DNA from: Escherichia coli
GTDB taxonomy: Bacteria; Pseudomonadota; Gammaproteobacteria; Enterobacterales; Enterobacteriaceae
Strand: one strand, 5' to 3'
Length of the DNA: 64,000 bases
Assembly (NCBI RefSeq): GCF_044324875.1
Contig: NZ_CP172185.1
Part shown: positions 1-64,000 of the stretch, in pieces
Layout: each line of letters opens with the position of its first letter
Numbering within the stretch: position 1 is the first letter of the stretch
Notes under the pieces: generated by a model
Told to the model about the DNA's origin: nothing
Database searches by the model: none
What the model saw: only the letters and a program-made list of their open reading frames with translations
Made by a program: the position numbers and the translations under genes

Positions 1-1238
1 GCGGGTTTGAGTGGCAGATCCCCGGTCTGCGCCGCGAACTGGTGATTGCTCTGATTAAATCGTTGCCGAAACCAGTACGCCGTAATTTTGTGCCCGCGCC
101 AAACTACGCCGAAGCTTTTTTAGGCCGCGTCACACCGCTGGAATTGCCGTTGCTCGACAGCCTTGAACGAGAGCTGCGGCGGATGACTGGCGTCACCGTT
201 GACCGCGAAGACTGGCACTGGGATCAGGTGCCCGATCACCTGAAAATCACCTTCCGCGTGGTGGATGACAAAAACAAGAAGCTAAAAGAAGGGCGCTCAT
301 TACAGGATCTGAAAGATGCTCTGAAAGGCAAAGTGCAGGAAACGCTGTCTGCGGTGGCGGATGACGGTATCGAGCAGAGCGGCTTACATATCTGGAGTTT
401 TGGGCAACTGCCGGAAAGCTACGAACAGAAGCGTGGCAACTACAAAGTGAAGGCGTGGCCAGCGTTGGTGGATGAGCGCGACAGCGTGGCGATCAAACTG
501 TTTGATAACCCGCTGGAACAAAAGCAGGCAATGTGGAACGGTCTTCGCCGTTTACTGCTGCTGAATATTCCGTCGCCAATCAAATATTTGCATGAGAAGT
601 TGCCAAACAAAGCCAAACTTGGGCTGTACTTTAACCCGTATGGCAAAGTGCTGGAGCTGATAGACGACTGTATCTCCTGCGGTGTGGATCAACTGATCGA
701 CGCCAATGGTGGCCCGGTCTGGACGGAAGAAGGCTTTGCTGCGCTGCATGAAAAAGTCCGCGCTGAACTGAACGACACGGTGGTGGATATTGCGAAGCAG
801 GTCGAGCAAATCCTTACGGCAGTGTTCAATATCAACAAACGCCTGAAAGGGCGGGTGGATATGACCATGGCGCTGGGGCTTTCTGACATTAAAGCGCAGA
901 TGGGCGGGCTGGTGTATCGCGGTTTTGTCACTGGCAACGGTTTTAAACGGCTGGGCGACACGCTGCGTTATTTGCAGGCGATTGAAAAACGACTGGAAAA
1001 ACTGGCGGTTGATCCGCATCGCGACCGTGCTCAGATGCTGAAAGTCGAAAATGTCCAGCAGGCGTGGCAGCAGTGGATCAACAAACTGCCGCCTGCACGT
1101 CGTGAGGATGAAGACGTGAAAGAGATCCGTTGGATGATAGAAGAGTTGCGCGTCAGCTACTTCGCTCAACAACTTGGTACGCCTTATCCGATTTCGGATA
1201 AGCGTATTTTGCAGGCGATGGAGCAGATTAGCGGTTAA
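1..1238 (+). CDS. hrpA: ATP-dependent RNA helicase HrpA, C-terminal part (5' end lies upstream of the window; reading frame open from position 3)
   Basis: ORF open to the window start with no stop; translation matches the HrpA C-terminal region; followed by a terminator. Confidence 0.9.
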   Translation, partial: GFEWQIPGLRRELVIALIKSLPKPVRRNFVPAPNYAEAFLGRVTPLELPLLDSLERELRRMTGVTVDREDWHWDQVPDHLKITFRVVDDKNKKLKEGRSLQDLKDALKGKVQETLSAVADDGIEQSGLHIWSFGQLPESYEQKRGNYKVKAWPALVDERDSVAIKLFDNPLEQKQAMWNGLRRLLLLNIPSPIKYLHEKLPNKAKLGLYFNPYGKVLELIDDCISCGVDQLIDANGGPVWTEEGFAALHEKVRAELNDTVVDIAKQVEQILTAVFNINKRLKGRVDMTMALGLSDIKAQMGGLVYRGFVTGNGFKRLGDTLRYLQAIEKRLEKLAVDPHRDRAQMLKVENVQQAWQQWINKLPPARREDEDVKEIRWMIEELRVSYFAQQLGTPYPISDKRILQAMEQISG

Positions 1239-1263
1239 CCCTGCTATTTGCCTGATAAATCTC

Positions 1264-1296
1264 AAACCCGGTAAGCATTTAGCGCCGGGTTTTTTC
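1264..1296 (+). terminator. Rho-independent terminator after hrpA
   Basis: GC stem (cccgg...ccggg) followed by a T-run (ttttttcttt). Confidence 0.6.
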
Positions 1297-1525
1297 TTTA
1301 TGAATTCTGAAAAATAGCAAGGGCGGTACTATTTTACATAAGTTACATTCATACTCTGCCCATGGTAAACAGGACGTATTGCAATGAGTAGGCATGATAT
1401 TTTAATGAGATCGTATTATGAGCGAATAATAGAGCTTGATTGCGTCGGTCAGGCTTTAATCTCTTTCTATGAAAAACTTCCAGAGGAAATTTTATCAGAA
1501 AATAATGGATTGGATTAATAGTATG

Positions 1526-1861
1526 AAAAATGTAGACAATATTATCTGGCATGATGGTGTTTTAGTTGAAACAAGAATGGAATGTCACCACGCCGGGTAT
1601 AATTTTATATTGACGACAGAACTTTATGTTGATGAATTTACAGCCGGAAGGGAACGAAAAAGATTCGAGTTTACAGGAGTGGAACATTTATCGCAGGTTA
1701 TGGATATTGCTGAGCTTATAGATAACCAAAACGCAGGTAATATTAAAGATGCGACAATTGTTTATAAGGCAAAGAAGTATGAAATTTCACTTCATTTGTT
1801 TGGCGGTTTTTTAAGTTTTACATTTAAAACCATGCGAGTTGTTGACAATGAATTTGAGTAA
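1526..1861 (+). CDS. hypothetical small protein (about 111 aa from MKNVDNI; alternative start 1469), AT-rich
   Basis: ORF in a markedly AT-rich segment between hrpA and ydcF; its stop overlaps the start of the next ORF. Confidence 0.35.
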   Translation, partial: KNVDNIIWHDGVLVETRMECHHAGYNFILTTELYVDEFTAGRERKRFEFTGVEHLSQVMDIAELIDNQNAGNIKDATIVYKAKKYEISLHLFGGFLSFTFKTMRVVDNEFE

Positions 1862-2297
1862 TGCCAAATGCGACAAATTGTCTTTTTATGAAGAAAAAAT
1901 CCGCTGGCGAATGCGTCGGCAAATCTCGAATGCAGAGGCAATATTTTACGAGAATCAGGAAGAACACATTCAGCGCTTTTTAGGCAGATATACCTGCCGC
2001 AAACCGGTTCTTGTTTATTGGGAAAGTGAACAAAGATGGACATCTGTAAACGGTCTGGAAGTGATGAGTATGTTTGATGGGCATTGTCATCACATCTACC
2101 TTGATGATATCAATAAAAAAATACAAGCTGAATTACCTGAAGATAAAACATTAGGTTTCAAACGTCAATTGCAATTTTTCAGTTTAGGGGATGAGAAGAT
2201 TAGAATATGGGTGCCACAGGGGGAATTATATTTCGCATTAATGAATGTATTGCAGATGTTCCCCCTGAAGAAAATGGTTAATGACTGGACAAGGTAA
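1848..2297 (+). CDS. hypothetical protein (about 149 aa from MNLSNAKCDK), AT-rich
   Basis: ORF whose ATG overlaps the stop of the preceding ORF (translational coupling); no recognisable motif. Confidence 0.35.
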   Translation: MNLSNAKCDKLSFYEEKIRWRMRRQISNAEAIFYENQEEHIQRFLGRYTCRKPVLVYWESEQRWTSVNGLEVMSMFDGHCHHIYLDDINKKIQAELPEDKTLGFKRQLQFFSLGDEKIRIWVPQGELYFALMNVLQMFPLKKMVNDWTR

Positions 2298-2415
2298 TTT
2301 CAAATCACAGTAATGTCCATCGATTATACATGGTACGTAAACAGACTCGCACCGTTTTTGCAGAAGGTTAATGTGTGTCTATTGAGTGCAGTCTCATATA
2401 TGAAGGGGTATTGAC

Positions 2416-2793
2416 ATGGATGAATGTTTTATAAATATCACTCCGACTTCATTGTCTTTTAAAAACGCCGATCTGTCAGATTTAAGCTATAAAAATGCCA
2501 GGCTTGAACTTACCCTGATATGCCCGGCGATCAAGTCAGAAGTTAAGTTATCATTTGACTGGATACATTCATTTCGTGTTACTGACGAAGGTGATTTGTT
2601 AGGAATGTCAGGAATGCACGGTATTAACCAAACAGGTATCTATAGAGTAGTGAATTCCGCCTATTTTTCATGGTTTACTATGCAAAGTTGTGAAATTTAT
2701 AAAAATAATGTGATCGAGCATTATGTCATTGCCACGTCAAATGATGTTATTGATGTTTTATCAACAGTTTCTCCGCAAATACAGTATGACTAA
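2416..2793 (+). CDS. hypothetical protein (125 aa), AT-rich
   Basis: third same-strand ORF in the AT-rich islet; no recognisable motif. Confidence 0.35.
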   Translation: MDECFINITPTSLSFKNADLSDLSYKNARLELTLICPAIKSEVKLSFDWIHSFRVTDEGDLLGMSGMHGINQTGIYRVVNSAYFSWFTMQSCEIYKNNVIEHYVIATSNDVIDVLSTVSPQIQYD

Positions 2794-2908
2794 AACCAGT
2801 GTCTGGTTCGCGATGGCGAGGTAGAAAAAGCATCATCTTCCTTTCAGAGTGCTCCGCTTCTCATTATTATCTCACGCAGTATTCTTAAGGAAACGATAAG
2901 GAGGAACC

Positions 2909-3709
2909 ATGAACATTACCCCGTTTCCGACGCTTTCGCCGGCAACCATAGATGCCATAAATGTTATCGGTCAGTGGCTGGCGCAGGATGATTTCTCCGG
3001 TGAGATGCCGTATCAGGCCGATTGCGTGATCCTTGCAGGCAATGCGGTTATGCCAACTATCGATGCGGCATGCAAGATTGCCCGCGATCAGCAAATTCCT
3101 CTACTGATTAGTGGTGGTATCGGTCACTCGACAACTTTTTTGTATAGTGCCATCGCACAGCATCCGCACTACAACACTATCCGCACCACTGGCAGAGCAG
3201 AAGCTACCATCCTGGCGGATATCGCTCATCAGTACTGGCACATTCCGCATGAAAAAATCTGGATTGAAGACCAGTCAACAAACTGCGGTGAAAACGCACG
3301 CTTTAGCATCTCGCTATTGAATCAGGCCGTAGAACGAGTTCATACGGCTATCGTTGTTCAGGACCCCACAATGCAGCGGCGCACGATGGCGACGTTCCGC
3401 CGTATGACTGGGGACAATCCCGATGCACCACGCTGGTTAAGTTATCCCGGATTCGTTCCTCAGCTAGGAAACAACGCAGACAGTGTAATCTTTGTTAATC
3501 CGTTGCAAGGATTATGGCCGGTTGAGCGTTATCTCTCACTACTCACTGGCGAGCTGCCACGTTTACGCGATGATAGCGATGGCTACGGTCCACGCGGGCG
3601 AGATTTTATCGTTCACGTTGATTTTCCGGCAGAAGTCATCCAGGCATGGCAAACGCTGAAACACGATGCGGTGCTCATCGAGGCGATGGAAAGTCGCTCG
3701 TTACGTTAA
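2909..3709 (+). CDS. ydcF: DUF218-family protein YdcF
   Basis: 266-aa ORF recognised as YdcF; RBS aaggagg upstream. Confidence 0.9.
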
Positions 3710-3905
3710 AAATTGCCCGTTTGTTAACCATTTGTTTGCAAACGGGCATGACTCCTGACGTTTATTTCTGCCTTTTATTCCTTTTACACTTGTTTTTATG
3801 AAGCCCTTCACAGAATTGTCCTTTCACGATGCCGTCTCTATGATGATTGATGTTAATTAACAATGCATTTACCAATAACAAACATATAAATCACAGGAGT
3901 CGCCC

Positions 3906-5345
3906 ATGTCAGTACCCGTTCAACATCCTATGTATATCGATGGACAGTTTGTTACCTGGCGTGGAGACGCATGGATTGATGTGGTAAACCCTGCTACAGA
4001 GGCGGTCATTTCCCGCATTCCCGATGGTCAGGCCGAGGATGCCCGTAAGGCAATCGATGCAGCAGAACGTGCACAACCAGAATGGGAAGCGTTGCCTGCC
4101 ATTGAACGCGCCAGTTGGTTGCGCAAAATCTCCGCCGGGATCCGAGAACGCGCCAGTGAAATCAGTGCGCTGATTGTTGAAGAAGGGGGCAAGATCCAGC
4201 AGCTGGCTGAAGTCGAAGTGGCTTTTACTGCGGACTATATCGATTACATGGCGGAGTGGGCACGGCGTTATGAAGGCGAGATTATTCAAAGCGATCGTCC
4301 AGGAGAAAATATTCTTCTGTTTAAACGTGCGCTTGGCGTGACTACCGGCATTCTGCCGTGGAACTTCCCGTTCTTCCTCATTGCCCGCAAAATGGCTCCC
4401 GCTCTTTTGACCGGTAATACCATCGTCATTAAACCCAGTGAATTTACGCCAAACAATGCGATTGCTTTTGCCAAAATTGTCGATGAAATAGGCCTTCCAC
4501 GCGGTGTGTTTAACCTTGTGCTAGGGCGTGGTGAAACCGTTGGGCAAGAACTGGCGGGTAACCCAAAGGTCGCAATGGTCAGTATGACAGGCAGCGTCTC
4601 TGCAGGTGAAAAGATCATGGCGACTGCAGCAAAAAATATCACAAAAGTGTGTCTGGAATTGGGTGGTAAAGCACCAGCTATCGTAATGGACGATGCCGAT
4701 CTTGAACTGGCAGTCAAAGCCATCGTTGATTCACGCGTCATTAATAGTGGGCAAGTGTGTAACTGTGCAGAACGTGTTTATGTACAGAAAGGCATTTATG
4801 ATCAGTTCGTCAATCGGCTGGGTGAAGCGATGCAGGCGGTGCAATTTGGTAACCCCGCTGAACGCAACGACATTGCGATGGGGCCGTTGATTAACGCCTC
4901 GGCGCTGGAAAGGGTCGAGCAAAAAGTGGCGCGCGCAGTAGAAGAGGGGGCGAGAGTGGCGTTGGGGGGCAAGGCAGTAGAGGGGAAAGGATATTATTAT
5001 CCGCCGACATTGCTGCTGGATGTTCGCCAGGAAATGTCGATTATGCACGAGGAAACCTTTGGCCCGGTGCTGCCAGTGGTCGCATTTGACACGCTGGAAG
5101 AGGCTATCGCAATGGCTAATGACAGTGATTACGGCCTGACCTCATCAATCTATACCCAAAATTTGAACGTCGCGATGAAAGCCATTAAAGGGCTGAAGTT
5201 TGGTGAAACTTACATTAACCGTGAAAACTTCGAAGCTATGCAAGGCTTCCACGCCGGATGGCGTAAATCCGGTATTGGCGGCGCAGATGGTAAACATGGC
5301 TTGCATGAATACCTGCAGACCCAGGTGGTTTATTTACAGTCGTAA
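3906..5345 (+). CDS. aldA: lactaldehyde dehydrogenase
   Basis: 479-aa ORF recognised as AldA (aldehyde dehydrogenase family). Confidence 0.95.
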   Translation: MSVPVQHPMYIDGQFVTWRGDAWIDVVNPATEAVISRIPDGQAEDARKAIDAAERAQPEWEALPAIERASWLRKISAGIRERASEISALIVEEGGKIQQLAEVEVAFTADYIDYMAEWARRYEGEIIQSDRPGENILLFKRALGVTTGILPWNFPFFLIARKMAPALLTGNTIVIKPSEFTPNNAIAFAKIVDEIGLPRGVFNLVLGRGETVGQELAGNPKVAMVSMTGSVSAGEKIMATAAKNITKVCLELGGKAPAIVMDDADLELAVKAIVDSRVINSGQVCNCAERVYVQKGIYDQFVNRLGEAMQAVQFGNPAERNDIAMGPLINASALERVEQKVARAVEEGARVALGGKAVEGKGYYYPPTLLLDVRQEMSIMHEETFGPVLPVVAFDTLEEAIAMANDSDYGLTSSIYTQNLNVAMKAIKGLKFGETYINRENFEAMQGFHAGWRKSGIGGADGKHGLHEYLQTQVVYLQS

Positions 5346-5355
5346 TGAGTGAAAG

Positions 5356-5379
5356 AGGCGGAGGTTTTTCCCTCCGCCT
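5356..5379. terminator. bidirectional stem-loop terminator between convergent aldA and gapC
   Basis: perfect hairpin aggcggagg-tttttc-cctccgcct. Confidence 0.6.
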
Positions 5380-5386
5380 TTGCGCG

Positions 5387-6388
5387 TCAGAGTTTAGCGA
5401 ATTTTTCGAGGGTGCGAATAAGCTGCGTGACGAAGCCATATTCGTTATCGTACCAGGCGACCGTTTTCACCAGTTGTAAATCGCCCACGGCGGTAATTTC
5501 CGTTTGCGTGGCATCAAACACCGACCCGAAATGGCTGCCAATGATATCAGAAGAGACTATTTCTTCATCGGTATAACCAAATGACTCGTTATTGTTTGTC
5601 GCCTTTTTAAGCGCGTTGTTCACCTCTTCGGCAGTCACTTTTTTTCCAAGAATAGACACCAGTTCAGTCACCGAACCTGTTTTCACGGGTACGCGTTGCG
5701 CATGACCTTTCAGTTTGCCGCTCAGTTCCGGGATCACCAGACCAATGGCTTTTGCCGCACCTGTAGTGTGGGGAATGATATTTTCTGCCGCTGCACGTGA
5801 AGCGCGTAGATCTTTACCTCGCGGACCATCCACCAGTGACTGAGTGCCGGTATAGGCATGAATGGTCGTCATCGTGCCGACTTCTATTCCGAAACTGTCG
5901 TGCAAGGCTTTGGCCATCGGTGCAAGACAGTTAGTGGTGCATGACGCCACGGAAACAATGGTGTCGTTGCCATCCAGTGTGTCGTCATTGACGTTATAAA
6001 CGATGGTTTTCATTTCACCGGCAGGGGCGGAAATCAACACTTTCTTCGCACCAGCATCAAGATGCGCCTGCGATTTCTCGGCGGAGGTATAAAAGCCAGT
6101 ACATTCGACAATGATTTCTGCGCCTTTCGCTTTCCATGGAATATTTTTAGCCTCTTTTTCGGCGTAAACCGCGATACTTTTTCCATCAACGATAAGTGAA
6201 TCTTCCGTAAAATCAACGCGCCAGGGGAACGGACCATAGTTTGAATCATGTTTCAGCAGATAGGCGAGAATTTTTGGGGAAGTGAGATCATTAATAGCAA
6301 CAATGTCTATGTTGCTTTTGACTTCAAGTAATCGACGCAACACCAGTCGACCGATACGACCAAAACCGTTAATACCAACTTTACTCAT
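5387..6388 (-). CDS. gapC: glyceraldehyde-3-phosphate dehydrogenase GapC (intact)
   Basis: uninterrupted 333-aa ORF with the GAPDH N-terminal NAD-binding motif [10 protein letters not shown] and active-site region SCTTNCLAP. Confidence 0.9.
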
Positions 6389-6576
6389 GGTCTTCTCCTG
6401 TCAGGAACGTTCGGATGAAAATTGATCCTTTCCAGGCTTAGACCAGGATGGCGGGATGGGCAATCTACATTCTTGCCGTGAAACGTAACGTACTGAAAAC
6501 GGGTGAACAATATTTAATGAAATTTTAAGAAAAGCTCGTTATGTTAACGGAAAATTGTTTTAAAGCAGGAAATGTT

Positions 6577-7107
6577 ATGGAAAATAAATACTCAAGGTTA
6601 CAAATCAGCATTCACTGGCTGGTCTTTTTGCTGGTTATCGCAGCGTATTGCGCAATGGAGTTTCGTGGTTTCTTCCCACGTAGCGATCGGCCGCTCATCA
6701 ACATGATTCATGTTTCCTGTGGCATCACAATTCTCGTGCTGATGGTGATTCGTCTTTTGTTAAGGCTGAAATACCCAACCCCGCCGATTATACCTAAGCC
6801 AAAACCGATGATGACGGGACTGGCGCATTTGGGACATTTGGTGATCTATCTCCTGTTTATTGCGCTGCCAGTGATTGGTTTGGTGATGATGTATAACCGG
6901 GGCAACCCGTGGTTTGCGTTTGGTATGACGATGCCTTATGCATCAGAGGCCAATTTCGAACGGGTTGATAGCTTAAAGTCGTGGCATGAAACGCTGGCAA
7001 ATCTGGGATACTTTGTCATCGGGTTGCACGCTGCGGCTGCACTGGCACACCACTATTTCTGGAAGGACAACACACTTCTACGCATGATGCCGCGTAAACG
7101 TTCCTGA
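6577..7107 (+). CDS. cybB: cytochrome b561
   Basis: 176-aa membrane protein from MENKYS; ORF-track start at 6541 is an upstream extension. Confidence 0.9.
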   Translation: MENKYSRLQISIHWLVFLLVIAAYCAMEFRGFFPRSDRPLINMIHVSCGITILVLMVIRLLLRLKYPTPPIIPKPKPMMTGLAHLGHLVIYLLFIALPVIGLVMMYNRGNPWFAFGMTMPYASEANFERVDSLKSWHETLANLGYFVIGLHAAAALAHHYFWKDNTLLRMMPRKRS

Positions 7108-7391
7108 AGGATATTTAAAGAAAACGCCTGTACTAAAACCGACCCGTGGTACAGGCGAAGAATACGGGTCTACATCGGAAGCGCCTATTATATTTATTTG
7201 TATGACAAATAAAACCATAATCCTGGTCCATACGTCCATCTGGCTTATCTTTAATCAATTCACCCGATCTTTGATCTCATCAACGGTATCAAAATAAACC
7301 AGCGTATAACGTTCAAATCGAACATAAGATTCGATAGGTGATGCTGCCAACTTACTGATTTAGTGTATGATGGTGTTTTTGAGGTGCTCCA

Positions 7392-7667
7392 GTGGCTTCT
7401 GTTTCTATCAGCTGTCCCTCCTGTTCAGCTACTGACGGGGTGGTGCGTAACGGCAAAAGCACCGCCGGACATCAGCGCTATCTCTGCTCTCACTGCCGTA
7501 AAACATGGCAACTGCAGTTCACTTACACCGCTTCTCAACCCGGTACGCACCAGAAAATCATTGATATGGCCATGAATGGCGTTGGATGCCGGGCAACTGC
7601 CCGCATTATGGGCGTTGGCCTCAACACGATTTTACGTCACTTAAAAAACTCAGGCCGCAGTCGGTAA
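7392..7667 (+). CDS. insA: IS1 InsA
   Basis: 91-aa ORF recognised as IS1 InsA. Confidence 0.9.
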
Positions 7668-8089
7668 CCTCGCGCATACAGCCGGGCAGTGACGTCATCG
7701 TCTGCGCGGAAATGGACGAACAGTGGGGCTATGTCGGGGCTAAATCGCGCCAGCGCTGGCTGTTTTACGCGTATGACAGGCTCCGGAAGACGGTTGTTGC
7801 GCACGTATTCGGTGAACGCACTATGGCGACGCTGGGGCGTCTTATGAGCCTGCTGTCACCCTTTGACGTGGTGATATGGATGACGGATGGCTGGCCACTG
7901 TATGAATCCCGCCTGAAGGGAAAGCTGCACGTAATCAGCAAGCGATATACGCAGCGAATTGAGCGGCATAACCTGAATCTGAGGCAGCACCTGGCACGGC
8001 TGGGACGGAAGTCGCTGTCGTTCTCAAAATCGGTGGAGCTGCATGACAAAGTCATCGGGCATTATCTGAACATAAAACACTATCAATAA
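7586..8089 (+). CDS. insB: IS1 InsB' (expressed as InsAB' by -1 frameshift)
   Basis: 167-aa ORF overlapping insA in the -1 frame, as in IS1. Confidence 0.9.
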
Positions 8090-8128
8090 GTTGGAGTCAT
8101 TACCGATTCGATAAACCATGGAGGTTAT

Positions 8129-8302
8129 ATGAAAAAACTGGCACTCATCTTTGTTATAGGAGCGCTTGTTTCCTTTTATGCCGATGCCGGGCGCAAACCC
8201 TGTTCTGGTTCGAAAGGGGGGATCTCACACTGTACGGCAGGCGGCAAATTTGTCTGTAATGATGGTTCTATTAGTGCATCGAAAAAAACATGCACTAACT
8301 GA
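8129..8302 (+). CDS. ydcA: small secreted protein YdcA (57 aa)
   Basis: short ORF with signal peptide, translated by hand (below the ORF-track length cutoff); RBS ggagg upstream. Confidence 0.8.
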   Translation: MKKLALIFVIGALVSFYADAGRKPCSGSKGGISHCTAGGKFVCNDGSISASKKTCTN

Positions 8303-8374
8303 AGCGTAAAAAGGGGTGCCATGAGAAAATGAATCTGCTAGTCAGATGCGCGGGGAAAATCCCCGCGCTTGCCC

Positions 8375-8564
<190 letters not shown>

Positions 8565-8582
<18 letters not shown>

Positions 8583-8630
8583 TCGTTGGCCTCGGTTGAT
8601 AGAAATATCGGTCGGGGCCTTCGTCTTTCT
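8565..8630 (+). ncRNA. sokB: approximate position of SokB antisense RNA (placed by analogy with hok/sok loci)
   Basis: inferred from hok/sok architecture only; ends not determined from sequence. Confidence 0.25.
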
Positions 8631-8856
8631 GATTCCCGGTTAGCCTGAAAACAGAAAGTCTCAGGCACCCGTGAGCATCCTATGTGGTTTCCTTAGGGAC
8701 GAAAATAATCACCTGACGAAATTGCGTGCTGTTTTCCAGAATTTTTCGTCATTCGGTTTAGCCAGTTTAATCATTCGTTACTCTCTTCATTCCAATGGCA
8801 TTATTCTTCTCTGCCATAATTGTTGTAAAAATGTGACGCAAAGAGGTTTTTGGTCG

Positions 8857-8883
8857 TAAGAAATTACCGTCAAGTGCCGATGA
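8857..8883 (+). promoter_or_regulatory. sigma-28 (FliA) type promoter upstream of trg
   Basis: taagaaat-N11-gccgatga resembles the FliA consensus TAAAGTTT-N11-GCCGATAA, about 40 bp upstream of the trg ATG. Confidence 0.5.
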
Positions 8884-8922
8884 CTTTCTATCAGGAGTAA
8901 ACCTGGAAGAGAGTCAACGGTA

Positions 8923-10563
8923 ATGAATACAACTCCCTCACAGCGATTAGGTTTTTTGCATCACATCAGGCTGGTTCCGTTATTTGCCTGCATTCTTGGC
9001 GGTATCTTAGTTCTATTCGCATTAAGTTCAGCTCTGGCTGGCTATTTCCTCTGGCAGGCCGATCGCGATCAGCGTGATGTTACTGCGGAGATTGAGATTC
9101 GGACCGGGTTAGCGAACAGTTCAGATTTTTTGCGTTCAGCCCGGATCAATATGATTCAGGCCGGTGCTGCGAGTCGTATTGCGGAAATGGAAGCAATGAA
9201 GCGAAATATTGCGCAAGCCGAATCGGAGATTAAACAGTCGCAGCAAGGTTATCGTGCTTATCAGAATCGGTCGGTGAAAACACCTGCTGATGAAGCCCTC
9301 GACACTGAATTAAATCAACGCTTCCAGGCTTATATCACGGGTATGCAACCGATGTTGAAATATGCCAAAAATGGCATGTTTGAAGCGATTATCAATCATG
9401 AAAGTGAGCAGATCCGACCGCTGGATAATGCTTATACCGATATTTTGAGCAAAGCCGTTAAGATACGTAGCACCAGAGCCAACCAACTGGCGGAACTGGC
9501 CCATCAGCGCACCCGCCTGGGTGGGATGTTCATGATTGGCGCGTTTGTGCTTGCCCTGGTCATGACGCTGATAACATTTATGGTGCTACGTCGGATCGTC
9601 ATTCGTCCATTGCAACATGCCGCACAACGGATTGAAAAAATCGCCAGTGGCGATCTGACGATGAATGATGATCCGGCAGGTCGTAATGAAATCGGTCGCT
9701 TAAGTCGTCATTTACAGCAAATGCAGCATTCACTGGGGATGACAGTAGGGACCGTTCGACAGGGCGCGGAAGAGATTTATCGTGGCACCAGCGAAATTTC
9801 CGCTGGCAATGCGGACCTTTCATCTCGCACCGAAGAACAAGCGGCGGCAATTGAACAAACTGCCGCCAGCATGGAGCAACTCACTGCGACGGTGAAACAG
9901 AATACAGATAACGCGCATCATGCCAGCAAACTGGCGCAGGAGGCTTCTATTAAAGCCAGCGATGGCGGGCAGACGGTTTCCGGTGTAGTAAAAACGATGG
10001 GCGCTATCTCCACGAGTTCGAAGAAAATTTCCGAGATCACCGCCGTCATCAACAGTATTGCTTTCCAGACGAATATTCTGGCACTGAATGCTGCCGTTGA
10101 AGCCGCGCGAGCGGGTGAGCAAGGGCGTGGATTTGCCGTTGTCGCCAGCGAAGTACGGACACTCGCAAGCCGCAGCGCCCAGGCGGCGAAAGAGATTGAA
10201 GGCTTGATCAGTGAATCAGTCAGGTTAATTGACCTGGGGTCGGATGAGGTAGCAACGGCAGGGAAAACCATGAGCACTATTGTTGATGCCGTCGCGAGTG
10301 TCACACATATCATGCAGGAAATCGCCGCCGCCTCGGATGAACAAAGCAGAGGCATAACACAGGTTAGCCAGGCGATTTCTGAAATGGATAAGGTGACGCA
10401 ACAGAATGCTTCTCTGGTAGAAGAGGCCTCAGCGGCGGCGGTGTCCCTTGAAGAACAGGCGGCACGATTAACTGAGGCGGTGGACGTATTCCGTCTGAAC
10501 AAACATTCTGTGTCGGCCGAACCTCGCGGAGCGGGTGAACCAGTTAGATTCGCTACGGTGTGA
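8923..10563 (+). CDS. trg: methyl-accepting chemotaxis protein III (ribose/galactose)
   Basis: 546-aa ORF with two TM segments, HAMP and conserved MCP signalling domain. Confidence 0.95.
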
Positions 10564-10576
10564 AAATGTTAAAGGA

Positions 10577-10592
10577 GGGATCGACAGATCCC
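10577..10592. terminator. stem-loop between convergent trg and ydcI
   Basis: palindrome gggatcgacagatccc. Confidence 0.4.
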
Positions 10593-10600
10593 TTCACCTT

Positions 10601-11524
10601 TCAGAACGGCATTGATTTTCGAATAGCGTTAATCATCAACTGGCAACCAGAAGAGAACGTCGCATCTACGCGGGTCAGTATTCCAATCGGTTCGCCTGCA
10701 CCATGACCCGGAACAGGCAGGGCCACCAGCGTGGCATGACGCAGGTCGTCTTTTACAGCGCCAGAAGGGACAAACCACACGTAGTCGTATTCAACCGTAA
10801 GTTGACGAGATAGCGAAGCAGACAGTGTTTCGATACAGCCCGAAGGAATTTTACAGCCCTGGCTCTGCACTAATGCATCTGAATGCTGGCGTGGCGCAGT
10901 GCCTTCTGGTGATACAACAACCGGCCATTCCAGCACCCGGCTTAGCGTTACGTTCTCCTGAAGTAGCGGGTGATTAGGGCGGACAACCAGCTTCAGCGAT
11001 TCAAGAAACAGCAGTTCGTAATTAAGCCCGGTCATCAGTTCAGGATCTGACATCCGACCAATGCCGATATCGATTTCCCCGGTTTTTAAACCTGCCAGAA
11101 TCATAGGGTTACTCATTGTCGCAACTTGCAAGGTCGTCTCTTTTTGTTGCTGATGAAACTGACCTATAACCGAAGGTAATATCCCCAGTGCCGCAGTAGG
11201 TAGTGCACCAACCCTGACGACATCATTATTAAGACCTTCTTTACGATGAAGCGACTGTCCGGCAGTGTTGATGGCGTCAAGAACTCTGACTGCATGCGTT
11301 AAAAATTGTTCGCCGGGTAAGGTAAGTTGCGCCCCCTGACGACCACGCTCAAACAAGCGAGCGCCCGTCAGTTGCTCCAGTTCATTCAATGTCTTAGAGA
11401 GCGCAGGTTGACTCAAATTAAGGGTTTCAGCCGCGCGCCCCAAAGTTCCTTGTTGTGCGACAGCTACGAATGTATGAAGGTGGCGCAAACGGATGCGCTG
11501 ACTAAACAGACTATTTTTTTCCAT
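10601..11524 (-). CDS. ydcI: LysR-family transcriptional regulator YdcI
   Basis: LysR N-terminal HTH; start taken at MEKNSL (307 aa); ORF track extends to 11593. Confidence 0.85.
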   Translation of the reverse strand: MEKNSLFSQRIRLRHLHTFVAVAQQGTLGRAAETLNLSQPALSKTLNELEQLTGARLFERGRQGAQLTLPGEQFLTHAVRVLDAINTAGQSLHRKEGLNNDVVRVGALPTAALGILPSVIGQFHQQQKETTLQVATMSNPMILAGLKTGEIDIGIGRMSDPELMTGLNYELLFLESLKLVVRPNHPLLQENVTLSRVLEWPVVVSPEGTAPRQHSDALVQSQGCKIPSGCIETLSASLSRQLTVEYDYVWFVPSGAVKDDLRHATLVALPVPGHGAGEPIGILTRVDATFSSGCQLMINAIRKSMPF

Positions 11525-11740
11525 AAGCGATGTTAAAAACGAAGCGGTGTCGCTGACAAGTGAAGTTGTTTGATTATGATAACTTGATTGCAAAATATTA
11601 TTAACAATTAAAGCAATTGTATTACATCAAAATGGGTAATATTAATGTTTTCGCGGCGAGATCACAGTTTGCAAATTCTTCCCGCCAGAGTGAATGCGGT
11701 TACCTACACTCCAGATTACTGACCACTGGAGGCAGACATT

Positions 11741-13084
11741 ATGGCGAACAGCATCACGGCGGATGAGATTCGGGAACAGTTTTCGCAGGCAATGTCAGCC
11801 ATGTACCAGCAAGAAGTTCCGCAGTACGGCACGCTGCTGGAACTGGTAGCTGATGTGAATCTGGCTGTGCTGGAAAACAATCCTCAACTGCACGAAAAAA
11901 TGGTAAATGCAGACGAGCTGGCGCGACTGAATGTTGAACGTCATGGGGCGATTCGCGTTGGGACTGCACAAGAGCTTGCTACTCTTCGGCGGATGTTTGC
12001 CATTATGGGGATGTACCCGGTGAGCTATTACGATCTCTCGCAGGCGGGCGTGCCGGTACATTCCACAGCATTTCGGCCCATTGATGATGCTTCTCTGGCG
12101 CGTAATCCCTTCCGCGTTTTTACCTCCTTACTCCGCCTTGAGCTTATCGAGAACGAAATTTTGCGCCAGAAAGCGGCGGAGATTCTGCGTCAGCGCGATA
12201 TCTTCACCCCACGTTGTCGACAACTGTTAGAGGAATATGAGCAGCAGGGCGGTTTTAACGAAACACAGGCACAGGAGTTTGTGCAGGAAGCCCTGGAAAC
12301 GTTTCGCTGGCACCAGTCAGCGACGGTGGATGAAGTAACCTATTGCGCCTTGCATAACGAACATCGGCTGATTGCTGATGTGGTCTGTTTTCCTGGATGC
12401 CATATCAACCACCTGACGCCACGCACGCTGGATATTGACCGGGTGCAGTCGATGATGCCTGAATGCGGAATTGAACCCAAAATTCTGATCGAAGGGCCGC
12501 CGCGCCGCGAGGTACCGATTTTACTACGCCAGACCAGTTTTAAAGCACTGGAAGAGACGGTGTTGTTTGCAGGGCAGAAACAGGGCACGCATACCGCGCG
12601 CTTTGGTGAAATAGAGCAGCGTGGCGTGGCATTAACGCCGAAAGGACGACAACTGTATGATGATCTACTGCGGAACGCTGGAACCGGGCAGGATAATCTC
12701 ACTCACCAAATGCATTTACAGGAAACCTTCCGCACTTTTCCTGACAGTGAGTTTTTAATGCGTCAGCAAGGGTTGGCATGGTTCCGGTACCGTCTGACGC
12801 CTTCAGGTGAGGCGCATCGTCAGGCGATTCATTCCGGAGACGATCCACAGCCCTTAATTGAACGTGGTTGGGTAGTGGCGCAACCCATTACCTATGAAGA
12901 TTTCTTGCCCGTTAGCGCGGCGGGGATCTTCCAGTCAAATCTGGGTAATGAAACGCAGGCACGCAGTCACGGTAATGCCAGTCGCGAAACATTTGAGCAG
13001 GCGTTGGGCTGCCCGGTTTTGGATGAGTTCCAGCTTTATCAGGAAGCGGAAGAACGCAGTAAACGTCGCTGTGGTTTGCTTTAA
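11741..13084 (+). CDS. ydcJ: DUF1338-family protein YdcJ
   Basis: 447-aa ORF recognised as YdcJ. Confidence 0.9.
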   Translation: MANSITADEIREQFSQAMSAMYQQEVPQYGTLLELVADVNLAVLENNPQLHEKMVNADELARLNVERHGAIRVGTAQELATLRRMFAIMGMYPVSYYDLSQAGVPVHSTAFRPIDDASLARNPFRVFTSLLRLELIENEILRQKAAEILRQRDIFTPRCRQLLEEYEQQGGFNETQAQEFVQEALETFRWHQSATVDEVTYCALHNEHRLIADVVCFPGCHINHLTPRTLDIDRVQSMMPECGIEPKILIEGPPRREVPILLRQTSFKALEETVLFAGQKQGTHTARFGEIEQRGVALTPKGRQLYDDLLRNAGTGQDNLTHQMHLQETFRTFPDSEFLMRQQGLAWFRYRLTPSGEAHRQAIHSGDDPQPLIERGWVVAQPITYEDFLPVSAAGIFQSNLGNETQARSHGNASRETFEQALGCPVLDEFQLYQEAEERSKRRCGLL

Positions 13085-13308
13085 ATTCTGACCATCCGCC
13101 TTTGCAAAAATTTGCCTGATTTTACAAACGAATCAGGCTCATCCCATCGACATAAAAAAATTGCCGATTAATGCATATTCTCTCAGTTCAACAATTGGAT
13201 TATTAATAAATATTGTCTAGAGTGAGCGGTCATAAATAAGCACTTTCTTGCCGCTGAAAACGACCAGCGCGGGACCATTCACAACACCAGAAGGACTCAC
13301 TTTCAGGT

Positions 13309-14964
13309 ATGGATCGTAGACGATTTATTAAAGGTTCAATGGCTATGGCCGCCGTGTGCGGTACCAGCGGCATTGCTTCTCTTTTTTCTCAGGCGGCATT
13401 CGCGGCAGATTCTGATATTGCCGACGGGCAAACCCAGCGTTTTGACTTCTCCATTCTACAGTCAATGGCGCACGACCTAGCGCAAACAGCGTGGCGTGGT
13501 GCGCCGCGTCCGTTACCTGACACTCTGGCGACAATGACGCCGCAGGCTTATAACAGTATTCAATACGACGCCGAAAAATCGCTCTGGCATAACGTTGAGA
13601 ACCGTCAACTGGACGCTCAGTTCTTCCATATGGGAATGGGTTTCCGTCGCCGCGTTCGTATGTTTTCTGTTGATCCCGCAACACATCTGGCGCGTGAAAT
13701 TCACTTTCGCCCGGAGTTGTTCAAATACAACGATGCGGGTGTTGATACCAAACAATTAGAAGGGCAAAGCGATCTCGGCTTTGCCGGTTTTCGCGTGTTT
13801 AAAGCCCCCGAACTGGCGCGTCGTGATGTAGTATCATTCCTCGGTGCGAGTTATTTCCGCGCCGTTGATGACACATATCAATATGGTTTGTCGGCTCGCG
13901 GCCTGGCGATCGACACTTACACCGACAGTAAAGAAGAGTTCCCCGACTTTACCGCCTTCTGGTTTGATACGGTAAAACCGGGGGCAACTACCTTTACCGT
14001 TTATGCGTTGCTCGATAGCGCCAGTATTACTGGTGCCTATAAGTTCACTATCCATTGTGAGAAAAGTCAGGTGATTATGGATGTGGAAAATCACCTGTAT
14101 GCGCGCAAAGACATTAAACAGCTGGGCATTGCGCCGATGACCAGCATGTTCAGCTGCGGCACTAATGAACGTCGGATGTGCGACACCATTCATCCGCAAA
14201 TCCATGACTCTGATCGTCTGTCCATGTGGCGGGGCAACGGCGAGTGGATTTGCCGTCCGCTGAATAATCCGCAAAAATTGCAGTTCAATGCTTACACCGA
14301 CAACAACCCGAAAGGGTTTGGTTTATTGCAACTGGATCGTGATTTCTCCCATTATCAGGACATTATGGGCTGGTATAACAAACGCCCAAGTCTGTGGGTG
14401 GAACCGCGTAACAAGTGGGGTAAGGGCACCATCGGCCTGATGGAAATCCCAACAACGGGCGAAACGCTGGATAACATTGTCTGCTTCTGGCAGCCAGAAA
14501 AAGCTGTAAAAGCGGGTGATGAGTTTGCATTCCAGTATCGTCTGTACTGGAGTGCGCAACCGCCTGTTCATTGCCCATTAGCGCGCGTTATGGCGACGCG
14601 TACCGGCATGGGCGGTTTCCCGGAAGGTTGGGCGCCAGGTGAACACTATCCCGAAAAGTGGGCGCGTCGTTTTGCCGTCGATTTCGTTGGTGGTGATCTG
14701 AAAGCTGCCGCACCAAAAGGCATTGAGCCGGTGATTACGCTTTCCAGTGGGGAAGCGAAGCAAATCGAAATTCTCTATATTGAACCCATTGAAGGTTATC
14801 GTATTCAGTTTGACTGGTATCCGACTTCGGACTCCACTGATCCGGTCGATATGCGGATGTATCTGCGTTGTCAGGGCGACGCTATCAGTGAAACATGGCT
14901 GTATCAGTATTTCCCACCAGCGCCGGATAAACGTCAGTATGTTGACGACCGCGTGATGAGTTAG
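13309..14964 (+). CDS. opgD: periplasmic glucan biosynthesis protein D (Tat-secreted)
   Basis: 551-aa ORF with twin-arginine signal [10 protein letters not shown]. Confidence 0.95.
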
Positions 14965-14976
14965 TCGTTTTTTCTT

Positions 14977-15000
14977 CGGCACCTTCTTCGGGAGGTGCCG
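14977..15000 (+). terminator. stem-loop after opgD
   Basis: inverted repeat cggcacc...ggtgccg. Confidence 0.4.
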
Positions 15001-15103
15001 TCTGGTTAAACACGATCCCGCTCGCATTTTTCCCTAAGTTAAATGAGTAATCTGATGGTGTGTATTTCAGATACACCTTGTCAGCCACTAACAGGGAGTG
15101 CGT

Positions 15104-15328
15104 ATGTTTCCAGAATACCGAGATTTAATATCCCGTCTGAAAAACGAAAATCCTCGCTTTATGTCCTTGTTCGATAAACACAATAAACTTGATCATGAAA
15201 TTGCCAGAAAGGAAGGTTCCGACGGTCGAGGGTACAATGCGGAAGTGGTCCGCATGAAAAAACAAAAGCTACAGTTAAAAGATGAGATGCTCAAAATCCT
15301 GCAGCAGGAGAGCGTCAAAGAGGTGTAA
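15104..15328 (+). CDS. ydcH: DUF465-family small protein YdcH
   Basis: 74-aa ORF from MFPEYRDL. Confidence 0.8.
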   Translation: MFPEYRDLISRLKNENPRFMSLFDKHNKLDHEIARKEGSDGRGYNAEVVRMKKQKLQLKDEMLKILQQESVKEV

Positions 15329-15337
15329 ACTTTCCTA

Positions 15338-15363
15338 AGCCGCCAGCCAGGCGGCTTTTTTAA
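15338..15363 (+). terminator. Rho-independent terminator after ydcH
   Basis: hairpin agccgccagccaggcggct followed by tttttt. Confidence 0.7.
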
Positions 15364-15390
15364 CAACTGCATGGAGTGACTGGAGATAAG

Positions 15391-15930
15391 ATGACTGAAA
15401 CGATAAAAGTAAGCGAATCACTTGAATTACATGCTGTTGCAGAAAATCACGTCACACCTCTTTATCAGTTAATCTGTAAAAATAAAACCTGGTTACAGCA
15501 GTCGCTAAACTGGCCGCAGTTTGTTCAAATTGAAGAGGACACACGAAAAACGGTGCAGGGCAATGTAATGTTGCATCAACGCGGCTATGCCAAAATGTTC
15601 ATGATTTTCAAAGAAGATGAACTTATCGGCGTTATCTCGTTTAATCGTATTGAACCACTGAATAAAACCGCTGAAATCGGCTACTGGCTGGACGAATCTC
15701 ATCAGGGGGAGGGGATCATTTCTCAGGCGCTGCAGGCATTGATTCATCATTATGCTCAGTCTGGTGAACTTAGACGCTTCGTGATCAAATGTCGGGTGGA
15801 CAATGCGCAAAGCAACCAGGTCGCTTTGCGCAATGGTTTTATCCTTGAAGGTTGCCTGAAACAGGCTGAGTTTCTGAATGATGCCTATGATGATGTGAAC
15901 TTATACGCGCGTATTATCGATTCACAATAA
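15391..15930 (+). CDS. rimL: ribosomal protein L7/L12 serine acetyltransferase
   Basis: 179-aa GNAT ORF from [10 protein letters not shown]. Confidence 0.9.
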
Positions 15931-16902
15931 CCCTGCCAGCGGCGTTCGCGTAATGCGCTCTTCGCCGTTAATGACTTTTGGACCACGGACATGAACCGTG
16001 TCGCCATCAAAGGCTTCAACGACGGCGTGGTCGGTTAACTCCACATGGTTTTCAATTATCACCGCACCTGTAATACGGCTCTCACCTTGTATTACAACGT
16101 GCTCGTCGAGCAGAATCGGTCCGCCACGTACCACGGCATTTCCGCCAATCAAGACATGATGTTTTAACACACAATTACCTTCCACAATGGCATATTCCGC
16201 TACCTGCGAACTGTAATGAATTGTCGGAATGGCATCTTCTTCTATGCCAGCTTTCACCTGCGCGTGACCGTAGACTTTAGCACAATCGCATAGCCAGACG
16301 TTGTTCTCTTCATTACCTTCAACGCTGGCAAAATCAAAAACTTCGGCGCGATGTTCAATAAAAGCATACCGGACGACGGCATCGCCATAAATTTGTGCCT
16401 GGTGAACAATACGCGAGGCGCTAACCCTTGCGCGATCATAAATTTGTAGCAGGAGTTGATGGTCGGAGGTTAAGCCTTGCGCGGCGACGATCATAGAATG
16501 TTGATCAATTAAGGCGTGACCAAATATTCTACATTGACCGCAAACTAATGCGTCACGAATGGTGACGCTGTCACTTATATGTGCACCCTGACTGATTTCA
16601 CTATTATCGATCCAGACGTTATCCGTTGCGTAAACCTCTCCCCAAAGGACGCTGGTGCCGGTGATACGCGTATTACCGGAAATCACCGTTCCGCCGAACG
16701 CAATAGCATTCTGATCGTAAATCCAGCAATTTCCTTCCTGCGCTAACACCGTTTCGCGATCGATCCAGCCGCCAGCGGTTCCTGCTATCACATCGTTAAA
16801 ATCGCTCATGGCGATAATTTGCCGTAATAACACACTTTTTTTAGTGCCATCATCCTGATAACTAAAGGCTCGCTGTTCTTCACTTAGACGATATTTGCGC
16901 AT
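15922..16902 (-). CDS. ydcK: hexapeptide-repeat protein YdcK
   Basis: 326-aa ORF with left-handed beta-helix hexapeptide repeats. Confidence 0.9.
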
Positions 16903-17025
16903 AGCGTTTTCCCACAGGTGACTTACTATAACCGTAGCAAATTCTGCGGCTCTGGCTATGCTCGAGAAAATTCCATAAAATGCATTTCAAATATACTTTA
17001 TAAATTAAACAAAATGAGTAAGAAG

Positions 17026-18018
17026 ATGCAGAGCGATAAAGTGCTCAATTTGCCGGCAGGCTACTTTGGTATTGTGTTGGGGACGATAGGGATGGGATTT
17101 GCCTGGCGCTATGCCAGCCAGGTTTGGCAGGTCAGCCACTGGTTAGGGGATGGGCTAGTGATTCTGGCGATGATCATCTGGGGATTATTGACTAGCGCAT
17201 TTATTACCCGACTCATACGCTTTCCGCATAGCGTGCTGGCGGAAGTGCGTCATCCAGTGATGAGCAGTTTTGTGAGTTTGTTTCCGGCAACGACGATGCT
17301 GGTGGCGATTGGTTTTGTTCCGTGGTTTCGCCCACTGGCGGTGTGCCTGTTCAGTTTTGGCGTCGTGGTGCAACTGGCTTATGCCGCCTGGCAAACTGCG
17401 GGATTATGGCGCGGATCTCATCCTGAAGAAGCTACCACGCCTGGACTGTATCTGCCGACAGTTGCCAACAACTTTATCAGCGCAATGGCCTGTGGTGCAT
17501 TGGGCTACACCGACGCTGGTCTGGTGTTTTTAGGCGCAGGCGTTTTCTCATGGTTAAGCCTGGAACCGGTGATCTTGCAGCGTCTGCGCAGTTCGGGAGA
17601 ATTACCCACGGCGCTGCGGACATCACTCGGCATTCAGCTCGCTCCTGCGCTGGTGGCCTGTAGTGCCTGGCTGAGCGTCAACGGCGGCGAGGGTGACACG
17701 CTGGCGAAAATGCTTTTCGGTTATGGGCTGCTGCAACTGCTGTTTATGCTACGTCTGATGCCATGGTATCTCTCCCAGCCATTTAATGCTTCATTCTGGA
17801 GTTTCTCGTTCGGCGTATCTGCACTGGCAACCACCGGTTTGCATCTGGGGAGTGGCAGCGATAATGGATTTTTCCATACGCTGGCGGTGCCGCTGTTTAT
17901 CTTTACCAATTTTATAATTGCAATACTGCTCATCCGTACTTTCGCGCTTCTGATGCAGGGGAAATTGTTAATCAGAACCGAGCGCGCCGTTTTAATGAAA
18001 GCTGAGGACAAAGAATGA
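17026..18018 (+). CDS. tehA: tellurite resistance / C4-dicarboxylate transporter family protein TehA
   Basis: 330-aa polytopic membrane ORF from MQSDKVLN. Confidence 0.9.
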
Positions 18019-18618
18019 TCATTCGTGACGAAAACTATTTTACTGATAAGTATGAATTAACCCGCACACACTCTGAAGTACTGGAAGCGGTGAAAGTGGT
18101 TAAACCCGGTAAAACGCTGGATCTGGGCTGTGGCAATGGTCGTAATAGTCTTTACCTGGCAGCCAATGGTTATGAAGTTGACGCATGGGATAAAAATGCC
18201 ATGAGTATCGCCAACGTCGAGCGTATTAAATCCATTGAAAATCTGGATAATTTACACACCCGGGTCGTTGATCTGAATAACCTTACGTTTGATGGGCAAT
18301 ACGATTTTATTCTTTCGACTGTGGTGCTGATGTTCCTTGAGGCTAAAACCATCCCAGGGCTGATTGCCAATATGCAACGTTGCACTAAACCTGGCGGTTA
18401 CAACCTGATTGTGGCGGCGATGGATACCGCTGATTATCCATGTACCGTCGTGTACCGTCGGCTTCCCGTTTGCCTTCAAAGAGGGAGAATTACGTCGATA
18501 TTACGAAGGCTGGGAGATGGTGAAATACAATGAAGACGTCGGCGAGCTGCACCGCACCGACGCCAACGGTAATCGTATTAAACTGCGTTTCGCCACGATG
18601 CTGGCACGTAAAAAATAA
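18015..18618 (+). pseudogene. tehB: tehB (SAM-dependent tellurite methyltransferase) disrupted by a frameshift
   Basis: ORFs 18015-18533 and 18409-18618 join into one continuous methyltransferase if one copy of the tandem 10-bp repeat at 18441-18460 is removed. Confidence 0.85.
18441..18460 (+). repeat. perfect 10-bp tandem duplication tgtaccgtcg x2 inside tehB
   Basis: read directly from the sequence. Confidence 0.9.
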
Positions 18619-18920
18619 CCTGGTAAGAACAAGGCGCGTGAAAATTCCCCACGCTGAGATGGTCTACTGTTCTTCTTTTCGGTAAGCATAATTTTTATCG
18701 AATGGATGTGAAATTAATCACAGTAGTCGAAGTTTTTTAGCAGCTTAACTTACTGAAATTTAACTACTGATGATTGACTTAGCCCCTTTTTCGGCATTGA
18801 CTATGTCGTCTGAAAAGGGGCTGAAAAATTTATTTTCACCAACACTTTTTTTGCCACAACACGAAGCGGCGCTTTTTGCTATAACTTAGAAAGTAATATA
18901 ATCATCTCAGGAAACTATTC

Positions 18921-19589
18921 ATGCGTACCACATCAATTGCGAAAGTTGCAGCTTTATGCGGCTTGTTGGCTCTGTCTGGTTGTGCCTCTAAAATCACCCA
19001 GCCAGATAAATATTCTGGTTTTTTAAACAATTACTCTGATTTAAAAGAAACAACCTCAGCAACAGGTAAACCTGTTTTACGTTGGGTAGACCCGAGTTTT
19101 GATCAAAGCAAATATGACAGCATCGTCTGGAACCCAGTCACTTATTATCCGGTACCGAAACCATCTACCCAGGTAGGGCAGAAAGTTCTGGATAAAATTT
19201 TGAGTTATACCAACACCGAAATGAAAGAAGCGATTGCGCAGCGTAAACCACTGGTTACCACCGCTGGGCCGCGTAGTCTGATTTTCCGTGGGGCCATTAC
19301 CGGTGTTGATACCAGCAAAGAAGGGCTGCAATTCTATGAAGTGGTTCCTGTCGCATTAGTGGTCGCGGGGACGCAAATGGCGACGGGCCACCGTACCATG
19401 GATACTCGCCTGTATTTTGAAGGTGAGCTGATTGATGCAGCTACTAATAAACCGGTTATCAAAGTCGTTCGTCAGGGCGAAGGTAAAGACCTGAATAACG
19501 AAAGTACGCCAATGGCTTTCGAAAATATTAAACAAGTTATTGATGACATGGCGACCGATGCCACCATGTTTGACGTTAACAAAAAGTAA
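18921..19589 (+). CDS. ydcL: lipoprotein YdcL
   Basis: 222-aa ORF with lipobox LSGC. Confidence 0.9.
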   Translation: MRTTSIAKVAALCGLLALSGCASKITQPDKYSGFLNNYSDLKETTSATGKPVLRWVDPSFDQSKYDSIVWNPVTYYPVPKPSTQVGQKVLDKILSYTNTEMKEAIAQRKPLVTTAGPRSLIFRGAITGVDTSKEGLQFYEVVPVALVVAGTQMATGHRTMDTRLYFEGELIDAATNKPVIKVVRQGEGKDLNNESTPMAFENIKQVIDDMATDATMFDVNKK

Positions 19590-19622
19590 TTCCAGCCGCG
19601 CCATCGTAAGATGCGCTTTTTA

Positions 19623-20795
19623 TTATCGGTTTCTGTGAGCGATTAAATTCAACACCACGTAACAAACGCCTCCGGCAATTAATCCCCAGAACGCAGAACC
19701 AATCCCGACCAGCGTCAATCCACTTGCCGTTACCAGAAATGCCACCACCGCCGCGTCGCGCTCACGCTCATTATGCAGCGCCTGATACAAACTGCCGCCA
19801 ATGGTACTCAACAGCGCCAGACCTGCCAGCATCTGGATCCAACTTACGGGCAGGGCAGCCATCATCCCGGTAATGGCACTACCAAAAAGACCTGCGAGCA
19901 AATAAAAAATGCCTGCAACGGCAGCTGCCAGCCAACGTTGATCTTTATCCGGATGCGCTTCCGGGCTTTGACAAATAGCCGCGGTGAGTGCCGCAATACC
20001 GACGGAATAAACGCCGAAAGGGGAAAAAACAAGCGCCAGCAATCCAGTAAACACAATCAACGGCGAAACAGGAGCCGAATACCCGGCTGCTTTCATTGCT
20101 GCGATACCTGGAGCGTTTTGCGATGCCATCGTCACCAGAAAAAGGGGGAGTGCAACGCTCAGACTGTGAGCAAACGAAAAATCAGGGGTAATATAAGTGG
20201 GGAGAACGGGTTTAAAGACAACATCATTTGTGACAACGTCACCTTGCGCCATAACGATCACGATCCCAATAATCATCGCGGCAATTACCGCATAGCGCGG
20301 CGCAACGGCCCTGGTTGCCAGCCATACCAGCAACATACTGCCACACAACGTAAATTGACCATCCAGACTGGCAAACGCCTGTAAACCAAAGCGTAATAAA
20401 ATCCCGGCAAGCATTGCTGCCGCAAGCGAGTGCGGAATAATGCGCATCAGACGAGCAAAGAGTCCCGTTATGCCGCAGAGGACTATTAACGCGTTGGTGA
20501 CAATAAAAACGCCGATGGCTTCGTTAAGTGTTAGTCCCTGTAATCCGGTGACCAACAAAGCCGCGCCAGGCGTTGACCATGCGGTGAGAACAGGTACGCG
20601 ATACCATAATGTCAGAGTCAGCGTACTGACGCCCATTGCCAGCCCCAGCGCCGTCATCCAGCCAGAGATTTGTGCAGTGGTGGCTCCGGCGACAATCGCT
20701 GCTTGCCAGATTATTGCCGCTGAACTGGCGTAGCCAATTAATACCGCCAGAAACCCCGCCAGTAGCGTGGGTGGAGGAATAGAAAACAGACGCAT
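19623..20795 (-). CDS. ydcO: benzoate-transporter-family membrane protein YdcO
   Basis: polytopic membrane ORF; start taken at MRLFSIPPP because the longer ORF would overlap divergent ydcN. Confidence 0.85.
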   Translation of the reverse strand: MRLFSIPPPTLLAGFLAVLIGYASSAAIIWQAAIVAGATTAQISGWMTALGLAMGVSTLTLTLWYRVPVLTAWSTPGAALLVTGLQGLTLNEAIGVFIVTNALIVLCGITGLFARLMRIIPHSLAAAMLAGILLRFGLQAFASLDGQFTLCGSMLLVWLATRAVAPRYAVIAAMIIGIVIVMAQGDVVTNDVVFKPVLPTYITPDFSFAHSLSVALPLFLVTMASQNAPGIAAMKAAGYSAPVSPLIVFTGLLALVFSPFGVYSVGIAALTAAICQSPEAHPDKDQRWLAAAVAGIFYLLAGLFGSAITGMMAALPVSWIQMLAGLALLSTIGGSLYQALHNERERDAAVVAFLVTASGLTLVGIGSAFWGLIAGGVCYVVLNLIAHRNR

Positions 20796-20886
20796 AGTCA
20801 CCTCGTGCGTTATAGCGTACAGGTACCGTAGCATTTGTCCGTTATAACGCACAAGTGATAAACTTCCGTTTTGCCGGAGGAGTCGC

Positions 20887-21423
20887 ATGGAAAATCTCGC
20901 TCGCTTTTTATCCACCACACTTAAACAACTACGCCAGCAGCGCGGCTGGAGTCTTTCGCGACTGGCCGAAGCGACAGGCGTTTCTAAAGCGATGTTAGGG
21001 CAGATTGAGCGTAATGAGTCCAGCCCGACGGTCGCGACATTATGGAAAATTGCCACCGGGTTGAATGTGCCATTTTCGACATTTATTTCTCCGCCGCAGT
21101 CCGCTACGCCTTCAGTTTATGATCCGCAACAGCAGGCGATGGTGATCACTTCGCTGTTTCCTTATGATCCACAACTCTGCTTTGAACACTTCTCGATTCA
21201 GATGGCACCTGGTGCAATAAGTGAATCGACGCCCCATGAGAAGGGAGTAATCGAACATGTTGTCGTCATTGATGGGCAACTTGATCTGTGCGTTGATGGT
21301 GAATGGCAGAGCCTTAATTGTGGAGAAGGCGCTCGATTTGCTGCAGACGTTACGCATGTCTATCGTAATGGTGGGGAGCAAATCGTACATTTTCATTCCC
21401 TCATCCATTACCCACGCAGTTAA
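20887..21423 (+). CDS. ydcN: XRE-family HTH / cupin transcriptional regulator YdcN
   Basis: 178-aa ORF with N-terminal HTH and C-terminal cupin. Confidence 0.9.
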   Translation: MENLARFLSTTLKQLRQQRGWSLSRLAEATGVSKAMLGQIERNESSPTVATLWKIATGLNVPFSTFISPPQSATPSVYDPQQQAMVITSLFPYDPQLCFEHFSIQMAPGAISESTPHEKGVIEHVVVIDGQLDLCVDGEWQSLNCGEGARFAADVTHVYRNGGEQIVHFHSLIHYPRS

Positions 21424-21495
21424 GCGGGAAAACTATTTCGCAACGTCGCGCTTGTGGCTAAAATAGCCGCCATTTTTCAGCTACTGGATAAGAAT

Positions 21496-23457
21496 GTGAC
21501 CGTATCTTCTCATCGACTTGAACTGTTAAGCCCGGCACGCGATGCCGCCATTGCCCGCGAAGCTATTTTGCACGGTGCCGATGCTGTTTATATCGGCGGC
21601 CCTGGTTTTGGTGCCCGTCATAATGCCAGTAATAGCCTGAAAGATATTGCCGAACTGGTGCCGTTTGCCCATCGTTATGGTGCAAAAATTTTCGTCACGC
21701 TTAACACCATTTTGCATGATGATGAGCTGGAACCTGCGCAACGGCTGATTACCGACCTCTACCAGACCGGCGTCGATGCGCTGATTGTTCAGGATATGGG
21801 GATTCTGGAACTTGATATTCCGCCGATTGAACTGCACGCCAGTACGCAGTGCGATATTCGCACAGTAGAAAAAGCGAAGTTCCTCTCTGATGTTGGCTTT
21901 ACGCAGATTGTGCTGGCGCGAGAGCTGAATCTTGAGCAGATCCGCGCGATTCACCAGGCCACGGACGCGACCATTGAATTCTTTATTCATGGTGCATTGT
22001 GCGTGGCCTATTCTGGTCAGTGCTACATTTCTCATGCGCAAACAGGGCGTAGCGCCAACCGTGGCGATTGCTCGCAGGCATGCCGTTTGCCATACACATT
22101 GAAAGACGATCAGGGGCGGGTGGTTTCTTATGAAAAACATCTGCTGTCGATGAAAGATAACGATCAGACTGCCAACCTTGGCGCGCTGATTGATGCTGGC
22201 GTGCGCTCCTTCAAGATTGAAGGGCGTTACAAAGATATGAGCTACGTGAAGAATATCACCGCGCATTATCGCCAAATGCTGGATGCCATTATTGAAGAAC
22301 GTGGCGATCTGGCGCGTGCTTCATCAGGTCGTACTGAACATTTCTTTGTTCCATCGACGGAAAAGACTTTCCACCGTGGTAGCACAGATTATTTTGTGAA
22401 TGCCCGTAAAGGGGATATCGGCGCGTTCGATTCGCCGAAATTTATCGGCCTGCCGGTGGGTGAAGTATTGAAAGTGGCGAAAGATCATCTTGATGTTGCC
22501 GTCACCGAGCCACTGGCAAATGGCGATGGCCTGAACGTGATGATTAAACGTGAAGTAGTCGGTTTTCGTGCCAATACGGTAGAAAAAACCGGAGAAAATC
22601 AGTACCGCGTCTGGCCAAATGAGATGCCTGCGGATTTGCATAAAATTCGTCCGCATCATCCGCTTAATCGTAATCTGGACCATAACTGGCAGCAGGCGTT
22701 GACCAAAACATCCAGCGAACGTCGCGTAGCGGTAGACATTGAACTGGGCGGATGGCAGGAACAACTGATTCTGACCCTGACCAGTGAAGAGGGCGTCAGC
22801 GTCACGCATACGCTGGATGGACAATTCGACGAAGCTAATAACGCCGAAAAAGCGCTTAATAACCTGAAAGATGGTCTGGCTAAGCTGGGGCAAACCATCT
22901 ATTACGCCCGCGATGTGCAAATTAACCTGCCTGGTGCGCTGTTTGTACCGAACAGTCTGTTAAATCAGTTCCGCCGTGAGGCCGCCGAAATGCTGGATGC
23001 TGCGCGTCTTGCCAGTTATCAGCGCGGCAGTCGTAAACCGGTTGCTGATCCTGCGCCGGTTTATCCGCAAACGCATCTGAGTTTCCTCGCGAACGTTTAC
23101 AACCAGAAAGCGCGTGAATTTTATCATCGCTATGGTGTGCAGCTGATTGACGCGGCGTATGAGGCACATGAAGAGAAGGGCGAAGTCCCGGTGATGATCA
23201 CCAAGCATTGTCTGCGCTTTGCCTTTAATCTGTGCCCGAAACAGGCGAAAGGCAATATCAAAAGCTGGAAGGCGACGCCAATGCAACTGGTTAATGGCGA
23301 TGAAGTGTTAACGCTGAAATTTGATTGCCGTCCGTGTGAGATGCACGTCATCGGCAAAATTAAAAATCACATTCTGAAAATGCCGTTACCGGGAAGCGTA
23401 GTGGCATCCGTAAGTCCGGATGATCTGCTGAAAACATTGCCGAAGCGAAAAGGGTAA
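21496..23457 (+). CDS. rlhA: U32-family peptidase-like protein YdcP/RlhA (23S rRNA hydroxylation)
   Basis: peptidase U32 family ORF; GTG start at 21496 assumed (653 aa); ORF track begins at 21454. Confidence 0.85.
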   Translation: MTVSSHRLELLSPARDAAIAREAILHGADAVYIGGPGFGARHNASNSLKDIAELVPFAHRYGAKIFVTLNTILHDDELEPAQRLITDLYQTGVDALIVQDMGILELDIPPIELHASTQCDIRTVEKAKFLSDVGFTQIVLARELNLEQIRAIHQATDATIEFFIHGALCVAYSGQCYISHAQTGRSANRGDCSQACRLPYTLKDDQGRVVSYEKHLLSMKDNDQTANLGALIDAGVRSFKIEGRYKDMSYVKNITAHYRQMLDAIIEERGDLARASSGRTEHFFVPSTEKTFHRGSTDYFVNARKGDIGAFDSPKFIGLPVGEVLKVAKDHLDVAVTEPLANGDGLNVMIKREVVGFRANTVEKTGENQYRVWPNEMPADLHKIRPHHPLNRNLDHNWQQALTKTSSERRVAVDIELGGWQEQLILTLTSEEGVSVTHTLDGQFDEANNAEKALNNLKDGLAKLGQTIYYARDVQINLPGALFVPNSLLNQFRREAAEMLDAARLASYQRGSRKPVADPAPVYPQTHLSFLANVYNQKAREFYHRYGVQLIDAAYEAHEEKGEVPVMITKHCLRFAFNLCPKQAKGNIKSWKATPMQLVNGDEVLTLKFDCRPCEMHVIGKIKNHILKMPLPGSVVASVSPDDLLKTLPKRKG

Positions 23458-23507
23458 AACGCCAGTTTTCTGGTTACTCACAACTTATCAAATCTGCATG
23501 ATATTGT

Positions 23508-23543
23508 TGGCCGGGTAAGGCGTTACGCCGCATCCGGCAATAA
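23508..23543. repeat. REP (repetitive extragenic palindrome) element
   Basis: gccgggtaaggcgttacgccgcatccggca matches the REP consensus. Confidence 0.6.
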
Positions 23544-23548
23544 ATGAC

Positions 23549-23779
23549 TCAACGTTGTCCCGCTTCTGGTTTGCGCGATTTTTGCCAGTAAAAATGCTCG
23601 CGCAAACCTTCCGCCGACTCTTCCGCCACAGCACGCAATTCATCGCTGTCCGCTTCATGACGCAGTTGATGATCCACATTCTTTACCCACATAAATTCAT
23701 GTCCTTTGTGCCCTGCCATGAGTTGTCCTGAGAACAGCGCACACGTTAATAAGACAACCGATAACGCCTTCGTAAACAT
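23549..23779 (-). CDS. yncJ: DUF2554 secreted protein YncJ
   Basis: 76-aa ORF with signal peptide. Confidence 0.85.
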   Translation of the reverse strand: MFTKALSVVLLTCALFSGQLMAGHKGHEFMWVKNVDHQLRHEADSDELRAVAEESAEGLREHFYWQKSRKPEAGQR

Positions 23780-24000
23780 CCCGCCACCTTTTTCTCACCT
23801 TTTGCCGCTATGATGCCGATCGTTTCTTGAGGTTATTATTCAGTTTTGCAAATTAGCGCAAAGAAATTCTGGAATCTTCCTTCCTGATTTTGCATTGCAT
23901 TCTGCCGTTGCGGCGATTAAGTGCTATTTTCGAGAAAATTACACACGGAGGTAAACAATAATGTTTACTTTGTTGATATACTCAGCGGCAGGGAGGCGAT

Positions 24001-24177
24001 GTGAAACAAAGCGAGTTCAGACGTTGGCTCGAATCTCAGGGCGTCAATGTAGCAAATGGCAGCAACCATTTAAAACTCAGGTTTCACGGGAGGCGCAGTG
24101 TCATGCCGCGTCACCCCAGCGAAGAGATTAAAGAACCATTACGTAAAGCCATTCTGAAACAACTCGGTTTGAGTTAA
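24001..24177 (+). CDS. hicA: type II toxin HicA (mRNA interferase), GTG start
   Basis: hand-translated 58-aa ORF MKQSEFRRWLESQGV... directly upstream of hicB. Confidence 0.85.
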   Translation: MKQSEFRRWLESQGVNVANGSNHLKLRFHGRRSVMPRHPSEEIKEPLRKAILKQLGLS

Positions 24178-24222
24178 TCGCCAATTAAAAAGGTTAATGA
24201 CATGCGAGAGACAGTCGAAATT

Positions 24223-24639
<417 letters not shown>

Positions 24640-24717
24640 TAACAGTTAATGAAAAGTTGTCATTTTTAACAACTGATATAGACTGCCGAATCACCTGCAC
24701 ATAATAACGATTCGATA

Positions 24718-26124
24718 ATGAAAAAATACCAGCAGCTTGCAGAACAATTACGCGAGCAGATTGCGTCGGGTATCTGGCAACCCGGAGATCGTTTGCCTTC
24801 GTTGCGTGACCAGGTGGCGCTTTCTGGCATGAGCTTTATGACTGTCAGCCATGCCTATCAGTTGCTCGAAAGTCAGGGATATATTATCGCGCGACCGCAG
24901 TCGGGTTATTACGTTGCGCCACAGGCAATAAAAATGCCGAAAGCGCCAGTCATTCCAGTCACACGAGATGAAGCAGTCGATATCAACACCTATATTTTTG
25001 ATATGTTGCAGGCCAGTCGTGATCCGTCGGTAGTTCCGTTTGCCTCGGCCTTTCCCGACCCGCGACTTTTCCCCCTCCAACAACTAAACCGCTCGCTGGC
25101 GCAGGTAAGCAAAACCGCCACGGCGATGAGCGTGATTGAAAACTTACCGCCAGGAAACGCAGAACTGCGTCAGGCTATTGCTCGTCGCTATGCCTTACAG
25201 GGCATCACTATTTCTCCTGATGAAATTGTCATTACCGCCGGGGCGTTAGAGGCATTAAACCTCAGTTTACAAGCGGTAACGGAACCAGGCGATTGGGTGA
25301 TAGTAGAGAATCCTTGTTTCTACGGCGCGTTGCAGGCGCTGGAGCGGTTACGGCTGAAGGCGTTATCGGTGGCGACGGATGTTAAAGAAGGGATCGATCT
25401 TCAGGCGCTGGAACTGGCGTTGCAGGAGTATCCGGTGAAAGCGTGCTGGCTGATGACTAATAGCCAGAATCCACTCGGATTTACCTTAACGCCGCAAAAA
25501 AAAGCACAACTGGTGGCGTTGCTCAATCAGTACAACGTAACGCTGATTGAAGATGACGTGTACAGCGAACTTTATTTTGGACGGGAAAAACCGCTGCCTG
25601 CGAAAGCGTGGGATCGCCACGATGGTGTTTTGCATTGCTCTTCGTTTTCGAAATGTCTGGTGCCTGGTTTTCGTATTGGTTGGGTCGCCGCCGGAAAACA
25701 TGCACGTAAAATTCAACGATTGCAGTTGATGAGTACGCTTTCCACCAGCTCACCGATGCAGCTTGCGCTGGTGGATTACCTTTCCACGCGCCGATACGAC
25801 GCCCATCTTCGTCGCCTGCGTCGCCAGCTTGCGGAACGTAAACAACGTGCCTGGCAGGCACTGCTGCGTTATCTGCCTGCGGAAGTGAAAATTCATCATA
25901 ATGACAGCGGTTATTTTCTCTGGCTGGAACTCCCCGCGCCGTTAGATGCGGGCGAATTAAGCCTGGCGGCACTGACGCATCATATCAGTATTGCGCCGGG
26001 TAAAATGTTTTCTACCGGTGAAAACTGGTCACGTTTTTTTCGTTTTAATACCGCGTGGCAGTGGGGAGAACGTGAAGAACAGGCGGTAAAACAATTAGGC
26101 AAATTTATTCAAGAACGGCTGTAA
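24718..26124 (+). CDS. ydcR: MocR/GntR-family regulator with aminotransferase-like domain, YdcR
   Basis: 468-aa ORF; N-terminal GntR HTH plus PLP-aminotransferase fold. Confidence 0.9.
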   Translation: MKKYQQLAEQLREQIASGIWQPGDRLPSLRDQVALSGMSFMTVSHAYQLLESQGYIIARPQSGYYVAPQAIKMPKAPVIPVTRDEAVDINTYIFDMLQASRDPSVVPFASAFPDPRLFPLQQLNRSLAQVSKTATAMSVIENLPPGNAELRQAIARRYALQGITISPDEIVITAGALEALNLSLQAVTEPGDWVIVENPCFYGALQALERLRLKALSVATDVKEGIDLQALELALQEYPVKACWLMTNSQNPLGFTLTPQKKAQLVALLNQYNVTLIEDDVYSELYFGREKPLPAKAWDRHDGVLHCSSFSKCLVPGFRIGWVAAGKHARKIQRLQLMSTLSTSSPMQLALVDYLSTRRYDAHLRRLRRQLAERKQRAWQALLRYLPAEVKIHHNDSGYFLWLELPAPLDAGELSLAALTHHISIAPGKMFSTGENWSRFFRFNTAWQWGEREEQAVKQLGKFIQERL

Positions 26125-26368
26125 TAGCGTTTAATTAAATTCCTCTCAGGTTGGGTAATATGAATTTCGAATAGCAGTCATATTTCCTAACTCCTTGTCT
26201 ATACTCCAGAAGATAACCTTACAGACGGCATAATGCGCGGTAGCTCACAACCTGATTAAATTTTCTCAGGGGCGAAGGTGTGCCTGCAAGCCGCCGTCTA
26301 TGGTTAAACAAGGAGATATTTTTACGGCACGGCGGCTGAACAATTAATTACGACAGGAGTAAGACCTT

Positions 26369-27514
26369 ATGAGCAAGACATTTGCCCGCAGCAGCCTGTG
26401 TGCGCTCACCATGACAATAATCACCGCTCATGCCGCCGAACCGCCTACCAATTTAGATAAACCGGAAGGGCGACTGGATATTATCGCCTGGCCGGGATAC
26501 ATCGAACGCGGACAAACTGATAAACAATACGACTGGGTAACGCAATTCGAAAAAGAGACAGGCTGCGCGGTGAATGTGAAAACCGCCGCGACTTCCGATG
26601 AAATGGTCAGTCTGATGACCAAAGGGGGTTACGATCTGGTTACAGCATCCGGCGATGCCTCGCTGCGCCTGATTATGGGCAAACGCGTGCAGCCGATTAA
26701 TACCGCATTGATTCCCAACTGGAAAACGCTCGATCCGCGCGTGGTTAAAGGCGACTGGTTTAACGTTAGTGGCAAAGTTTATGGCACACCCTACCAATGG
26801 GGGCCGAACCTGTTGATGTACAACACTAAAACCTTCCCGACGCCGCCGGATAGCTGGCAAGTGGTCTTTGTTGAGCAGAATCTGCCGGACGGCAAGAGCA
26901 ATAAAGGCCGCGTACAGGCCTATGATGGCCCTATCTACATTGCGGACGCTGCGTTGTTCGTTAAAGCCACTCAGCCGCAGTTGGGCATCAGCGATCCGTA
27001 TCAACTCACCGAAGAACAGTACCAGGCGGTGCTGAAAGTGCTGCGCGATCAACACAGTTTGATCCATCGCTACTGGCATGACACGACCGTGCAAATGAGC
27101 GATTTCAAAAACGAGGGTGTGGTTGCTTCCAGTGCCTGGCCCTATCAGGCCAACGCCCTGAAAGCCGAAGGCCAGCCTGTCGCTACCGTTTTCCCGAAAG
27201 AGGGCGTTACCGGTTGGGCTGACACCACCATGCTACATAGCGAAGCGAAACATCCGGTTTGCGCCTACAAATGGATGAACTGGTCATTAACGCCAAAAGT
27301 GCAGGGCGATGTGGCGGCCTGGTTTGGCTCGTTACCAGTAGTGCCGGAAGGGTGTAAAGCCAGTCCGTTATTAGGCGAGAAAGGTTGTGAAACAAACGGT
27401 TTTAACTATTTCGATAAAATCGCCTTCTGGAAAACGCCTATAGCAGAAGGGGGCAAGTTTGTTCCCTACAGTCGCTGGACGCAGGATTACATTGCCATTA
27501 TGGGCGGTCGCTAA
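26369..27514 (+). CDS. ydcS: periplasmic substrate-binding protein of an ABC transporter, YdcS
   Basis: 381-aa ORF with signal peptide, polyamine-binding-protein-like. Confidence 0.9.
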   Translation: MSKTFARSSLCALTMTIITAHAAEPPTNLDKPEGRLDIIAWPGYIERGQTDKQYDWVTQFEKETGCAVNVKTAATSDEMVSLMTKGGYDLVTASGDASLRLIMGKRVQPINTALIPNWKTLDPRVVKGDWFNVSGKVYGTPYQWGPNLLMYNTKTFPTPPDSWQVVFVEQNLPDGKSNKGRVQAYDGPIYIADAALFVKATQPQLGISDPYQLTEEQYQAVLKVLRDQHSLIHRYWHDTTVQMSDFKNEGVVASSAWPYQANALKAEGQPVATVFPKEGVTGWADTTMLHSEAKHPVCAYKWMNWSLTPKVQGDVAAWFGSLPVVPEGCKASPLLGEKGCETNGFNYFDKIAFWKTPIAEGGKFVPYSRWTQDYIAIMGGR

Positions 27515-27531
27515 CTTCGCTGGGGTGTTTT

Positions 27532-28545
27532 ATGACGTACGCAGTGGAGTTTGACAACGTCTCGCGGTTGTACGGTGACGTGCGCGCAGTAGATGGCGTC
27601 AGTATTGCGATAAAAGATGGTGAGTTCTTCTCTATGCTGGGGCCGTCCGGCTCCGGCAAAACCACCTGCCTGCGCCTGATTGCTGGCTTCGAACAGCTTT
27701 CCGGCGGGGCTATCTCTATCTTTGGTAAACCCGCCAGCAATCTGCCACCGTGGGAGCGGGACGTGAATACCGTCTTTCAGGACTACGCGCTATTTCCGCA
27801 TATGTCGATTCTTGACAACGTGGCCTATGGGCTGATGGTCAAAGGCGTGAATAAAAAGCAGCGGCATGCGATGGCGCAAGAGGCGCTGGAGAAAGTGGCG
27901 TTGGGGTTTGTACAGCAACGTAAACCGTCACAACTTTCTGGTGGTCAGCGCCAACGGGTTGCTATTGCCAGAGCACTGGTGAATGAACCGCGCGTATTGC
28001 TGTTGGATGAACCGCTCGGCGCGCTGGATCTCAAATTGCGTGAGCAGATGCAACTTGAGCTGAAAAAGCTGCAACAGTCTCTCGGTATCACTTTTATCTT
28101 CGTTACCCACGATCAGGGCGAAGCGTTATCGATGTCCGATCGTGTTGCGGTTTTCAATAATGGACGCATTGAGCAGGTCGATTCCCCGCGTGACCTCTAT
28201 ATGCGCCCGCGCACGCCGTTTGTTGCCGGATTCGTCGGGACATCGAATGTTTTTGATGCACTGATGGCAGACAAACTTTGTGGCATGACGGGAAGCTTCG
28301 CCCTGCGACCGGAACATATCCGCTTCAACATCCCCGGCGAAGTGCAGGCCAATGGCACGATCCAGGCGGTGCAATATCAGGGCGCAGCGACTCGTTTTGA
28401 ACTGAGACTGAACGGTGGTGAAAAACTGCTGGTGAGTCAGGCCAATATGACAGGCGAAGAACTGCCTGCCACGCTCACGCCCGGACAACAAGTGATGGTT
28501 TCCTGGTCGCGTGATGTGATGGTGCCGCTGGTTGAGGAGAGGTGA
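27532..28545 (+). CDS. ydcT: ABC transporter ATP-binding protein YdcT
   Basis: Walker A GPSGSGKTT, signature LSGGQRQR, Walker B LLLDEP. Confidence 0.9.
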   Translation: MTYAVEFDNVSRLYGDVRAVDGVSIAIKDGEFFSMLGPSGSGKTTCLRLIAGFEQLSGGAISIFGKPASNLPPWERDVNTVFQDYALFPHMSILDNVAYGLMVKGVNKKQRHAMAQEALEKVALGFVQQRKPSQLSGGQRQRVAIARALVNEPRVLLLDEPLGALDLKLREQMQLELKKLQQSLGITFIFVTHDQGEALSMSDRVAVFNNGRIEQVDSPRDLYMRPRTPFVAGFVGTSNVFDALMADKLCGMTGSFALRPEHIRFNIPGEVQANGTIQAVQYQGAATRFELRLNGGEKLLVSQANMTGEELPATLTPGQQVMVSWSRDVMVPLVEER

Positions 28546-29487
28546 ATGGCGATGAACGTATTGCAATCACCTTCACGTCCAGGAGTTGGAAAGATATCCG
28601 GCTTTTTCTGGCGAAAACCAGGACTGGGGCTGTTTTTGTTGCTGCTTGGCCCGCTAATGTGGTTTGGCATTGTCTATTTCGGCTCGCTGCTAACGCTGTT
28701 ATGGCAGGGCTTTTATACTTTTGACGATTTCACCATGTCGGTAACGCCGGAACTGACGCTGGCGAATATCCGTGCGCTGTTTAATCCGGCGAATTACGAC
28801 ATCATTCTCCGCACGCTGATTATGGCTGTGGCAGTCACTATCGCCAGCGCCATTCTGGCTTTTCCAATGGCGTGGTATATGGCGCGCTATACCAGCGGGA
28901 AAATGAAAGCGTTTTTTTATATCGCGGTAATGTTGCCGATGTGGGCGAGCTACATTGTTAAAGCCTATGCCTGGACGTTATTGCTGGCGAAAGATGGTGT
29001 GGCGCAGTGGTTTTTACAACATCTGGGGCTGGAACCACTGCTGACAGCGTTCCTTACATTACCAGCGGTGGGCGGTAACACGCTGTCAACTTCCGGGCTG
29101 GGGCGCTTTCTGGTGTTTCTCTATATCTGGCTGCCGTTCATGATCCTGCCCGTGCAGGCGGCGCTTGAGCGTTTGCCGCCGTCATTGTTGCAGGCGTCGG
29201 CTGATCTTGGCGCACGTCCACGGCAAACCTTTCGCTATGTGGTACTGCCGCTGGCAATCCCGGGTATTGCCGCTGGCTCTATCTTTACCTTTTCACTCAC
29301 ACTGGGCGATTTTATCGTCCCGCAGCTGGTTGGCCCTCCAGGATATTTTATCGGCAATATGGTTTATTCCCAGCAGGGAGCGATTGGCAATATGCCGATG
29401 GCGGCGGCATTCACCCTGGTGCCGATTGTTCTCATCGCACTGTACCTGGCGTTCGTGAAACGTCTGGGAGCGTTCGATGCACTCTGA
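28546..29487 (+). CDS. ydcU: ABC transporter permease YdcU
   Basis: 313-aa polytopic permease. Confidence 0.9.
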
Positions 29488-30271
29488 ACGCGCACCGTTT
29501 TTCCTCAAACTGGCGGCCTGGGGCGGCGTGGTTTTCCTACATTTTCCCATTCTGATTATCGCCGCCTATGCGTTTAACACTGAAGATGCGGCGTTTAGTT
29601 TTCCACCGCAAGGCCTGACGCTGCGCTGGTTTAGCGTGGCAGCACAGCGCAGTGATATTCTTGAGGCTGTGACACTGTCACTTAAAGTGGCGGTGCTGGC
29701 GACATTAATTGCGCTGGTGTTAGGGACGCTGGCCGCTGCCGCGCTGTGGCGACGAGACTTTTTCGGCAAAAACGCCATTTCGCTGTTACTGCTGCTGCCC
29801 ATTGCGCTGCCGGGTATTGTCACTGGTCTGGCGCTATTAACCGCCTTTAAAACCATCGATCTGGAGCCGGGATTTTTCACCATCGTGGTCGGTCATGCGA
29901 CTTTTTGCGTAGTGGTGGTGTTTAACAATGTCATCGCCCGTTTTCGCCGCACCTCGTGCAGTCTGGTTGAGGCGTCAATGGATCTTGGGGCCAATGGCTG
30001 GCAAACCTTCCGCTACGTAGTGTTGCCGAATCTCAGTTCGGCGCTACTGGCAGGAGGAATGCTGGCGTTTGCCTTGTCGTTCGATGAAATCATCGTGACG
30101 ACCTTTACGGCAGGTCATGAACGAACGTTACCGTTGTGGTTGCTCAATCAGCTTGGGCGACCGCGTGATGTACCGGTAACCAACGTGGTGGCACTGCTGG
30201 TTATGTTGGTAACAACCTTGCCGATCCTGGGAGCCTGGTGGCTAACCCGCGAAGGCGACAATGGTCAATAA
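29477..30271 (+). CDS. ydcV: ABC transporter permease YdcV
   Basis: 264-aa polytopic permease overlapping ydcU stop. Confidence 0.9.
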
Positions 30272-30292
30272 CCACTGATACAGGAATATGCT

Positions 30293-31717
30293 ATGCAACA
30301 TAAGTTACTGATTAACGGAGAACTGGTTAGCGGCGAAGGGGAGAAACAGCCTGTCTATAATCCGGCAACGGGGGAAGTTTTACTGGAGATTGCCGAGGCA
30401 TCCGCAGAGCAGGTCGATGCCGCTGTTCGTGCAGCAGATGCAGCATTTGCCGAATGGGGGCAAACCACGCCGAAAGCGCGTGCGGAATGCCTGCTGAAAC
30501 TGGCGGATGTAATCGAAGAAAATGGTCAAGTTTTTGCCGAACTGGAGTCCCGTAACTGTGGCAAACCGCTGCATAGTGCGTTCAATGATGAAATTCCGGC
30601 GATTGTCGATGTCTTTCGCTTTTTCGCCGGAGCAGCTCGCTGCCTGAATGGTCTGGCGGCAGGTGAATATCTTGAAGGTCATACTTCGATGATCCGTCGC
30701 GATCCGTTGGGGGTCGTGGCTTCGATCGCTCCGTGGAATTATCCGCTGATGATGGCTGCGTGGAAACTGGCTCCGGCGCTGGCGGCAGGGAATTGCGTAG
30801 TGCTCAAACCATCAGAAATTACCCCGCTGACAGCGTTGAAGTTGGCAGAGCTGGCGAAAGATATCTTCCCAGCTGGCGTGATTAACGTGCTGTTTGGCAG
30901 AGGCAAAACGGTGGGCGATCCGCTGACCGGACATCCCAAAGTACGGATGGTGTCACTGACGGGCTCTATCGCCACTGGGGAACACATCATCAGCCATACC
31001 GCGCCGTCCATAAAGCTTACTCATATGGAACTTGGAGGCAAAGCGCCAGTGATAGTTTTTGATGATGCGGATATTGAAGCGGTGGTCGAAGGTGTACGTA
31101 CTTTTGGCTATTACAATGCCGGACAGGATTGTACTGCGGCTTGTCGGATCTACGCGCAAAAAGGTATTTACGATACGCTGGTGGAAAAACTCGGTGCTGC
31201 AGTGGCAACGTTAAAATCTGGTGCGCCGGATGACGAGTCTACGGAGCTTGGACCTTTAAGCTCACTGGCGCATCTCGATCGCGTCAGCAAAGCAGTAGAA
31301 GAGGCGAAAGCGACAGGGCACATCAAAGTGATCACTGGCGGTGAAAAGCGCAAGGGTAATGGCTATTACTATGCGCCGACGCTACTGGCTGGCGCATTAC
31401 AGGACGATGCCATCGTGCAAAAAGAGGTATTTGGTCCGGTAGTGAGTGTTACGCTCTTTGACAATGAAGAACAGGTGGTAAACTGGGCAAATGACAGCCA
31501 GTACGGACTTGCATCCTCGGTATGGACGAAAGATGTGGGCAGGGCGCATCGCGTCAGCGCGCGGCTGCAATATGGTTGTACCTGGGTCAATACCCATTTC
31601 ATGCTGGTAAGTGAAATGCCGCACGGTGGGCAGAAACTTTCTGGTTACGGCAAGGATATGTCACTTTATGGGCTGGAGGATTACACCGTCGTCCGCCACG
31701 TCATGGTTAAACATTAA
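30293..31717 (+). CDS. patD: gamma-aminobutyraldehyde dehydrogenase
   Basis: 474-aa aldehyde dehydrogenase recognised as PatD/YdcW. Confidence 0.95.
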
Positions 31718-31926
31718 GTTAGATGTTAGTGGCTGTTATAGGACGGCCACTATCGTTTTAGGTTCTGAGTTTAATGGCGGTTAAGTATTAGAATGATTAC
31801 ATTAATAACTAGCGTAAAAATTAGGCTAAATGTTTGATGGCGATTTTTCATCCTGTCACAGTTGATTAGCATAAGGCTTTAGAGTATCGTTATTAAACTA
31901 ATAATTTATAAGTAGAAGTATTAACA

Positions 31927-32736
31927 ATGAAAGTTCAATTGTACAAATTCACGGAAGATAAAAATAAAACCCTTACCTTCAGATGGACGAAAAAACACTT
32001 TGAGTTTTGTATGGATAATAAAATCTTTTTAAATCATAAGGGGAAGAAGTCGTATAAAGAAAGGAATTTATTTCTTTTCTCAAAAGGTGACAAGATAACA
32101 ATTGAAGATAATGTTATTGCTGAAGAATATTCAACAATGCCTGTAAAAAATTTCTCCAGTGTCGGCGCTTTTTCATTCCCGACCTGTCATTTTACAGGGA
32201 ATATACATATAGGTCGATTTTGTAGTATTGCATCAAATGTAAAAATAATGGGTGGAAATCATCCTTTGAATCGTTTTACTACTCACATGATGACTTATAA
32301 CGGTGAATTTGATAAGTTTGCTATGAGTGAGTTTGAACGTAGCTGGACATTGAAACCATTCATTACCAAACCTGAAAATCCGATTATAGGAAATGATGTC
32401 TGGATAGGAAATGATGTTGTATTGAAAGGTGGCATCGCAATAGGTGATGGTGCTGTTATTGCTGCCAATTCCGTTGTTACAAAAGATGTGCCCCCATATG
32501 CCATAGTTGCAGGAGTTCCTGCAAAAATAATCAGATTTAGATTTGATTCAAATATTATTGATGAATTGTTGAGAATAAAGTGGTGGAATTATAATTACTC
32601 AGATCTTCCGGATAATAACAAATGTGATGATATAAATTATTTTGTTGAAGAGATGAATCGATTGATATCAAATGGAAATATTCAAGAGATGGACTATAAA
32701 AAATTCAATCTTTCTGAGATATTTAGAGACCTATAA
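31927..32736 (+). CDS. xenobiotic-acetyltransferase-class (Vat/CatB-like) hexapeptide acetyltransferase, AT-rich
   Basis: IGNDVWIGNDVVL...GDGAVIAANSVVTKDVPPYAIVAGVPAKIIRFRF...IDELLRIKWWNY matches the Vat/CatB catalytic core and C-terminal KWW motif; composition unlike flanking genes. Confidence 0.7.
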   Translation: MKVQLYKFTEDKNKTLTFRWTKKHFEFCMDNKIFLNHKGKKSYKERNLFLFSKGDKITIEDNVIAEEYSTMPVKNFSSVGAFSFPTCHFTGNIHIGRFCSIASNVKIMGGNHPLNRFTTHMMTYNGEFDKFAMSEFERSWTLKPFITKPENPIIGNDVWIGNDVVLKGGIAIGDGAVIAANSVVTKDVPPYAIVAGVPAKIIRFRFDSNIIDELLRIKWWNYNYSDLPDNNKCDDINYFVEEMNRLISNGNIQEMDYKKFNLSEIFRDL

Positions 32737-33137
32737 TTATCTGTTCTGCATGATAAATGGGCAAGATAACCAGTGCGGGGTTTGCAATTTCAATGGGACA
32801 GCGTCATCAAGGAGATTGCAATCATCCTGCCATGCATATACTTTTCGCCATCTTTTTATATTTACTTTATTCCCTGAAAGTATAAAGCATTTATAGACTC
32901 CAGCGCGTCTAAAGTATTGATGATAGAAAAATGTGAAAACAAGGTTCCCTTTGAATCAGTAAGCTGTCTGTATAGACGACAGGGGGGGGATGTTTTCTAC
33001 TTATTTCAATGTAGATGTCAGCAAAAAGAAGTAAATATTAAGGATAATGTTGTAAGCCTGGAGAGTATGAGATGATCTTGCGTACTGTCAGAGCACTGAT
33101 TTCTCTGACAGTACGTGCTGCGTGCAAAATCACTACA

Positions 33138-33233
33138 TCAAATAAACCAGCCAAATCTCATAGAGATAAGAGTAAACAAACCAACAGCAGCAAAGACATT
33201 TATCAGTACTACAGTTCTACTGGAAACATTCAT
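33138..33233 (-). CDS. yncL: small membrane protein YncL (31 aa)
   Basis: hand translation of the minus strand: MNVSSRTVVLINVFAAVGLFTLISMRFGWFI. Confidence 0.8.
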   Translation of the reverse strand: MNVSSRTVVLINVFAAVGLFTLISMRFGWFI

Positions 33234-33427
33234 TTTTGCCACCTTTTATCATTGCCCCTATGTGTATAGTACGGGTTAAGAAAATCCGCAATAATGCTCA
33301 TTCTGAAGATGGATAAGGGCAAGTTGCTGTTTGATGATTTTTTCTCAAACCGGTTAAAAAACTTGATGTGCGTCAAAAAATGACGCATATTTGCGCGCGT
33401 TTTATTCATCTGGCTGGACGCCCGTAC

Positions 33428-33601
33428 ATGTCTCTCTATCAACACATGCTTGTTTTTTATGCGGTTATGGCAGTAATCGCATTTCTTATCACCTGGTTTC
33501 TTTCTCACGATAAGAAACGCATCCGTTTCTTAAGCGCCTTTCTGGTGGGGGCAACATGGCCGATGAGTTTCCCGGTGGCGCTGTTGTTTTCACTGTTTTA
33601 A
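33428..33601 (+). CDS. ortT: small membrane toxin OrtT/YdcX (57 aa)
   Basis: MSLYQHMLVFYAVMAVIAFL...; ORF track begins upstream at 33368. Confidence 0.8.
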   Translation: MSLYQHMLVFYAVMAVIAFLITWFLSHDKKRIRFLSAFLVGATWPMSFPVALLFSLF

Positions 33602-33686
33602 ATCTTACTCACTGGCTTGACGGCACCACGCAGACTTATATCATTTGGATGAATCGATAAATTTCACAAGTGGCTAAGGAGAAAGT

Positions 33687-33920
33687 ATGTCGCATCTGGA
33701 TGAAGTCATCGCGCGCGTGGATGCCGCGATTGAAGAGAGCGTCATTGCCCATATGAACGAATTATTAATCGCCCTGAGCGATGACGCGGAGTTAAGTCGG
33801 GAAGATCGCTATACCCAGCAGCAGCGTCTGCGCACAGCGATCGCCCATCACGGTCGCAAACATAAAGAAGATATGGAAGCGCGCCACGAACAGTTAACCA
33901 AAGGTGGCACCATCCTCTGA
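33687..33920 (+). CDS. ydcY: DUF2526 protein YdcY
   Basis: 77-aa ORF recognised as YdcY. Confidence 0.85.
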   Translation: MSHLDEVIARVDAAIEESVIAHMNELLIALSDDAELSREDRYTQQQRLRTAIAHHGRKHKEDMEARHEQLTKGGTIL

Positions 33921-34370
33921 TTAAAATGTGCGCCTGGCCACCAGCCAGGCACCAACCACAAGTAAAATTGCGCCACAAATTGGGCCGATCAACGCCCGTA
34001 GTGGTACGCCATGGCTGCGGAAGATATCCAGCACCAGACCGCCAATCAGCTGGCTGGCGACCAGTACCGCAATAGTTGTCGCCGCTCCCACATTCTGATA
34101 TCCGCTGATACTGGCGAAGACAAAAAACGATCCCAGCAAGCCAGGTATAAGTGTCCACCAGCGCACGTTGGACACCAGTTCGCCAAACCCCGCCATACCT
34201 TGTTTAAACCATAAAATAGAAACAAAGAGCACAATCCCCACCAGTGAGTTCAGCAACATGGCGATGAGAATGGTAGAGGAGGTCTGGGTGATGCGCACCA
34301 TCAGCGTGTTCTGGACTACCAGACCAATTCCGGCGGCAATCAAAAAAGCAAGGGTGAGCGACTGATTCAT
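33921..34370 (-). CDS. ydcZ: inner membrane protein YdcZ
   Basis: 149-aa polytopic membrane ORF. Confidence 0.85.
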   Translation of the reverse strand: MNQSLTLAFLIAAGIGLVVQNTLMVRITQTSSTILIAMLLNSLVGIVLFVSILWFKQGMAGFGELVSNVRWWTLIPGLLGSFFVFASISGYQNVGAATTIAVLVASQLIGGLVLDIFRSHGVPLRALIGPICGAILLVVGAWLVARRTF

Positions 34371-34885
34371 CCAATCGCGTCCGGTTCAGTGCGCTCGTCG
34401 AGTTGCAACTGCATAAATGTCAGATCCAGCCAACGACCAAATTTAGTGCCTACCTGCGGCATTTGTGCGGTGACGACAAATCCCAGCGTCTGGTGGAGAT
34501 GCAGCGAGGCCTGGTTTTGCGATTCGATCCCGGCGACCATGACATGCTTCCCGCAATCCCGCGCTTCATCAATCAATCGGCTTAACAATTTACGCCCCAG
34601 ACCTTTGCCCTGATGATCGGGATGGACATAAACCGAATGTTCCACGGTATGGCGAAAACCATCGAAACTACGCCAGTCGCCAAACGAGGCATATCCCGTC
34701 ACTACGCCATCTTCTTCGCTCACCAGCACCGGATAACCTGCTATGGTCCGCGCTTCAAACCAGGCAATGCGGTTATCAGCATCCACCGTTTGGTCATTCC
34801 AGATAGCCGCCGTATACAACACGGCGTGGTTATAAATTTCCGCAATGGCAGCACAGTCGGCTTTGCGGGCAAAACGGATGGACAT
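34367..34885 (-). CDS. mnaT: GNAT L-amino acid N-acyltransferase MnaT/YncA
   Basis: 172-aa GNAT ORF. Confidence 0.9.
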   Translation of the reverse strand: MSIRFARKADCAAIAEIYNHAVLYTAAIWNDQTVDADNRIAWFEARTIAGYPVLVSEEDGVVTGYASFGDWRSFDGFRHTVEHSVYVHPDHQGKGLGRKLLSRLIDEARDCGKHVMVAGIESQNQASLHLHQTLGFVVTAQMPQVGTKFGRWLDLTFMQLQLDERTEPDAIG

Positions 34886-35065
34886 GTTTGGCCTCGATTA
34901 AATAATGATGATGACGTTATCAATACTATCGAAAACAGCCCGAAGCAACGGATTCCTCGATGAAATTATTGCGTGTTGCAGAGGGGATGTGACGGCTGCA
35001 AACAAAACCATTCCTGCGAGCCTGCTACTATTGATGGATTCATGCCAAAAGCACAGGAGAGCATT

Positions 35066-36103
35066 ATGGGGCAACAAAAGCAGCGTAATCGACGTTGGGT
35101 TCTGGCCTCGCGTCCGCATGGCGCGCCGGTTCCGGAGAATTTCCGTCTTGAAGAAGATGATATCGCCACACCGGGTGAAGGACAGGTGTTACTGCGCACA
35201 GTTTATTTGTCACTGGACCCGTATATGCGTGGACGTATGAGCGATGAGCCATCTTATTCACCGCCGGTTGATATTGGCGGCGTGATGGTCGGCGGCACGG
35301 TGAGCCGTGTCGTGGAGTCGAATCATCCTGATTATCAGCCTGGCGACTGGGTGCTGGGCTACAGTGGATGGCAGGACTATGACATATCCAGTGGTGATGA
35401 TCTGGTGAAACTTGGCGATCATCCCCAAAATCCATCGTGGTCGCTGGGTGTGCTGGGGATGCCAGGCTTTACCGCTTATATGGGGCTGCTGGATATCGGT
35501 CAGCCCAAAGAGGGCGAAACATTGGTTGTTGCTGCGGCGACAGGTCCTGTGGGGGCGACGGTGGGTCAAATCGGCAAACTTAAAGGTTGCAGGGTGGTGG
35601 GGGTTGCCGGTGGCGCGGAAAAATGCCGCCATGCTACCGAGGTGTTAGGCTTCGATGTATGCCTTGATCACCACGCGGATGATTTTGCCGAACAACTGGC
35701 GAAAGCGTGCCCAAAAGGCGTTGATATCTATTATGAAAACGTTGGCGGTAAAGTATTTGATGCGGTGCTACCGTTACTTAATACATCTGCGCGCATTCCC
35801 GTCTGCGGCTTAGTGAGCAGCTATAACGCTACAGAGCTACCACCCGGCCCGGATCGATTACCTCTGTTGATGGCTACGGTGCTGAAAAAACGTATTCGCT
35901 TGCAAGGGTTTATTATCGCGCAGGATTATGGTCACCGCATCCATGAGTTTCAGAAGGAGATGGGGCAATGGGTGAAAGAGGATAAAATCCACTACCGCGA
36001 AGAAATTACTGACGGTTTAGAGAATGCGCCACAGACATTTATCGGCCTGCTGAAGGGTAAAAACTTCGGCAAAGTGGTGATCCGCGTGGCGGGTGATGAT
36101 TAA
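35066..36103 (+). CDS. curA: NADPH-dependent curcumin/dihydrocurcumin reductase
   Basis: 345-aa medium-chain reductase from MGQQKQRN; ORF track begins at 34973. Confidence 0.9.
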   Translation: MGQQKQRNRRWVLASRPHGAPVPENFRLEEDDIATPGEGQVLLRTVYLSLDPYMRGRMSDEPSYSPPVDIGGVMVGGTVSRVVESNHPDYQPGDWVLGYSGWQDYDISSGDDLVKLGDHPQNPSWSLGVLGMPGFTAYMGLLDIGQPKEGETLVVAAATGPVGATVGQIGKLKGCRVVGVAGGAEKCRHATEVLGFDVCLDHHADDFAEQLAKACPKGVDIYYENVGGKVFDAVLPLLNTSARIPVCGLVSSYNATELPPGPDRLPLLMATVLKKRIRLQGFIIAQDYGHRIHEFQKEMGQWVKEDKIHYREEITDGLENAPQTFIGLLKGKNFGKVVIRVAGDD

Positions 36104-36301
36104 AGATACGACGGCGGCGTAAAGCCGCCATAAAAATCTAGGCAAAAATCTTATTTCCAGCTTTAATTAACTTACCACTTCTCTGTTCTGTAGCTAATAA
36201 CAATAAAGGTGAGTGGATAATGATTATTCAGCTTCATACGCCAGGTAAACGACTTCTGTTGTGCTGGCAGAGTTGGAACGAAAACGCCTAAAGGAAATAA
36301 C

Positions 36302-36967
36302 ATGCCTGGAACGGAAAAAATACCGCATATCAGTTTAACTATGAAGGTTGAGAACGACCTGAAACATCAGCTTAGTATTGGCGCACTAAAACCTGGCGCA
36401 CGCCTGATTACTAAAAATCTGGCGGAGCAATTAGGTATGAGTATTACACCCGTGCGTGAAGCATTATTACGTCTGGTTTCGGTGAATGCGCTTTCTGTCG
36501 CACCTGCGCAAGCATTTACAGTTCCGGAAGTGGGGAAACGTCAATTAGACGAAATCAATCGGATCCGCTACGAACTGGAATTAATGGCAGTTGCTCTGGC
36601 TGTTGAAAACCTCACCCCGCAAGACCTGGCGGAACTCCAGGAATTGCTCGAGAAATTACAGCAGGCGCAAGAAAAGGGCGACATGGAACAAATCATTAAT
36701 GCGAACAGGCTATTTCGTTTAGCGGTTTATAATCGCTCAAATATGCCCATCCTGTGTGAAATGATTGAGCAACTGTGGGTCAGAATGGGACCTGGTTTAC
36801 ATTATCTCTATGAAGCGATTAATCCAGCGGAATTACGGGAGCGTATAGAAAACTATCATCTATTACTCGCCGCGTTAAAAGCAAAAGACAAAGAGGGATG
36901 CAGACATTGTCTTGCTGAAATTATGCATCAAAATATTTCTATTTTATATCAGCAATACAATCGTTAA
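36302..36967 (+). CDS. mcbR: GntR-family regulator McbR/YncC
   Basis: 221-aa ORF with GntR HTH and FCD domain. Confidence 0.9.
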   Translation: MPGTEKIPHISLTMKVENDLKHQLSIGALKPGARLITKNLAEQLGMSITPVREALLRLVSVNALSVAPAQAFTVPEVGKRQLDEINRIRYELELMAVALAVENLTPQDLAELQELLEKLQQAQEKGDMEQIINANRLFRLAVYNRSNMPILCEMIEQLWVRMGPGLHYLYEAINPAELRERIENYHLLLAALKAKDKEGCRHCLAEIMHQNISILYQQYNR

Positions 36968-36971
36968 ATAA

Positions 36972-36995
36972 AATGCCCGGCAAATACCGGGCATC
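36972..36995. terminator. bidirectional terminator between convergent mcbR and yncD
   Basis: hairpin gcccggcaaataccgggc. Confidence 0.6.
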
Positions 36996-37002
36996 AAGGT
37001 AA

Positions 37003-39105
37003 TTACTCAAATCGCCACGCAATATTCATGCCGACACCATAATTTCGCCCGGGTGCAGGTTCGTAATATCGCCCGTTTGACTCATTGACAATGACAGAAC
37101 CAACGTATTCTTTATCGAATAAATTATCGACACGACCAAATAAATCCACAGTTAAATTGTGGTAATTGTATTTATACCCGGTGAATAAGCCGACGAGAGT
37201 ATAAGACGGCGCTTTGGCCGTATTTTCATCATCTGCCATAATATCGCCCATGTAACGCGCTTCCGTACCTGCATACCAGCCATCTTCCGGTACATAACCT
37301 ATCGACGCAAAGCCCATATTACGGGCGATCCCTGGCATCCGGTTACCGTTACAATCCTGTTCATTGCACACATTGCTGCGATAGGTCGCATCGAGCCAGG
37401 TCCAGGACGCTTTTACACGAAAATCTCCCGCGAAACGTTGATCCCATGCCAGTTCAGCACCTTGACGACGGGTCTTTCCGGCATTTTTGTAAGTCGTACG
37501 CCCACCGCTACTGCTATCGACAACAATTTCATCATCGGTGTCGGTCTGGAACAATGCGAGACTAAGCAGCCCATCACCAATACGCGTTTTACTGCCGATT
37601 TCAATGGTATCGTTGGTGGATGGTTTTAAACCAAAGTTCATACCGCTTTGCCCATCAGCGCGATAAGAGAGCTCATTAATCGTCGGCGTTTCAAAACCAC
37701 GCCCGGCTGCCAGATAGATATTCCAGGCATCGGTCATTGCATATTTTAACGAACCGGCAGGTAGCCATATGTGATAACTGGCATCACCGCTGTCATCACC
37801 GTTACCCGGAGTAACGTAATGGTCGTTGGAATCAAACCACACGGAGCTGTAGCGCACGCCAGCATCCAGCGACAGTTTTTCGCTCAGCTGCCACTGCGTC
37901 TGTAAATAGGGATCGACGTTCCACATCAGATTGCGTTCGTCGCGGCGCAACTCACCTTTTTGCCCGTATTCCGGCATGCCGCTATTCAGGCGGAAGTTAT
38001 TGTAGCCCTTGCGGTTTTCACTCATGTTTTCGTAGTTCAGGCCGGTAGTGAACGTGAGCGGAACGCCCAGTTCACCACGGTGTGTCCAGCGGCTGTCTAT
38101 CCCCTGGTAATGGCGTTGCAGAGTAATCACGCCGCCCGCATGTGACGGATTAAGTTGGGGAGCCATCGGGATTGACTGGTACTGGGTCGTTTCTCGCTCC
38201 CCGGCATACATCATCACACTCATCTCATCCCGCGAACTCAGGCTACGCTCATAGCGCAGCCCAGCCTGAGTTTGCTTGATGGTTTTTCGCGTGTAGTACT
38301 GTTCAGCGCGTGGCGCTTGTTGCGGATTCGCCTTCCATTCTGCTTCGGTTAGCCCACCTGGGTCATCTGCTTTGATATCCACACTATTGAAAATCAGGCT
38401 TAATTTGCTGGCGTCATCAATGCGTACGCCCAGTTTGGCATTGGCTAAATTTTTCTGTGCGCCACTATGATCACGATAGCCGTGGGTCGTAAAGCGCGTG
38501 GTTGAGACGGTGTAATCGACATCGCCAGGCTGTGTGCCGTCGCCCGTTGCGCCCGTTGCTTTCAGCCCATAGCGCCAGCTGCCAAAACTGCCGTAGTAAC
38601 TACTGGCTTCAATGGTTGGTGGCTGTTGTCCGGTCTGGGTGATGACATTCATTACACCGCCAGACGCGTTGCCATACAGAGCAGAGAAGGGGCCGCGCAG
38701 CACTTCCACATTTTGTACACTGCTTAAATCGATGTTGGATGTTTGCCCTTGTCCGTCGGGCATGGTGGCGGGAATACCGTCCACATACAGGCGAATACCG
38801 CGAATTCCGTAAGTGGAGCGGGAGCCAAATCCGCGAATCGACAGCTGTAAATCTTGCGCATAGTTCTGCCGGTTTTGTACCTGCAAACCAGGCACGCTGG
38901 TCAGTGATTCGGACAAGTTAATGCGCGGTGTTGCCAGGCGCATCTCCTCGCCATCCACCACGCTTACTGCTGCTGGGGTATCCAGTTCTGAAACCACCTG
39001 CGGTGCGGCACTGACAATCATAGTCTGTTCATCAGCGGCAAAAACAACGGGGGAAAGGACAAGCAGTGCGGGCAAAACGGTCTGTCGGACGGAAAAAATC
39101 TTCAT
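37003..39105 (-). CDS. yncD: TonB-dependent outer membrane receptor YncD
   Basis: 700-aa ORF with signal peptide, plug and beta-barrel, C-terminal aromatic residue. Confidence 0.9.
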   Translation of the reverse strand: MKIFSVRQTVLPALLVLSPVVFAADEQTMIVSAAPQVVSELDTPAAVSVVDGEEMRLATPRINLSESLTSVPGLQVQNRQNYAQDLQLSIRGFGSRSTYGIRGIRLYVDGIPATMPDGQGQTSNIDLSSVQNVEVLRGPFSALYGNASGGVMNVITQTGQQPPTIEASSYYGSFGSWRYGLKATGATGDGTQPGDVDYTVSTTRFTTHGYRDHSGAQKNLANAKLGVRIDDASKLSLIFNSVDIKADDPGGLTEAEWKANPQQAPRAEQYYTRKTIKQTQAGLRYERSLSSRDEMSVMMYAGERETTQYQSIPMAPQLNPSHAGGVITLQRHYQGIDSRWTHRGELGVPLTFTTGLNYENMSENRKGYNNFRLNSGMPEYGQKGELRRDERNLMWNVDPYLQTQWQLSEKLSLDAGVRYSSVWFDSNDHYVTPGNGDDSGDASYHIWLPAGSLKYAMTDAWNIYLAAGRGFETPTINELSYRADGQSGMNFGLKPSTNDTIEIGSKTRIGDGLLSLALFQTDTDDEIVVDSSSGGRTTYKNAGKTRRQGAELAWDQRFAGDFRVKASWTWLDATYRSNVCNEQDCNGNRMPGIARNMGFASIGYVPEDGWYAGTEARYMGDIMADDENTAKAPSYTLVGLFTGYKYNYHNLTVDLFGRVDNLFDKEYVGSVIVNESNGRYYEPAPGRNYGVGMNIAWRFE

Positions 39106-39346
39106 GAAAAAAGCCAGGTTAAGAATGGGAAAGCGCCGCTATGGTAATAAAATTGTAAATTTATGGAAAACGAAACGGCACGATACGTTAAGTAATTGAG
39201 AAAATTGTAGTCGTAACGGCAAGAAATGCTCCACATTTGAGAAAATAATGATTACCATTCCCATTTATAACAAGAGCGTAACGATGATTACGCTTAGCGA
39301 AGCATTGTGAAGCAGCAAAAATATCGGTTCATCAAAGGGAGTCGTC

Positions 39347-40408
39347 ATGCATTTACGTCATCTGTTTTCATCGCGCCTGCGTGGTTCATTACTGTTAGGT
39401 TCATTGCTTGTTGCTTCATCATTCAGTACGCAGGCCGCAGAAGAAATGCTGCGTAAAGCGGTAGGTAAAGGTGCCTACGAAATGGCTTATAGCCAGCAAG
39501 AAAACGCGCTGTGGCTCGCCACTTCGCAAAGCCGCAAACTGGATAAAGGCGGCGTGGTTTATCGTCTTGATCCGGTCACTCTGGAAGTGACGCAGGCGAT
39601 CCATAACGATCTCAAGCCGTTTGGTGCCACCATCAATAACACGACTCAGACGTTGTGGTTTGGTAACACTGTAAACAGCGCGGTCACGGCGATAGATGCC
39701 AAAACGGGCGAAGTGAAAGGCCGTCTGGTGCTGGATGATCGTAAGCGCACGGAAGAGGTGCGTCCGCTGCAACCGCGTGAGCTGGTGGCAGACGATGCCA
39801 CGAACACCGTTTACATCAGTGGTATTGGTAAAGAGAGCGTGATTTGGGTCGTTGATGGCGAGAATATCAAACTGAAAACCGCCATCCAGAACACCGGTAA
39901 AATGAGTACCGGTTTAGCGCTGGATAGCAAAGGCAAACGTCTTTACACCACTAACGCTGACGGTGAATTGATTACCATCGACACCGCCGACAATAAAATC
40001 CTCAGCCGTAAAAAGCTGCTGGATGACGGCAAAGAGCACTTCTTTATCAACATCAGCCTTGATACCGCCAGGCAGCGTGCATTTATCACCGACTCTAAAG
40101 CGGCAGAAGTGTTAGTGGTCGATACCCGTAATGGCAATATTCTGGCGAAGGTTGCGGCACCGGAATCACTGGCTGTGCTGTTTAACCCCGCGCGTAATGA
40201 AGCCTACGTAACGCATCGTCAGGCAGGTAAAGTCAGTGTGATTGACGCGAAAAGCTATAAAGTGGTGAAAACGTTCGATACGCCGACTCATCCGAACAGC
40301 CTGGCGCTGTCTGCCGATGGTAAAACGCTGTATGTCAGTGTGAAACAAAAATCCACTAAACAGCAGGAAGCTACCCAGCCGGATGATGTGATTCGTATTG
40401 CGCTGTAA
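39347..40408 (+). CDS. yncE: secreted beta-propeller protein YncE
   Basis: 353-aa ORF with signal peptide. Confidence 0.9.
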   Translation: MHLRHLFSSRLRGSLLLGSLLVASSFSTQAAEEMLRKAVGKGAYEMAYSQQENALWLATSQSRKLDKGGVVYRLDPVTLEVTQAIHNDLKPFGATINNTTQTLWFGNTVNSAVTAIDAKTGEVKGRLVLDDRKRTEEVRPLQPRELVADDATNTVYISGIGKESVIWVVDGENIKLKTAIQNTGKMSTGLALDSKGKRLYTTNADGELITIDTADNKILSRKKLLDDGKEHFFINISLDTARQRAFITDSKAAEVLVVDTRNGNILAKVAAPESLAVLFNPARNEAYVTHRQAGKVSVIDAKSYKVVKTFDTPTHPNSLALSADGKTLYVSVKQKSTKQQEATQPDDVIRIAL

Positions 40409-40491
40409 TAGATATGGCGAGGGTGAAAACGGAGAGACTTGCCTGACTTTTATCACGCCGTATCCGGCACCTTCGTCAGTAATTTGAATTT

Positions 40492-40510
40492 GCCCGGCAC
40501 GTAGCCGGGC
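40492..40510. terminator. stem-loop between convergent yncE and ansP
   Basis: hairpin gcccggcacgtagccgggc. Confidence 0.5.
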
Positions 40511-40520
40511 AATTTTGCAA

Positions 40521-42020
40521 TTAACTCGCCGTTTCAGGTTTAAACACAATTTCCTGTTGTTCTTCATCTTCCTCGACGACTGGCGCAGTGCTGTGAATTT
40601 CAGCAACGCGTTTGCGCACACCAAACCAGCCTATAACCAGCAGAATACCGATAATCGGCAGCGCCGCGATGGTATAAGTCCCGTTCGGGTAATCGAACGC
40701 CATCAGCACCAGGACGCTCAGCAAAAACAGTAATGTCAGCCAGGAAGTGAAGGGCGCGCCAGGCAGTTTAAAACTGACATCCGCTGCTTTGCCTTCTTTA
40801 ATCGCTTTACGCAGGCGCATCTGGCACACGATGATAAACGCCCATGAAGCGATGATTCCCAGCGACGCGAAGTTCAACACAATCTCAAATACGCGCGACG
40901 GCACCAGATAGTTGAGGAATACGCCGACGACATACACAACCAGTGTCGCCAGAATCCCGGCATACGGCACATGCTGACGACTCATTTTCGCCATAAAACT
41001 CGGTGCGGAACCGCCCATCGCCATCGAGCGCAGAATACGTCCGGTGCAGTACAGACCTGAGTTCAGGCTGGAGAGGGCAGCGGTCAGCACCACAATGTTC
41101 ATAATGCTGCCGATGTACGGCACACCCAGTTTAGAGAAAAACGTCACGAACGGACTTTGCCCCGCCTGATACGCGCTCCACGGCAATAACATAACCAGCA
41201 ACACCACGGAGCCGACGTAAAACAGGCCAATACGCCAAATCACACTGTTAATCGCTTTAGGCACCATGGTCTGCGGATCTTTACATTCTCCGGCAGCTGT
41301 ACCCACCATTTCAATGGAGGCAAAAGCAAACACTACGCCCTGAATCAACACCAGCGCAGGCAGCAAACCGTGGGGGAAGAAGCCGCCGTTATCGGTAATT
41401 AAATGAAAGCCAGTGGTGTTGCCATCCAGCGGCTGGCCGCTACCGAGGAACACTGTACCCACGACCAAAAAGGTCACAATGGCGAGCACTTTAATAAGCG
41501 CAAACCAGAACTCCATCTCCGCAAACCATTTCACACCGATCATATTCATGGTGCCAACGATGGTCAGCGCAGCGAGCGCAAAGACCCACTGCGGCACGCC
41601 GCCAAACGCACCCCAGTAATGCATATACAGAGCGACGGCGGTGATATCGACAATTCCCGTCATCGCCCAGTTGATGAAGTACATCCAGCCTGCAACGTAA
41701 GCGGCTTTCTCTCCTAAAAACTCACGGGCATAAGAGACAAAACTGCCACTGGAAGGGCGGTGTAACACCAGCTCACCCAATGCACGCAGAATAAAAAATG
41801 AAAACAGGCCGCAGATTAAATAGACCAGTGCCAGTGCTGGCCCCGCCATTTGCAGTCGGGCTCCTGCACCTAAAAACAAGCCGGTGCCAATCGCGCCGCC
41901 AATGGCGATCATCTGCACCTGGCGATTGCCCATCGCTTTGTGATACCCCTCTTCGTGGGCATTAAGCCAGCGGCGTTTCGCGGCGTGTTGATCTGAAGTG
42001 TCGGTGTCGTGTTTACTCAT
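40521..42020 (-). CDS. ansP: L-asparagine permease
   Basis: 499-aa APC-family transporter from MSKHDTD; ORF track extends to 42071. Confidence 0.9.
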   Translation of the reverse strand: MSKHDTDTSDQHAAKRRWLNAHEEGYHKAMGNRQVQMIAIGGAIGTGLFLGAGARLQMAGPALALVYLICGLFSFFILRALGELVLHRPSSGSFVSYAREFLGEKAAYVAGWMYFINWAMTGIVDITAVALYMHYWGAFGGVPQWVFALAALTIVGTMNMIGVKWFAEMEFWFALIKVLAIVTFLVVGTVFLGSGQPLDGNTTGFHLITDNGGFFPHGLLPALVLIQGVVFAFASIEMVGTAAGECKDPQTMVPKAINSVIWRIGLFYVGSVVLLVMLLPWSAYQAGQSPFVTFFSKLGVPYIGSIMNIVVLTAALSSLNSGLYCTGRILRSMAMGGSAPSFMAKMSRQHVPYAGILATLVVYVVGVFLNYLVPSRVFEIVLNFASLGIIASWAFIIVCQMRLRKAIKEGKAADVSFKLPGAPFTSWLTLLFLLSVLVLMAFDYPNGTYTIAALPIIGILLVIGWFGVRKRVAEIHSTAPVVEEDEEQQEIVFKPETAS

Positions 42021-42284
42021 TGCTCTCCCTGATTGCTTTAATGAAAAAGTCATATAAGTTGCCATGAACAATGTTTATTCATCCTGGCGATGATAGTTAT
42101 CACCATTATTCTTTATGGGTATAAAACTATCGGCGCAGCATCCTACCCGTTATCGATAAACGATGCAAAACATCCCCTTACAATCCTGAAGGGAATTTAT
42201 ACAACTGACAAAAAATGACCATCCTTTTGCAGGTTAACCTGTGTGCTGTCCTACACTTAATCTTTAAAGGATTGTGAGGGGCAT

Positions 42285-42902
42285 ATGATTAAGTTGTATG
42301 GCGTACCCGGATGGGGCTCTACAATCAGTGAGCTGATGCTAACACTGGCTGATATCCCTTATCAGTTCGTTGGTGTCAGTGGTTTTGACCACGAGGGAAC
42401 TTCACGCGAGTTATTGAAAACCCTGAACCCGTTGTGTCAGGTTCCGACACTGGCGCTGGAAAATGACGAGATTATGACGGAGACAGCGGCGATTGCATTG
42501 ATGGTTCTCGATCGTCGCCCGGACCTTGCGCCACCGGTTGGGCGCGCCGAACGTCAGCAGTTTCAACGGCTATTGGTCTGGCTGGTTGCTAATGTCTATC
42601 CAGCGTTTACTTTCGCCGATTACCCTGAGCGTTGGGCATCTGACGCACCTGAACAGTTAAAGAAGAATGTAATTGAATATCGCAAATCGCTTTATATCTG
42701 GCTGAATTCACAATTGACCGCTGAACCTTATGCCTTTGGTGAGCAACTAACGCTGGTGGACTGTTATCTCTGCACCATGCGCACATGGGGGCCGGGGCAT
42801 GAATGGTTTCAGGATAATGCCACGAATATCAGTGCGATTGCTGATGCTGTATGCCAGATACCAAAGTTACAAGAAGTACTAAAAAAGAATGCCATTATTT
42901 AG
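42285..42902 (+). CDS. yncG: glutathione S-transferase homologue YncG
   Basis: 205-aa GST-fold ORF. Confidence 0.9.
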   Translation: MIKLYGVPGWGSTISELMLTLADIPYQFVGVSGFDHEGTSRELLKTLNPLCQVPTLALENDEIMTETAAIALMVLDRRPDLAPPVGRAERQQFQRLLVWLVANVYPAFTFADYPERWASDAPEQLKKNVIEYRKSLYIWLNSQLTAEPYAFGEQLTLVDCYLCTMRTWGPGHEWFQDNATNISAIADAVCQIPKLQEVLKKNAII

Positions 42903-43441
42903 CAATAATGCCGGAGATTAATGTTAATAAATCACCGGCAAAGTTAACTGGACGTCCATTTGTTTGCTATGAATGGTAATTGAAGATAGTACAACTATTT
43001 ATATGATTGATGAAATTTCGTTTTTTATATTAAATATCAATTTGATTTAATCTGAAAATAAAACATCTTTTCGCATATAGAGAAACATGTCGATATGATA
43101 GTGCAGTGCAGATCATGTCATCAGGGTAGGGCGGTAGCGTATTTAATCAGGGAAAGATTACGCAATGCTGCTTTTTTGTATTGAACGATTCGCATTTTAT
43201 GTTTAAAAATTGCGATATTCCTTATTTCCTGAAGCTGTTTTTATTGCTTATACATGATCAAATACTCCTTACATAATTAAGGGGAACAAAATGGAACTTA
43301 ATACACGCCAACAATTTGTATTACTTAAATAGACCAGTGAAGGTACGTATCAGAATATCCGGTGAAGTGATTAATATTTCGTTGAATATTTCTCCGGATT
43401 TTTGAAACCTGCTGCTGTAGAAATTCTGAACAGGAGGAATT

Positions 43442-43726
43442 ATGCCCTTAGCCGCCAAACTTACCGACAAAGGCACCCAGCACGACGGTTATTACGAGAC
43501 CGTCATCATCGCCGGGTCATCCACCGTTTTTATCGATGGTCTCCCCGCAGCCCGCCAGGGAGATCCGCTGACGCCGCATGCTAAACCGAAGCATCCCCCT
43601 CATCCCCGTAAAATCGCCAGAGGTTCTTCAACCGTCTTTATTGACGGTCTGCCCGCCGCCAGAAGCGGTGATGCTGTTGACTGCGGCGGCGTGGTTATCG
43701 GTGGCGGTACGGTAAATATAGGCTGA
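43442..43726 (+). CDS. PAAR-domain protein (type VI secretion spike tip)
   Basis: 94-aa ORF with two literal PAAR motifs in a duplicated segment (SSTVFIDGLPAARQGD / SSTVFIDGLPAARSGD); strong RBS aggagg. Confidence 0.8.
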   Translation: MPLAAKLTDKGTQHDGYYETVIIAGSSTVFIDGLPAARQGDPLTPHAKPKHPPHPRKIARGSSTVFIDGLPAARSGDAVDCGGVVIGGGTVNIG

Positions 43727-43744
43727 TATGTCTGAGAGGTATTT

Positions 43745-46150
43745 ATGTCCTTAAAAGGTCTTCACTTTACGCTGGAGGTTGACGGCCAGGAGCCGGACAC
43801 CTTTGCAGTGGTGCATTTCAGGTTAATCCAGAACCAGTCTTATCCGTTTGTGATGAGTGTGGATGTTGCCAGCGACTCTTTTATGCAGACGGCGGAGATG
43901 CTGCTGGAGAAGAAGGCGACGCTGACCATCTGGCAGGGCGTCATCCCGCTGCGTTATGTCACCGGCGTGGTGGCGGGTTTTGGCATGCAGGAGAACAATG
44001 GCTGGCAGATGCGTTACCACCTGCGTATCCAGCCGCCGTTATGGCGGTGCGGGCTGCGGCAGAACTTCCGTATCTTCCAGCAGCAGGATATCCGGACGAT
44101 ATCGGCCACGTTACTGAACGAGAACGGCGTCACGGAGTGGACGCCGCTGTTTTATGAGGACCATCCGGCGCGGGAGTTCTGTGTCCAGTACGGGGAGTCG
44201 GACCTGGCGTTTCTGTCCCGGCTGTGGGCGGAGGAGGGTCTTTTCTTCTTTGAGCGGTTTGCGGCGGACAGTCCGGAGCAGAAGCTGACGCTGTGCGACG
44301 ATGTGGCGGGGCTGTCACAGGCGGGGGAGTTTCCGTTTAACCCGGACACATCGGCAGGTGCGGAGACGGAGTGTGTCAGTATGTTCCGTTATGAGGCGCA
44401 TGTCCGCCCGTCATCGGTGCAGAGCCAGGATTACACCTTTAAGGTGCCGGACTGGCCGGGGATGTATGAGCAGCAGGGTGAGAACCTGAACGGACAGCTG
44501 GAGCAGTATGAGATATTTGATTATCCGGGAAGGTACAAGGATGAACAGCACGGCAAGGATTTCACGCTGTACCAGATGGAGAGCCTGCGCAGTGATGCGG
44601 AAAAGGCCACAGGGCAGAGTAATTCGCCGAAGCTGTGGCCGGGAACGCGGTTTATGCTGACGGGGCATCCGCAGAAGATGCTGAACCGTGAATGGCAGGT
44701 GGTACAGAGCATACTGTCAGGAAACCAGCCGCAGGCGCTGCACGGCAGCCAGGGAAAGGGAACCACGCTGGGCAATCAGTTAGAGGTGATACCGGCGGAC
44801 CGGACGTGGCGTCCACGGCTGCAAAACAAACCGAAGGTGGACGGGCCACAGAGCGCCATCGTCACCGGTCCTGCGGGAGAGGAAATCTTCTGCGATGAAC
44901 ATGGACGGGTACGGGTGAAGTTCCACTGGGACCGTTATCACGGGATGACGGAGGCGAGTTCATGCTGGGTGCGGGTATCGCAGGCGTGGGCGGGGCCGGG
45001 GTTCGGTAACCTGGCGATACCACGGGTGGGTCAGGAGGTGATAGTGGACTTCCTGAACGGCGACCCGGACCAGCCGATAATCATGGGGCGGACGTACCAT
45101 GAGGACAACCGTTCGCCGGGCGACCTGCCGGGAACGAAGACGCAGATGACCATCCGGTCAAAAACCTATAAAGGAAGCGGATTTAACGAGCTGCGGTTTG
45201 AAGACGCCACCAGTAATGAGCAGGTGTATATCCATGCCCAGAAGAACATGGATACGGAGGTGCTCAACGACCGGACAACGGATGTGAAACATGACCATAC
45301 GGAAACCATCGGGAACGACCAGAAGATAACGGTGGTGAAGGGGCAGACGGTTCAGGTCGGGACCAGAAAAGAAGGGGGCCACGACCAGAGTATCACGGTG
45401 GCGAACGACCGGTGCATCACGGTACGTAATGACCAGACGCTGCAGGTGACGAATGACCGGACGGTGAGCGTGAGTAATGATGACGGCCTGTACGTCAGAA
45501 ATGACCGTAAAGTGACGGTGGAAGGGAAGCAGGAGCATAAGACGACGGGGAACCATATCAGTCTGGTGGAGGGAAAGCACAGCCTGGTGGTGAAGGGGAA
45601 CCTGGCGAGGAAGGTGAGTGGCGCGCTGGGGATAAAGGTGGACGGGGATATCGTGCTGGAGAGCAGCAGCCGGATAAGCCTGAAGGTGAGTGGCTCGTTT
45701 GTGGTCATCCATTCAGGGGGCGTGGACATCGTCGGGCCGAAAATCAATCTCAATAGCGGCGGTAGTCCGGGGACGCCGGTGCCGGCGCTGCAACCGGCGG
45801 TGCTGAAGACACTGGGGGATGAGAAGAGTGGTGATGGCAGTGATTCCGGAGAAGAAAATGAAGACTCTGGAGGGAACTGCGTGACCGGAAGTGGTGGTGA
45901 TGATCGAGGTGACGATGAGGATGAACCTGAAAAATATACTCTCCAGTTCCATTTTACAGACGATGACGGGATACCGTATTCAGAAACCCGCTACATTGCC
46001 TTCTTTGAGGATGGCACGCAGACCCGCGGAGAAACGGATGAAGAGGGGTATACAGAGCGTTTTTTTGTATCTAGCAAACATGAAATTAAAGTGAAGTTGT
46101 TATTTGCGAATGATGATTTTCTCTCAATGGAAGGACACTATGGACGATAA
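43745..46150 (+). CDS. vgrG: type VI secretion spike protein VgrG with acidic C-terminal extension
   Basis: 801-aa ORF; gp27/gp5-like N-terminal region, repeat-rich beta-helix, then Asp/Glu-rich tail. Confidence 0.9.
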   Translation: MSLKGLHFTLEVDGQEPDTFAVVHFRLIQNQSYPFVMSVDVASDSFMQTAEMLLEKKATLTIWQGVIPLRYVTGVVAGFGMQENNGWQMRYHLRIQPPLWRCGLRQNFRIFQQQDIRTISATLLNENGVTEWTPLFYEDHPAREFCVQYGESDLAFLSRLWAEEGLFFFERFAADSPEQKLTLCDDVAGLSQAGEFPFNPDTSAGAETECVSMFRYEAHVRPSSVQSQDYTFKVPDWPGMYEQQGENLNGQLEQYEIFDYPGRYKDEQHGKDFTLYQMESLRSDAEKATGQSNSPKLWPGTRFMLTGHPQKMLNREWQVVQSILSGNQPQALHGSQGKGTTLGNQLEVIPADRTWRPRLQNKPKVDGPQSAIVTGPAGEEIFCDEHGRVRVKFHWDRYHGMTEASSCWVRVSQAWAGPGFGNLAIPRVGQEVIVDFLNGDPDQPIIMGRTYHEDNRSPGDLPGTKTQMTIRSKTYKGSGFNELRFEDATSNEQVYIHAQKNMDTEVLNDRTTDVKHDHTETIGNDQKITVVKGQTVQVGTRKEGGHDQSITVANDRCITVRNDQTLQVTNDRTVSVSNDDGLYVRNDRKVTVEGKQEHKTTGNHISLVEGKHSLVVKGNLARKVSGALGIKVDGDIVLESSSRISLKVSGSFVVIHSGGVDIVGPKINLNSGGSPGTPVPALQPAVLKTLGDEKSGDGSDSGEENEDSGGNCVTGSGGDDRGDDEDEPEKYTLQFHFTDDDGIPYSETRYIAFFEDGTQTRGETDEEGYTERFFVSSKHEIKVKLLFANDDFLSMEGHYGR

Positions 46151-46523
46151 TAATCAAACTTCTGGACAACCAAAGCCAGAGCCAGAAGAATGTGTGAAAG
46201 AGCAAAAAATAACTGATCATTTTAAAATAATGATTGATAAGGCTCGTAAGGCACAAAAGTTGGTTTTGATAAAAAGAGCAGATGATCTTTTGAGATGGGG
46301 AGCACAGGAGGAATATGATTTCAGTAAGATCTTTGGTGTTAAAGGAAATAAGGAGGTTAATATAAGAAAATATGGACATAATACAGGTAGGCGCATGAAT
46401 GCTAGATTTCTTATGATGGATGGTGTGAGAAGATTAATGATTATAGCTAATGATTTAACAATGAGCAGTTTTATAAATTATATGGATTTGCCCCTATATT
46501 TCCAGACATCTGTTATCACTTAA
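46140..46523 (+). pseudogene. AT-rich gene translationally coupled to vgrG (candidate T6SS cargo/adaptor), 3' end interrupted by IS2
   Basis: ATG at 46140 overlaps the vgrG stop; ORF runs into the IS2 terminal repeat at 46483; removing IS2 and one TSD copy restores a 137-codon ORF ending at 53243. Confidence 0.6.
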
Positions 46524-47059
46524 CCCATTACAAGCCCGCTGCCGCAGATATTCCCGTGGCGAGCGATAACCCAGCGCACTATGCGGATGCCATTCGTTAT
46601 AATGCTCGAACGCCTCTGCAAGGTTCTTTGCTGCCGTTAACCCGTCTGGTTTGGGCATGATACTGATGTAGTCACGCTTTATCGTTTTCACGAAGCTCTC
46701 TGCTATTCCGTTACTCTCCGGACTCCGCACCGCCGTGTTCTTCGGTTCAAGTCCCAACATCCGGGCGAACTGGCGTGTTTCATTAGCCCGGTAGCATGAA
46801 CCATTATCGTAACCGGCTCATTTAAACCGTCTGGTCTGTTTCCTCCGGCTCTACAAAAATAATGTCCATCATTTTTAATGGACACTATCGTATGAAACAC
46901 CGGACCTGGATCACTGAAGCTTTACGTCTTCACTTTGAAGAACATTTACCCCGGGTTGTGGCCGGGCGTCGCCTGGGTGTACCAAAATCAACAGTTTGTA
47001 GTATGTTCGTGCGCTTTCGGAGAGCTGGCCTTTCGTGGCTGCAAAATGGCATCTGAATC

Positions 47060-47160
47060 GATCGCAGTTTGGCATTCGAATCGATCATGATTTGGCATCC
47101 ATCTCCGATCACAGTTTGGCATCACAATCGATCACGATTTGGCATGCTTCCGATCATTGA
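47060..47160 (+). repeat. IS21-family subterminal multiple repeats (tttggcat motifs spaced about 20 bp apart)
   Basis: five or six copies of gatc...tttggcat upstream of istA; inverted copies (atgccaa) at the other end near 49640-49650. Confidence 0.6.
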
Positions 47161-47241
47161 TTGGCATCCTGCCAGTCACTCCGGGAATTAACTCTTTTCA
47201 CCACAGTCTCCATTGCCGTGTTTAAACCAGTGGAGACGTCA

Positions 47242-48807
47242 ATGTCCAGAAAGAGAAAATCCAGGAGCACTATGGAAACCTGTTTTAAGATCCTTCAGCT
47301 CAAGTTCGACAAGAAGCTGACTAACCGTTGTATCGGACTGACGTTACACATCAGCGCCTCAACCGTTTTTGAGGTTCTTGCCCGCTTCAAAGCCTCTTCT
47401 CTGTCATGGCCATTACCTGCTGATATATCCCATGACACGCTGGAGAAACTCATTTTTCCGCCCAAAGACACCTTTGCATCAGAGCTTGTAATGCCTGACA
47501 TGTTGTACTTCGATACGGAAATGAGAAAACCAGGTGTGACGCGGCAACTGTTGTGGATGGAATACAAGGCACAGGCGGGTAACAAAGCGATGGGATACTC
47601 GCACTTCTGCCGTTGCTACCGGGAGTGGAAAAAAACGCGACGTCTCTCCATGCGCCAGGAGCATCGTGCCGGCGAAAAGCTTTTTATCGACTTCTGTGGT
47701 CCTACGGTTCCTGTTATTAATCCGGACACCGGTGAGATACGCCGCGTGGCAATCTTCGTGGCCGTAATGGGGGCGTCCAACTATACCTACGTTGAAGCGT
47801 GCGAAGGTCAGGACATGATGTCATGGTTAAATGCCCACAGCCGTTGCCTGACCTTCCTGGGCGGCGTACCGAAGCTGCTCATCCCCGATAACCTCAGAAG
47901 CGCAGTGAAAAAGGCCGATCGATATGAGCCTGTCATCAACGACAGTTATCAGGCACTGGCTGAGCACTATGGCACGGTTATCATCCCGGCCCGACCACGC
48001 AAACCTAAAGATAAACCAAAAGCAGAAAACGGCGTCCTCATCGTTGAACGATGGCTTCTTGCCCGCATCCGTAATGAAACCTTCCACACGCTCAGGGCGC
48101 TGAATGCGCGCCTTAGGGAGTTACTGACAGACATGAATAACCGGCCAATGAAGGGGTACGGCAATCAAACCCGTGCAGAACGCTTCCGCATACTGGATGC
48201 GCCAGCACTCTCTCCGCTGCCTCTGGCACCTTATGAATACACGGAATACAAAGCTGTGAAGGTTGGCCCTGACTACCACGTTGAATATGCCCGTCACTGG
48301 TACTCCGTTCCACACGAACTGGTCGGTCAGCGTCTGTCACTGAAGGCGGGGCAGTCGGTGGTACAGCTCTGGCACAAGGGGCAGTGTGTGGCGCAACATC
48401 CGCGCAGCACACATGAATATAAACACACAACCAATCCGCTTCACATGCCAGAGCGCCACCGGCAGCACGGGACATGGACACCGGAACGCCTGATCGAGCA
48501 GGGAAAACGTACGGGCCCGTCCACAGGCCGGGTGGTTGAATCCATGCTGAAGGCAAAACCCCATCCGGAACTGGCTTATCGTGCAGTTCTGGGGCTGCTG
48601 GCACTTCAGAAAAAATACGGCCCGGAACGGCTGGAAAAGGCCTGTTACGTTGCCCTGCACTATAACGCCCCTGACAGACGCTTTATCGACAATCTGCTGC
48701 GTCACCATCGGGAGAACCTGGAGCTTCCATTATCCCGCCAGGGCGAACAACATCCGGCATATGCTTCAGAGCATGAAAACCTGCGTGGTCCGGGCTACTA
48801 CCACTGA
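47242..48807 (+). CDS. istA: IS21-family transposase IstA
   Basis: about 521 aa from MSRKRKS with N-terminal HTH and integrase-like core; ORF track begins at 47161. Confidence 0.85.
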   Translation: MSRKRKSRSTMETCFKILQLKFDKKLTNRCIGLTLHISASTVFEVLARFKASSLSWPLPADISHDTLEKLIFPPKDTFASELVMPDMLYFDTEMRKPGVTRQLLWMEYKAQAGNKAMGYSHFCRCYREWKKTRRLSMRQEHRAGEKLFIDFCGPTVPVINPDTGEIRRVAIFVAVMGASNYTYVEACEGQDMMSWLNAHSRCLTFLGGVPKLLIPDNLRSAVKKADRYEPVINDSYQALAEHYGTVIIPARPRKPKDKPKAENGVLIVERWLLARIRNETFHTLRALNARLRELLTDMNNRPMKGYGNQTRAERFRILDAPALSPLPLAPYEYTEYKAVKVGPDYHVEYARHWYSVPHELVGQRLSLKAGQSVVQLWHKGQCVAQHPRSTHEYKHTTNPLHMPERHRQHGTWTPERLIEQGKRTGPSTGRVVESMLKAKPHPELAYRAVLGLLALQKKYGPERLEKACYVALHYNAPDRRFIDNLLRHHRENLELPLSRQGEQHPAYASEHENLRGPGYYH

Positions 48808-48823
48808 CAGAAGGAACAACAGT

Positions 48824-49579
48824 ATGAGTGATAACCTGTTAAACAAACTGACCCAACTGAAACTCCCGGCGATGGCCGGGAGCCTGATACGGCAGCGGGA
48901 AACGCCTCAGACCTACGACGAACTGTCGTTCGAGGAAAGGCTGACGCTGCTGGTTGATGACGAGCTTCTGAGCAGGGAAAACAGCCGTGTGGCACGGTTG
49001 AGAAAAAATGCCGGCCTGAAATACCAGGCAACACCGGAAGGGCTGCGCTATCCGGCCTCAAGAGGTCTGCGGGCTGAACAGATGAGAGAACTGCTGAACG
49101 GCCACTACATAACCCACAGGAAAAACCTGCTGATAACCGGTCCGACAGGATGTGGCAAGAGCTGGATAGCCAATGCGCTGGGCGAACAGGCATGTCGACA
49201 GAAACACAGCGTCCGGTACTGTAGAACCGGGCGATTACTGGAACAACTGGCTCAGGGACGTGTTGATGGCAGCTGGCTGAAATATCTGAAACAGTTGCAA
49301 AAAATACAGGTTCTAATCCTGGACGATCTGGGGCTGGAACAGTTAAGTAACGCCCAGTGTAATGACCTTCTGGAGCTCATAGAGGATCGTTACGGACAAA
49401 GCAGCACGATAGTGGTAAGCCAGTTCCCGGTAGATAAATGGCATGGTCTGATGGAGAACCCAACAACAGCAGATGCCATCCTGGACAGACTGGTACATAA
49501 CTCACACCGAGTGGTCCTTCAGGGAGAGTCACTGAGGAAAAATCCCCCGGTAGTGGAAAGCAGCGAAAAAACGCGTTAA
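48824..49579 (+). CDS. istB: IS21-family ATP-binding helper IstB
   Basis: 252-aa ORF with Walker A GPTGCGKS and Walker B LILDDLG. Confidence 0.9.
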   Translation: MSDNLLNKLTQLKLPAMAGSLIRQRETPQTYDELSFEERLTLLVDDELLSRENSRVARLRKNAGLKYQATPEGLRYPASRGLRAEQMRELLNGHYITHRKNLLITGPTGCGKSWIANALGEQACRQKHSVRYCRTGRLLEQLAQGRVDGSWLKYLKQLQKIQVLILDDLGLEQLSNAQCNDLLELIEDRYGQSSTIVVSQFPVDKWHGLMENPTTADAILDRLVHNSHRVVLQGESLRKNPPVVESSEKTR

Positions 49580-50182
49580 AAAGCGGTAGAAAAAGTTAAG
49601 TTCCCGGTTGATCGAATGGATGCGAATCGCTGATCGGACTTCGATGCCAATCCGTGATCGAATAGAGCGGAATACGCAGTGGCCTTTGCCCGCAGGCATG
49701 TCGGAGCAGGAACTTGATGCCTGCCTTTACGGACAATTTTCCACGGTACCAGTCGTACGTCCTGAAAGCACCGTTATATCCGAAGCCCCCGTGGTAAAAA
49801 AACGTCCCCGGCGGCCCAACTTCCCTTATGAGTTTAAAATCGCCTTAGTGGAGCAGTCACTGCAGCCCGGAGCCTGTGTGGCGCAGATCGCCCGGGAAAA
49901 CGGAATCAACGATAACCTGCTCTTCAACTGGCGCCATCAATACCGGAAAGGTGGCCTGCTGCCTTCCGGAAAAAATATGCCGGCACTGCTTCCCGTGACG
50001 TTAACGCCGGAGCCGGATAATAAAATCCCGGCCCCCGCACAGGAACCAGAGCAGATAAATACACCGTCCGACAGTCTGTGTTGTGAGCTGGTTCTGCCGG
50101 CCGGAACTCTCAGGCTTAAAGGTAAACTGACGCCGGCGTTATTACAGACACTTATCCGCGAAATAAAAGGGAGCAGCCACTG

Positions 50183-50530
50183 ATGATATCTCTCCCTGCA
50201 GGTTCGCGTATCTGGCTGGTTGCAGGTATCACCGATATGCGAAATGGCTTTAACGGCCTGGCATCAAAAGTTCAGAACGTCCTGAAGGATGACCCGTTCT
50301 CCGGACACCTGTTCATCTTCCGCGGACGCCGGGGTGACCAGATAAAAGTGTTGTGGGCTGACAGTGACGGACTGTGCCTCTTCACCAAACGCCTGGAGCG
50401 GGGCCGCTTCGTCTGGCCAGTCACCCGTGACGGCAAGGTGCACCTTACTCCGGCTCAGTTATCCATGCTTCTTGAAGGTATCAACTGGAAGCACCCGAAA
50501 CGAACGGAACGCGCTGGAATCCGCATATAA
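50183..50530 (+). CDS. IS66-family TnpB (orf2)
   Basis: 115-aa ORF recognised as IS66 family Orf2. Confidence 0.85.
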   Translation: MISLPAGSRIWLVAGITDMRNGFNGLASKVQNVLKDDPFSGHLFIFRGRRGDQIKVLWADSDGLCLFTKRLERGRFVWPVTRDGKVHLTPAQLSMLLEGINWKHPKRTERAGIRI

Positions 50531-50549
50531 CCCGTTGTAAAGTGAGGAT

Positions 50550-52121
50550 ATGGACACCTCACTTGCTCATGAGAACGCCCGCCTGCGGGCACTGTTGCAG
50601 ACGCAACAGGACACCATCCGCCAGATGGCTGAATACAACCGCCTGCTCTCACAGCGGGTGGCGGCTTATGCTTCCGAAATCAACCGGCTGAAGGCGCTGG
50701 TTGCGAAACTGCAACGTATGCAGTTCGGTAAAAGCTCAGAAAAACTTCGTGCAAAAACCGAACGGCAGATACAGGAAGCACAGGAGCGAATCAGCGCACT
50801 TCAGGAAGAAATGGCGGAAACGCTGGGTGAGCAATATGACCCGGTACTGCCATCCGCCCTGCGCCAGTCTTCAGCCCGTAAACCGTTACCGGCCTCACTT
50901 CCCCGTGAAACCCGGGTTATCCGGCCGGAAGAGGAATGCTGTCCTGCCTGTGGTGGTGAACTCAGTTCTCTGGGATGTGATGTGTCAGAGCAACTGGAGC
51001 TTATCAGCAGCGCCTTTAAGGTTATCGAAACACAACGTCCGAAACAGGCCTGTTGCCGGTGCGACCATATCGTGCAGGCACCAGTACCTTCAAAACCCAT
51101 TGCACGCAGTTATGCCGGAGCGGGGCTTCTGGCCCATGTTGTCACCGGGAAATATGCAGACCATCTGCCGTTATACCGCCAGTCAGAAATATACCGTCGT
51201 CAGGGAGTGGAGCTGAGCCGTGCCACACTGGGGCGCTGGACAGGTGCTGTTGCTGAACTGCTGGAGCCGCTGTATGACGTCCTGCGCCAGTATGTGCTGA
51301 TGCCCGGTAAAGTCCATGCTGATGATATCCCCGTCCCGGTCCAGGAGCCGGGCAGCGGTAAAACCCGGACAGCCCGGCTGTGGGTCTACGTCCGTGATGA
51401 CCGTAACGCCGGTTCACAGATGCCCCCGGCGGTCTGGTTCGCGTACAGTCCGGACCGGAAAGGTATCCATCCACAAAATCACCTGGCCGGTTACAGCGGT
51501 GTGCTTCAGGCCGATGCTTACGGTGGTTACCGGGCGTTATACGAATCCGGCAGAATAACGGAAGCCGCGTGTATGGCTCATGCCCGGAGAAAAATCCACG
51601 ATGTGCATGCAAGAGCGCCCACCTACATCACCACGGAAGCCCTGCAGCGTATCGGTGAACTGTATGCCATCGAGGCAGAGGTCCGGGGCTGTTCAGCAGA
51701 ACAGCGTCTGGCGGCAAGAAAAGCCAGAGCCGCGCCACTGATGCAGTCACTGTATGACTGGATACAGCAACAGATGAAAACACTGTCGCGTCACTCAGAT
51801 ACGGCAAAAGCGTTCGCATACCTGCTGAAACAGTGGGATGCACTGAACGTGTACTGCAGTAATGGCTGGGTGGAAATCGACAACAACATCGCAGAGAACG
51901 CCTTACGGGGAGTGGCCGTAGGCCGGAAAAACTGGATGTTCGCGGGTTCCGACAGCGGTGGTGAACATGCGGCGGTGTTGTACTCGCTGATCGGCACATG
52001 CCGTCTGAACAATGTGGAGCCAGAAAAGTGGCTGCGTTACGTCATTGAACATATCCAGGACTGGCCGGCAAACCGGGTACGCGATCTGTTGCCCTGGAAA
52101 GTTGATCTGAGCTCTCAGTAA
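50550..52121 (+). CDS. IS66-family transposase TnpC (orf3)
   Basis: 523-aa ORF with leucine-zipper N-terminus, CxxC zinc motif and IS66 DDE core. Confidence 0.85.
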
Positions 52122-52151
52122 ATATCAATACGGTTCTGACGAGTCGCTTAC

Positions 52152-52750
52152 CCATTATCCGTCAGCCACTCCACTGGAGACGACGGAAGATCGTTGCCGA
52201 AGCGGCGTTCCACCGCTCCCAGCATGACGTCCTGTACTGTTTCACTGTTGAAGCCGCCGGTAGTGACCGCCCAGTGCAGTGCCTCACGATCACAGCAGTC
52301 CAGCGCGAACGTGACACGCAGTCTCTCTCCGTTATCACAGCAGAACTCGAACCCGTCAGAGCACCATCGCTGATTGCTTTCTTTCACGGCCACTCTGCCT
52401 GTATGTGCCCGTTTCGATGGCGGTACAGCAGGTTTTCGCTCAAGCAACAGCGCATTCTGGCGCATGATCCGGTAAACACGTTTGGCATTGATCGCAGGCA
52501 TACCATCAAGTTCTGCCTGTCTGCGAAGCAGCGCCCATACCCGACGATAACCATACGTTGGCAGCTCTCCGATAACATGGTGTATACGGAGAAGCACATC
52601 CGTATCATCAGTGTGACGACTGCGGCGGCCATCCATCCAGTCATCGGTTCGTCTGAGAATGACGTGCAACTGCGCACGCGACACCCGGAGACAACGGCTG
52701 ACTAAGCTTACTCCCCATCCCCGGGCAATAAGGGCGCGTGCGCTATCCAC
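52152..52750 (-). pseudogene. insD: IS2 insD, N-terminal two-thirds, truncated by the IS66-family insertion (C-terminal part at 46494-46808)
   Basis: translation recognised as IS2 InsD up to ...VEWLTDNG, where the IS66-family end begins. Confidence 0.85.
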
Positions 52751-53073
52751 TTTTTTGCCCGTCCATATTCAACGGCTTCTTTGAGGAGTTCATTTTCCAT
52801 CGTTTTCTTGCCGAGCAGGCGCTGGAGTTCTTTAATCTGCTTCATGGCGGCAGCAAGTTCAGAGGCAGGAACAACCTGTTCTCCGGCGGCGACAGCAGTA
52901 AGACTTCCTTCCTGGTATTGCTTACGCCAGAGAAATAACTGGCTGGCTGCTACACCATGTTGCCGGGCAACGAGGGAGACCGTCATCCCCGGTTCAAAGC
53001 TCTGCTGAACAATTGCGATCTTTTCCTGTGTGGTACGCCGTCTGCGTTTCTCCGGCCCTAAGACATCAATCAT
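52708..53073 (-). CDS. insC: IS2 InsC (orfA)
   Basis: 121-aa ORF from [18 protein letters not shown] recognised as IS2 InsC. Confidence 0.9.
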
Positions 53074-53310
53074 CTGTTCTCCAATGACTAGTCTAAAAAC
53101 TAGTATTAAGACTATCACTTATTTAAGTGATACTGGTTGTCTGGAGATTCAGGGGGCCAGTCTATTATACAGGTTGTAATGAATTTGCAGCATTCGTCAG
53201 CCCAAGTAAGGATATGCCCTATATAATTAACATAGGAATTTGAGTATAGAGATGGCAAAAAAAATCCAGTAACGGGAAAGGATTCTCATGTTGCTACTTT
53301 ATGTCATGAA

Positions 53311-53613
53311 ATGTCTCATATTCAGTGGTATTATGGGGATAATAAAAAAGGTGGTATGTGGTCACAGGATTATACAACTACTGATAAATATTCAACGTGC
53401 AAAGAGGATGAAGTTTCATATGACGAACATATCCGTATTGCAACTAAACTGATCTCTAAACAAAAAGATCAAATATTCGAGAATGCATATAACATAGAAA
53501 GATATTTTGAAATAAGATTAATTGAAAGTGAGATAGACTCGATTAATGATGAAATATTAAGCAATTCAGTTAAGAAAAAAATAGCGGAATTAGAAAAAGC
53601 ACTTCTCCATTAA
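53311..53613 (+). CDS. hypothetical protein (100 aa), AT-rich
   Basis: ORF in the AT-rich segment between IS2 and the H-repeat fragment. Confidence 0.3.
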   Translation: MSHIQWYYGDNKKGGMWSQDYTTTDKYSTCKEDEVSYDEHIRIATKLISKQKDQIFENAYNIERYFEIRLIESEIDSINDEILSNSVKKKIAELEKALLH

Positions 53614-53636
53614 CTAATAAGTCGAGAAATATATTA

Positions 53637-53900
53637 ATGCTGCAAGCTATAAAAAAAATCATAATAATGACAATCGTAAATATTATATTTTTCTATTCCT
53701 TTCAATCGACTGCGGATGAAATGGTTTTAATAAAAAAATACGGGTTTGGGCTTGAGAGAGATATCAAAGGAAGGCCATTAATTTATCCTATCGAAAATTA
53801 TGATGAGTGTAAGAAAAAATGCAATCATATGAATTATATAGCGGATGTCAATGCTCAATTAGCTATGAGTAAAAAAATAACAGGATTTTTGCTAACATAA
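53637..53900 (+). CDS. hypothetical small exported protein (87 aa), AT-rich
   Basis: N-terminal hydrophobic signal-like segment ending STA, cysteines in the mature part. Confidence 0.35.
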   Translation: MLQAIKKIIIMTIVNIIFFYSFQSTADEMVLIKKYGFGLERDIKGRPLIYPIENYDECKKKCNHMNYIADVNAQLAMSKKITGFLLT

Positions 53901-53953
53901 CCTTTACTAACAATAGCTCTACCACGTATTTTTTTTCTAAATATTACCTACCT

Positions 53954-54457
53954 ATGAAAGTAAAAGATGGAAAAGGAGATGAATATGATGCGATATGCAA
54001 AAAACCATTCAGAATCAACTCTGGGAATATCACGTTGGACTACTTAGGTGGTTCATGTCCTTTTGAAATTAATACGAATCCTGAACGGTGGAATACTATT
54101 AAACCAGGTCGTAGTTTTTTGTTGAGTATAACCTTAAATGATATGTATGCCTTTATACCAGGAGATAATTATTATTTTATAAAATCATCTGGCTATAAAT
54201 TTGTTAATGACAAGTGGTTTACACTCAAATCAATCAATAATATTTTTCTTTATTTTTTAAATTTAAAAATTAATTGTGCTGATGATTTTTTTGATATTAA
54301 TAATTTTACTACATGTGATAATTTGTTATTAGATGAAAAAAAACACTTTTTTATTAATCAGTTATGGGCAATTGAGGATGAAAAAAATTCTATTTACGTC
54401 ACCCCTGATGAAATTTCTATAAGTATAGACGGCGATAACTTAAAGTTGCCATATTAG
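53954..54457 (+). CDS. hypothetical protein (167 aa), AT-rich
   Basis: ORF ending immediately before the H-repeat fragment. Confidence 0.35.
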   Translation: MKVKDGKGDEYDAICKKPFRINSGNITLDYLGGSCPFEINTNPERWNTIKPGRSFLLSITLNDMYAFIPGDNYYFIKSSGYKFVNDKWFTLKSINNIFLYFLNLKINCADDFFDINNFTTCDNLLLDEKKHFFINQLWAIEDEKNSIYVTPDEISISIDGDNLKLPY

Positions 54458-54476
54458 GAATCTGTGAAAGAACAAG

Positions 54477-54965
54477 GTGCGCCGCTTTTTTGTACTAAAT
54501 AATTCGCATTTTAGTCACGGCAGAGAAGAAATCCATCTTCATATTGTTTGCGATGTCCCTGATGAACTTATTGATTTCACGTTTGAATGGAAAGGTCAGA
54601 AGAAATTATGCGTGGCAGTCTCCTTTTGGTCAATAATAGCAGAACAAAAGAAAGAGCCAGAAATGACGGTCAGATATTATATCAGTTCTGCTGATTTAAC
54701 CGCAAAAAAGTTCGCCACAGCGATACGAAATCACTGGCACGTGGAGAATAAGCTGCACTGGCGTCTGGACGTGGTAATGAACGAAGACGACTGCAAAATA
54801 AGAAGAGGAAACGCCGCAGAATTATTTTCAGGGATACGGCACATCGCTATTAATATTTTAACGAATGATAAGGTATTCAAGGCAGGGTTAAGACGCAAGA
54901 TGCGAAAAGCAGCTATGGACAGAGACTACCTCGCGTCAGTCCTTGCGGGGAGCGGGCTTTCGTAA
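54477..54965 (+). pseudogene. H-repeat-associated (ISAs1-family) transposase, C-terminal fragment, 5'-truncated
   Basis: ...[46 protein letters not shown]... matches the C-terminus of H-rpt proteins such as YdcC; N-terminal part absent. Confidence 0.75.
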
Positions 54966-55073
54966 TCTTGCCCTGGCGATCGAATAGCGCAGATGACGGT
55001 GCTCTAAATTTGAATCTAATAAGCCGGTGTTATTTTTCATCCACTATTAAAATCTTGACACAACGAGGCAACA

Positions 55074-55535
55074 ATGAAAAAAAGCAAAAAAATTAAAACA
55101 ATGAACCATCAAAATAATAGCGGGATACAAAATCAACCAGACTATCACATCGAAATAGAAAGAAAAAATATGGTAAGATTGCTTGATGAACGTATTGATA
55201 AAGTTTACGGTTCATTGCTAGGACCAATGAAAAAGAAAAATATAGATAAAATACGTCATTTTACACTTGATGTAATGGTGTTTATTCTTGACACGAACCC
55301 TCGTGTTTGTAATAAATTATCCAGGGAAATAATATCTTTAGCGCAAAATACCTTCATTGAAAAAAACGTTAATTTTTCAACTTTTAATAATGAACAGCAT
55401 AGAATAAGGGAGTATATGAATGAAGTGGTGGAATACGATGGTTTACATGGGATAACCCCGAGATATCTTTTGTTCGTGCATCTTTTGGCCTTTTTGTCAA
55501 AATGGAAACAAAAGGTGATCATGAACATACACTAA
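55074..55535 (+). CDS. hypothetical protein (153 aa), very AT-rich
   Basis: ORF with no recognisable motif. Confidence 0.3.
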   Translation: MKKSKKIKTMNHQNNSGIQNQPDYHIEIERKNMVRLLDERIDKVYGSLLGPMKKKNIDKIRHFTLDVMVFILDTNPRVCNKLSREIISLAQNTFIEKNVNFSTFNNEQHRIREYMNEVVEYDGLHGITPRYLLFVHLLAFLSKWKQKVIMNIH

Positions 55536-55992
55536 GTGACACATTTCTTCAGATTGTTGAGTGTGTTAATTTAAATATAGGACTTATTGCAAAAGATGAA
55601 CTGGTAAAAATCATCAATAAACACTTTATGTAAAAATATACTTCTGTATGAAGTTATAATAATACAGTGAAAATCATCAAATTATTAATTAATGATGCTC
55701 TTTGTTATTATTTACTTTTTACAATTGAATCAGGGGTTTTATTTTCTGTAGTAAAGTTGTATTTTTGCTAAAGGTGATAAAGTACAGGTGTTTATATTAA
55801 ATTAGAACTCCCCTTAATTATCATAAATACAAAGAGGTGAAAACATGCGGGGGTGTTTTCGTTAAATAATACCATGGTGAATTAATAACATGCTATCAGT
55901 GATATACATATTTTCTCTAACAAAGTTTTAGTAAAATTACGCGTAGTAAGAAGATTCCGCCAAAGATTCCATATAATAATATTAAGGTTGTT

Positions 55993-56628
55993 ATGAATAA
56001 AGGTAATAGATTACAACAGTTAGAAGATGCGTGTCGTGATATTATTAAAATTAACATGTGGTATGAACTCCCCGATTATGTATTTTTTTCAATATCTGAC
56101 ACCATCGATGGGACGAGTGATGAATTCGCAATAAATGTGTATAAAAATATCGATAAAAGTCTTCTTGAAATATTATTGCATCCATCTGTTTTACTGTCAG
56201 TTGTTGAGTCCTTACAAAGTAATACTATAGCTGAGTATATCGTGAAATTGTCTGAAATAGAGATGAATTATGACGACTTGCTAATATCGGATGTTAAATC
56301 ATGTCTTTTTATCAACTATGGATTCAATAACAGTGAATCGGTTGCGCTATTTAATAAGATTTACCGCGAATTAAAAGATATTGTAAAATCATCAAGAGTA
56401 CATATAGATCATGAGAAAGATATTTTTGATGGCCTTAATCAAATCTTGGCTTTTTCCGATAATAATAAACATGAGTATTTTTTATATATAAAGGCATATT
56501 GGCTCAGTTTATACTTTTGTGAAATTTCACAGAACGTGAGAGAAAGAGATAAGTTGTCATTTTATTATAATGAATTTTCTGTCCGATTTCCTAATGTTGT
56601 CCTATATCCGTCATGCTACAAATTGTAA
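55993..56628 (+). CDS. hypothetical protein (211 aa), very AT-rich
   Basis: ORF with no recognisable motif. Confidence 0.35.
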   Translation: MNKGNRLQQLEDACRDIIKINMWYELPDYVFFSISDTIDGTSDEFAINVYKNIDKSLLEILLHPSVLLSVVESLQSNTIAEYIVKLSEIEMNYDDLLISDVKSCLFINYGFNNSESVALFNKIYRELKDIVKSSRVHIDHEKDIFDGLNQILAFSDNNKHEYFLYIKAYWLSLYFCEISQNVRERDKLSFYYNEFSVRFPNVVLYPSCYKL

Positions 56629-57020
56629 GGCTTGGCACCTGAAATTCATTGTTAATTCGAGACGCTTGATTGTCCACTATATCAAAACAGTCATACCTCG
56701 GAATTTTCTCGCATTAGTCCATACGGTATTCAATATTCGCAACTGTGCCCTGAAATAAAAAACTGCAAAACTGCTTTTTCTTGACCTGTCCCAATCACGC
56801 AAGACTACTTTTAGTAGAGACCTCCAGCTATGTCGATTTTAGTGCCGCCCGCGCATTTTATACAAAACAGGGCTTTATTAATGAAGCTATAATACGCAAT
56901 TACTATGATGTTGGTGAGGATAAATTAATCTTCACTAAAAATATGCAATCGTGAGATAAAATATGCTTTTAACTCATATTGAAACATTGCTTAAGCAACT
57001 TGGTTGCTGCATATGATTCT

Positions 57021-57590
57021 TTAGCCCGCGGTGACTCGCTTGCCGCTGGTAACAAACGTGCCAGCACCTAAGTGATGTAGTGTATTGAGTTTATCATCAT
57101 CAAACTGCCAGCGGCCTTCGACAAATACCCGTGCGTCTGCCGCTGCTGATACCACCTCGCCAAACAGCGTGTCGTATTTTTCTTGTGCGGAAGTCGCAGG
57201 TAGCAAGCGACACTCCATCCATGCCAGACATTTTTCTTCAACAAGTGGCAAACCAAGCACCGGACCTTTCACCACCGGAATGCCATAGCAATTAAATTTA
57301 TCCTCTTCACGCCCCGAAACACTTCCCACCGCCCACGTCCAGTTAGTCGCTGCAACGCCCGGGATAACGATGCCAAATTTACCGTTACGTTCAATCAACT
57401 CCCTGGTCCATGTCGATTTATCTACCACAATCGCCACACGTGGCGGTTCAAACTCTACCGGCATTGACCAGGCCGCAGCCATAAGGTTACGCCGCTGAGA
57501 TTGATCATCGAAACTGGTTATCAAAACTGTAGGGCCGTGGTTTAACAGACGGCTGGCATGATGCAACTCGACGGAGATAAATCGGCTCAC
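57021..57590 (-). CDS. yddH: flavin-reductase-like protein YddH
   Basis: 189-aa ORF recognised as YddH. Confidence 0.85.
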   Translation of the reverse strand: MSRFISVELHHASRLLNHGPTVLITSFDDQSQRRNLMAAAWSMPVEFEPPRVAIVVDKSTWTRELIERNGKFGIVIPGVAATNWTWAVGSVSGREEDKFNCYGIPVVKGPVLGLPLVEEKCLAWMECRLLPATSAQEKYDTLFGEVVSAAADARVFVEGRWQFDDDKLNTLHHLGAGTFVTSGKRVTAG

Positions 57591-57764
57591 GATAGCGCCT
57601 TGCTATGAAGGGTGTTTTAAAAGCGTAGCTCGTAACGCAATAAGCAACGAAATTAACGGGATCGGCGATTTGCGAACGTGATGTATGTCCGCGATCGCAC
57701 AAAATAGCCTGTGCGGCGTCTATTCCAGGTTATAAGTTGATAAAACCACTAACGGAAACGCCTG

Positions 57765-58610
57765 ATGACGCCCATTCTGAATCATTATTTTGCTCGCATT
57801 AACTGGTCGGGAGCTGCTGCGGTCAATATCGATACGCTTCGTGCATTACACCTGAAACACAATTGCACCATTCCATTTGAAAATCTCGATGTTCTGCTGC
57901 CGAGGGAAATGCAGCTTGATGATCAATCTCTGGAAGAGAAATTGGTGTTCGCCCGGCGTGGCGGTTACTGCTTTGAACAGAATGGCGTGTTTGAGCGGGT
58001 ATTACGCGAGCTGGGTTTTCATGTGCGCAGTCTGTTAGGGCGCGTAGTGTTATCTAATCCGCCATCATTACCGCCGCGCACGCACCGTCTGTTGTTAGTA
58101 GAACTGGAAGGTGAACAATGGATTGCCGACGTTGGTTTTGGTGGTCAGACGCTGACCGCGCCAATCCGTTTAGTGCCGGATATCGCGCAAACAACGCCAC
58201 ATGGCGAATATCGGCTGTTACAGGAAGGGGACGACTGGGTTTTGCAGTTTAATCATCATCAGCACTGGCAGTCGATGTACCGTTTTGATCTCTGCGAGCA
58301 GCAACAAAGCGATTATGTGATGGGTAATTTCTGGTCGGCGCACTGGCCGCAATCGCATTTTCGCCATCATTTGTTAATGTGCCGCCATTTGCCGGACGGT
58401 GGCAAGCTGACACTGACCAATTTTCATTTCACCCATTATGAAAATGGACATGCAGTGGAGCAGCTAAATCTACCGGATGTGGTGTCGTTGTATGCAGTGA
58501 TGCAGGAGCAGTTTGGACTGGGCGTGGATGATGCCAAACATGGGTTTACAGTGGATGATTTAGCGTTGGTGATGGCAGCGTTTGATACGCATCCGGAGGC
58601 GGGGAAATAG
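57765..58610 (+). CDS. nhoA: arylamine N-acetyltransferase
   Basis: 281-aa ORF recognised as NhoA, with the NAT-family catalytic cysteine in RRGGYCFE. Confidence 0.9.
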   Translation: MTPILNHYFARINWSGAAAVNIDTLRALHLKHNCTIPFENLDVLLPREMQLDDQSLEEKLVFARRGGYCFEQNGVFERVLRELGFHVRSLLGRVVLSNPPSLPPRTHRLLLVELEGEQWIADVGFGGQTLTAPIRLVPDIAQTTPHGEYRLLQEGDDWVLQFNHHQHWQSMYRFDLCEQQQSDYVMGNFWSAHWPQSHFRHHLLMCRHLPDGGKLTLTNFHFTHYENGHAVEQLNLPDVVSLYAVMQEQFGLGVDDAKHGFTVDDLALVMAAFDTHPEAGK

Positions 58611-58623
58611 TTTATATCAGGTT

Positions 58624-58721
<98 letters not shown>

Positions 58722-58728
58722 AACGGTT

Positions 58729-59622
58729 TCAGAGTTCAATTGCCCATTCGGCATGAAACAAAATCACCGCCGTGCCGGAAATGGTAACTTTCTCCGGCTG
58801 GTTATCGCGAATTGTCACCGTTACATCAATCACTCCATCACGACCCAATGCGCGCCCCTGATGGCCTTTAACACGCAACACGTTGCCATCGTGGGGCAAT
58901 ACGTTGTGATGTACTAACCATGCGCCCATCGGGCCATTGGCATTGCCGGTCACCGGATCTTCCACGATACCAATCGCAGGCGAGAACATGCGACCATCGG
59001 TTTCATTTTTGCCAGGGCGGATCTGGAACGGGAAGAAACCATTGCAGCCAATCTGTTTACTGATAGCGGTCAGCGCAGCAAGGTCAGGCGAAAGGGCGTC
59101 GATATCCACTTCTGGTTTCAGCGGAATCATCACTTTTGAGTGTCCTGTGGTTGCCACCTGGATTGGCAAGCCTGGCAAAATATCGTCTTCAGTGAGATGA
59201 AGCGCGTTGATAATCGCCGCACGTGTTTCGCCTTCCAGCGGTGGCTCAAAGCCCGGCGTACCTTGTTCCAGCGAAATACGATAATCATCGTTTTGCTTTT
59301 CAACAGTCACGCGATGCCGTCCTGCCAGAGATGTTTGCCAGACCGTGCAATTTCCCAAACCTAATACCTTCGAACGTACATAATGCGCTGCTATCGTCGC
59401 GTGACCGCAAATCGGTACTTCAACCGTTGGCGTAAAGTAGCGAATGCGCACATCGCTGTCGTCGCTGTGCAGCAGAAAAGCAGTTTCGGAATGACCTAAT
59501 TCGCGGGCGATAAGCTGCATTTGCGCTTCGCTGAGATTATCGGCGGGGAAAACAACACCGGCAGAATTGCCGCGAAATGGTTGAGAGGTAAAAGCATCGA
59601 CGTGGTAAACCTGCGGTTTCAT
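58729..59622 (-). CDS. yddE: PhzF-family isomerase YddE
   Basis: 297-aa ORF recognised as YddE. Confidence 0.9.
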   Translation of the reverse strand: MKPQVYHVDAFTSQPFRGNSAGVVFPADNLSEAQMQLIARELGHSETAFLLHSDDSDVRIRYFTPTVEVPICGHATIAAHYVRSKVLGLGNCTVWQTSLAGRHRVTVEKQNDDYRISLEQGTPGFEPPLEGETRAAIINALHLTEDDILPGLPIQVATTGHSKVMIPLKPEVDIDALSPDLAALTAISKQIGCNGFFPFQIRPGKNETDGRMFSPAIGIVEDPVTGNANGPMGAWLVHHNVLPHDGNVLRVKGHQGRALGRDGVIDVTVTIRDNQPEKVTISGTAVILFHAEWAIEL

Positions 59623-59700
59623 TAACGTTCTCCTGTGACTGGAGAACTATCATAGCCTGCAAGTGGCCGGAGAGCGAAGGGCTATCCGGCCTGGTGAGAA

Positions 59701-60381
59701 TTATCGCCGCGAGCGCACAATCTGATACCGACGAGTAAAGTACTCAAACGGCGCACTCCACACATGCACCAGTCGGGTGAACGGGAAGAGCAGGAAGATG
59801 GTCATCCCAAGCACCAGATGAACGCGGAAAATAAAGGCGACGCCATCAAGATGTGTTGATGCACCACCCTGGAAAGTGACAATGCTTTGCGCCCAGCCCA
59901 CCAGCTTCATCATTTCACTGCCGTCTGGATGTTGTGCTGAAAAGGGAATGGTGGTTAACCCAAGAATGCACTGAATTAACAAAATGGTGAGGATCAGGAT
60001 ATCTGCACCAGAAGACGTCGCCCTGATACGTGGATTTGTTAAACGACGCACCAGCAGCCCCGCACCGCCAATCAACGTCAACACACCGCAAATACCACCG
60101 AGCACCATCGCCATCTGCTGTTTTACCGCCACTGGCAGAAACCACGCGTACATCCAGTGGGGCGTTAACATGCCGAACAGATGGCCGAAGAAGATCCCCA
60201 GAATGCCGATATGGAACAAGTTCGACCATAGCACCATCCCGCGTTTATCGAGCATCTGGCTGGAGGCGGCGCGCCAGGTATACTGCCCGTAATCGTAGCG
60301 CAGCCAGCTTCCGAGGATAAAAACCGTGCCACACAAGTACGGGTAGATATCGTAAAAAAAGACGTTCAGATACTGAATCAT
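59701..60381 (-). CDS. narV: respiratory nitrate reductase 2 gamma subunit
   Basis: 226-aa haem-b membrane subunit; operon context with yddE/nhoA. Confidence 0.9.
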
Positions 60382-61073
60382 TTCCCACCTCCCGCACTGA
60401 TGTCGACATACTGCGGCGCGACATCCTGGCTAAAGCGTCGCTGATATTGATTAAGCGGCGAGCTGTCACACGCCGTGGCGTTATCTTCAATAAACTTCAC
60501 CTGTTCCTCTTCCCACACCGCATCCAGCGCCTGGCGGGTATCATCGCGCTCTTCGCTACGAATCTGTTTAGTGACACTGTCACTTGAAAGAGTACTTCCC
60601 GCAAGATGCAGCAGGGCGTCAAACAACGAATACCACGGTGCCTCGCGTTGTTTTAAGCGTCCGCCAAGCAGAGCAAGGATCGGCGCAACGTTGAGTAACC
60701 CTTCTTTCGCCTGATCGTCCGGCAGTACGCTTAAATACTCCAGATACAGCGGCAGATAATCAGGCAGTTCCCGACAATCCAGTTGCAGACCGACCTTTTC
60801 ATACTCCGCCAGCAGGTCCACCATTGCCTGGCCGCGATCGCGGGACTCAGCATGAACATGTTCAAACAGCAGCAGCGACGTGGTGCGCCCGCGGTCGAAC
60901 ACTTCACACCACTCGGCCTGTTTATCCAGCAGAGGCGCGTTGAGAAGGTCAAGTGCGAAATCGGTGAGCATCGGCGCGTCGCGGCGGATCAACGCCAGCG
61001 CGTCGTCCTTGCATTCCCACAACAGCTCGTCCGGGTACTCCATCAACAGGCCGATCACTTTGAGGATCTGCAT
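60378..61073 (-). CDS. narW: nitrate reductase 2 assembly chaperone
   Basis: 231-aa NarJ-family ORF. Confidence 0.9.
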
Positions 61074-62617
61074 TATTCGCCCTCCGCTTTATCGCGCACT
61101 TCGGTGATGTTGATGGCATCGATACGGCTACTGTTAAACAGGTTGAATTTGCTGTCTGAGCCGTGGCAACCATCGCCAAAGCTGAAGCCGCAGCCGTTGC
61201 GTTCTGCGAAGGCATCGCCCGCCATTTCCCGATGACTCGTTGGAATGACAAAACGGTCTTCATAGTTGGCAATGGCGAGGTAGCGATACATTTCTTCGAC
61301 CTGGGCGACGCTCAGGCCTACTTCGTCGATGGCACGGGTATCGGTCACGCCTTCCACGGTTTGTGAACGCATATAGTGGCGCATCGCCATCATCCGTTTT
61401 AGTGCCCGCAGCACCGGACCGGTATCGCCCGCACTCAACATATTGGCAAGATATTGCACCGGTATACGTAGGCTTTCGATAGCGGGGAGCACGCCTTCGC
61501 TTTTTGGCAAACCGCCCGCATCAGCGTAGGACTGAATCGGCGACAACGGCGGAACGTACCAGACCATCGGCAGGGTGCGATATTCAGGGTGCAGCGGTAG
61601 CGCCAGTTTCCAGTCCATCGCCATTTTGTAAACAGGCGAACGTTGGGCCGCTTCAATCACGTTTTGTGGAATACCTTGTTTCAGGGCTTCTTCGATCACT
61701 GAGGGATCGTGCGGATCGAGGAATACTTCGCACTGACGTTCATAGAGATCAACCTCGCGTTCGGTGCTCGCCGCTTCCTCGATGCGATCGGCGTCATAAA
61801 GCAGCACGCCAAGATAGCGGATGCGGCCCACGCAGGTTTCTGAGCACACGGTCGGTTGACCGGACTCAATTCGCGGATAACAGAAGATGCATTTTTCTGA
61901 CTTGCCGCTTTTCCAGTTGAAGTAAATTTTTTTGTACGGACAACCGCTAATGCACAAACGCCAGCCACGGCATTTATCCTGATCGATCAGCACAATGCCG
62001 TCTTCTTCGCGTTTGTAGATAGCGCCGCTTGGGCAGGTCGCCACGCAACTGGGATTGAGGCAGTGTTCGCACAAGCGCGGCAGGTACATCATGAAGGTGT
62101 TTTCAAACTGCCCGTACATCTCCTTTTGCATGGCCTCGAAGTTGCGGTCATGGGCGCGTTTTTCGAATTCGCCGCCCAACAATTCTTCCCAGTTTGGCCC
62201 CCAGATCACTTTGTCCATCCGTTTGCCGTCAATCAGTGAACGCGGGCGAGCAGTAGGGATATGTTTGCCTTCCGGTGCGCTATGCAAATGTTCGTAGTCG
62301 AAGGTGAAAGGTTCGTAGTAATCATCAATCTGCGGCACCACCGGGTTGGCGAAGATTTTGGTTATTACGCCCATCTTGCTGCCCAGACGCGGGCGGATCT
62401 TGCCATTCACATCACGCACCCAGCCGCCTTGCCACTCTTCCTGATCTTCCCAGTTTTTCGGATAACCAATGCCCGGTTTGGTTTCGACGTTGTTAAACCA
62501 TGCGTAGTCCATGCCTTCGCGTCCGGTCCAGACGTTTTTACAGGTCACCGAACAGGTATGGCAGCCGATACATTTATCGAGGTTAAGCACCATGCCGACT
62601 TGCGAACGTATTTTCAT
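61073..62617 (-). CDS. narY: respiratory nitrate reductase 2 beta subunit
   Basis: 514-aa ORF with four Cys clusters for Fe-S centres. Confidence 0.95.
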   Translation of the reverse strand: MKIRSQVGMVLNLDKCIGCHTCSVTCKNVWTGREGMDYAWFNNVETKPGIGYPKNWEDQEEWQGGWVRDVNGKIRPRLGSKMGVITKIFANPVVPQIDDYYEPFTFDYEHLHSAPEGKHIPTARPRSLIDGKRMDKVIWGPNWEELLGGEFEKRAHDRNFEAMQKEMYGQFENTFMMYLPRLCEHCLNPSCVATCPSGAIYKREEDGIVLIDQDKCRGWRLCISGCPYKKIYFNWKSGKSEKCIFCYPRIESGQPTVCSETCVGRIRYLGVLLYDADRIEEAASTEREVDLYERQCEVFLDPHDPSVIEEALKQGIPQNVIEAAQRSPVYKMAMDWKLALPLHPEYRTLPMVWYVPPLSPIQSYADAGGLPKSEGVLPAIESLRIPVQYLANMLSAGDTGPVLRALKRMMAMRHYMRSQTVEGVTDTRAIDEVGLSVAQVEEMYRYLAIANYEDRFVIPTSHREMAGDAFAERNGCGFSFGDGCHGSDSKFNLFNSSRIDAINITEVRDKAEGE

Positions 62618-64000
62618 TTTTTCGCCTCCTGTACCTGATCGCGACCTTCATCATCCAGCCAGTTAACGTTCTTCATCTTGCGGATCATGATGAATTCGTC
62701 ACGGTTCGAGCCGACGGAGCCGTAGTAATTAAAGCCCCAGGCCAGCTGCGCGTAACCGCCAATCATATGCGTTGGTTTCGGACAAACGCGGGTGACCGAG
62801 TTATGAATGCCGCCGCGCATGCCAGTTACTTCCGAACCAGGAATATTCATAATGCGTTCCTGGGCGTGATACATCATGGTCATACCCGGCGGTACACGTT
62901 GGCTGACCACCGCGCGGGCAGTCAGCGCGCCGTTGGCGTTAAACACTTCCACCCAGTCGTTATCGACAATGGTCAGTTCACGGGCATCGGTTTCGCTGAT
63001 CCAGACAATTGGTCCACCGCGAGAGAGCGTCAGCATTAGCAGGTTTTCACTGTAGGTTGAGTGAATGCCCCATTTCTGGTGCGGCGTCAGGAAGTTAAGT
63101 GCTTTTTCCGGGAAGCCGTTTGGCGGTATCTGGCGCATTTCACTGACGCTACGGGTGTCGATAGGCGGGCGATAAGCCACCAGGCTTTCACCAAAAGCAC
63201 GCATCCACGGATGATCCTGATAAAGCTGCTGGCGTCCCGACAGCGTGCGCCACGGAATTAACTCATGAACGTTGGTGTATCCCGCGTTATAGGAGACGTG
63301 ATCGCTTTCCAGACCAGACCATGTGGGGCTGGAGATAATTTTACGTGGCTGCGCCTGAATATCGCGAAAGCGAATCTTCTCGTCCTCTTTGTGCAGCGCC
63401 AGATGGGTATGTTCGCGTCCGGTGATCTCGCCCAGCGCCTGCCACGCTTTGACTGCAACATGACCGTTGGTTTCCGGTGCCAGCGCCAGAATCACTTCTG
63501 ATGCGTCAATGGCGGTGTCAATCAGCGGACGCCCCTGTGCCGGGCCTTCACGCTTGGTGTAGTTGAGTTTGCCGAGGAAATCGATTTCATCCTGGGTATT
63601 CCACGAAATCCCTTTACCGCCGTTGCCAAGTTTGTCCATCAATGGCCCGAGCGAGGTAAAGCGTTCATAGGTAGCAGGGTAGTCGCGTTCCACCGCCACA
63701 ATATTGGGCGCAGTTTTACCTGGAATCAGATCGCATTCGCCTTTGCGCCAGTCGAGCACTTCACACGGCTGTGAGAGTTCTGCCGGAGAGTCATGCAGCA
63801 GTGGTTGTAATACCACGTCGGTTTCTTTGCCAAGATGGCCCACGCACACTTGCGAAAAGGCTTTGGCAATACCTTTGTAGATTTCCCAGTCGCTGCGTGA
63901 TTCCCACGCCGGATCGACCGCCGCAGAAAGCGGATGAATAAACGGATGCATATCCGAGGTGTTCATATCGTCTTTTTCGTACCAGGTGGCGGTGGGCAGA
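62614..64000 (-). CDS. narZ: respiratory nitrate reductase 2 alpha subunit, C-terminal part (gene continues beyond the window end)
   Basis: molybdopterin oxidoreductase C-terminal region; reading frame open to the window end. Confidence 0.9.
   Translation of the reverse strand, partial: LPTATWYEKDDMNTSDMHPFIHPLSAAVDPAWESRSDWEIYKGIAKAFSQVCVGHLGKETDVVLQPLLHDSPAELSQPCEVLDWRKGECDLIPGKTAPNIVAVERDYPATYERFTSLGPLMDKLGNGGKGISWNTQDEIDFLGKLNYTKREGPAQGRPLIDTAIDASEVILALAPETNGHVAVKAWQALGEITGREHTHLALHKEDEKIRFRDIQAQPRKIISSPTWSGLESDHVSYNAGYTNVHELIPWRTLSGRQQLYQDHPWMRAFGESLVAYRPPIDTRSVSEMRQIPPNGFPEKALNFLTPHQKWGIHSTYSENLLMLTLSRGGPIVWISETDARELTIVDNDWVEVFNANGALTARAVVSQRVPPGMTMMYHAQERIMNIPGSEVTGMRGGIHNSVTRVCPKPTHMIGGYAQLAWGFNYYGSVGSNRDEFIMIRKMKNVNWLDDEGRDQVQEAKK

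Follow-up and report, generated by a model that had tools for sequence, protein, structure and literature searches.

The locus between patD and yncL

The window, a 64,000-nucleotide stretch of Escherichia coli DNA, contains ydcV, patD (30293-31717), yncL (33138-33233, minus strand), ortT, ydcY, ydcZ, mnaT and curA, in agreement with annotated E. coli chromosomes. Between patD and yncL we find an AT-rich accessory islet that holds one gene (Table 1). The gene begins with an ATG and its reading frame is intact, and alignment shows that its start Met is the same Met that is used in homologues of other genera. Its GC content is 0.322 and its GC3 0.278, as compared with a GC3 of 0.52 in patD and a GC content of 0.50-0.57 (about 0.52) in the flanks. 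An earlier note on this DNA had reported both the 269-aa open reading frame and a composition unlike that of its surroundings, and we arrive at the same result on both counts.

Table 1. Features of the interval between patD and yncL, with coordinates as positions in the window.
Feature	Position	Strand	Remarks
Direct repeat, left copy TAAACATTAAG	31708-31718		Spans the patD stop codon
AT-rich accessory islet	31719-33042		1324 bp, GC 0.333; extra relative to the K-12-like locus L002
Terminator-like hairpin, 11 pairs, tail TCGTTTTAGG	31727-31752	+	Consensus scan only; directly 3' of patD, within the islet
Upstream region alignable with the Citrobacter orthologue	31846-31926	+	DNA homology to L003/L004 from 31846 onward
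Weak sigma-70-like site, TTTAGA-16 nt-AATAAT	31878-31905	+	Consensus scan
Gene for long-form XAT-class hexapeptide acetyltransferase, 269 aa	31927-32736	+	His112, W159, KWW 218-220
Islet non-coding tail	32737-33031		No recognisable gene remnant
Direct repeat, right copy TAAATATTAAG	33032-33042		11 bp
Perfect 13-bp inverted repeat, core sequence outside the islet	33081-33115		Between islet and yncL; also in islet-free genomes

The islet is bounded by an imperfect direct repeat, the two copies of which are identical at 10 of 11 positions. Islet-free genomes retain a single copy of this 11-bp repeat, an arrangement that fits either insertion at a short homology or deletion between the repeats. 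Neither terminal inverted repeats nor a transposase were found in the islet, which argues against its being an IS, a MITE or an integron cassette. A structured RNA or riboswitch was rejected after an Rfam search of the islet returned no match at E≤1. The tail of ~300 bp, which contains a G8 tract at 32982-32989 and 1-bp indels between strains, was also considered as a decayed second gene, a possibility that we rejected when tblastx and blastn comparisons with the neighbourhoods of homologues gave no similarity. Likewise rejected was a role tied to the ydcSTUV-patD operon, given that the hairpin lies between the genes and that no homologue from another genus is located near patD. The promoter-like site listed in Table 1 is of a kind (sigma-70-like) for which shuffled sequence gave at least as many matches in our scan.

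Distribution and conservation

The islet is present in 1148-1158 of 5426 complete E. coli genomes (about 21%), always at an identical site, with SE11, O103:H2 and O111:H8 strains among the carriers. The stretch from patD to ortT measures 2101 bp in carriers versus 777-778 bp in the remaining ~79%. In a few E. coli genomes IS1 has inserted within the gene, and truncated products are also seen. RefSeq labels the E. coli gene "CatB-related O-acetyltransferase", and our literature search found no study on it; the gene is thus accessory and annotated before, yet uncharacterised. Among enterobacterial plasmids there was no genuine carrier, as the lone match (99%) carries a plasmid label but is in fact a chromosome of E. 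coli, 4.9 Mb in size, and the phage collection contained no close relative of the gene. A scan of species-representative genomes, for which the query was a common C-terminal motif and which returned mostly distant XATs, gave no other Escherichia species among the matches listed.

Full-length homologues occur in Citrobacter (78% identity), Cedecea (71%), Enterobacter sp. (70%), Providencia (55%), Apirhabdus and Kluyvera (52-53%) and Pectobacterium, Dickeya and Rahnella (46-51%). The chromosomal site of the gene differs from genus to genus, and in every host looked at its GC content is lower than that of the flanks. DNA similarity to Citrobacter is limited to the gene and about 80 bp upstream of it. 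The horizontal acquisition proposed in the earlier note agrees with the low GC content, the presence/absence polymorphism and the differing sites in other genera.

Comparison with the Citrobacter orthologue gave a dN of 0.128 and a dS of about 1.7 (dN/dS about 0.07). The low dN relative to dS indicates that the protein is under purifying selection. Among E. coli lineages the protein shows 2-4 amino-acid differences while the flanks differ by 2-3%. The whole islet is 97.2-98% identical to that of other E. coli and the 12-kb flank is similar (97.4%). We also considered whether lineages had recently exchanged the islet, on the basis of a dS of 0.026-0.039 for the gene versus 0.23 for patD, but do not rely on it because the former values represent only 4-6 synonymous changes. 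With a dS of 0.23, patD is itself unusually divergent.

Protein class and closest relatives

A Pfam Hexapep match covers residues 151-186 of the protein (E 1.8e-9). The His in the sequence 'GGNHPLN' (His112) corresponds in alignment to His82, the catalytic residue of VatD, and to the His of CatB, and the KWW motif occupies residues 218-220 inside 'RIKWWNY' (about 217-223). His112, Trp159 and Trp219/Trp220 are invariant across an alignment of 38 homologues, from which an AlphaFold2 monomer model with a mean pLDDT of 91.5 was also built. The predicted structure matches left-handed beta-helix (LbH) enzymes, with a fold that agrees with Vat and CatB, and the best NCBIfam and PDB matches all belong to the xenobiotic acetyltransferase (XAT) class, namely Vat, CatB and ApmA. 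Judged by sequence and modelled fold, the protein is an XAT-class hexapeptide left-handed beta-helix acetyltransferase in which the hexapeptide LbH, an inserted loop with the His and a C-terminal helical region with KWW are all present. The hexapeptide core and C-terminal KWW on which the earlier note had based this class are therefore borne out, and the catalytic histidine, which the note proposed to check, aligns.

The protein is 60 residues longer in total than VatD. Its first ~60 residues, which are unalignable with Vat or CatB, replace 27 residues of VatD for a net gain of about 33; of the other extra residues, about 5-6 belong to the catalytic loop and about 22 extend the C-terminus. The "unusual" N-terminal extension of ~60-80 residues described in the earlier note thus holds as regards the ~60 unalignable residues, but the net gain is smaller and the feature is common to a large homologous family. 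Enterobacterial members of the clade conserve this long form and carry FRW(T/K)xxHxE(F/Y)CxDNxIFL as a motif, and the form is recognisable in Gram-positive and Campylobacter relatives. When a library of 1.84 billion cluster representatives was searched, 696 clusters matched at E≤1e-30, at least 150 of which score above 144 bits as compared with about 100 for Vat and CatB. The long-form branch of the XAT class is large and almost wholly uncharacterised, and no solved structure exists for it.

The match to curated antibiotic-acetyltransferase models is far lower than membership in those families calls for. The protein scores 124.6 bits with the Vat model NF000311 (cut-off 300), 106.6 with the CatB model NF000490 (cut-off 350) and 83 with the ApmA model NF000084 (cut-off 550); the individual Vat(A-I) models are also far under their cut-offs, and even the top NCBIfam match, TIGR03308, reaches 131.6 against a cut-off of 201.65. 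A Tyr common to VatD (Tyr37), VatA (Tyr42), CatB (Tyr30) and ApmA (Tyr102) hydrogen-bonds the substrate or oxyanion (PMC7885111, PMC8096840). The corresponding position of Vat and CatB is Thr70 in our protein, and the residue varies across the homologous family. The streptogramin contacts listed for VatD include Pro90, Asn92 and Leu93 (bioRxiv 10.1101/2025.01.31.635826), which align with His120, Met122 and Thr123, the alignment of this loop being less certain. From the residues of CatB that bind chloramphenicol (Pro8, Gly11, Tyr30, Ser32 and His79; PMC8096840) only the His is retained. On these sequence grounds the protein is not a member of the Vat, CatB or ApmA families.

The one characterised member of the long-form subfamily that we found is Orf11 of Campylobacter jejuni, a sialate O-acetyltransferase (SOAT) that uses acetyl-CoA to acetylate the O-9 position of sialic acid at the terminus of oligosaccharides (Houliston et al. 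2006, cited in Table 1 of PMC8319020 and in PMC2174954 and PMC3513307). A C. jejuni protein of 276 aa (P0271, 1560 member sequences) is encoded immediately downstream of cgtA, a cst-II-type gene, neuB, neuC and neuA, with a GT2 gene and waaF on its other side. From this location, which is the orf11 position in the class A/B LOS locus, we infer that P0271 is Orf11. Its C. lari relative (P0108) is the product of the last gene of a cst-I/neuB/neuC/neuA operon. BLASTP aligns residues 66-269 of the E. coli protein with P0271 at 39% identity over 212 aa, C-terminal extension included (E 2e-45), a level of identity from which substrate specificity cannot be transferred. With phmmer the Campylobacter clade scored 137-166 bits, the Enterococcus homologue 167 and the Mammaliicoccus homologue 179, while in the same comparison VatD scored 104 and CatB 98. 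These alignments span 37-266 (C. lari), 6-259 (Mammaliicoccus) and 12-258 (Enterococcus), so that homology to the long-form 'CatB-related' subfamily is near full-length and takes in both the N-terminal segment and the C-terminal extension. Over 140 core columns, identity is 44-48% to the Campylobacter clade versus 42.6% to VatD. A neighbour-joining tree recovered the enterobacterial clade with 100% bootstrap and placed Vat and CatB elsewhere, with deep nodes at 5-43%. As these deep nodes are weak, the closeness to SOAT rests on architecture and full-length scores and not on phylogeny.

Homologues differ in the genes that surround them. The Enterococcus homologue lies among genes for GT4, an ABC transporter, glycerol-3-phosphate dehydrogenase, an NTP-transferase and LytR-CpsA-Psr (cell-wall glycopolymer). 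The Providencia homologue, which falls within the 100%-bootstrap clade of the E. coli gene, is AT-rich prophage cargo that is oriented divergently to a gene of the GT52 (sialyltransferase) family and adjoins defence genes. The homologues of Campylobacter, Enterococcus and Providencia alone have a location in a glycan locus; in E. coli, Citrobacter, Cedecea, Rahnella and Apirhabdus the gene is solitary, is surrounded by unrelated genes and has no glycan locus close by. The fusion partners of distant relatives (a GT8 domain, ATP-grasp ligases and tandem XAT) give mixed hints, and in a crude, control-free count 24-27 of 80 distant XAT loci had a gene for a glycosyltransferase, an epimerase or NeuABC at a distance of up to 6 kb.

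Candidate acceptors and comparison with known enzymes

We propose that the gene encodes a putative soluble enzyme of the XAT (LbH_XAT) class that depends on acetyl-CoA, would presumably act as a trimer with active sites where subunits meet, as is typical of the class, and would carry out O- rather than N-acetylation. His112, supplied by a long loop of the left-handed beta-helix, would function as the general base. The extra N-terminal segment and the helical C-terminal extension of about 40 residues place the enzyme in a long-form subfamily of about 255-280 aa. The gene was probably gained at the 3' end of patD as an islet of low GC content with no other gene in it, and it is retained under purifying selection in roughly one-fifth of E. 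coli genomes. As for the acceptor, it is most likely a hydroxyl of a sugar, a glycan-like molecule or another small hydroxylated compound and not streptogramin A or chloramphenicol, an assignment that we hold with middling confidence. Such an acceptor is favoured because Orf11 is the sole characterised relative and because other members of the subfamily are found in polysaccharide, LOS and teichoic-type loci. Against it are the solitary location of the gene in five enterobacterial genera, the identity of only about 39% to the Orf11-position protein together with a core identity barely above that to VatD, the weakness of the promoter-like site and the IS1-disrupted or truncated copies in some strains. 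A more specific form of this proposal, that the enterobacterial clade consists of sialate- or ulosonic-acid-type O-acetyltransferases for a surface glycan (LPS core, Kdo or scavenged sialic acid), seems to us improbable. If true, the enzyme could alter antigenicity or recognition by phages and host lectins, and would constitute a serotype-independent single-gene module for surface modification that is mobile between genera and at times carried as prophage cargo, as in Providencia.

To our knowledge, the structurally characterised XAT-class enzymes all act on small-molecule antibiotics, and an acceptor of xenobiotic type is therefore still plausible. As the main rival to a sugar acceptor, the enzyme might detoxify an antibiotic or other xenobiotic outside the substrate spectra of Vat, CatB and ApmA, with the islet providing protection against a natural product. 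Membership in the XAT class speaks for this possibility, as does the fact that the gene is solitary, low in GC and located at a site that varies by genus, as is the case for many stand-alone resistance or detoxification genes; furthermore, ApmA demonstrates that the scaffold can gain new antibiotic substrates via an altered N-terminus (PMC7885111). The gene was, however, not found on genuine plasmids or in phages of Enterobacterales, glycans feature in the nearest characterised relative and in several of the contexts of homologues, and no candidate substrate can be named, leading us to regard a detoxifying role as possible but doubtful. We consider it very unlikely that the protein is a true Vat- or CatB-type enzyme, a cryptic one that acetylates streptogramin A or chloramphenicol, even though its best matches among solved structures are VatD (E 3e-29), VatA and CatB and even though it retains the catalytic His along with the C-terminal coils that bind acetyl-CoA. 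The protein is under every curated cut-off for these families, the substrate-contacting Tyr and the VatD loop residues are replaced, Pro8 and Gly11 of CatB are without an alignable counterpart, and at least 150 uncharacterised clusters are nearer to it than is either Vat or CatB. In addition, E. coli is intrinsically insensitive to streptogramins, which counts against a Vat-type function. The cryptic Vat/CatB-type antibiotic-modifying enzyme suggested in the earlier note is thus not supported by the scores, by the Tyr to Thr70 replacement or by full-length similarity and architecture, in which the protein is nearer to the Orf11-position protein and to homologues in glycan loci. Of the two options offered in that note, the alternative of an acetyltransferase for a sugar or a xenobiotic is the better.

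It could also be argued that the gene has no present role and is a silent remnant of horizontal transfer, perhaps silenced by H-NS and heading for loss. The very AT-rich DNA, the absence of the islet from about 79% of genomes, the IS1 insertions and truncated products and the lack of a strong promoter would all be expected of such a remnant. On the other hand the reading frame is intact in about 1150 genomes, only 2-4 amino-acid differences separate the lineages, and dN/dS relative to Citrobacter is well below 1. We therefore think that a silent remnant is unlikely, and retain a sugar or glycan-like acceptor as the preferred interpretation.

As matters stand, this is an ordinary accessory gene that is annotated already. 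Resistome surveys should not list it among the determinants of resistance to streptogramins or chloramphenicol. The C. jejuni protein from the orf11 position is also labelled "CatB-related", and the label is therefore uninformative about antibiotics. Should the acceptor prove to be a sugar of the cell surface, one-fifth of E. coli, major non-O157 EHEC serotypes included, would possess in this gene a portable means of modifying their surface chemistry.

VatD (1KHR) and VatA (4HUS) share with the E. coli protein the XAT class, the fold, the catalytic His and a Trp (Trp121/Trp159), with about 34% identity over 170 aa. The E. coli protein differs in having Thr70 in place of Tyr37 of VatD and in its 60 additional residues, which are divided among the two termini and the loop. 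Relative to CatB (PaXAT 2XAT, 6MFK; CatB8 8J40), Tyr30 is changed to Thr70 and Ser32 to Pro72, so that 'YSYYS' reads 'YSTMP', and the N-terminal segment with Pro8 and Gly11 has no alignable equivalent. ApmA (7JM0) resembles our protein in its XAT class, in its length of 274 aa and in having extra N-terminal residues (PMC7885111). However, in the modelled structure only the core, about 173-183 of 272-275 residues, aligns with ApmA; Tyr102 has no equivalent, and the N-terminal domain of ApmA (residues 1-82) is not matched. The protein from the orf11 position differs in that its gene ends a cst/neuBCA sialylation operon, whereas the E. coli gene is solitary and without sialic-acid genes nearby. 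Moreover, its first ~35-65 residues are poorly conserved relative to the E. coli protein, and the neighbour-joining tree, in which deep bootstrap values are 5-43%, does not resolve the two as sisters. What the two have in common is the N-terminal segment, the 'EEY' motif, the 'HP(L/M)(N/D)R' loop, KWW and a C-terminal helical extension of about 40 residues. Both also carry the PGAP label "CatB-related O-acetyltransferase", and in both the Tyr of Vat and CatB is absent, the sequence at this position being 'EEYCAF' in Campylobacter and 'EEYSTM' in E. coli.

Relatedness of the window and the right islet junction

For region 1 of the table, which takes in patD and the right flank, comparison with 5426 complete E. 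coli genomes gave a best identity of 97.4–98.3% over 2–12 kb, so the lineage of the window is without a close representative among them. The patD gene was especially divergent, with 76 of its 1425 nucleotides changed relative to strain E7-1N7, 68 of these at third codon positions, and a dS of 0.23.

Immediately right of the junction of the islet, the AT-rich insert carrying the XAT-class acetyltransferase gene, haplotypes with the islet read GTTGTAAGCCTGG versus ATTGCAGATCGTA in those without it, a difference at 8 of 13 positions. The difference is far above the 2–3% background and suggests that the breakpoints are old or complex.

Within the non-coding tail of the islet, strain E7-1N7 has GGAGGGGG at the position of a G8 homopolymer in the window, and 1-bp indels between strains are also present. 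Further right, annotation of matching E. coli records places curA, mcbR, yncE, ansP and pqqU together with a tssI/vgrG gene of type VI secretion. Within this flank, the vgrG-like part is multicopy (median 5 places per genome).

Coordinates of the regions discussed
Feature	Sequence	Coordinates
Region 1, compared with complete genomes	window	29400-45300
G8 homopolymer	window	32982-32989
Divergent segment at right junction	window	33049-33061
Right flank	window	33300-45300
Prophage cargo, P. rettgeri	L094	3785-8893
Prophage cargo, P. rettgeri	L095	3785-9392
Colicin locus, Cedecea	L007	10300-11906

Other E. coli copies of the acetyltransferase gene

The closest copy (99.3% amino-acid identity) lies in NZ_CP141089.1 of E. 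coli KE47 (L013), a 4.94-Mb replicon that is labelled 'plasmid unnamed1' in the plasmid collection and is evidently a chromosome despite that label. In some strains the gene is split by IS1A (NZ_CM184353.1 and NZ_CP080139.1; matches H7 and H112), and truncated E. coli versions are also found in the protein database (P0023, P0026 and P0028).

Surroundings of homologues in other genera

The Providencia rettgeri homologue, 55% identical, lies within AT-rich prophage cargo (both loci), where it is preceded by tail-fibre and lysis genes and neighboured by a GT52 glycosyltransferase gene and an ORF of 250 aa and unknown function, as well as by either DarT/NADAR or a defence pair that combines reverse transcriptase with AAA. 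In both Cedecea and Rahnella, the homologue is preceded by a gene for a methyl-accepting chemotaxis protein; paired genes for a colicin and colicin immunity are found ∼1.5 kb downstream of it in Cedecea.

Follow-up and report, generated by a model that had tools for sequence, protein, structure and literature searches.

The VgrG protein encoded in the 64,000-nucleotide stretch of Escherichia coli DNA analyzed here (hereafter, the window) ends in a small domain (residues 728-801) that is supported by sequence, fold and position as a TTR domain of the VgrG family. This domain is probably an adaptor which, held on an acidic tether, docks the M35 family peptidase encoded immediately downstream onto the T6SS spike. 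In this particular genome, the adaptor is a cargo-less relic because both the M35 gene (interrupted by IS2 and carrying a 5-bp deletion) and the immunity-like gene that follows it (1-bp deletion) are pseudogenes. The locus consists of the following features:

43442..43726, + strand: gene for a PAAR spike-tip protein (94 aa; full-length match to NF033420, T6SS_PAAR_dom, E 1e-46)
43745..46150, + strand: vgrG (tssI), an intact 801-aa ORF
45773..45934, + strand: Gly/Ser/Asp/Glu-rich acidic linker, VgrG residues 677-730
45926..46108, + strand: TTR-like beta-sandwich core, VgrG residues 728-788
46109..46147, + strand: variable C-terminal tail of VgrG, residues 789-801 (pLDDT <50 in the fused model)
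46140..46482, + strand: 5' fragment of the M35/aspzincin gene, with the same sequence as the beginning of the E. coli 042 "peptidase M35" gene; homology stops at 46482
46483..53163, no strand assigned: composite IS that splits the effector gene, an IS2 with nested IS21-family and IS66-family elements
53164..53613, + strand: 3' fragment of the M35 gene, with a 5-bp deletion after 53236; the frame breaks after PYIINIG
53637..54457, + strand: immunity-like gene, frameshifted by a 1-bp deletion after 53870

The PAAR gene is located upstream of vgrG, with a gap of 18 nt, and both genes are full-length in the window. VgrG residues 8-519 match TIGR03361 (TssI/VgrG) with an E value of 1.7e-179, and the Pfam matches (Phage_GPD, Phage_base_V and two Gp5_trimer_C stretches) extend to residue 622. 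Solved VgrG structures align only with residues ~39-535, and an Rhs-linked VgrG aligns up to residue 674; the beta-helix ends with NLNSGGSPG (residues 668-676). The protein is nearly identical to its counterpart in E. coli 042 (WP_000053613; 793 of 801 residues, 99%), with eight substitutions. A compensated frameshift at residues 66-69 was considered and rejected, the cluster of substitutions being a shared polymorphism. An identical VgrG is found in other assemblies, together with an intact M35 gene.

The sequence-only reading of this region had described a VgrG C-terminal extension consisting of a Gly/Asp/Glu-rich linker and a short beta-rich module of about 60 residues, resembling the adaptor or cargo-binding modules of evolved VgrGs and possibly specifying which effector is loaded. 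The peptides that it quoted do occur, in frame, in the 801-aa ORF (43745..46150, +), but position 45700, where it started the extension, still falls within the last turns of the beta-helix. The linker itself is confirmed, with a length of 54 residues (677-730; TPVPALQPAVLKTLGDEKSG...DDEDEPEK) that include 16 Asp and Glu, 4 Lys and Arg, and 17 Gly, Ser or Asn, a composition from which it is presumed to be a disordered tether. Six full-length loci with a gp5-type needle (from E. coli, Salmonella, Buttiauxella and Trabulsiella guamensis) conserve both the length of the linker (51-62 aa) and its composition, whereas the sequence itself is variable, with 49-79% identity even within E. coli; Trabulsiella odontotermitis also shows a linker of this kind. 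Such a pattern suggests that a flexible polyanionic tether is under selection. The DUF2345-type VgrGs that carry the same TTR domain lack the acidic linker and have a short, non-acidic one instead.

The beta module that follows the linker (Y731-R801, nt 45935-46147) is present as the sequence-only reading had described it, with a length of about 70 rather than 60 residues. Scans of the VgrG tail (residues 680-801) against Pfam and NCBIfam gave no match even at E <= 10 and, when 53 members of the module family were compared with Pfam, none matched any family at E <= 0.001; the domain is thus without a Pfam model. A word-indexed protein search with the 75-aa module recovered only 16 short fragments, so that an exhaustive HMM search was needed. 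Against 1.84 billion representative proteins, this search produced 158 matches at E <= 0.001. All matches with a recognizable core are VgrGs, the genuine ones carry the module ~0-20 residues from the protein C-terminus, and in some of them two modules occur in tandem. Matches consisting of multiple stretches, which on inspection resembled repeat proteins of the PD40/TolB beta-propeller type with a common "DG..Y....DG" pattern, were discarded as non-homologous.

The identity of the module follows from the search of all PDB sequences with the 53-sequence profile, which yielded two significant matches only, namely the TTR domain of VgrG1 from enteroaggregative E. coli (EAEC; 6SJL residues 781-830, E 8.9e-10) and the TTR portion of the C-terminal fragment of Pseudomonas aeruginosa VgrG2b (6H56 residues 11-64, E 2.1e-9). 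A narrow profile of the subfamily (8 sequences) reached only E 0.13 on 6SJL, and a Foldseek comparison of this generic small beta-sandwich with the PDB gave no significant match (6SJL ranked 13th, E 0.45). The module shows the small transthyretin/prealbumin-like beta-sandwich fold and forms the very C-terminal end of VgrG, past the beta-helical needle; in the 53-sequence alignment, T37, D38 and G41 of the core are invariant. A domain search of the tail, one of the checks that the sequence-only reading had called for, thus detects TTR homology by profile and by fold where Pfam and NCBIfam are blank. Contrary to the outcome that would have refuted the same reading, the tail is not a fixed part of all canonical VgrGs: P. 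aeruginosa VgrG1 (chains of 643-651 aa) aligns only within ~39-535, and DNA encoding the module is present in 659 of the 5426 complete E. coli genomes.

The gene downstream of vgrG is annotated in E. coli 042 as "peptidase M35" (263 aa, WP_000342577). Its ATG (46140) and Shine-Dalgarno sequence (GAAGGA, 46130-46135) are both embedded in the vgrG tail and the two genes overlap by 11 nt, measured to the vgrG stop, so that the last vgrG codons (MEGHYGR) serve also as the ribosome-binding site and start of the M35 gene, an arrangement that would favor coupled synthesis of the two proteins. Overlaps of 8-14 nt recur in the E. coli DUF2345-type locus and in the seven acidic-linker (gp5-type) loci for which the positions of both genes were mapped; in Franconibacter, the vgrG stop is immediately followed by the ATG of the M35 gene. 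By sequence and fold, this neighbor is a genuine aspzincin/M35 peptidase. The Pfam Aspzincin_M35 domain was detected in all five members tested (E <= 0.1), and the profile matches AsaP1 (E 1.4e-7) and GfMEP, the Grifola peptidyl-Lys peptidase (E 4.4e-6). The HExxH motif is invariant and the zinc site lies within an M35 fold; about 20 residues past it, there is an invariant Asp (D183 in the 042 protein), a candidate third zinc ligand, in a GGMxxxD context, and the canonical GTxDxxYG-like motif is not conserved. At the N-terminus, ~17 variable polar residues precede a semi-conserved, strand-like segment, C-[VI]-x-x-x-x-[IV]-T-[DN]-x-F, that is followed by the first helix.

The product of the next gene has a signal peptide and a conserved DYLGG-type motif, and is homologous to WP_001544554 of strain 042. 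We denote it immunity-like; its homologs come after every M35 gene examined, in the place where immunity genes usually reside. For an M35-like protein from a PAAR/VgrG effector locus of ExPEC, apparently of the same kind, toxicity to E. coli has been reported to require export to the periplasm (PMC7904677).

The M35 peptidase and the signal peptide-containing protein are encoded downstream of the TTR-bearing VgrG in strain 042 and in 10 other loci, and the trio of TTR domain, M35 peptidase and immunity-like protein is found behind two types of VgrG needle, in six enterobacterial genera. With gp5-needle, acidic-linker VgrGs, it is present in E. coli (three variants), Escherichia sp., Salmonella, Buttiauxella and Trabulsiella, and with T6SS_Vgr/DUF2345-needle VgrGs, in Franconibacter and in a single E. 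coli locus that is flanked by genes for a ClpB/ClpV-like AAA+ ATPase and an IcmF-family (TssM-like) protein. A scan of genome contigs with back-translated patterns detected only 3 loci, the patterns being too strict. More distant TTR-bearing VgrGs precede Ntox44, Tae4 or proteins that have no Pfam or M35 match. The occurrence of the same trio on two needle types, along with the presence of distant TTR domains in front of other effectors, implies that the TTR domain goes along with the class of effector and not with the type of needle. This recurrence supports an effector-specific adaptor that would bind the peptidase.

The functions of VgrG TTR domains are known from several systems. In the pairs VgrG1-Tle1, VgrG4b-PldA and VgrG5-PldB, these domains carry effector binding and specificity, as demonstrated in part by domain swaps (PMC7043769, PMC10715212, PMC6899460), and exchange of the TTR domains between VgrG4b and VgrG5 exchanges their effector specificity (PMC7043769, PMC6684961). 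Fold complementation with the N-terminal strand of Tle1 is how the TTR domain of VgrG1 captures this effector; the domain is connected through a flexible linker that is invisible in cryo-EM, and PAAR binding does not depend on it (PMC10715212). In VgrG2b, the TTR domain is fused to a zinc metallopeptidase with periplasmic toxicity, which a periplasmic immunity protein neutralizes (PMC6899460).

The module resembles the TTR adaptors of VgrG1, VgrG4b and VgrG5, and groups with them in those family features that can be evaluated; the surrounding architecture is distinct. In EAEC VgrG1 (6SJL/6SK0), a DUF2345 extends the needle ahead of the TTR domain, and the cargo is Tle1, a phospholipase, whereas the window VgrG combines a gp5-repeat needle with the 54-residue acidic linker and is followed by an M35 peptidase, whose gene overlaps the vgrG stop. 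As in VgrG2b (6H56; needle-DUF2345-TTR-metallopeptidase), a homologous TTR domain directly precedes a zinc metallopeptidase, but there the peptidase is fused, making VgrG2b a true evolved VgrG, and here it is a separate ORF and belongs to the aspzincin/M35 family. The VgrG4b-PldA and VgrG5-PldB systems of P. aeruginosa, likened here by description, similarly consist of a C-terminal TTR domain and a downstream effector, but with phospholipase D cargo and another needle type in place of M35 and the gp5 needle. Finally, the PAR system of E. coli includes, in the same species, a T6SS peptidase labeled M35 and an immunity gene, and a separate DUF2345 protein bridges VgrG to this peptidase, which the authors assign to the VgrG2b type (PMC10673891). 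In the window, there is no DUF2345, and the candidate adaptor is the TTR domain fused to VgrG. The PAR bridge indicates that other routes exist for peptidase cargo (PMC10673891).

The suggestion that the tail is an adaptor or cargo-binding module that might specify the effector is therefore supported by the TTR homology (6SJL, 6H56) and by the synteny with the M35 and immunity-like genes. The label of an evolved VgrG does not apply, given that the chain carries no fused toxin domain: the vgrG stop codon (46148-46150) comes right after the TTR domain, and the peptidase is encoded separately, in a different frame. The protein is instead a VgrG of the cargo type whose adaptor is internal. Taken alone, the synteny would also be compatible with loading of the effector through PAAR or the needle. 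Co-folding with the downstream protein, another check proposed by the sequence-only reading, was performed with AF2 on a fused chain (TTR, GS linker and M35; 8 paired and 55 unpaired alignment rows; pLDDT output only). Both domains were predicted with confidence, and the interface was not; residues 1-24 of M35 and the VgrG tail (789-801) had pLDDT values below 50. Strand complementation was not predicted in this model, which is a weak test. A test of covariation between TTR segments and M35 (Spearman, 8 locus pairs) gave no clear signal and is confounded by phylogeny. Solely by analogy with Tle1, we propose that the C-[VI]-x-x-x-x-[IV]-T-[DN]-x-F segment of M35 is a candidate docking strand. 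The physical binding between M35 and the TTR domain, its stoichiometry, the tethering role of the linker and the assignment of the spike to a T6SS are likewise inferred.

The close link between the TTR domain and the peptidase might also reflect the history of the locus, if linker and TTR domain were the leftover of a once-fused VgrG-TTR-peptidase protein of the VgrG2b kind, with no docking role, and M35 reached the spike via PAAR, the needle surface or Hcp. Such a scenario would fit the needle-TTR-metallopeptidase chain order of VgrG2b, whose TTR domain is homologous to the module, as well as the existence of a P. aeruginosa strain in which VgrG2b is truncated directly after the TTR domain (PMC6899460); moreover, gene fission would be expected to leave the M35 start within the vgrG stop region, as observed. 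Nevertheless, we consider it improbable, given that the M35 proteins belong to the aspzincin family and that a search for homology with the VgrG2b peptidase did not match them to the catalytic domain of 6H56. In addition, different genera and both needle types share a strongly conserved TTR core that is always followed by M35, which is unexpected for a functionless remnant. Because the only significant relatives with solved structures are VgrG TTR domains with demonstrated effector binding, and because the domain is found only at VgrG C-termini, we assign a very low probability to the possibility that it is instead an Ig-like target-recognition or envelope-binding domain that attaches to carbohydrate or peptidoglycan and aids the spike or the peptidase in the prey periplasm; the variation of the downstream effector class among the TTR-bearing loci examined argues in the same direction.

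Under the adaptor reading that we favor, the VgrG trimer would present three TTR domains at the tip of the gp5-type beta-helix, on long acidic tethers of ~54 residues, and by analogy with EAEC VgrG1 and Tle1, each TTR domain would capture one copy of M35. The long linker could allow the TTR-effector unit to sit beside the needle, so that the blunt tip would remain available to the PAAR protein encoded just upstream. Firing would then carry the M35 zinc peptidase into the prey periplasm, its expected site of action, and the protein encoded next, a putative periplasmic immunity protein, would shield the producer.

The divergence among the E. coli variants is concentrated at the very end of VgrG. 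The three variants have VgrG bodies that are 90-99% identical and TTR cores that are 88-95% identical, the last 33 residues (769-801) show only 21-50% identity, and each variant has its own M35 variant and immunity gene downstream. We put forward, as a speculative and on balance unlikely extension, that in enterobacterial gp5-needle VgrGs a polyanionic tether of 51-62 residues replaces DUF2345, and that the N-terminal half of the TTR domain stays constant while its C-terminal strands and tail recombine together with the M35-immunity cassette. If such exchange occurs, specificity would be determined within ~30 residues (769-801). A separate role of the acidic tether is also conceivable, for example, in keeping the cargo off the spike or its tip, or in masking the peptidase.

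The state of the locus in this genome is a different matter. Colinearity of the window with E. coli 042 extends from yncE, ansP and yncG through PAAR and vgrG up to 46482, and resumes at 53164; the flanks of the locus are the same as in 042 (yncE-ansP-yncG and yddH-nhoA). The intervening IS composite of ~6.7 kb has IS2-annotated ends and contains istA/istB-like and IS66-like ORFs, and the repeat TTATA is present at both IS2 junctions. For this genome, the result is an ordinary one, a decayed orphan T6SS island. Whether the whole locus is inert here, with an intact-looking vgrG ORF that persists by chance and has no current function, appears to us evenly balanced. The splitting of the effector gene by the 6.7-kb composite together with its 5-bp deletion, the frameshifted immunity gene and the fact that no T6SS core genes were seen adjoining the locus in the window all point to inertness. 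Conversely, vgrG and PAAR are full-length, VgrG differs from that of 042 by only the eight substitutions, and the identical VgrG accompanies an intact M35 gene in other assemblies. Inertness would concern the state of this copy and is compatible with the TTR identity of the module.

The M35 effector itself has already been noted in the literature (PMC7904677), and among the papers searched, we found no description of the TTR domain of this orphan PAAR-VgrG-M35 locus. What appears noteworthy is the acidic tether, the mosaic boundary within the TTR domain and the lack of a domain model. Since the domain is widespread and is represented by neither a Pfam nor an NCBIfam model, such VgrG tails are left unannotated, and the 53-sequence alignment could seed a model. 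TTR adaptors are one of the few understood routes by which cargo effectors are matched to the T6SS spike, and this locus adds to it the M35 peptidase as a cargo class and an acidic low-complexity linker on a gp5-type needle. With one TTR-M35-immunity cassette carried on two needle types, these loci may offer a natural system for specificity mapping and spike engineering.

In the window, the M35 peptidase effector gene that follows vgrG is interrupted by a 6.7-kb composite insertion (46483-53163), whose outer element is IS2 (IS3 family), with a TTATA repeat on both sides (46478-46482 and 53164-53168). Two further elements are nested inside IS2:

47161-49579, istA/istB-like ORFs of an IS21-family element
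49608-52121, ORFs of an IS66-family element

This particular IS2/M35 junction was found in no complete E. coli genome of the collection. Compared with the same locus of E. coli 042, the M35 gene is also missing 5 bp in its 3' part, at 53236/53237, and the immunity-like gene is missing 1 bp at 53870/53871. Both the effector gene and the immunity-like gene are pseudogenes in the window; vgrG and the PAAR gene are intact.

Decay of the locus is also seen elsewhere in E. coli. In strain 2018-05-2CC (locus L004, 6181-7362), an IS600 is located inside the region coding for the transthyretin-like (TTR) module of VgrG, after ...GYTEIF, so that vgrG and its M35 gene are no longer adjacent. Here the same junction has decayed independently. 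A 93-aa E. coli ORF on a 77-kb contig (P0011) links the N-terminal ~23 residues of the window VgrG (MSLKGLRFTLEVDGQEPDTFAVV) straight to the TTR module and is apparently a relic of the same locus that arose via internal deletion.

At 46130-46150, the M35 gene has both its Shine-Dalgarno sequence (GAAGGA) and its ATG inside the seven final vgrG codons (MEGHYGR); comparable overlaps are present in other loci (e.g., L013, with the ATG within the ...GGVHE tail). Therefore, what looks like conservation at the very end of the VgrG tail may reflect a nucleotide-level constraint for translational coupling.

Tandem pairs of TTR modules occur in some VgrGs, among them those of L006 (493-6693), P0022, P0027/L018, P0037 and P0157. 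Downstream of the tandem-TTR vgrG of L006 lie two genes for candidate effectors of 303 and 286 aa, each followed by small genes, a layout that raises the idea that each cargo would have one TTR.

The region at 53000-57000 is a low-GC island (29-36% GC vs ~50% in the surroundings) that contains the 3' part of the M35 effector gene and the immunity gene, along with:

54477-54965, ISAs1 transposase fragment
55074-55535, hypothetical ORF
55993-56628, hypothetical ORF

The annotation of E. coli 042 lists the same genes. The island suggests a cassette acquired horizontally.

The VgrG-TTR-M35-immunity module is also found in T6SS-1 clusters (L003, 8028-12082; L004, 9292-12156). Behind it, both loci have a fragment of a VgrG C-terminus, then DUF4123, in L003 also DUF3304, and a Tle1-like phospholipase gene; this arrangement indicates that effector cassettes have been inserted serially behind vgrG in T6SS-1 clusters.

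Follow-up and report, generated by a model that had tools for sequence, protein, structure and literature searches.

Three nested insertion sequences with intact target-site duplications at every level in an Escherichia coli type VI secretion island

Introduction

Interruption of one insertion sequence (IS) by another is observed routinely and forms a counted category in genome surveys: four Wolbachia genomes contained 18 such cases (PMC3205602), and in Shigella sonnei and Mycobacterium tuberculosis nested ISs are handled as an established class (bioRxiv 10.64898/2026.03.18.712784). Among the elements relevant here, ISCro1 of the IS66 family received its name in Citrobacter rodentium ICC168 (PMC3072379) and has also been reported from E. 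coli ST131 (PMC8764528). IS2, a member of the IS3 family, is a known E. coli element, and ISSso4, of the IS21 family, is named from Shigella sonnei.

Here we analysed a 64-kb stretch of DNA (the window) in which the coordinates, target-site duplications (TSDs) and terminal repeats, read directly, place an ISSso4-like IS21-family element inside an ISCro1-like IS66-family element, itself inside IS2. Compared with nested ISs in general, this locus has three levels instead of two and retains all of its TSDs and element ends, a difference of degree and not of kind.

Results

The nest interrupts a gene resembling those for type VI secretion effectors on an E. coli-group chromosome. RefSeq annotation of an uninterrupted copy of the locus in E. 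coli 2021CK-01784 (L006) identifies the target as an M35-family metalloendopeptidase gene lying immediately 3' of PAAR and vgrG, within a small type VI secretion island. In the window this gene overlaps the 3' end of vgrG/tssI (43745-46150), runs into IS2 and stops after 127 amino acids. Its two parts and the outermost TSD are as follows.

46140-46482, plus strand: 5' part of the M35 gene, codons 1-114 (gene start and insertion point mapped against L006)
46478-46482: left copy of the IS2 TSD, TTATA
53165-53169: right copy of the IS2 TSD, TTATA
53170-53243, plus strand: continuation of the M35 gene, carrying a separate frameshift

That frameshift comes from the loss of 5 bp (CGCAA) between 53236 and 53237, as judged against L006 and a second genome (L001). 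Owing to this deletion, the M35 gene rebuilt without the nest still stops at 138 amino acids instead of 263, and the codons of its HEMSH zinc-binding motif, near 53305-53320, lie downstream and out of frame. Judged from its sequence, the M35 gene is probably dead, and the 5-bp frameshift would be unrelated to the IS nest.

The outermost element is IS2 on the minus strand, interrupted in insD, and its two parts sum to a full-length copy (326 + 1005 = 1331 bp), as a first-pass annotation of this DNA had described.

46483-46808, minus strand: IS2 right-end part, 326 bp, with IRR (TGGATTTGCCCC...) and the C-terminal third of orfB/insD
46494-46496, minus strand: stop codon of orfB/insD, within the right-end part
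52160-53164, minus strand: IS2 left-end part, 1005 bp, with IRL TAGACTGGCCCC (reverse-complemented at 53164) and the N-terminal two thirds of orfB/insD
52708-53073, minus strand: orfA/insC, 121 amino acids, within the left-end part
52750-52756, minus strand: A6G frameshift site, present as its reverse complement

Rebuilt IS2 showed 100% identity over positions 1-1331 to a copy annotated 'IS3-like element IS2 family transposase' (H1) and 99.6-99.85% identity to copies in three further genomes (L002, L004 and L005), two of which have 5-bp duplications of their own (GTGAT and TCCGG). Rebuilt OrfA scored 276.4 bits against PRK09413 (cut-off 229) and rebuilt OrfB 635.1 bits against PRK09409 (cut-off 597); together with the A6G motif, these models identify the orfA and orfB pair with programmed -1 frameshift and the DDE transposase characteristic of IS2 and the IS3 family. 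The residues of the DDE triad in OrfB are a putative assignment. The 5-bp duplication typical of the family is present as TTATA on both sides of IS2 and once at the empty site. In length, duplication, orfA/orfB organization and A6G site, this copy resembles the known E. coli IS2; it differs in that 5.35 kb of foreign IS sequence interrupts its orfB, and it would no longer be able to make its own transposase.

The foreign DNA begins with an IS66-family element of 2699 bp (231 + 2468 bp), inserted in IS2 orfB (insD) at minus-strand codons T-D-N-G.

46801-46808: left copy of the IS66-family TSD, CCATTATC, the last 8 bp of the IS2 right-end part
46809-47039, plus strand: ISCro1-like left part, 231 bp, with the left inverted repeat GTAACCGGCTC... 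and tnpA codons 1-59 (start at 46862)
49684-52151, plus strand: ISCro1-like right part, 2468 bp, with the remainder of tnpA (to 50183), tnpB, tnpC and the right inverted repeat ...GAGTCGCTTAC
50183-50530, plus strand: tnpB, 115 amino acids, in the right part
50550-52121, plus strand: tnpC, 523 amino acids, in the right part
52152-52159: right copy of the IS66-family TSD, CCATTATC, IS2 orfB sequence covering the T-D-N-G codons on the minus strand

Once rebuilt, this element aligned end to end with an ISCro1-like copy in L004 at 100% identity (2699 bp, no gaps) and with four other copies at 99.78-99.96%; these four have the same ends and 8-bp duplications. Profile models recovered the three-gene set of the IS66 family, with rebuilt TnpA at 295.8 bits against NF038385 (cut-off 150), TnpB at 128.9 bits against NF033819 (cut-off 50) and TnpC at 477.9 bits against NF033517 (cut-off 180). 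The 8-bp TSD and inverted repeats beginning GTAA (ends GTAACCGGCTC and GTAAGCGACTC) are likewise those of the family. The TnpC of the 100%-identical copy, WP_000381395.1, carries the RefSeq name 'IS66-like element ISCro1 family transposase', and the tnpA-tnpB-tnpC layout, the GTAA-beginning repeats and the 8-bp duplication are shared with ISCro1. The present copy differs from ISCro1 in that its tnpA is split by the IS21-family element; it would thereby lack TnpA and keep TnpB and TnpC. It also measures 2,699 bp, compared with 2,824 bp for ISCro1 in EC958 (PMC8764528), and its exact ISfinder name could therefore differ. Both names used here, ISCro1 and ISSso4, rest on RefSeq annotation and NCBIfam models.

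The innermost element, 2639 bp at 47040-49678 on the plus strand, is intact and sits after codon 59 of the ISCro1-like tnpA.

47035-47039: left copy of the IS21-family TSD, GTGGC, the last 5 bp of the ISCro1-like left part
47272-48807, plus strand: istA, 511 amino acids
48824-49579, plus strand: istB, 251 amino acids
49679-49683: right copy of the IS21-family TSD, GTGGC, ISCro1-like tnpA sequence

End-to-end identity to six other copies was 99.66-99.96%. An istA transposase gene followed by an istB helper ATPase gene, the arrangement of the IS21 family, was recognized by profile models (NF033546, 284.7 bits, cut-off 160; NF038214, 257.8 bits, cut-off 200). The termini are TGC...GCA (TGCAAAATGG...GGAATACGCA), and the multiple terminal repeats expected alongside TG...CA termini comprise five direct repeats of ~20 nt at 47057-47168, spaced 22-24 nt, and two more at the right end. 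Its IstB is identical or nearly identical to WP_001282653.1, which RefSeq names 'IS21-like element ISSso4 family helper ATPase IstB', and the element resembles ISSso4 in its istA and istB genes, its TG...CA termini and its end repeats. Among the three elements, this is probably the only one to keep all of its genes.

The IS21-family duplication is 5 bp here, compared with 6 bp in all six other copies examined. IS21-family elements generate TSDs of 4-8 bp. A 6-bp duplication with shifted ends was ruled out, as the intact ISCro1-like sequence is restored only by removing exactly 5 bp; the unusual length is thus fixed by excision. The insertion falls exactly in the tnpA codons for LSW|PLPA, a motif also present in IstA. 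Homology-guided insertion was considered and rejected, given that the TSD is that of ordinary transposition and the TnpA/IstA similarity is at the protein level (36% over 55 amino acids).

Removing the elements in silico restored each host in turn, with sequences identical to intact copies, and all element and TSD coordinates of the first-pass annotation proved exact to the base. Excision of 47040-49678 with one GTGGC yields the 2,699-bp IS66-family element, in which the two tnpA halves fuse in frame, as had been predicted, into a gene of 678 bp (225 amino acids) equal in length to the annotated intact gene. Excision of that element with one CCATTATC yields the 1,331-bp IS2. Excision of IS2 with one TTATA converts the flank/IS2 junction, GTTTTATAAATTATATGGATTTGCCCCTAT, into a continuous match to L006 (4,014 bases aligned, 99.85% identity), whose empty-site junction, ...AAATTATACAGG..., contains TTATA once. 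The duplications are intact at all three levels, and every rebuilt or intact IS protein scored above its curated NCBIfam cut-off, confirming all three families.

We set the element ends independently of the TSDs, by gap-free end-to-end alignment to intact copies with unrelated flanks; with ends fixed in this way, the chance of matching 5-, 8- and 5-bp flanks together is ~1 in 4^18 (~1.5e-11). As a rival reading, the nest could be an assembly artefact, or a chimera produced when scattered IS copies recombined by homology. Misassembly is classically caused by repeats of 1.3 to 2.7 kb, and the nest occurs in no other searched genome, yet neither process would place direct repeats of 5, 8 and 5 bp exactly at the ends of full-length elements or leave hosts that close perfectly on excision. 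Copies with reshuffled flanks, such as the IS2 in L005 and the ISCro1-like copy in L004, lack matching duplications. We consider such an origin very improbable.

Three separate transpositions, each into the previously arrived element, are by far the best reading of the locus (probability roughly 90%), and no evidence contradicts this model. IS2 would first have entered the M35 metallopeptidase gene, duplicating TTATA. The ISCro1-like element would then have entered IS2 orfB at the TDNG codons, duplicating CCATTATC and presumably cutting off the C-terminal ~100 residues of the IS2 transposase. Finally, the ISSso4-like element would have entered the ISCro1-like tnpA after codon 59, duplicating GTGGC. 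The first-pass annotation had called these events recent, with no later decay, and the 0-1 mismatches to other intact copies agree with that description, suggesting recent insertion; the intact ends and genes and the near-identity to other copies would likewise fit recent activity of the elements.

The same annotation had claimed three successive insertions in an exact order. The successive insertions stand as the best reading; the order in which each host reached its present site relative to the insertion inside it is the simplest reading, short of strict deduction. Nesting means that each inner element entered the sequence of its host element; the host's prior presence at its present site does not follow. 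Strict proof of order is precluded because a nested composite could move by transposase from another copy. A 5.3-kb ISCro1-like::IS21 composite could have entered IS2, or an interrupted IS2 (4.0 or 6.7 kb) the M35 gene, as a unit with transposase and accessory proteins supplied by other intact copies; the resulting structure would be identical and the event order different, with no sequence trace left at the locus. All three elements have intact ends, TnpB and TnpC of the ISCro1-like element are intact as well, and helper copies are plausible, given that most E. coli genomes carry several copies of IS2 and of ISCro1-like elements (IS2 in 4,853 of 5,426 genomes, median 4 places each). Transposases of the IS3 family work preferentially on their own encoding copy, which counts against movement of a defective IS2 in trans.

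The distribution of the junctions argues further against movement as a unit. Searches that used only the left-hand junction of each pair recovered none of the three, the inner junctions included, from 5,426 complete E. coli genomes. By exact match, the ISCro1-like/IS21 junction was absent from 72,556 plasmids and from species-representative genomes, the IS2/ISCro1-like junction from metagenome contigs, and the flank/IS2 junction from metagenome and species-representative contigs. Within the 64-kb window, each of the three elements occurs once. We regard composite movement as improbable, and retain three separate insertions as the preferred reading.

The right-flank region is present in 217 of the 5,426 complete genomes, and none has IS2 at the M35-gene site. 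Over 24 kb of core flank, the best-matching complete E. coli genomes reach only 98.5% identity. Comparison of the locus in related genomes for intermediate states, as the first-pass annotation had proposed, recovered the empty site (L006) but no intermediate (an uninterrupted IS2, or one carrying just the ISCro1-like element) at the M35-gene site in the searched collections. Several genomes gave whole-region matches that looked like composites (coverage of 77% for H13-15, 61% for H16 and 46% for H29-42); in the four such genomes examined (L002 to L005), separate neighbouring elements had been joined into one match, and there were no nests. Nine apparent full IS2/ISCro1-like junction matches always consisted of two pieces at different spacing, and three of these nine genomes, when examined, had other arrangements. 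Two genomes (L007 and L012) do have ISCro1-like elements nested in IS2, inserted elsewhere in its sequence than in the window. In aggregate, the absence of each junction from the collections searched for it suggests a nest restricted to this lineage, with no sign of movement as a unit.

E. coli RM10410 and the ETEC 504239 group have independent ISCro1-like-in-IS2 nests, and the junction matches point to H75/H76 as a fourth candidate. In the three checked nests (window, RM10410 and ETEC 504239 group), the insertions lie within ~210 bp of one another in the same relative orientation, as recovered by a search that detects only that orientation and that element side. Mobility of the nest, or of its inner pair, as a composite appears improbable, as does a preference of ISCro1-like elements for the distal half of IS2 orfB; from the IS2 share of E. 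coli DNA (~0.1%), a few such nests are roughly expected by chance.

Discussion

Nested ISs are well documented, and this nest is ordinary genome wear and tear built from three known elements; it introduces no new element, mechanism or principle. Its value is that of a clean textbook case, in which nested insertions with intact TSDs can be peeled apart to give the relative order of events. For annotation, the four IS2 and IS66-family fragments represent two elements and not four remnants. Because the junctions occur in no other searched genome, they could act as a strain-specific marker. For the biology of this lineage, the locus records that a putative M35 peptidase effector gene linked to VgrG has been lost.

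Three insertion sequences nested at exact boundaries

By reading 46300-53400 directly and checking by script, we found all six boundaries that the first-pass annotation had given for its three nested insertion sequences to be exact, confirming its observation.

Elements of the nest and their target-site duplications
46483-53164, minus strand: outer element, IS2; starts TGGATTTGCCCC at 46483, final bases ...GGGGGCCAGTCTA at 53164
46478-46482 and 53165-53169: outer-element duplication, TTATA
46809-52151: middle element, ISCro1-like, IS66 family; starts GTAACCGGCTC at 46809, final bases ...GAGTCGCTTAC at 52151
46801-46808 and 52152-52159: middle-element duplication, CCATTATC
47040-49678: inner element, ISSso4-like, IS21 family; starts TGCAAAATGG at 47040, final bases ...GGAATACGCA at 49678
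47035-47039 and 49679-49683: inner-element duplication, GTGGC

Summed over their pieces, the outer, middle and inner elements measure 1331, 2699 and 2639 bp. The joint chance of the matching flanking repeats is ~4^-18, and these repeats were not cherry-picked, because the element ends are set independently by reference copies in unrelated flanks. Neither misassembly nor recombination would create matching duplications precisely at the ends of all three elements, making it very improbable that either produced the nest.

Excision restored a continuous IS2, as had been proposed: the rebuilt outer element shared all 1331 bases (100% identity) with genome match H1, annotated 'IS3-like element IS2 family transposase', and was 99.6-99.85% identical to three more copies. 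Removing the IS21-family element plus one GTGGC likewise fused tnpA in frame (678 bp, 225 aa, the length of the annotated intact gene), and the rebuilt middle element matched a copy in E. coli GZM7 (L004) at 100% without gaps over 2699 bases; identity to four other copies was 99.78-99.96%. The inner element was 99.66-99.96% identical, end to end, to six copies. ISCro1-like and ISSso4-like are names taken from RefSeq annotation, namely 'IS66-like element ISCro1 family transposase' for the GZM7 copy and 'IS21-like element ISSso4 family helper ATPase IstB' for the six inner-element copies. One paper gives ISCro1 a length of 2,824 bp (PMC8764528), in contrast to the 2,699 bp of the middle element in the window.

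The family calls held: NCBIfam scores exceeded curated cut-offs for IstA, IstB and IS66 TnpA, TnpB and TnpC, as they did for the IS2-specific OrfA and OrfB models, and structural hallmarks were present. These are the IS2 frameshift site A6G (52750-52756, reverse complement), GTAA-starting inverted repeats with an 8-bp duplication for the IS66-family element, and TG...CA termini with five subterminal repeats of ~20 nt each for the IS21-family element.

Predicted state of each element

Judged from sequence, insertion of the ISCro1-like element in IS2 OrfB codons L-T-D-N-G would detach the C-terminal ~100 residues. In IS3-family transposases this stretch holds the catalytic glutamate, and its loss would leave IS2 non-autonomous. 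The ISCro1-like element is predicted to encode a TnpA truncated at residue 59 with intact TnpB and TnpC, and the IS21-family element appears complete. The latter's target duplication is 5 bp, versus 6 bp in 6 of 6 other full-length copies examined (L002, L003 and L008-L011: tttgaa, tatatg, cctgac, actggg, cctggc and tcgtag).

ISCro1-like TnpA residues 21-75 and IstA residues 8-62 are 36% identical (E = 4e-09), and IstA also matches the IS66 TnpA model (E = 9e-15).

Regions of TnpA/IstA likeness
46922-47039 and 49684-49730: tnpA
47293-47457: istA

The IS21-family insertion point lies exactly between W59 and P60, in the motif LSWPLPA common to both proteins; its position there is probably coincidence.

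Order of events and comparison with other nests

Apparent composites came up in a whole-region search; the four fetched (L002 to L005) were separate neighbouring elements that the search had merged. Junction-specific searches are the valid test of whether the nest occurs elsewhere. The flank/IS2 junction had no match in E. coli genomes, metagenome contigs or species-representative genomes. E. coli genomes and metagenome contigs gave no true match to the IS2/ISCro1-like junction, and the ISCro1-like/IS21 junction was absent from E. coli genomes, PLSDB plasmids and species-representative genomes. None of the three elements has a further copy in the 64-kb window. Although a defective composite moved by the transposase of another copy would leave an identical structure, nothing suggests composite transposition, given inner junctions matched nowhere in the searched collections and a window without second copies; we consider it unlikely. 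The simplest history would place all three insertions at the M35 metallopeptidase locus, IS2 first, the ISCro1-like element second and the IS21-family element last. The first-pass reading of three insertions is thus supported; its 'exact order of events' stands as this simplest history rather than as strict proof, since nesting proves no more than the entry of each inner element into the sequence of its host.

All three elements are already known and annotated, and nested insertions are routinely reported and treated as a class in IS annotation (PMC3205602; bioRxiv 10.64898/2026.03.18.712784). Leaving out matches H75/H76, we found independent ISCro1-like-in-IS2 nests in E. coli RM10410 (L007:3825-7862) and ETEC 504239 (L012:3825-7862), the latter with five similar genomes (H70-H74). 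Their insertion points are 56 and 205 bp away from the one in the window, each with its own duplication. Both are in IS2 orfB in the same relative orientation as in the window, from which no target preference can be claimed because the search design could find only that orientation and side. With three levels and every duplication intact, the window's nest is tidy, but it differs from known nests in degree.

Target gene and island

Removing IS2 and one TTATA left 4,014 bases in continuous 99.85% alignment with the uninterrupted locus of E. coli 2021CK-01784 (L006), whose order is yncG, PAAR, tssI/vgrG, an M35-family metalloendopeptidase gene, small ORFs, an ISAs1 remnant and yddH. The M35 gene there has 263 codons, and in the window IS2 entered it after codon 114. 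The right-flank region is present in 217 of 5,426 complete E. coli genomes, and IS2 occupies this M35 site in 0 of the 5,426 searched.

Compared with L006 and E. coli 16843 (L001), the M35 gene has also lost 5 bp (CGCAA) between 53236 and 53237, on the downstream side of the IS2 site and ~67 bp from it. This deletion shifts the frame, so that the rebuilt M35 frame ends after 138 aa, before the HEMSH motif is reached, and the gene would be a pseudogene even without the insertions. It would thus have been inactivated twice, by the nest and by the deletion.

The core flank (22000-46482) is 98.5% identical to the best of the 5,426 complete RefSeq E. coli genomes, with none at 99% or above, which points to a divergent lineage of the E. 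coli group that the collection lacks. Identity to strain 2021CK-01784 reaches 99.85% across the vgrG-M35 island stretch (44500-55200), which may reflect horizontal exchange of the island. Downstream, past the small ORFs that follow the M35 gene, correspondence to L006:5340-5801 places an ISAs1-family transposase remnant at ~54500-54970; related genomes have it too, and it is hence older than the nest. E. coli 16843 has, in the same island, an ISCro1-like copy (L001:3593-6291, duplication aattaaag) where vgrG meets the M35 gene, ~350 bp from the position that IS2 occupies in the window. Insertion sequences have struck this small vgrG-M35 island more than once.

Follow-up and report, generated by a model that had tools for sequence, protein, structure and literature searches.

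Three AT-rich open reading frames of an Escherichia coli PAAR-vgrG island are pieces of a probable type VI secretion zinc-protease toxin gene and its putative immunity gene

Introduction

The type members of the aspzincins are zinc-dependent, Lys-specific endopeptidases, in which the third zinc ligand is the Asp of a GTxDxxYG-type motif located downstream of the HExxH motif. The protease AsaP1 from A. salmonicida (PDB 2X3A) is a single secreted polypeptide activated by removal of its propeptide. The inhibitor Ipi from B. subtilis is cytoplasmic and has a serine protease as its target. Peptidases assigned to family M35 are also known as effectors of type VI secretion systems (T6SS): that of BCE049 inhibits growth of E. 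coli only when targeted to the periplasm (PMC7904677), and in E. coli PAR the toxicity of the M35 protein AKO63_2955 is relieved by co-expression of AKO63_2956 (PMC10673891). A further T6SS zinc metallopeptidase acting in the periplasm is the C-terminal part of VgrG2b from P. aeruginosa, which is neutralised through complex formation by PA0261, a periplasmic, disulfide-dependent protein with a signal peptide that was described as a small ORF (PMC6899460). Modules of a toxic M35 peptidase and an immunity protein are thus already known, common and partly characterised in E. coli.

The locus analysed here is part of a 64-kb stretch of E. coli DNA, referred to as the window. A first-pass annotation had described three AT-rich orphan ORFs in it, considered as uncharacterised immunity or displaced toxin modules of the kind found in Rhs loci. 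We find instead that the three ORFs are pieces of two genes, one for a T6SS zinc-protease toxin and one for a putative periplasmic immunity protein, and that they are not wholly uncharacterised, as assays exist for an orthologue of the toxin and for a paralogous pair of toxin and immunity protein (PMC7904677, PMC10673891). The region very probably represents a single inactivated T6SS effector-immunity module on an orphan PAAR-vgrG island in the yncG-yddH interval. The new point emerging from profile comparisons and predicted structures is the relationship of the immunity protein to the inhibitory propeptide of the aspzincin protease family.

Results

Two genes in three open reading frames

The features of the region are given with their coordinates in the window, strand, and the basis of their assignment.

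43442-43726, plus strand: PAAR gene (94 aa), intact; ORF, annotated as T6SS PAAR in the collinear 042 locus
43745-46150, plus strand: vgrG/tssI (801 aa), intact; TIGR03361, E 1.7e-179, and 042 annotation
46140-46482, plus strand: 5' fragment of the effector gene, codons 1-114; identical to 042 L001 5664-6006, HMM positions 1-116
46483-53164, minus strand: IS2 (1331 bp in total), interrupted; junctions, duplications and BLAST breakpoints against 042
46809-52151: block of an IS66-family (ISCro1) and an IS21-family (ISSso4) element inside IS2; names from the annotations of the matching records
53165-53613, plus strand: 3' fragment of the effector gene with a 5-bp deletion; alignment to 042 and effector HMM
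53311-53613, plus strand: 100-aa ORF; ORF list
53637-54457, plus strand: putative immunity gene, frameshifted, 273 aa when intact; 042 gene identical except for one additional A
53637-53714, plus strand: predicted Sec signal peptide, 26 aa, cleavage between STA and DE; read from the sequence
53637-53900, plus strand: 87-aa ORF; ORF list
53871-53877, plus strand: A7 tract (A8 in the intact allele), frameshift site; alignment to 042
53954-54457, plus strand: 167-aa ORF; ORF list
54513-54977, plus strand: 5'-truncated ISEc1 (ISAs1 family) fragment, 3' third of the transposase gene; DNA identity to ISEc1

The region is collinear with the intact, annotated locus of E. coli 042, where the genes for PAAR, VgrG, a 263-aa M35 (aspzincin) peptidase and a 273-aa protein with a signal peptide are followed by an ISEc1 fragment, and alignment to this locus identified the exact lesions. 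The accessions of the intact proteins are WP_000342577.1 for the 042 effector and WP_001544554.1 for the 273-aa protein. Here and in 042, the last 11 nt of vgrG are also the first of the effector gene, and the overlap recurs in homologous loci. Two lesions break the effector gene: the insertion of IS2 with its nested elements (46483-53164) and the loss of 5 bp between 53236 and 53237. Positions 114-137 and 141-223 of the effector HMM fall in two different frames. The 100-aa ORF represents residues 164-263 of the peptidase, beginning at Met164 of the HEMSH motif, with the catalytic His162 and Glu163 just upstream, and ending at the native stop codon of the cargo gene. The 87-aa ORF contains residues 1-80 of the immunity protein plus seven aberrant residues, the 167-aa ORF residues 107-273; positions 1-90 and 91-287 of the immunity HMM map contiguously over the two frames, and the break is spanned by full-length homologues of 39-41% identity. 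The loss of one A from the A8 tract splits the predicted beta-sandwich in two and leaves the signal peptide detached from the bulk of the protein. Both genes of the module are dead in the window, and mapping of the effector and immunity HMMs revealed no second copy of either family in its 64 kb.

The IS2 element is flanked by a 5-bp target duplication (TTATA at 46478-46482 and 53165-53169). Because its right end is at 53164, the start coordinate of the region in the first-pass annotation is simply the first base past IS2. The ISCro1/ISSso4 block within IS2 is itself flanked by an 8-bp duplication, CCATTATC.

As previously described, the three ORFs are located on the plus strand downstream of IS2 and are AT-rich, with a GC content of 0.26-0.31 over 53200-54600, compared to values near 0.55 for the IS block and near 0.5 for core genes. 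Since stop codons are calculated to make up about 8% of random codons at the local base composition, the open frames of 100, 87 and 167 codons are far above chance length; their coding status is further backed by homologues. The C-terminal fragment of an H-repeat transposase at 54477-54965 was also recognised correctly, matching positions 201-314 of the 314 of the ISAs1 transposase model NF033564 (E 7.5e-34). The ORFs do not end exactly where this element begins, though: the 95-97% DNA identity to copies of ISEc1, ydcC and yhhI among them (from query base 134), starts only at 54513 and ends at about 54977. A gap of 55 bp is thereby left after the stop codon (54457), and the GTG at 54477 is a chance occurrence. 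The ISEc1 element is non-functional, because only a fragment is present.

An ISEc1 fragment 55 bp downstream, with ydcC among its matches, would fit the accumulation of three independent orphan modules ahead of an H-repeat, in the manner of Rhs loci. In K-12, moreover, rhsE and ydcC occupy the same chromosomal site. In CFT073 and ATCC 25922, this immunity gene is found behind another M35 gene, a shorter one, with other small genes alongside, and acts orphan-like there. Against such an origin, the pieces make up exactly two genes, carrying one or two lesions each by comparison with 042, the 100-aa ORF terminates at the stop codon of the upstream cargo gene, and Rhs or CDI sequence, a displaced toxin tip and a second family copy are all absent. 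A gathering of orphan modules is therefore extremely improbable, and for this window base-by-base comparison with the intact locus already refutes it. What remains of the earlier reading is that the region does contain T6SS toxin and immunity material, and that the ORF with the signal peptide is of the immunity type.

The effector as a putative aspzincin

As judged from its sequence and predicted structure, the 263-aa effector is a putative zinc endopeptidase of the aspzincin (MEROPS M35) type. The residues H162, E163 and H166 of the HExxH motif are invariant in an alignment of 19 homologues. D183 of GGMxTxD is invariant as well and corresponds in the alignment to the Asp of the GTDD sequence of AsaP1-like proteins. 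The GTxDxxYG-type motif is degenerate in the effector, the Tyr-Gly being missing at the canonical spacing. The predicted structure shows the aspzincin fold, with an additional helical N-terminal domain of about 110 aa, and its best structural matches were classical aspzincins. Sequence searches of the PDB with the effector gave no VgrG2b entry. The Pfam model PF14521 (Aspzincin_M35) matches the effector weakly (i-E 0.005, 17.7 bits) and over residues 113-168 only; precomputed matches to it exist for two distant homologues. A weak Pfam match to the NleD-like Peptidase_M91 (i-E 0.027) was also obtained, but this assignment was rejected because the fold and hhalign evidence favour an aspzincin. 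As judged from the N-termini in the homologue alignment, the effector has no signal peptide.

The 273-aa protein as a putative immunity protein

The 87-aa ORF begins with a signal peptide-like sequence of the Sec type, MLQAIKKIIIMTIVNIIFFYSFQSTA, followed by DE after an AxA-type cleavage site, which agrees with the first-pass annotation. The feature is conserved across the family: an N-terminal hydrophobic segment is present in 42 of 54 members at a strict hydrophobicity threshold, and the AF2 model of the immunity protein has an N-terminal helix at residues 2-21. Four Cys residues are conserved in the family (positions 121, 141, 214 and 227), and together with the signal peptide they fit a predicted periplasmic location. 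Scans of the 273-aa protein and of the 186-aa and 211-aa proteins against Pfam, NCBIfam, PADLOC and PHROGs yielded nothing significant, and the PDB contained no match to the immunity protein in either sequence or profile searches. Phage-related and anti-phage defence readings were dropped because PADLOC and PHROGs gave no matches.

Homologues are found beside vgrG elsewhere. In Salmonella, Buttiauxella and the T6SS-1 clusters of E. coli, the homologous peptidase gene is always located right after vgrG and followed by a gene for a homologue of the 273-aa protein, and five other locus types share the vgrG-effector linkage. The third gene codes for a signal-peptide protein of 228-276 aa with 39-41% identity in Salmonella, Buttiauxella and a second type of E. 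coli, and in the E. coli T6SS-1 clusters the protein encoded after the effector is 28-35% identical (hmmsearch E 2e-41 and 6e-33). With 39-41% identity against 56-63% for the effectors, the immunity proteins are the faster-diverging partners. [quoted passage not shown]

A word-indexed search with the 273-aa protein returned E. coli sequences only, and it was an exhaustive HMMER search that revealed the family. Clustered at 50% identity, its members from Enterobacteriaceae form at least about 55 groups, and of 5426 complete E. coli genomes 639 carry the family; neither Pfam nor NCBIfam contains a model for it.

Decay of the putative immunity gene

The exact 87-aa product of the A7 allele is encoded on 522 contigs, and the allele also occurs in RefSeq genomes of different lineages. 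There are 12 homopolymer tracts of 6 nt or longer in the immunity gene, and the indels observed across 10 genomes are all confined to them. In several strains, among them 2021CK-01784 and BCE049 with the A7 allele, the effector gene is intact while the immunity gene is frameshifted, a genotype which would be awkward for an active pair unless the system is silent in these strains.

Under one rival reading, the split gene still yields full-length immunity protein by -1 ribosomal or transcriptional slippage on the A7 tract (AGU AAA AAA AUA), or its homopolymers serve as a phase-variation switch for immunity. A -1 shift on the A run before the rare AUA codon would indeed restore the intact SKKNNRI sequence, and the frequency of the A7 allele, its occurrence beside intact effector genes and the confinement of all indels to homopolymers fit this explanation as well. 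No stimulatory element was found, however, and A7 is short for efficient slippage. The indels of other strains are several, mutually incompatible and present in the effector gene too, and switching is disfavoured for this reason in favour of a pattern of decay; in the window, the effector is destroyed anyway. Slippage or switching is thus considered quite improbable.

Alternatively, the 1-nt and 5-bp lesions may be assembly or sequencing errors in genes that are intact apart from the IS insertion. Homopolymer indels are typical of long reads, and the nine homopolymer deletions in the immunity gene of SCU-122 look like sequencing error. In contrast, the A7 allele recurs in many independent assemblies and diverse lineages, the site of the 5-bp deletion is not homopolymeric, and a third 1-nt deletion in the 186-aa gene downstream fits general decay. 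The effector would be inactivated by IS2 even if the small lesions were errors, and errors as their source appear improbable. Gene decay remains the preferred reading of the lesions, which, like the gene identities, synteny, folds and profile homologies, were computed in this study.

Relationship to the AsaP1 propeptide

For comparison with aspzincin zymogens, 80 AsaP1-like loci were collected by a scan of genome contigs. The immunity profile aligned by hhalign to a set of 70 AsaP1-like precursors with a probability of 96.9% and E 1.8e-10, residues 67-182 of the immunity protein being placed on residues 20-123 of the precursors, within the propeptide. The effector profile aligned to the same type of precursors over residues 259-337 (E 1.6e-11), and the controls were negative. 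Structure prediction and profile-profile comparison combined match the toxin to the AsaP1-type catalytic domain and the immunity protein to the propeptide; the immunity protein has about 80 further aa at its C-terminus.

In the mechanism proposed here, the VgrG spike would be loaded with the effector and deliver it by injection to the periplasm of neighbouring cells, with toxic consequences there, while the 273-aa protein would be exported by the Sec system to the periplasm of the producer as cognate immunity protein. There, its beta-sandwich core may bind an incoming protease and occlude the active-site cleft in trans. Occlusion in trans is the most likely mechanism because the sandwich core is homologous to the inhibitory propeptide of the AsaP1 type. 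We infer the cellular target, the loading by VgrG and a mode of inhibition like that of a propeptide; the periplasmic toxicity of the orthologous effector and the neutralisation by the paralogous immunity protein are taken from the literature. That the pair corresponds to an AsaP1-like zymogen split into two genes, the toxin being derived from its catalytic domain and the immunity protein from its inhibitory propeptide, which would now act in trans in the periplasm, is somewhat more probable than the opposite.

Protease propeptides often work as intramolecular chaperones, and the homology of the 273-aa protein to a propeptide would also suit a folding chaperone or a co-secreted activator of the peptidase. 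Only the 273-aa protein carries a signal peptide, however, so it and the effector would be in different compartments of the producer, and the paralogue AKO63_2956 relieves toxicity on co-expression (PMC10673891). A chaperone or activator function has accordingly hardly any probability compared to that of an immunity protein.

Discussion

For annotation, the analysis turns three apparent hypothetical genes into two pseudogenes of a known T6SS module, and it illustrates how AT-rich, horizontally acquired genes rich in homopolymer tracts give rise to spurious orphan ORFs. The family of the 273-aa protein can now be named as the putative immunity partner of VgrG-linked aspzincin toxins, and its homology to the AsaP1 propeptide suggests a concrete, testable inhibition mechanism as well as an evolutionary origin. 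If this relationship is true and general, immunity proteins against secreted protease toxins could originate from protease propeptides, and zymogen structures would allow the inhibitory interface to be predicted. The frequent genotype of an intact toxin gene beside a broken immunity gene raises the question whether the island is ever fired. Searches of one literature library returned no paper linking aspzincin with type VI secretion or intracellular proteinase inhibitor with T6SS and immunity, and a search on propeptides nothing on propeptide-derived immunity, as judged from titles and abstracts.

A view on the known systems shows the position of the module among them. The Rhs/H-repeat arrays, represented by rhsE-ydcD-ydcC of K-12, occupy the same neighbourhood (ansP-yncG ... 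yddH-nhoA), and an ISEc1 remnant borders the module here; unlike these arrays, the region lacks an Rhs core and a toxin tip and contains a VgrG cargo effector with its putative cognate immunity gene. The Ipi or BsuPI domain (PDB 3ISY) has no detectable sequence match to the 273-aa protein. In VgrG2b the toxin is fused to VgrG, whereas it is a separate cargo protein here; its antagonist PA0261 is compared by description.

The closest relatives are found in E. coli itself. The 'T6SS effector locus1, module 5' of BCE049 (FQU84_13640) lies at the same locus, with PAAR, VgrG, M35 and immunity genes upstream of yddH, and its nearly identical effector gene differs by 3 substitutions in 792 nt. It is intact in BCE049 and broken by IS2 and the 5-bp deletion here, while the immunity gene has the same A7 frameshift in both; according to the text of the BCE049 paper, the downstream gene was not assayed for immunity (PMC7904677). 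The PAR pair consists of an effector paralogue of about 30% identity (AKO63_2955) and an immunity paralogue of 28-35% identity (AKO63_2956) in the same gene order, and the published primers map these two genes onto the 262-aa and 308-aa paralogues, respectively. It belongs to a T6SS-1 cluster and is located behind a VgrG with a DUF2345 domain, which mediates loading, whereas the VgrG described here has no DUF2345 and carries a different C-terminal extension. Compared to AsaP1, finally, the parts of one zymogen appear to be distributed over two genes, and only the propeptide-like part is provided with a signal peptide.

Reassembly of the open reading frames into two genes

Scanning for ORFs, GC content and the ISAs1 transposase model recovered the three AT-rich ORFs and the H-repeat transposase fragment as described in the first-pass annotation:

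53311-53613, + strand, 100-aa ORF (ORF scan)
53637-53900, + strand, 87-aa ORF (ORF scan)
53954-54457, + strand, 167-aa ORF (ORF scan)
54477-54965, + strand, 162-aa ORF, matching positions 201-314 of 314 of the ISAs1 transposase model

The GC content is 0.26-0.31 over 53200-54600, as against about 0.55 in the IS block and about 0.5 in core genes, and the gene order around the island is that of an E. coli-type chromosome (ansP, yncG, island, yddH, nhoA). The ORFs do not end exactly where the H-repeat begins, as had been stated: DNA identity to ISEc1 (95-97%, copies including ydcC and yhhI) spans 54513 to about 54977 and therefore starts 55 bp past the last ORF.

At a query coverage of 80% or more, a 3.9-kb query from 53100 matches 175 complete E. 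coli genomes, all 175 matches beginning at window base 53164. E. coli 042 carries a collinear uninterrupted locus encoding PAAR, TssI/VgrG, a "peptidase M35" (263 aa) and a hypothetical protein (273 aa), followed by a 5'-truncated ISAs1 pseudogene, hypothetical proteins of 186 and 211 aa and yddH, and its BLAST alignment with the window has breakpoints at 46482 and 53164. The interval is an IS2 with the ends TGGATTTGCCCC... and ...GGGGGCCAGTCTA and a 5-bp duplication (TTATA) on both sides, itself split at 46809-52151 by a block of ISCro1 (IS66 family) and ISSso4 (IS21 family) flanked by the 8-bp duplication CCATTATC; the IS2 halves together measure exactly 1331 bp. This three-level IS nest within the effector gene (46483-53164) occurs as an entire arrangement in no complete E. 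coli genome of the collection, the best coverage being 76%.

In addition to the IS2 insertion, the peptidase gene contains a 5-bp deletion after 53236, 3' of IS2, and the 100-aa ORF therefore represents only peptidase residues 164-263, its first residue being the Met of HEMSH, immediately preceded by His162 (zinc-binding) and Glu163 (catalytic). A single lost A (A7 at 53871-53877 versus A8) is all that distinguishes the 87-aa and 167-aa ORFs from the 273-aa gene of 042; the 87-aa ORF represents residues 1-80 followed by seven aberrant ones, the 167-aa ORF residues 107-273. The HMM of the immunity family matches the window without gaps in one frame (positions 1-90) and the next (91-287), while that of the effector family matches positions 1-116 5' of IS2 and 114-137 and 141-223 3' of it; neither HMM detected a second copy in the 64 kb. 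The suspected toxin and immunity modules are thus present as an M35 effector and its cognate immunity gene, but they are not separate orphans, since the pieces rejoin into two genes when compared with 042. An Rhs/H-repeat orphan array was rejected for the window.

Probable effector-immunity pairing

Homologues adjoining vgrG were indeed found elsewhere: every context examined contains, in this order, vgrG, the effector gene and a gene of the 273-aa family, which is without Pfam match throughout. The effector homologues come from Salmonella (63% identity), a second E. coli type (57%), Buttiauxella (56%) and more distant enterobacteria. In each context the effector gene starts within the 3' end of vgrG (about 800 codons), which suggests translational coupling of spike and cargo; in the window the start codon lies 11 nt within vgrG (46140-46150), an overlap common to all homologous loci. 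The homology of the downstream proteins to the 273-aa protein extends over its full length, frameshift site included; identities are 39-41% in close loci, whereas the E. coli T6SS-1 clusters show 28-35% (hmmsearch E values 2e-41 and 6e-33). An exhaustive HMMER search yielded 88 related representatives, of which about 55 are full-length (250-315 aa), and the family shows N-terminal signal peptides, AxA-type cleavage sites and four conserved cysteines. The N-termini of the effectors are hydrophilic and unconserved.

Published experiments bear on both partners. The "T6SS effector locus1" of BCE049 (FQU84_13600-13645) is the same locus as that of the window, with FQU84_13640 as its "M35-peptidase of module 5". 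This protein lowered E. coli survival only as a PelB-leader fusion (PMC7904677), so the periplasm is the demonstrated site of action of the orthologous toxin. The M35(PAR) protein of E. coli PAR (AKO63_2955) also proved toxic, an effect relieved when AKO63_2955-2956 were co-expressed; the supplementary primers encode MSNDRG..., ...RYFEID* and ...LYSSMQ* (PMC10673891). With a few strain differences, these primers map to a 262-aa effector paralogue and a 308-aa downstream protein of an E. coli T6SS-1 cluster, the latter belonging to the 273-aa immunity family, and therefore one paralogous pair is experimentally a toxin with its immunity protein.

Proposed propeptide ancestry of the immunity family

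Structure prediction of the 273-aa protein (pLDDT 86.8, pTM 0.77), carried out as the first-pass annotation had proposed, gave a signal helix followed by a beta-sandwich (about residues 35-190) and a C-terminal region that is partly helical, and profile comparison led to the propeptide region of precursors like AsaP1, the aspzincin zymogen of Aeromonas salmonicida. The mature AsaP1 enzyme is the C-terminal half of its precursor, about 172 aa. From 80 collected loci encoding AsaP1-like precursors, ORFs were recovered in 77 in the final pass, and 70 full-length precursors were aligned and compared by hhalign. The immunity profile matches precursor residues 20-123 (probability 96.9%, E 1.8e-10), which therefore lie in the propeptide, the precursor being about 345 aa long with the mature enzyme at its C-terminus. 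The effector profile matches residues 259-337 (E 1.6e-11) with coinciding HExxH, Asp ligand and NAxxxEY. As controls, the reversed immunity profile reached a probability of 0.5% and immunity versus effector 0.2%. Besides the uncharacterised enterobacterial family itself, Foldseek against AFDB50 retrieved multi-domain "Lysine-specific metallo-endopeptidase" proteins and a BsuPI inhibitor-domain protein.

From this homology we infer propeptide-like inhibition in trans: the immunity protein would cover the active-site cleft of the toxin as a propeptide does, but as a separate protein in the periplasm. The effector would be loaded on the C-terminal extension of VgrG. The proposed propeptide ancestry is the one new element here; no paper linking the immunity family to it was found in the searchable library. 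In A. salmonicida subsp. salmonicida ATCC 33658, a 49-aa query matched at 100%, yet the first extraction pass recovered no AsaP1 precursor ORF in intact form, so that the gene may be disrupted there.

State of the genes in the window and in other strains

Both genes are inactive in the window. The frameshift falls between the predicted sandwich strands 71-80 and 83-92 and cuts off the signal peptide from most of the immunity protein. The immunity gene (822 nt; window 53637-54457, 6479-7300 in the 042 locus L001) has 12 homopolymer tracts 6 nt or more in length, among them three A8 and one T8, and all its indels in ten complete genomes lie within such tracts; nine homopolymer deletions in SCU-122 are probably long-read sequencing errors. 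Of 5426 complete E. coli genomes, 639 carry it, CFT073, UTI89, APEC O1 and BCE049 among them. Exact matches to the 87-aa product lie on 522 contigs and exact matches to the intact 273-aa protein on at least 1000, and further frameshift variants are also common. In 2021CK-01784 (L002, 5664-7299) and BCE049 (L014, 8186-9772), the A7 allele accompanies an intact effector, which is unexpected for an active pair and suggests that the island is silent or the frameshift suppressed. A role of the A tract in recoding or phase variation is without positive support and appears very improbable; we read the state of the genes as the decay, under weak selection, of a module that is AT-rich and acquired.

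Neighbouring genes and variant loci

Between the ISEc1 fragment and yddH lie two AT-rich genes, encoding 186 and 211 aa in 042, the first (55074-55633) with a 1-nt deletion near 55424 and the second (55993-56628) intact. Neither protein has a signal peptide or a Pfam, NCBIfam, PADLOC or PHROGs family match, and the "aminopeptidase" label of the 211-aa protein in some sources is without visible support; the two could be orphan immunity genes. In O145 RM10425 (L020, 2929-3156) pptA comes next after the ISEc1 fragment, as it does in K-12, without these genes, and B2 strains carry a 71-aa gene in their place; the segment from H-repeat to yddH is a variable slot. The B2 strains CFT073 (L015, 7205-9785) and ATCC 25922 (L018) contain a shorter, different "peptidase M35" gene (200 aa) and other small genes 5' of a degraded copy of the immunity gene, which there behaves as an orphan behind a replaced effector. 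Records from Salmonella enterica subsp. arizonae and indica include a 273-aa member with at least 90% identity, which implies that E. coli and Salmonella have recently exchanged the module.

Comparison with known systems

The module of the window is a degraded and ordinary example of a kind already known, as follows from its orthology to the BCE049 module, its paralogy to the E. coli PAR pair, the rejection of an Rhs/H-repeat orphan array and its functional likeness to VgrG2b/PA0261 of P. aeruginosa, which likewise consists of a periplasmic metallopeptidase toxin and a periplasmic immunity protein (PMC6899460). In contrast to VgrG2b, the toxin is a cargo protein in its own right and belongs to the classical aspzincin type, and the 273-aa immunity protein is, compared by description only, about twice the size expected from the "small ORF" reported for PA0261 (PMC6899460).

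Follow-up and report, generated by a model that had tools for sequence, protein, structure and literature searches.

Two probable orphan immunity genes of polymorphic-toxin systems in an accessory segment beside yddH of Escherichia coli

Between an H-repeat fragment and yddH, E. coli 042 and a number of other strains carry two small, AT-rich genes in place of the pptA segment of K-12. RefSeq labels both of them as 'hypothetical protein' only. The question is what these genes, here called ORF1 and ORF2, encode, and whether they belong together. They were studied in a 64,000-nucleotide stretch of E. coli DNA (contig NZ_CP172185.1 of assembly GCF_044324875.1), which is referred to as the window. 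A preliminary description, made from the DNA letters, took them for one horizontally acquired two-gene module without a known function; the RefSeq labels found for the segment leave the latter point standing. The reading preferred here, with a probability of about 0.8, is that ORF1 and ORF2 are unrelated orphan immunity genes of polymorphic-toxin (T6SS/Rhs) systems. The segment and its borders are made up as follows.

54477..54965, plus strand: fragment of an ISAs1-family (H-repeat) transposase, which bounds the variable segment on the left; RefSeq calls it 'ISAs1 family transposase, incomplete' in E. coli 042.
55074..55634, plus strand: ORF1, a frameshifted copy (apparent pseudogene) of a 186-aa gene that is WP_000748591.1 in strain 042.
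55635..55992, no strand: spacer between ORF1 and ORF2, 358 bp, AT-rich, 27% GC.
55993..56628, plus strand: ORF2, an intact 211-aa gene, WP_001032567.1, whose relatives follow EndoU (PF14436) toxin ORFs.
57021..57590, minus strand: yddH (flavin reductase family), which forms the conserved border on the right and is annotated in both 042 and K-12.

The gene order of K-12 at this position is rhsE-ydcD-yncI-ydcC-pptA-yddH, the last two genes of which had been named in the preliminary description. The transposase fragment shares 95% identity with the 3′ end of ydcC in K-12. The match with K-12 covers window positions 54513-54976 and resumes at 56987, with 54976-56987 standing in place of the 287-bp pptA segment of K-12 (blastn). 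No match to pptA was found by tblastn anywhere in the 64-kb window, in agreement with the earlier remark that no pptA-sized ORF precedes yddH, while nhoA, yddE and narV lie to the right of yddH. E. coli 042 and many other complete genomes have the region 54900-57100 in identical form, save for the one base that is missing here. Compared with L017, another E. coli lineage, the whole ORF1-ORF2 segment is 92% identical and the spacers are 84% identical. The segment is accessory, being found in 186-237 of 5,426 complete E. coli genomes. The AT-richness and long leaders that had been noted are borne out: the GC content is 30% in both ORF1 and ORF2 versus 49% in the whole window, and the leaders measure 108 bp and 358-457 bp. 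The spacer holds no recognisable feature and no toxin remnant detectable by tblastn or a six-frame HMM search. Moreover, Rfam gives no RNA family match in 54800-57200, and a promoter/terminator scan returned promoter-like sites that are no commoner than in shuffled sequence.

Two plus-strand ORFs of 153 aa (55074-55535) and 211 aa (55993-56628) had been reported for this segment, and both are present where they were placed. The 153-aa ORF is not the full gene, however, but part of a frameshifted copy of the 186-aa gene. Its reading frame is split into 55074-55535 and 55502-55633 by a 1-bp deletion relative to 042.

55424..55425 (approximately), plus strand: 1-bp deletion site, at which GAAGGTGG has become GAAGTGG through the loss of one G, with a shift of frame after ORF1 codon 117.

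The additional G, and with it an intact ORF1, is present in all 186 of the 186 complete E. coli genomes that have the segment, and the deletion is private to this strain. The frameshift removes the C-terminal third of ORF1, where the family is most strongly conserved. ORF1 of the window is to be regarded as a pseudogene, provided that the missing base does not stem from an error in sequencing. Such an error was considered as the source of the frameshift; all three coding indels relative to 042 fall in genes of the surrounding island and none in housekeeping genes, which favours real decay over an error. In lineage L017, ORF1 carries an independent frameshift at a different site.

The surrounding island, with ORF1 and ORF2 at its tail, is a T6SS accessory island that occupies the rhsE/yncG-yddH hotspot. 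Its genes upstream of the transposase fragment are the following.

43442-43726, plus strand: PAAR gene, a listed ORF, at the head of the island.
43745-46150, plus strand: VgrG gene, heading the island together with the PAAR gene.
46140..53610, plus strand: VgrG-linked 'peptidase M35' effector gene, split by an IS block.
53637..54457, plus strand: the gene after the M35 effector, 273 aa in 042, frameshifted here.

In E. coli 042, the co-linear region bears the RefSeq labels 'type VI secretion system PAAR protein' and 'TssI/VgrG'. The M35 protein of 042 matches the window in two parts, 46140-46481 and 53160-53610 (tblastn), and the gene is interrupted by a 6.7-kb IS block (46482-53164) composed of IS21, IS66 and a truncated IS2; a further deletion of 5 bp is present in the same gene. 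In the 273-aa gene, the change of A9 to A8 at about 53870 causes the frameshift. The inactivation of ORF1 fits this decay across the island, in which the effector gene is IS-split and its neighbour frameshifted. By eye, the product of the 273-aa gene has a hydrophobic, signal-peptide-like N-terminus.

Both ORF1 and ORF2 appear to be real coding genes. The preliminary description had pointed to a lack of conservation as coding sequence as a result that would speak against it, and conservation was found: dN/dS is 0.11-0.33 between diverged homologues, with the ORF1 family spanning this range and the ORF2 family at 0.12-0.29. The encoded proteins are small (186 aa and 211 aa), and their AlphaFold2 models are all-helical, confident for ORF2 (pLDDT 88, pTM 0.85) and moderately confident for ORF1 (pLDDT 75). 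The families are small as well, with about 10 clusters for ORF1 and, in a set of 5.8 billion proteins, 17 clusters for ORF2; even a profile search with ORF2 yielded 16 representatives out of 1.84 billion.

The homology search that had been proposed for both proteins gave no meaningful match in Pfam, NCBIfam, PADLOC or PDB sequence searches, which leaves their function unassigned by family. For ORF2 there is no Pfam-A match even at E<=10 and none in NCBIfam, and PADLOC-DB returned 0 families for either protein at E<=1. Matches to Phage_min_tail, lipoamide dehydrogenase and deoxyribose-phosphate aldolase are at chance level and were dismissed, and the name 'aminopeptidase', which ORF2 bears in some records, found no support in any search. 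Fold searches of both proteins gave generic helical matches only, and the ORF2 model has no significant Foldseek neighbour (best E=0.54, TM 0.24). Among the known immunity proteins, none detectably resembles ORF1, and ORF2 has no profile match among the curated EndoU-linked immunity families SUKH/SMI1_KNR4, Imm-SuFu and Imm28. A literature search on the accessions WP_000748591.1 and WP_001032567.1 returned no paper.

The genomic neighbourhoods of the homologues are more informative. Relatives of ORF2 are located 10-17 bp downstream of EndoU_bacteria (PF14436) toxin ORFs in four independent contexts.

Pseudocitrobacter faecalis (L003-L005): 63% identity to ORF2, 17-bp gap after an EndoU_bacteria ORF that is itself preceded by DUF2169 and Tox-PAAR-like genes.
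Shigella flexneri (L016): 53% identity to ORF2, 16-bp gap after an 88-aa EndoU remnant that is 71% identical to the Pseudocitrobacter toxin.
Assembly GCA_040560315.1 (L020): 32% identity to ORF2, 15-bp gap after a Pyocin_S+EndoU ORF.
Metagenome contig L023: 26% identity to ORF2, 10-bp gap after an EndoU ORF, with Rhs fragments nearby.

The same EndoU cassette as in L023 is carried by L022. The four EndoU domains beside the ORF2 relatives align as one subfamily. Their carriers are PAAR-like/DUF2169 proteins and Pyocin_S-type toxin cassettes, with one copy among Rhs gene fragments. In assembly GCA_040560315.1, the toxin/immunity cassette array around the ORF2 relative includes a Colicin_D/Colicin_immun pair.

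Relatives of ORF1 have a different partner. They are found 3 bp downstream of an Rhs C-terminal toxin, again in four contexts (L008; L010/L011; L009/L012; L014/L015). In Citrobacter portucalensis, the gene that the homologue follows at 3 bp encodes a full Rhs protein of 1481 aa, linked to VgrG and DUF2169. In drafts of E. coli, the homologue is found 3 bp after an orphan Rhs C-terminal fragment of 440 aa, or else is preceded by shorter pieces of this toxin end. Finally, metagenome contigs have ORF1 homologues after a toxin end that is 71% identical to the one of the E. coli drafts. The Rhs toxin end contains a C-A/S-E...C-x-x-C motif that is invariant in three diverged copies. It matches Pfam YwqJ-deaminase (i-E 9.7e-4 to 0.011) and dCMP_cyt_deam_1 (i-E 6.4e-3 to 0.06), both weakly and below the trusted levels or thresholds of these families, and the PDB, searched with a profile of the Rhs C-terminal alignment, yielded no deaminase. 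The toxin is at most a probable deaminase. Matches of the same alignment to pentapeptide-repeat structures in the PDB are spurious.

The suspicion of a toxin-immunity neighbourhood, raised together with that of a defence island, is thus upheld by the EndoU partners of ORF2 relatives and the Rhs partners of ORF1 relatives. The defence part is not, as neither protein matches a PADLOC model. The immunity assignment is made entirely from gene position: the homologues lie directly downstream of a toxin C-terminal domain, on the same strand, a position that is seen in the homologues and not in the window itself. Neither tblastn nor an HMM search of all six frames at maximum sensitivity detected a trace of the EndoU or the Rhs C-terminal toxin within the 64-kb window. 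Furthermore, in BLASTN with queries made of toxin plus immunity gene, none of the 5,426 complete E. coli genomes showed toxin DNA next to the immunity genes. These queries match over their immunity part only, in 237 genomes for ORF2 and 186 for ORF1. As this search was done at the DNA level, it detects toxins of roughly 65-70% identity or more; at that sensitivity, every complete E. coli genome that carries ORF1 or ORF2 has it as an orphan. Judging from the window and these genome searches together, the present strain would lack both toxins genome-wide. With no toxin in the window or beside the genes in E. coli genomes, orphan immunity genes are the best reading.

Immunity proteins of polymorphic toxins bind and block their toxins (PMC3482391; PMC3150448). 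By analogy, each of the two proteins would be a small, cytoplasmic, all-helical binder that blocks its cognate toxin. The copies studied here may have lost their toxins by cassette displacement, by insertion of ISAs1 or by deletion. The intact ORF2 could still guard the cell against EndoU toxins that are injected by competitors, or it could be a relic. That it protects the cell at present has, in our judgement, at most an even chance.

The alternative that survives best accepts the immunity descent of both genes and holds that they are functionless relics, drifting to loss without giving any protection. This is possible, though we do not consider it probable. It is in line with the two ORF1 frameshifts, one in the window and one at another site in L017, with the disrupted genes next to them in the island, with the BLASTN result that complete E. 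coli genomes have no cognate toxin DNA next to the immunity genes, and with the state of ORF2 in about 44 genomes, where it is cut down to 250 bp at the 3′ side. Moreover, dN/dS between two close E. coli ORF2 alleles is 0.50, which is higher than between diverged members of the family. On the other hand, full-length copies are present in 193 complete genomes for ORF2 and in 186 for ORF1. Also speaking against mere drift, cognate toxins are present in Pseudocitrobacter, in Citrobacter and in rare E. coli drafts, which makes a selective agent plausible, as such toxins occur both in other gut Enterobacteriaceae and within the species.

According to a second alternative, which is very unlikely, the two proteins are not immunity proteins but accessory factors of the toxins, i.e., chaperones, adaptors or activators. 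The tight linkage to toxin genes would be expected of such factors as well, and some T6SS chaperones are likewise all-helical. However, the T6SS adaptors DUF2169 and DUF4123 sit upstream of effectors, and in the same loci that slot is already filled. The slot directly after the toxin domain, repeated in cassette arrays beside Colicin_D/Colicin_immun, is the canonical position of an immunity gene, and the persistence of orphans without a toxin fits immunity rather than a delivery factor.

The idea of a single functional module, be it a toxin-antitoxin pair or an anti-phage defence pair, is the least credible: the genes are neighbours with the same orientation and a similar AT-richness, and 186 complete E. 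coli genomes as well as lineage L017 have both of them at the yddH locus, but outside this E. coli locus the families are found singly, each beside a different toxin, a 358-bp spacer separates the genes, neither has a PADLOC match, ORF1 is frameshifted here and independently in L017 with ORF2 intact, about seven genomes have a full-length ORF2 and no ORF1 match, and about 44 more keep only the 3′ end of ORF2. What holds of the earlier proposal is that the segment is accessory (186-237 of 5,426 genomes), AT-rich and set in a toxin-immunity context, and not that it forms one module.

Several known systems resemble the two orphan immunity genes proposed here. Orphan rhs-CT/rhsI and cdiA-CT/cdiI modules have been described in Enterobacteriaceae (PMC3150448; PMC3967940). 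As in those, AT-rich small genes are located downstream of a VgrG/Rhs locus, at the position of K-12 rhsE and beside an H-repeat (ISAs1), and the ORF1 and ORF2 homologues directly follow polymorphic toxin C-terminal domains. Unlike in the rhs-CT/rhsI modules, only immunity genes are present here, with no toxin C-terminal fragment before either of them, and the main effector of the island is a VgrG-linked M35 peptidase instead of an Rhs protein.

Arrays of orphan immunity genes in T6SS auxiliary clusters have examples in Vibrio cholerae and in Bacteroidales. A poly-immunity cluster reported in Stenotrophomonas is a further T6SS example (bioRxiv 10.64898/2026.07.13.738213). The present locus shares with such poly- and orphan-immunity arrays that several toxin-less, immunity-type genes close a vgrG cluster and differ from one lineage to the next. 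It differs in that there are only two genes, one of them broken, and that no dedicated mobile-element machinery is seen.

With regard to the toxin of the ORF1 relatives, the C-A/S-E...C-x-x-C motif and the subthreshold YwqJ-deaminase and dCMP_cyt_deam_1 matches recall the YwqJ-like deaminase clade (PF14431). The toxin domain also follows a DPxGL end of the Rhs core, as it does in DddA of the DddA/DddI pair (PDB 6u08). However, the PDB similarity covers the Rhs-core junction only and not the toxin domain.

The CdiA-CT/CdiI pair of E. coli STEC_O31 is an EndoU toxin/immunity pair, and the ORF2 relatives resemble such pairs by their position directly after PF14436 domains. EndoU toxins are linked to immunity proteins of the SUKH, Imm-SuFu and Imm28 families (Zhang et al. 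2012, PMC3482391). In contrast to these pairs, ORF2 matches nothing in Pfam (E<=10) and, by sequence, nothing in the PDB. The lack of any Pfam, PDB or significant Foldseek match makes ORF2 appear as a separate, unclassified immunity family. More tentatively, and as a possibility that we rate below an even chance, ORF2 may be the founder of an unclassified, structurally distinct all-helical EndoU immunity family, the toxin-less copy of which, intact in roughly 3.5% of the complete E. coli genomes, would cross-protect against T6SS EndoU effectors of gut Enterobacteriaceae such as Pseudocitrobacter.

As a type of feature, orphan immunity genes are ordinary and already known. What is new here is that both families, which are uncharacterised, are absent from curated libraries and that only the immunity genes have survived. 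For two 'hypothetical proteins' of 042-like E. coli, WP_000748591.1 and WP_001032567.1, the analysis provides a reasoned function together with a specific type of toxin. If ORF2 does protect against EndoU effectors, it would represent a new immunity family for EndoU RNases and a small example of how orphan immunity shapes competition among gut Enterobacteriaceae. Apart from this, the finding is what would be expected for an rhsE/vgrG hotspot, and the understanding of such systems is left unchanged.

Between ORF2 and yddH, the segment contains one more trace of a gene, the end of which had been recognised as resembling the C-terminus of a GNAT acetyltransferase.

56793..56954, plus strand: GNAT acetyltransferase remnant, codons 103-155 and the stop codon of a 155-aa gene, a pseudogene.

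The resemblance is confirmed, as a search with the 57-aa ORF (56781-56954) hits the C-terminal end of the rimI model, and only that end (E=2.6e-4). The intact form is found in L017, where the same locus reads ORF1, ORF2, an intact 155-aa GNAT gene (8957-9424, Pfam Acetyltransf_1) and yddH. By blastn, L017 positions 7013-8799 correspond to window 55004-56795 at 92% identity, and L017 from 9263 onward corresponds to the window from 56793 onward. This break in the alignment points to a 463-bp deletion in the window, which took GNAT codons 1-102 and the spacer upstream of them. Motif A of the intact L017 protein (RQGVG, residues 85-89) lies inside the deleted stretch, and the loss of this acetyl-CoA motif marks the piece as a pseudogene; in-frame stop codons directly precede it. 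It is best regarded as a remnant with an incomplete fold, and not as a functional member of the family. The stretch 56793-57020 is common to about 660 of the 5,426 complete genomes, including that of Nissle 1917, where it is unannotated.

The VgrG-linked 'peptidase M35' effector gene of the T6SS island (window 46140-53610) is interrupted by a 6.7-kb composite IS block, and its 3' part carries an additional 5-bp deletion at approximately 53236 compared to E. coli 042. The elements within this block, together with the gene that follows the effector, are:

47161-49579, IS21 istA/istB, part of the IS block within the M35 effector gene
49608-52121, IS66 element, part of the same block
52148-53118, minus strand, truncated IS2, part of the same block
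53637-54457, gene downstream of the M35 effector, 273 aa in E. coli 042

The product of the 273-aa gene has a hydrophobic N-terminus that, judged by eye, resembles a signal peptide, and gives no match in NCBIfam. It may be the immunity protein of the M35 effector. In the window, this gene is frameshifted by the shortening of an A9 run to A8 at approximately 53870. Three coding indels distinguish window 36221-64000 from the corresponding locus of E. coli 042, and all of them lie within T6SS island genes, i.e., the M35 effector gene, the 273-aa gene and ORF1, while none is present in the flanking housekeeping genes. Because of this confinement, the sequence comparison suggests that the island is genuinely decaying, rather than being affected by random sequencing error.

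Homologues of ORF2 are named 'aminopeptidase' in some RefSeq (e.g., NZ_CP149815.1 and NZ_CP043414.1) and UniRef records. None of the searches in this analysis supports this name for ORF2 (window 55993-56628), and the label looks like a propagated misannotation.

Relatives of both ORFs are present at other sites. In Escherichia albertii, the cusS/nfrB interval (L006, 9111-12114), a chromosomal site unrelated to that of the window, contains an ORF2 homologue with 59% identity, without a toxin and surrounded by small unannotated ORFs, two of which appear very hydrophobic by eye. This is a further orphan context for the ORF2 family. An ORF1 homologue is also present at an E. coli Rhs locus (L009/L012), together with a SymE_toxin-family gene (8090-8401) located inside the orphan region.

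The chromosomal locus that holds ORF1 and ORF2 in the window differs between E. coli lineages. In GCA_054117995.1 (L017, 6181-8663), PAAR and VgrG are absent between yncG and yddH, and the interval contains only a row of small unannotated ORFs (108 and 128 aa) followed by ORF1, ORF2 and an intact GNAT gene. The locus may be a bare array of immunity genes only. ORF1 is also frameshifted in this lineage, but at a different site. B2 strains have only the GNAT stub adjoining yddH in common with the window (94.7% identity; E. coli Nissle 1917, L013 8472-9227). The Nissle segment lies downstream of a PAAR-VgrG-M35 island resembling that of the window, and its stub is preceded not by ORF1 and ORF2 but by an ISAs1 fragment, shorter than in the window, and a hypothetical gene of 71 aa.
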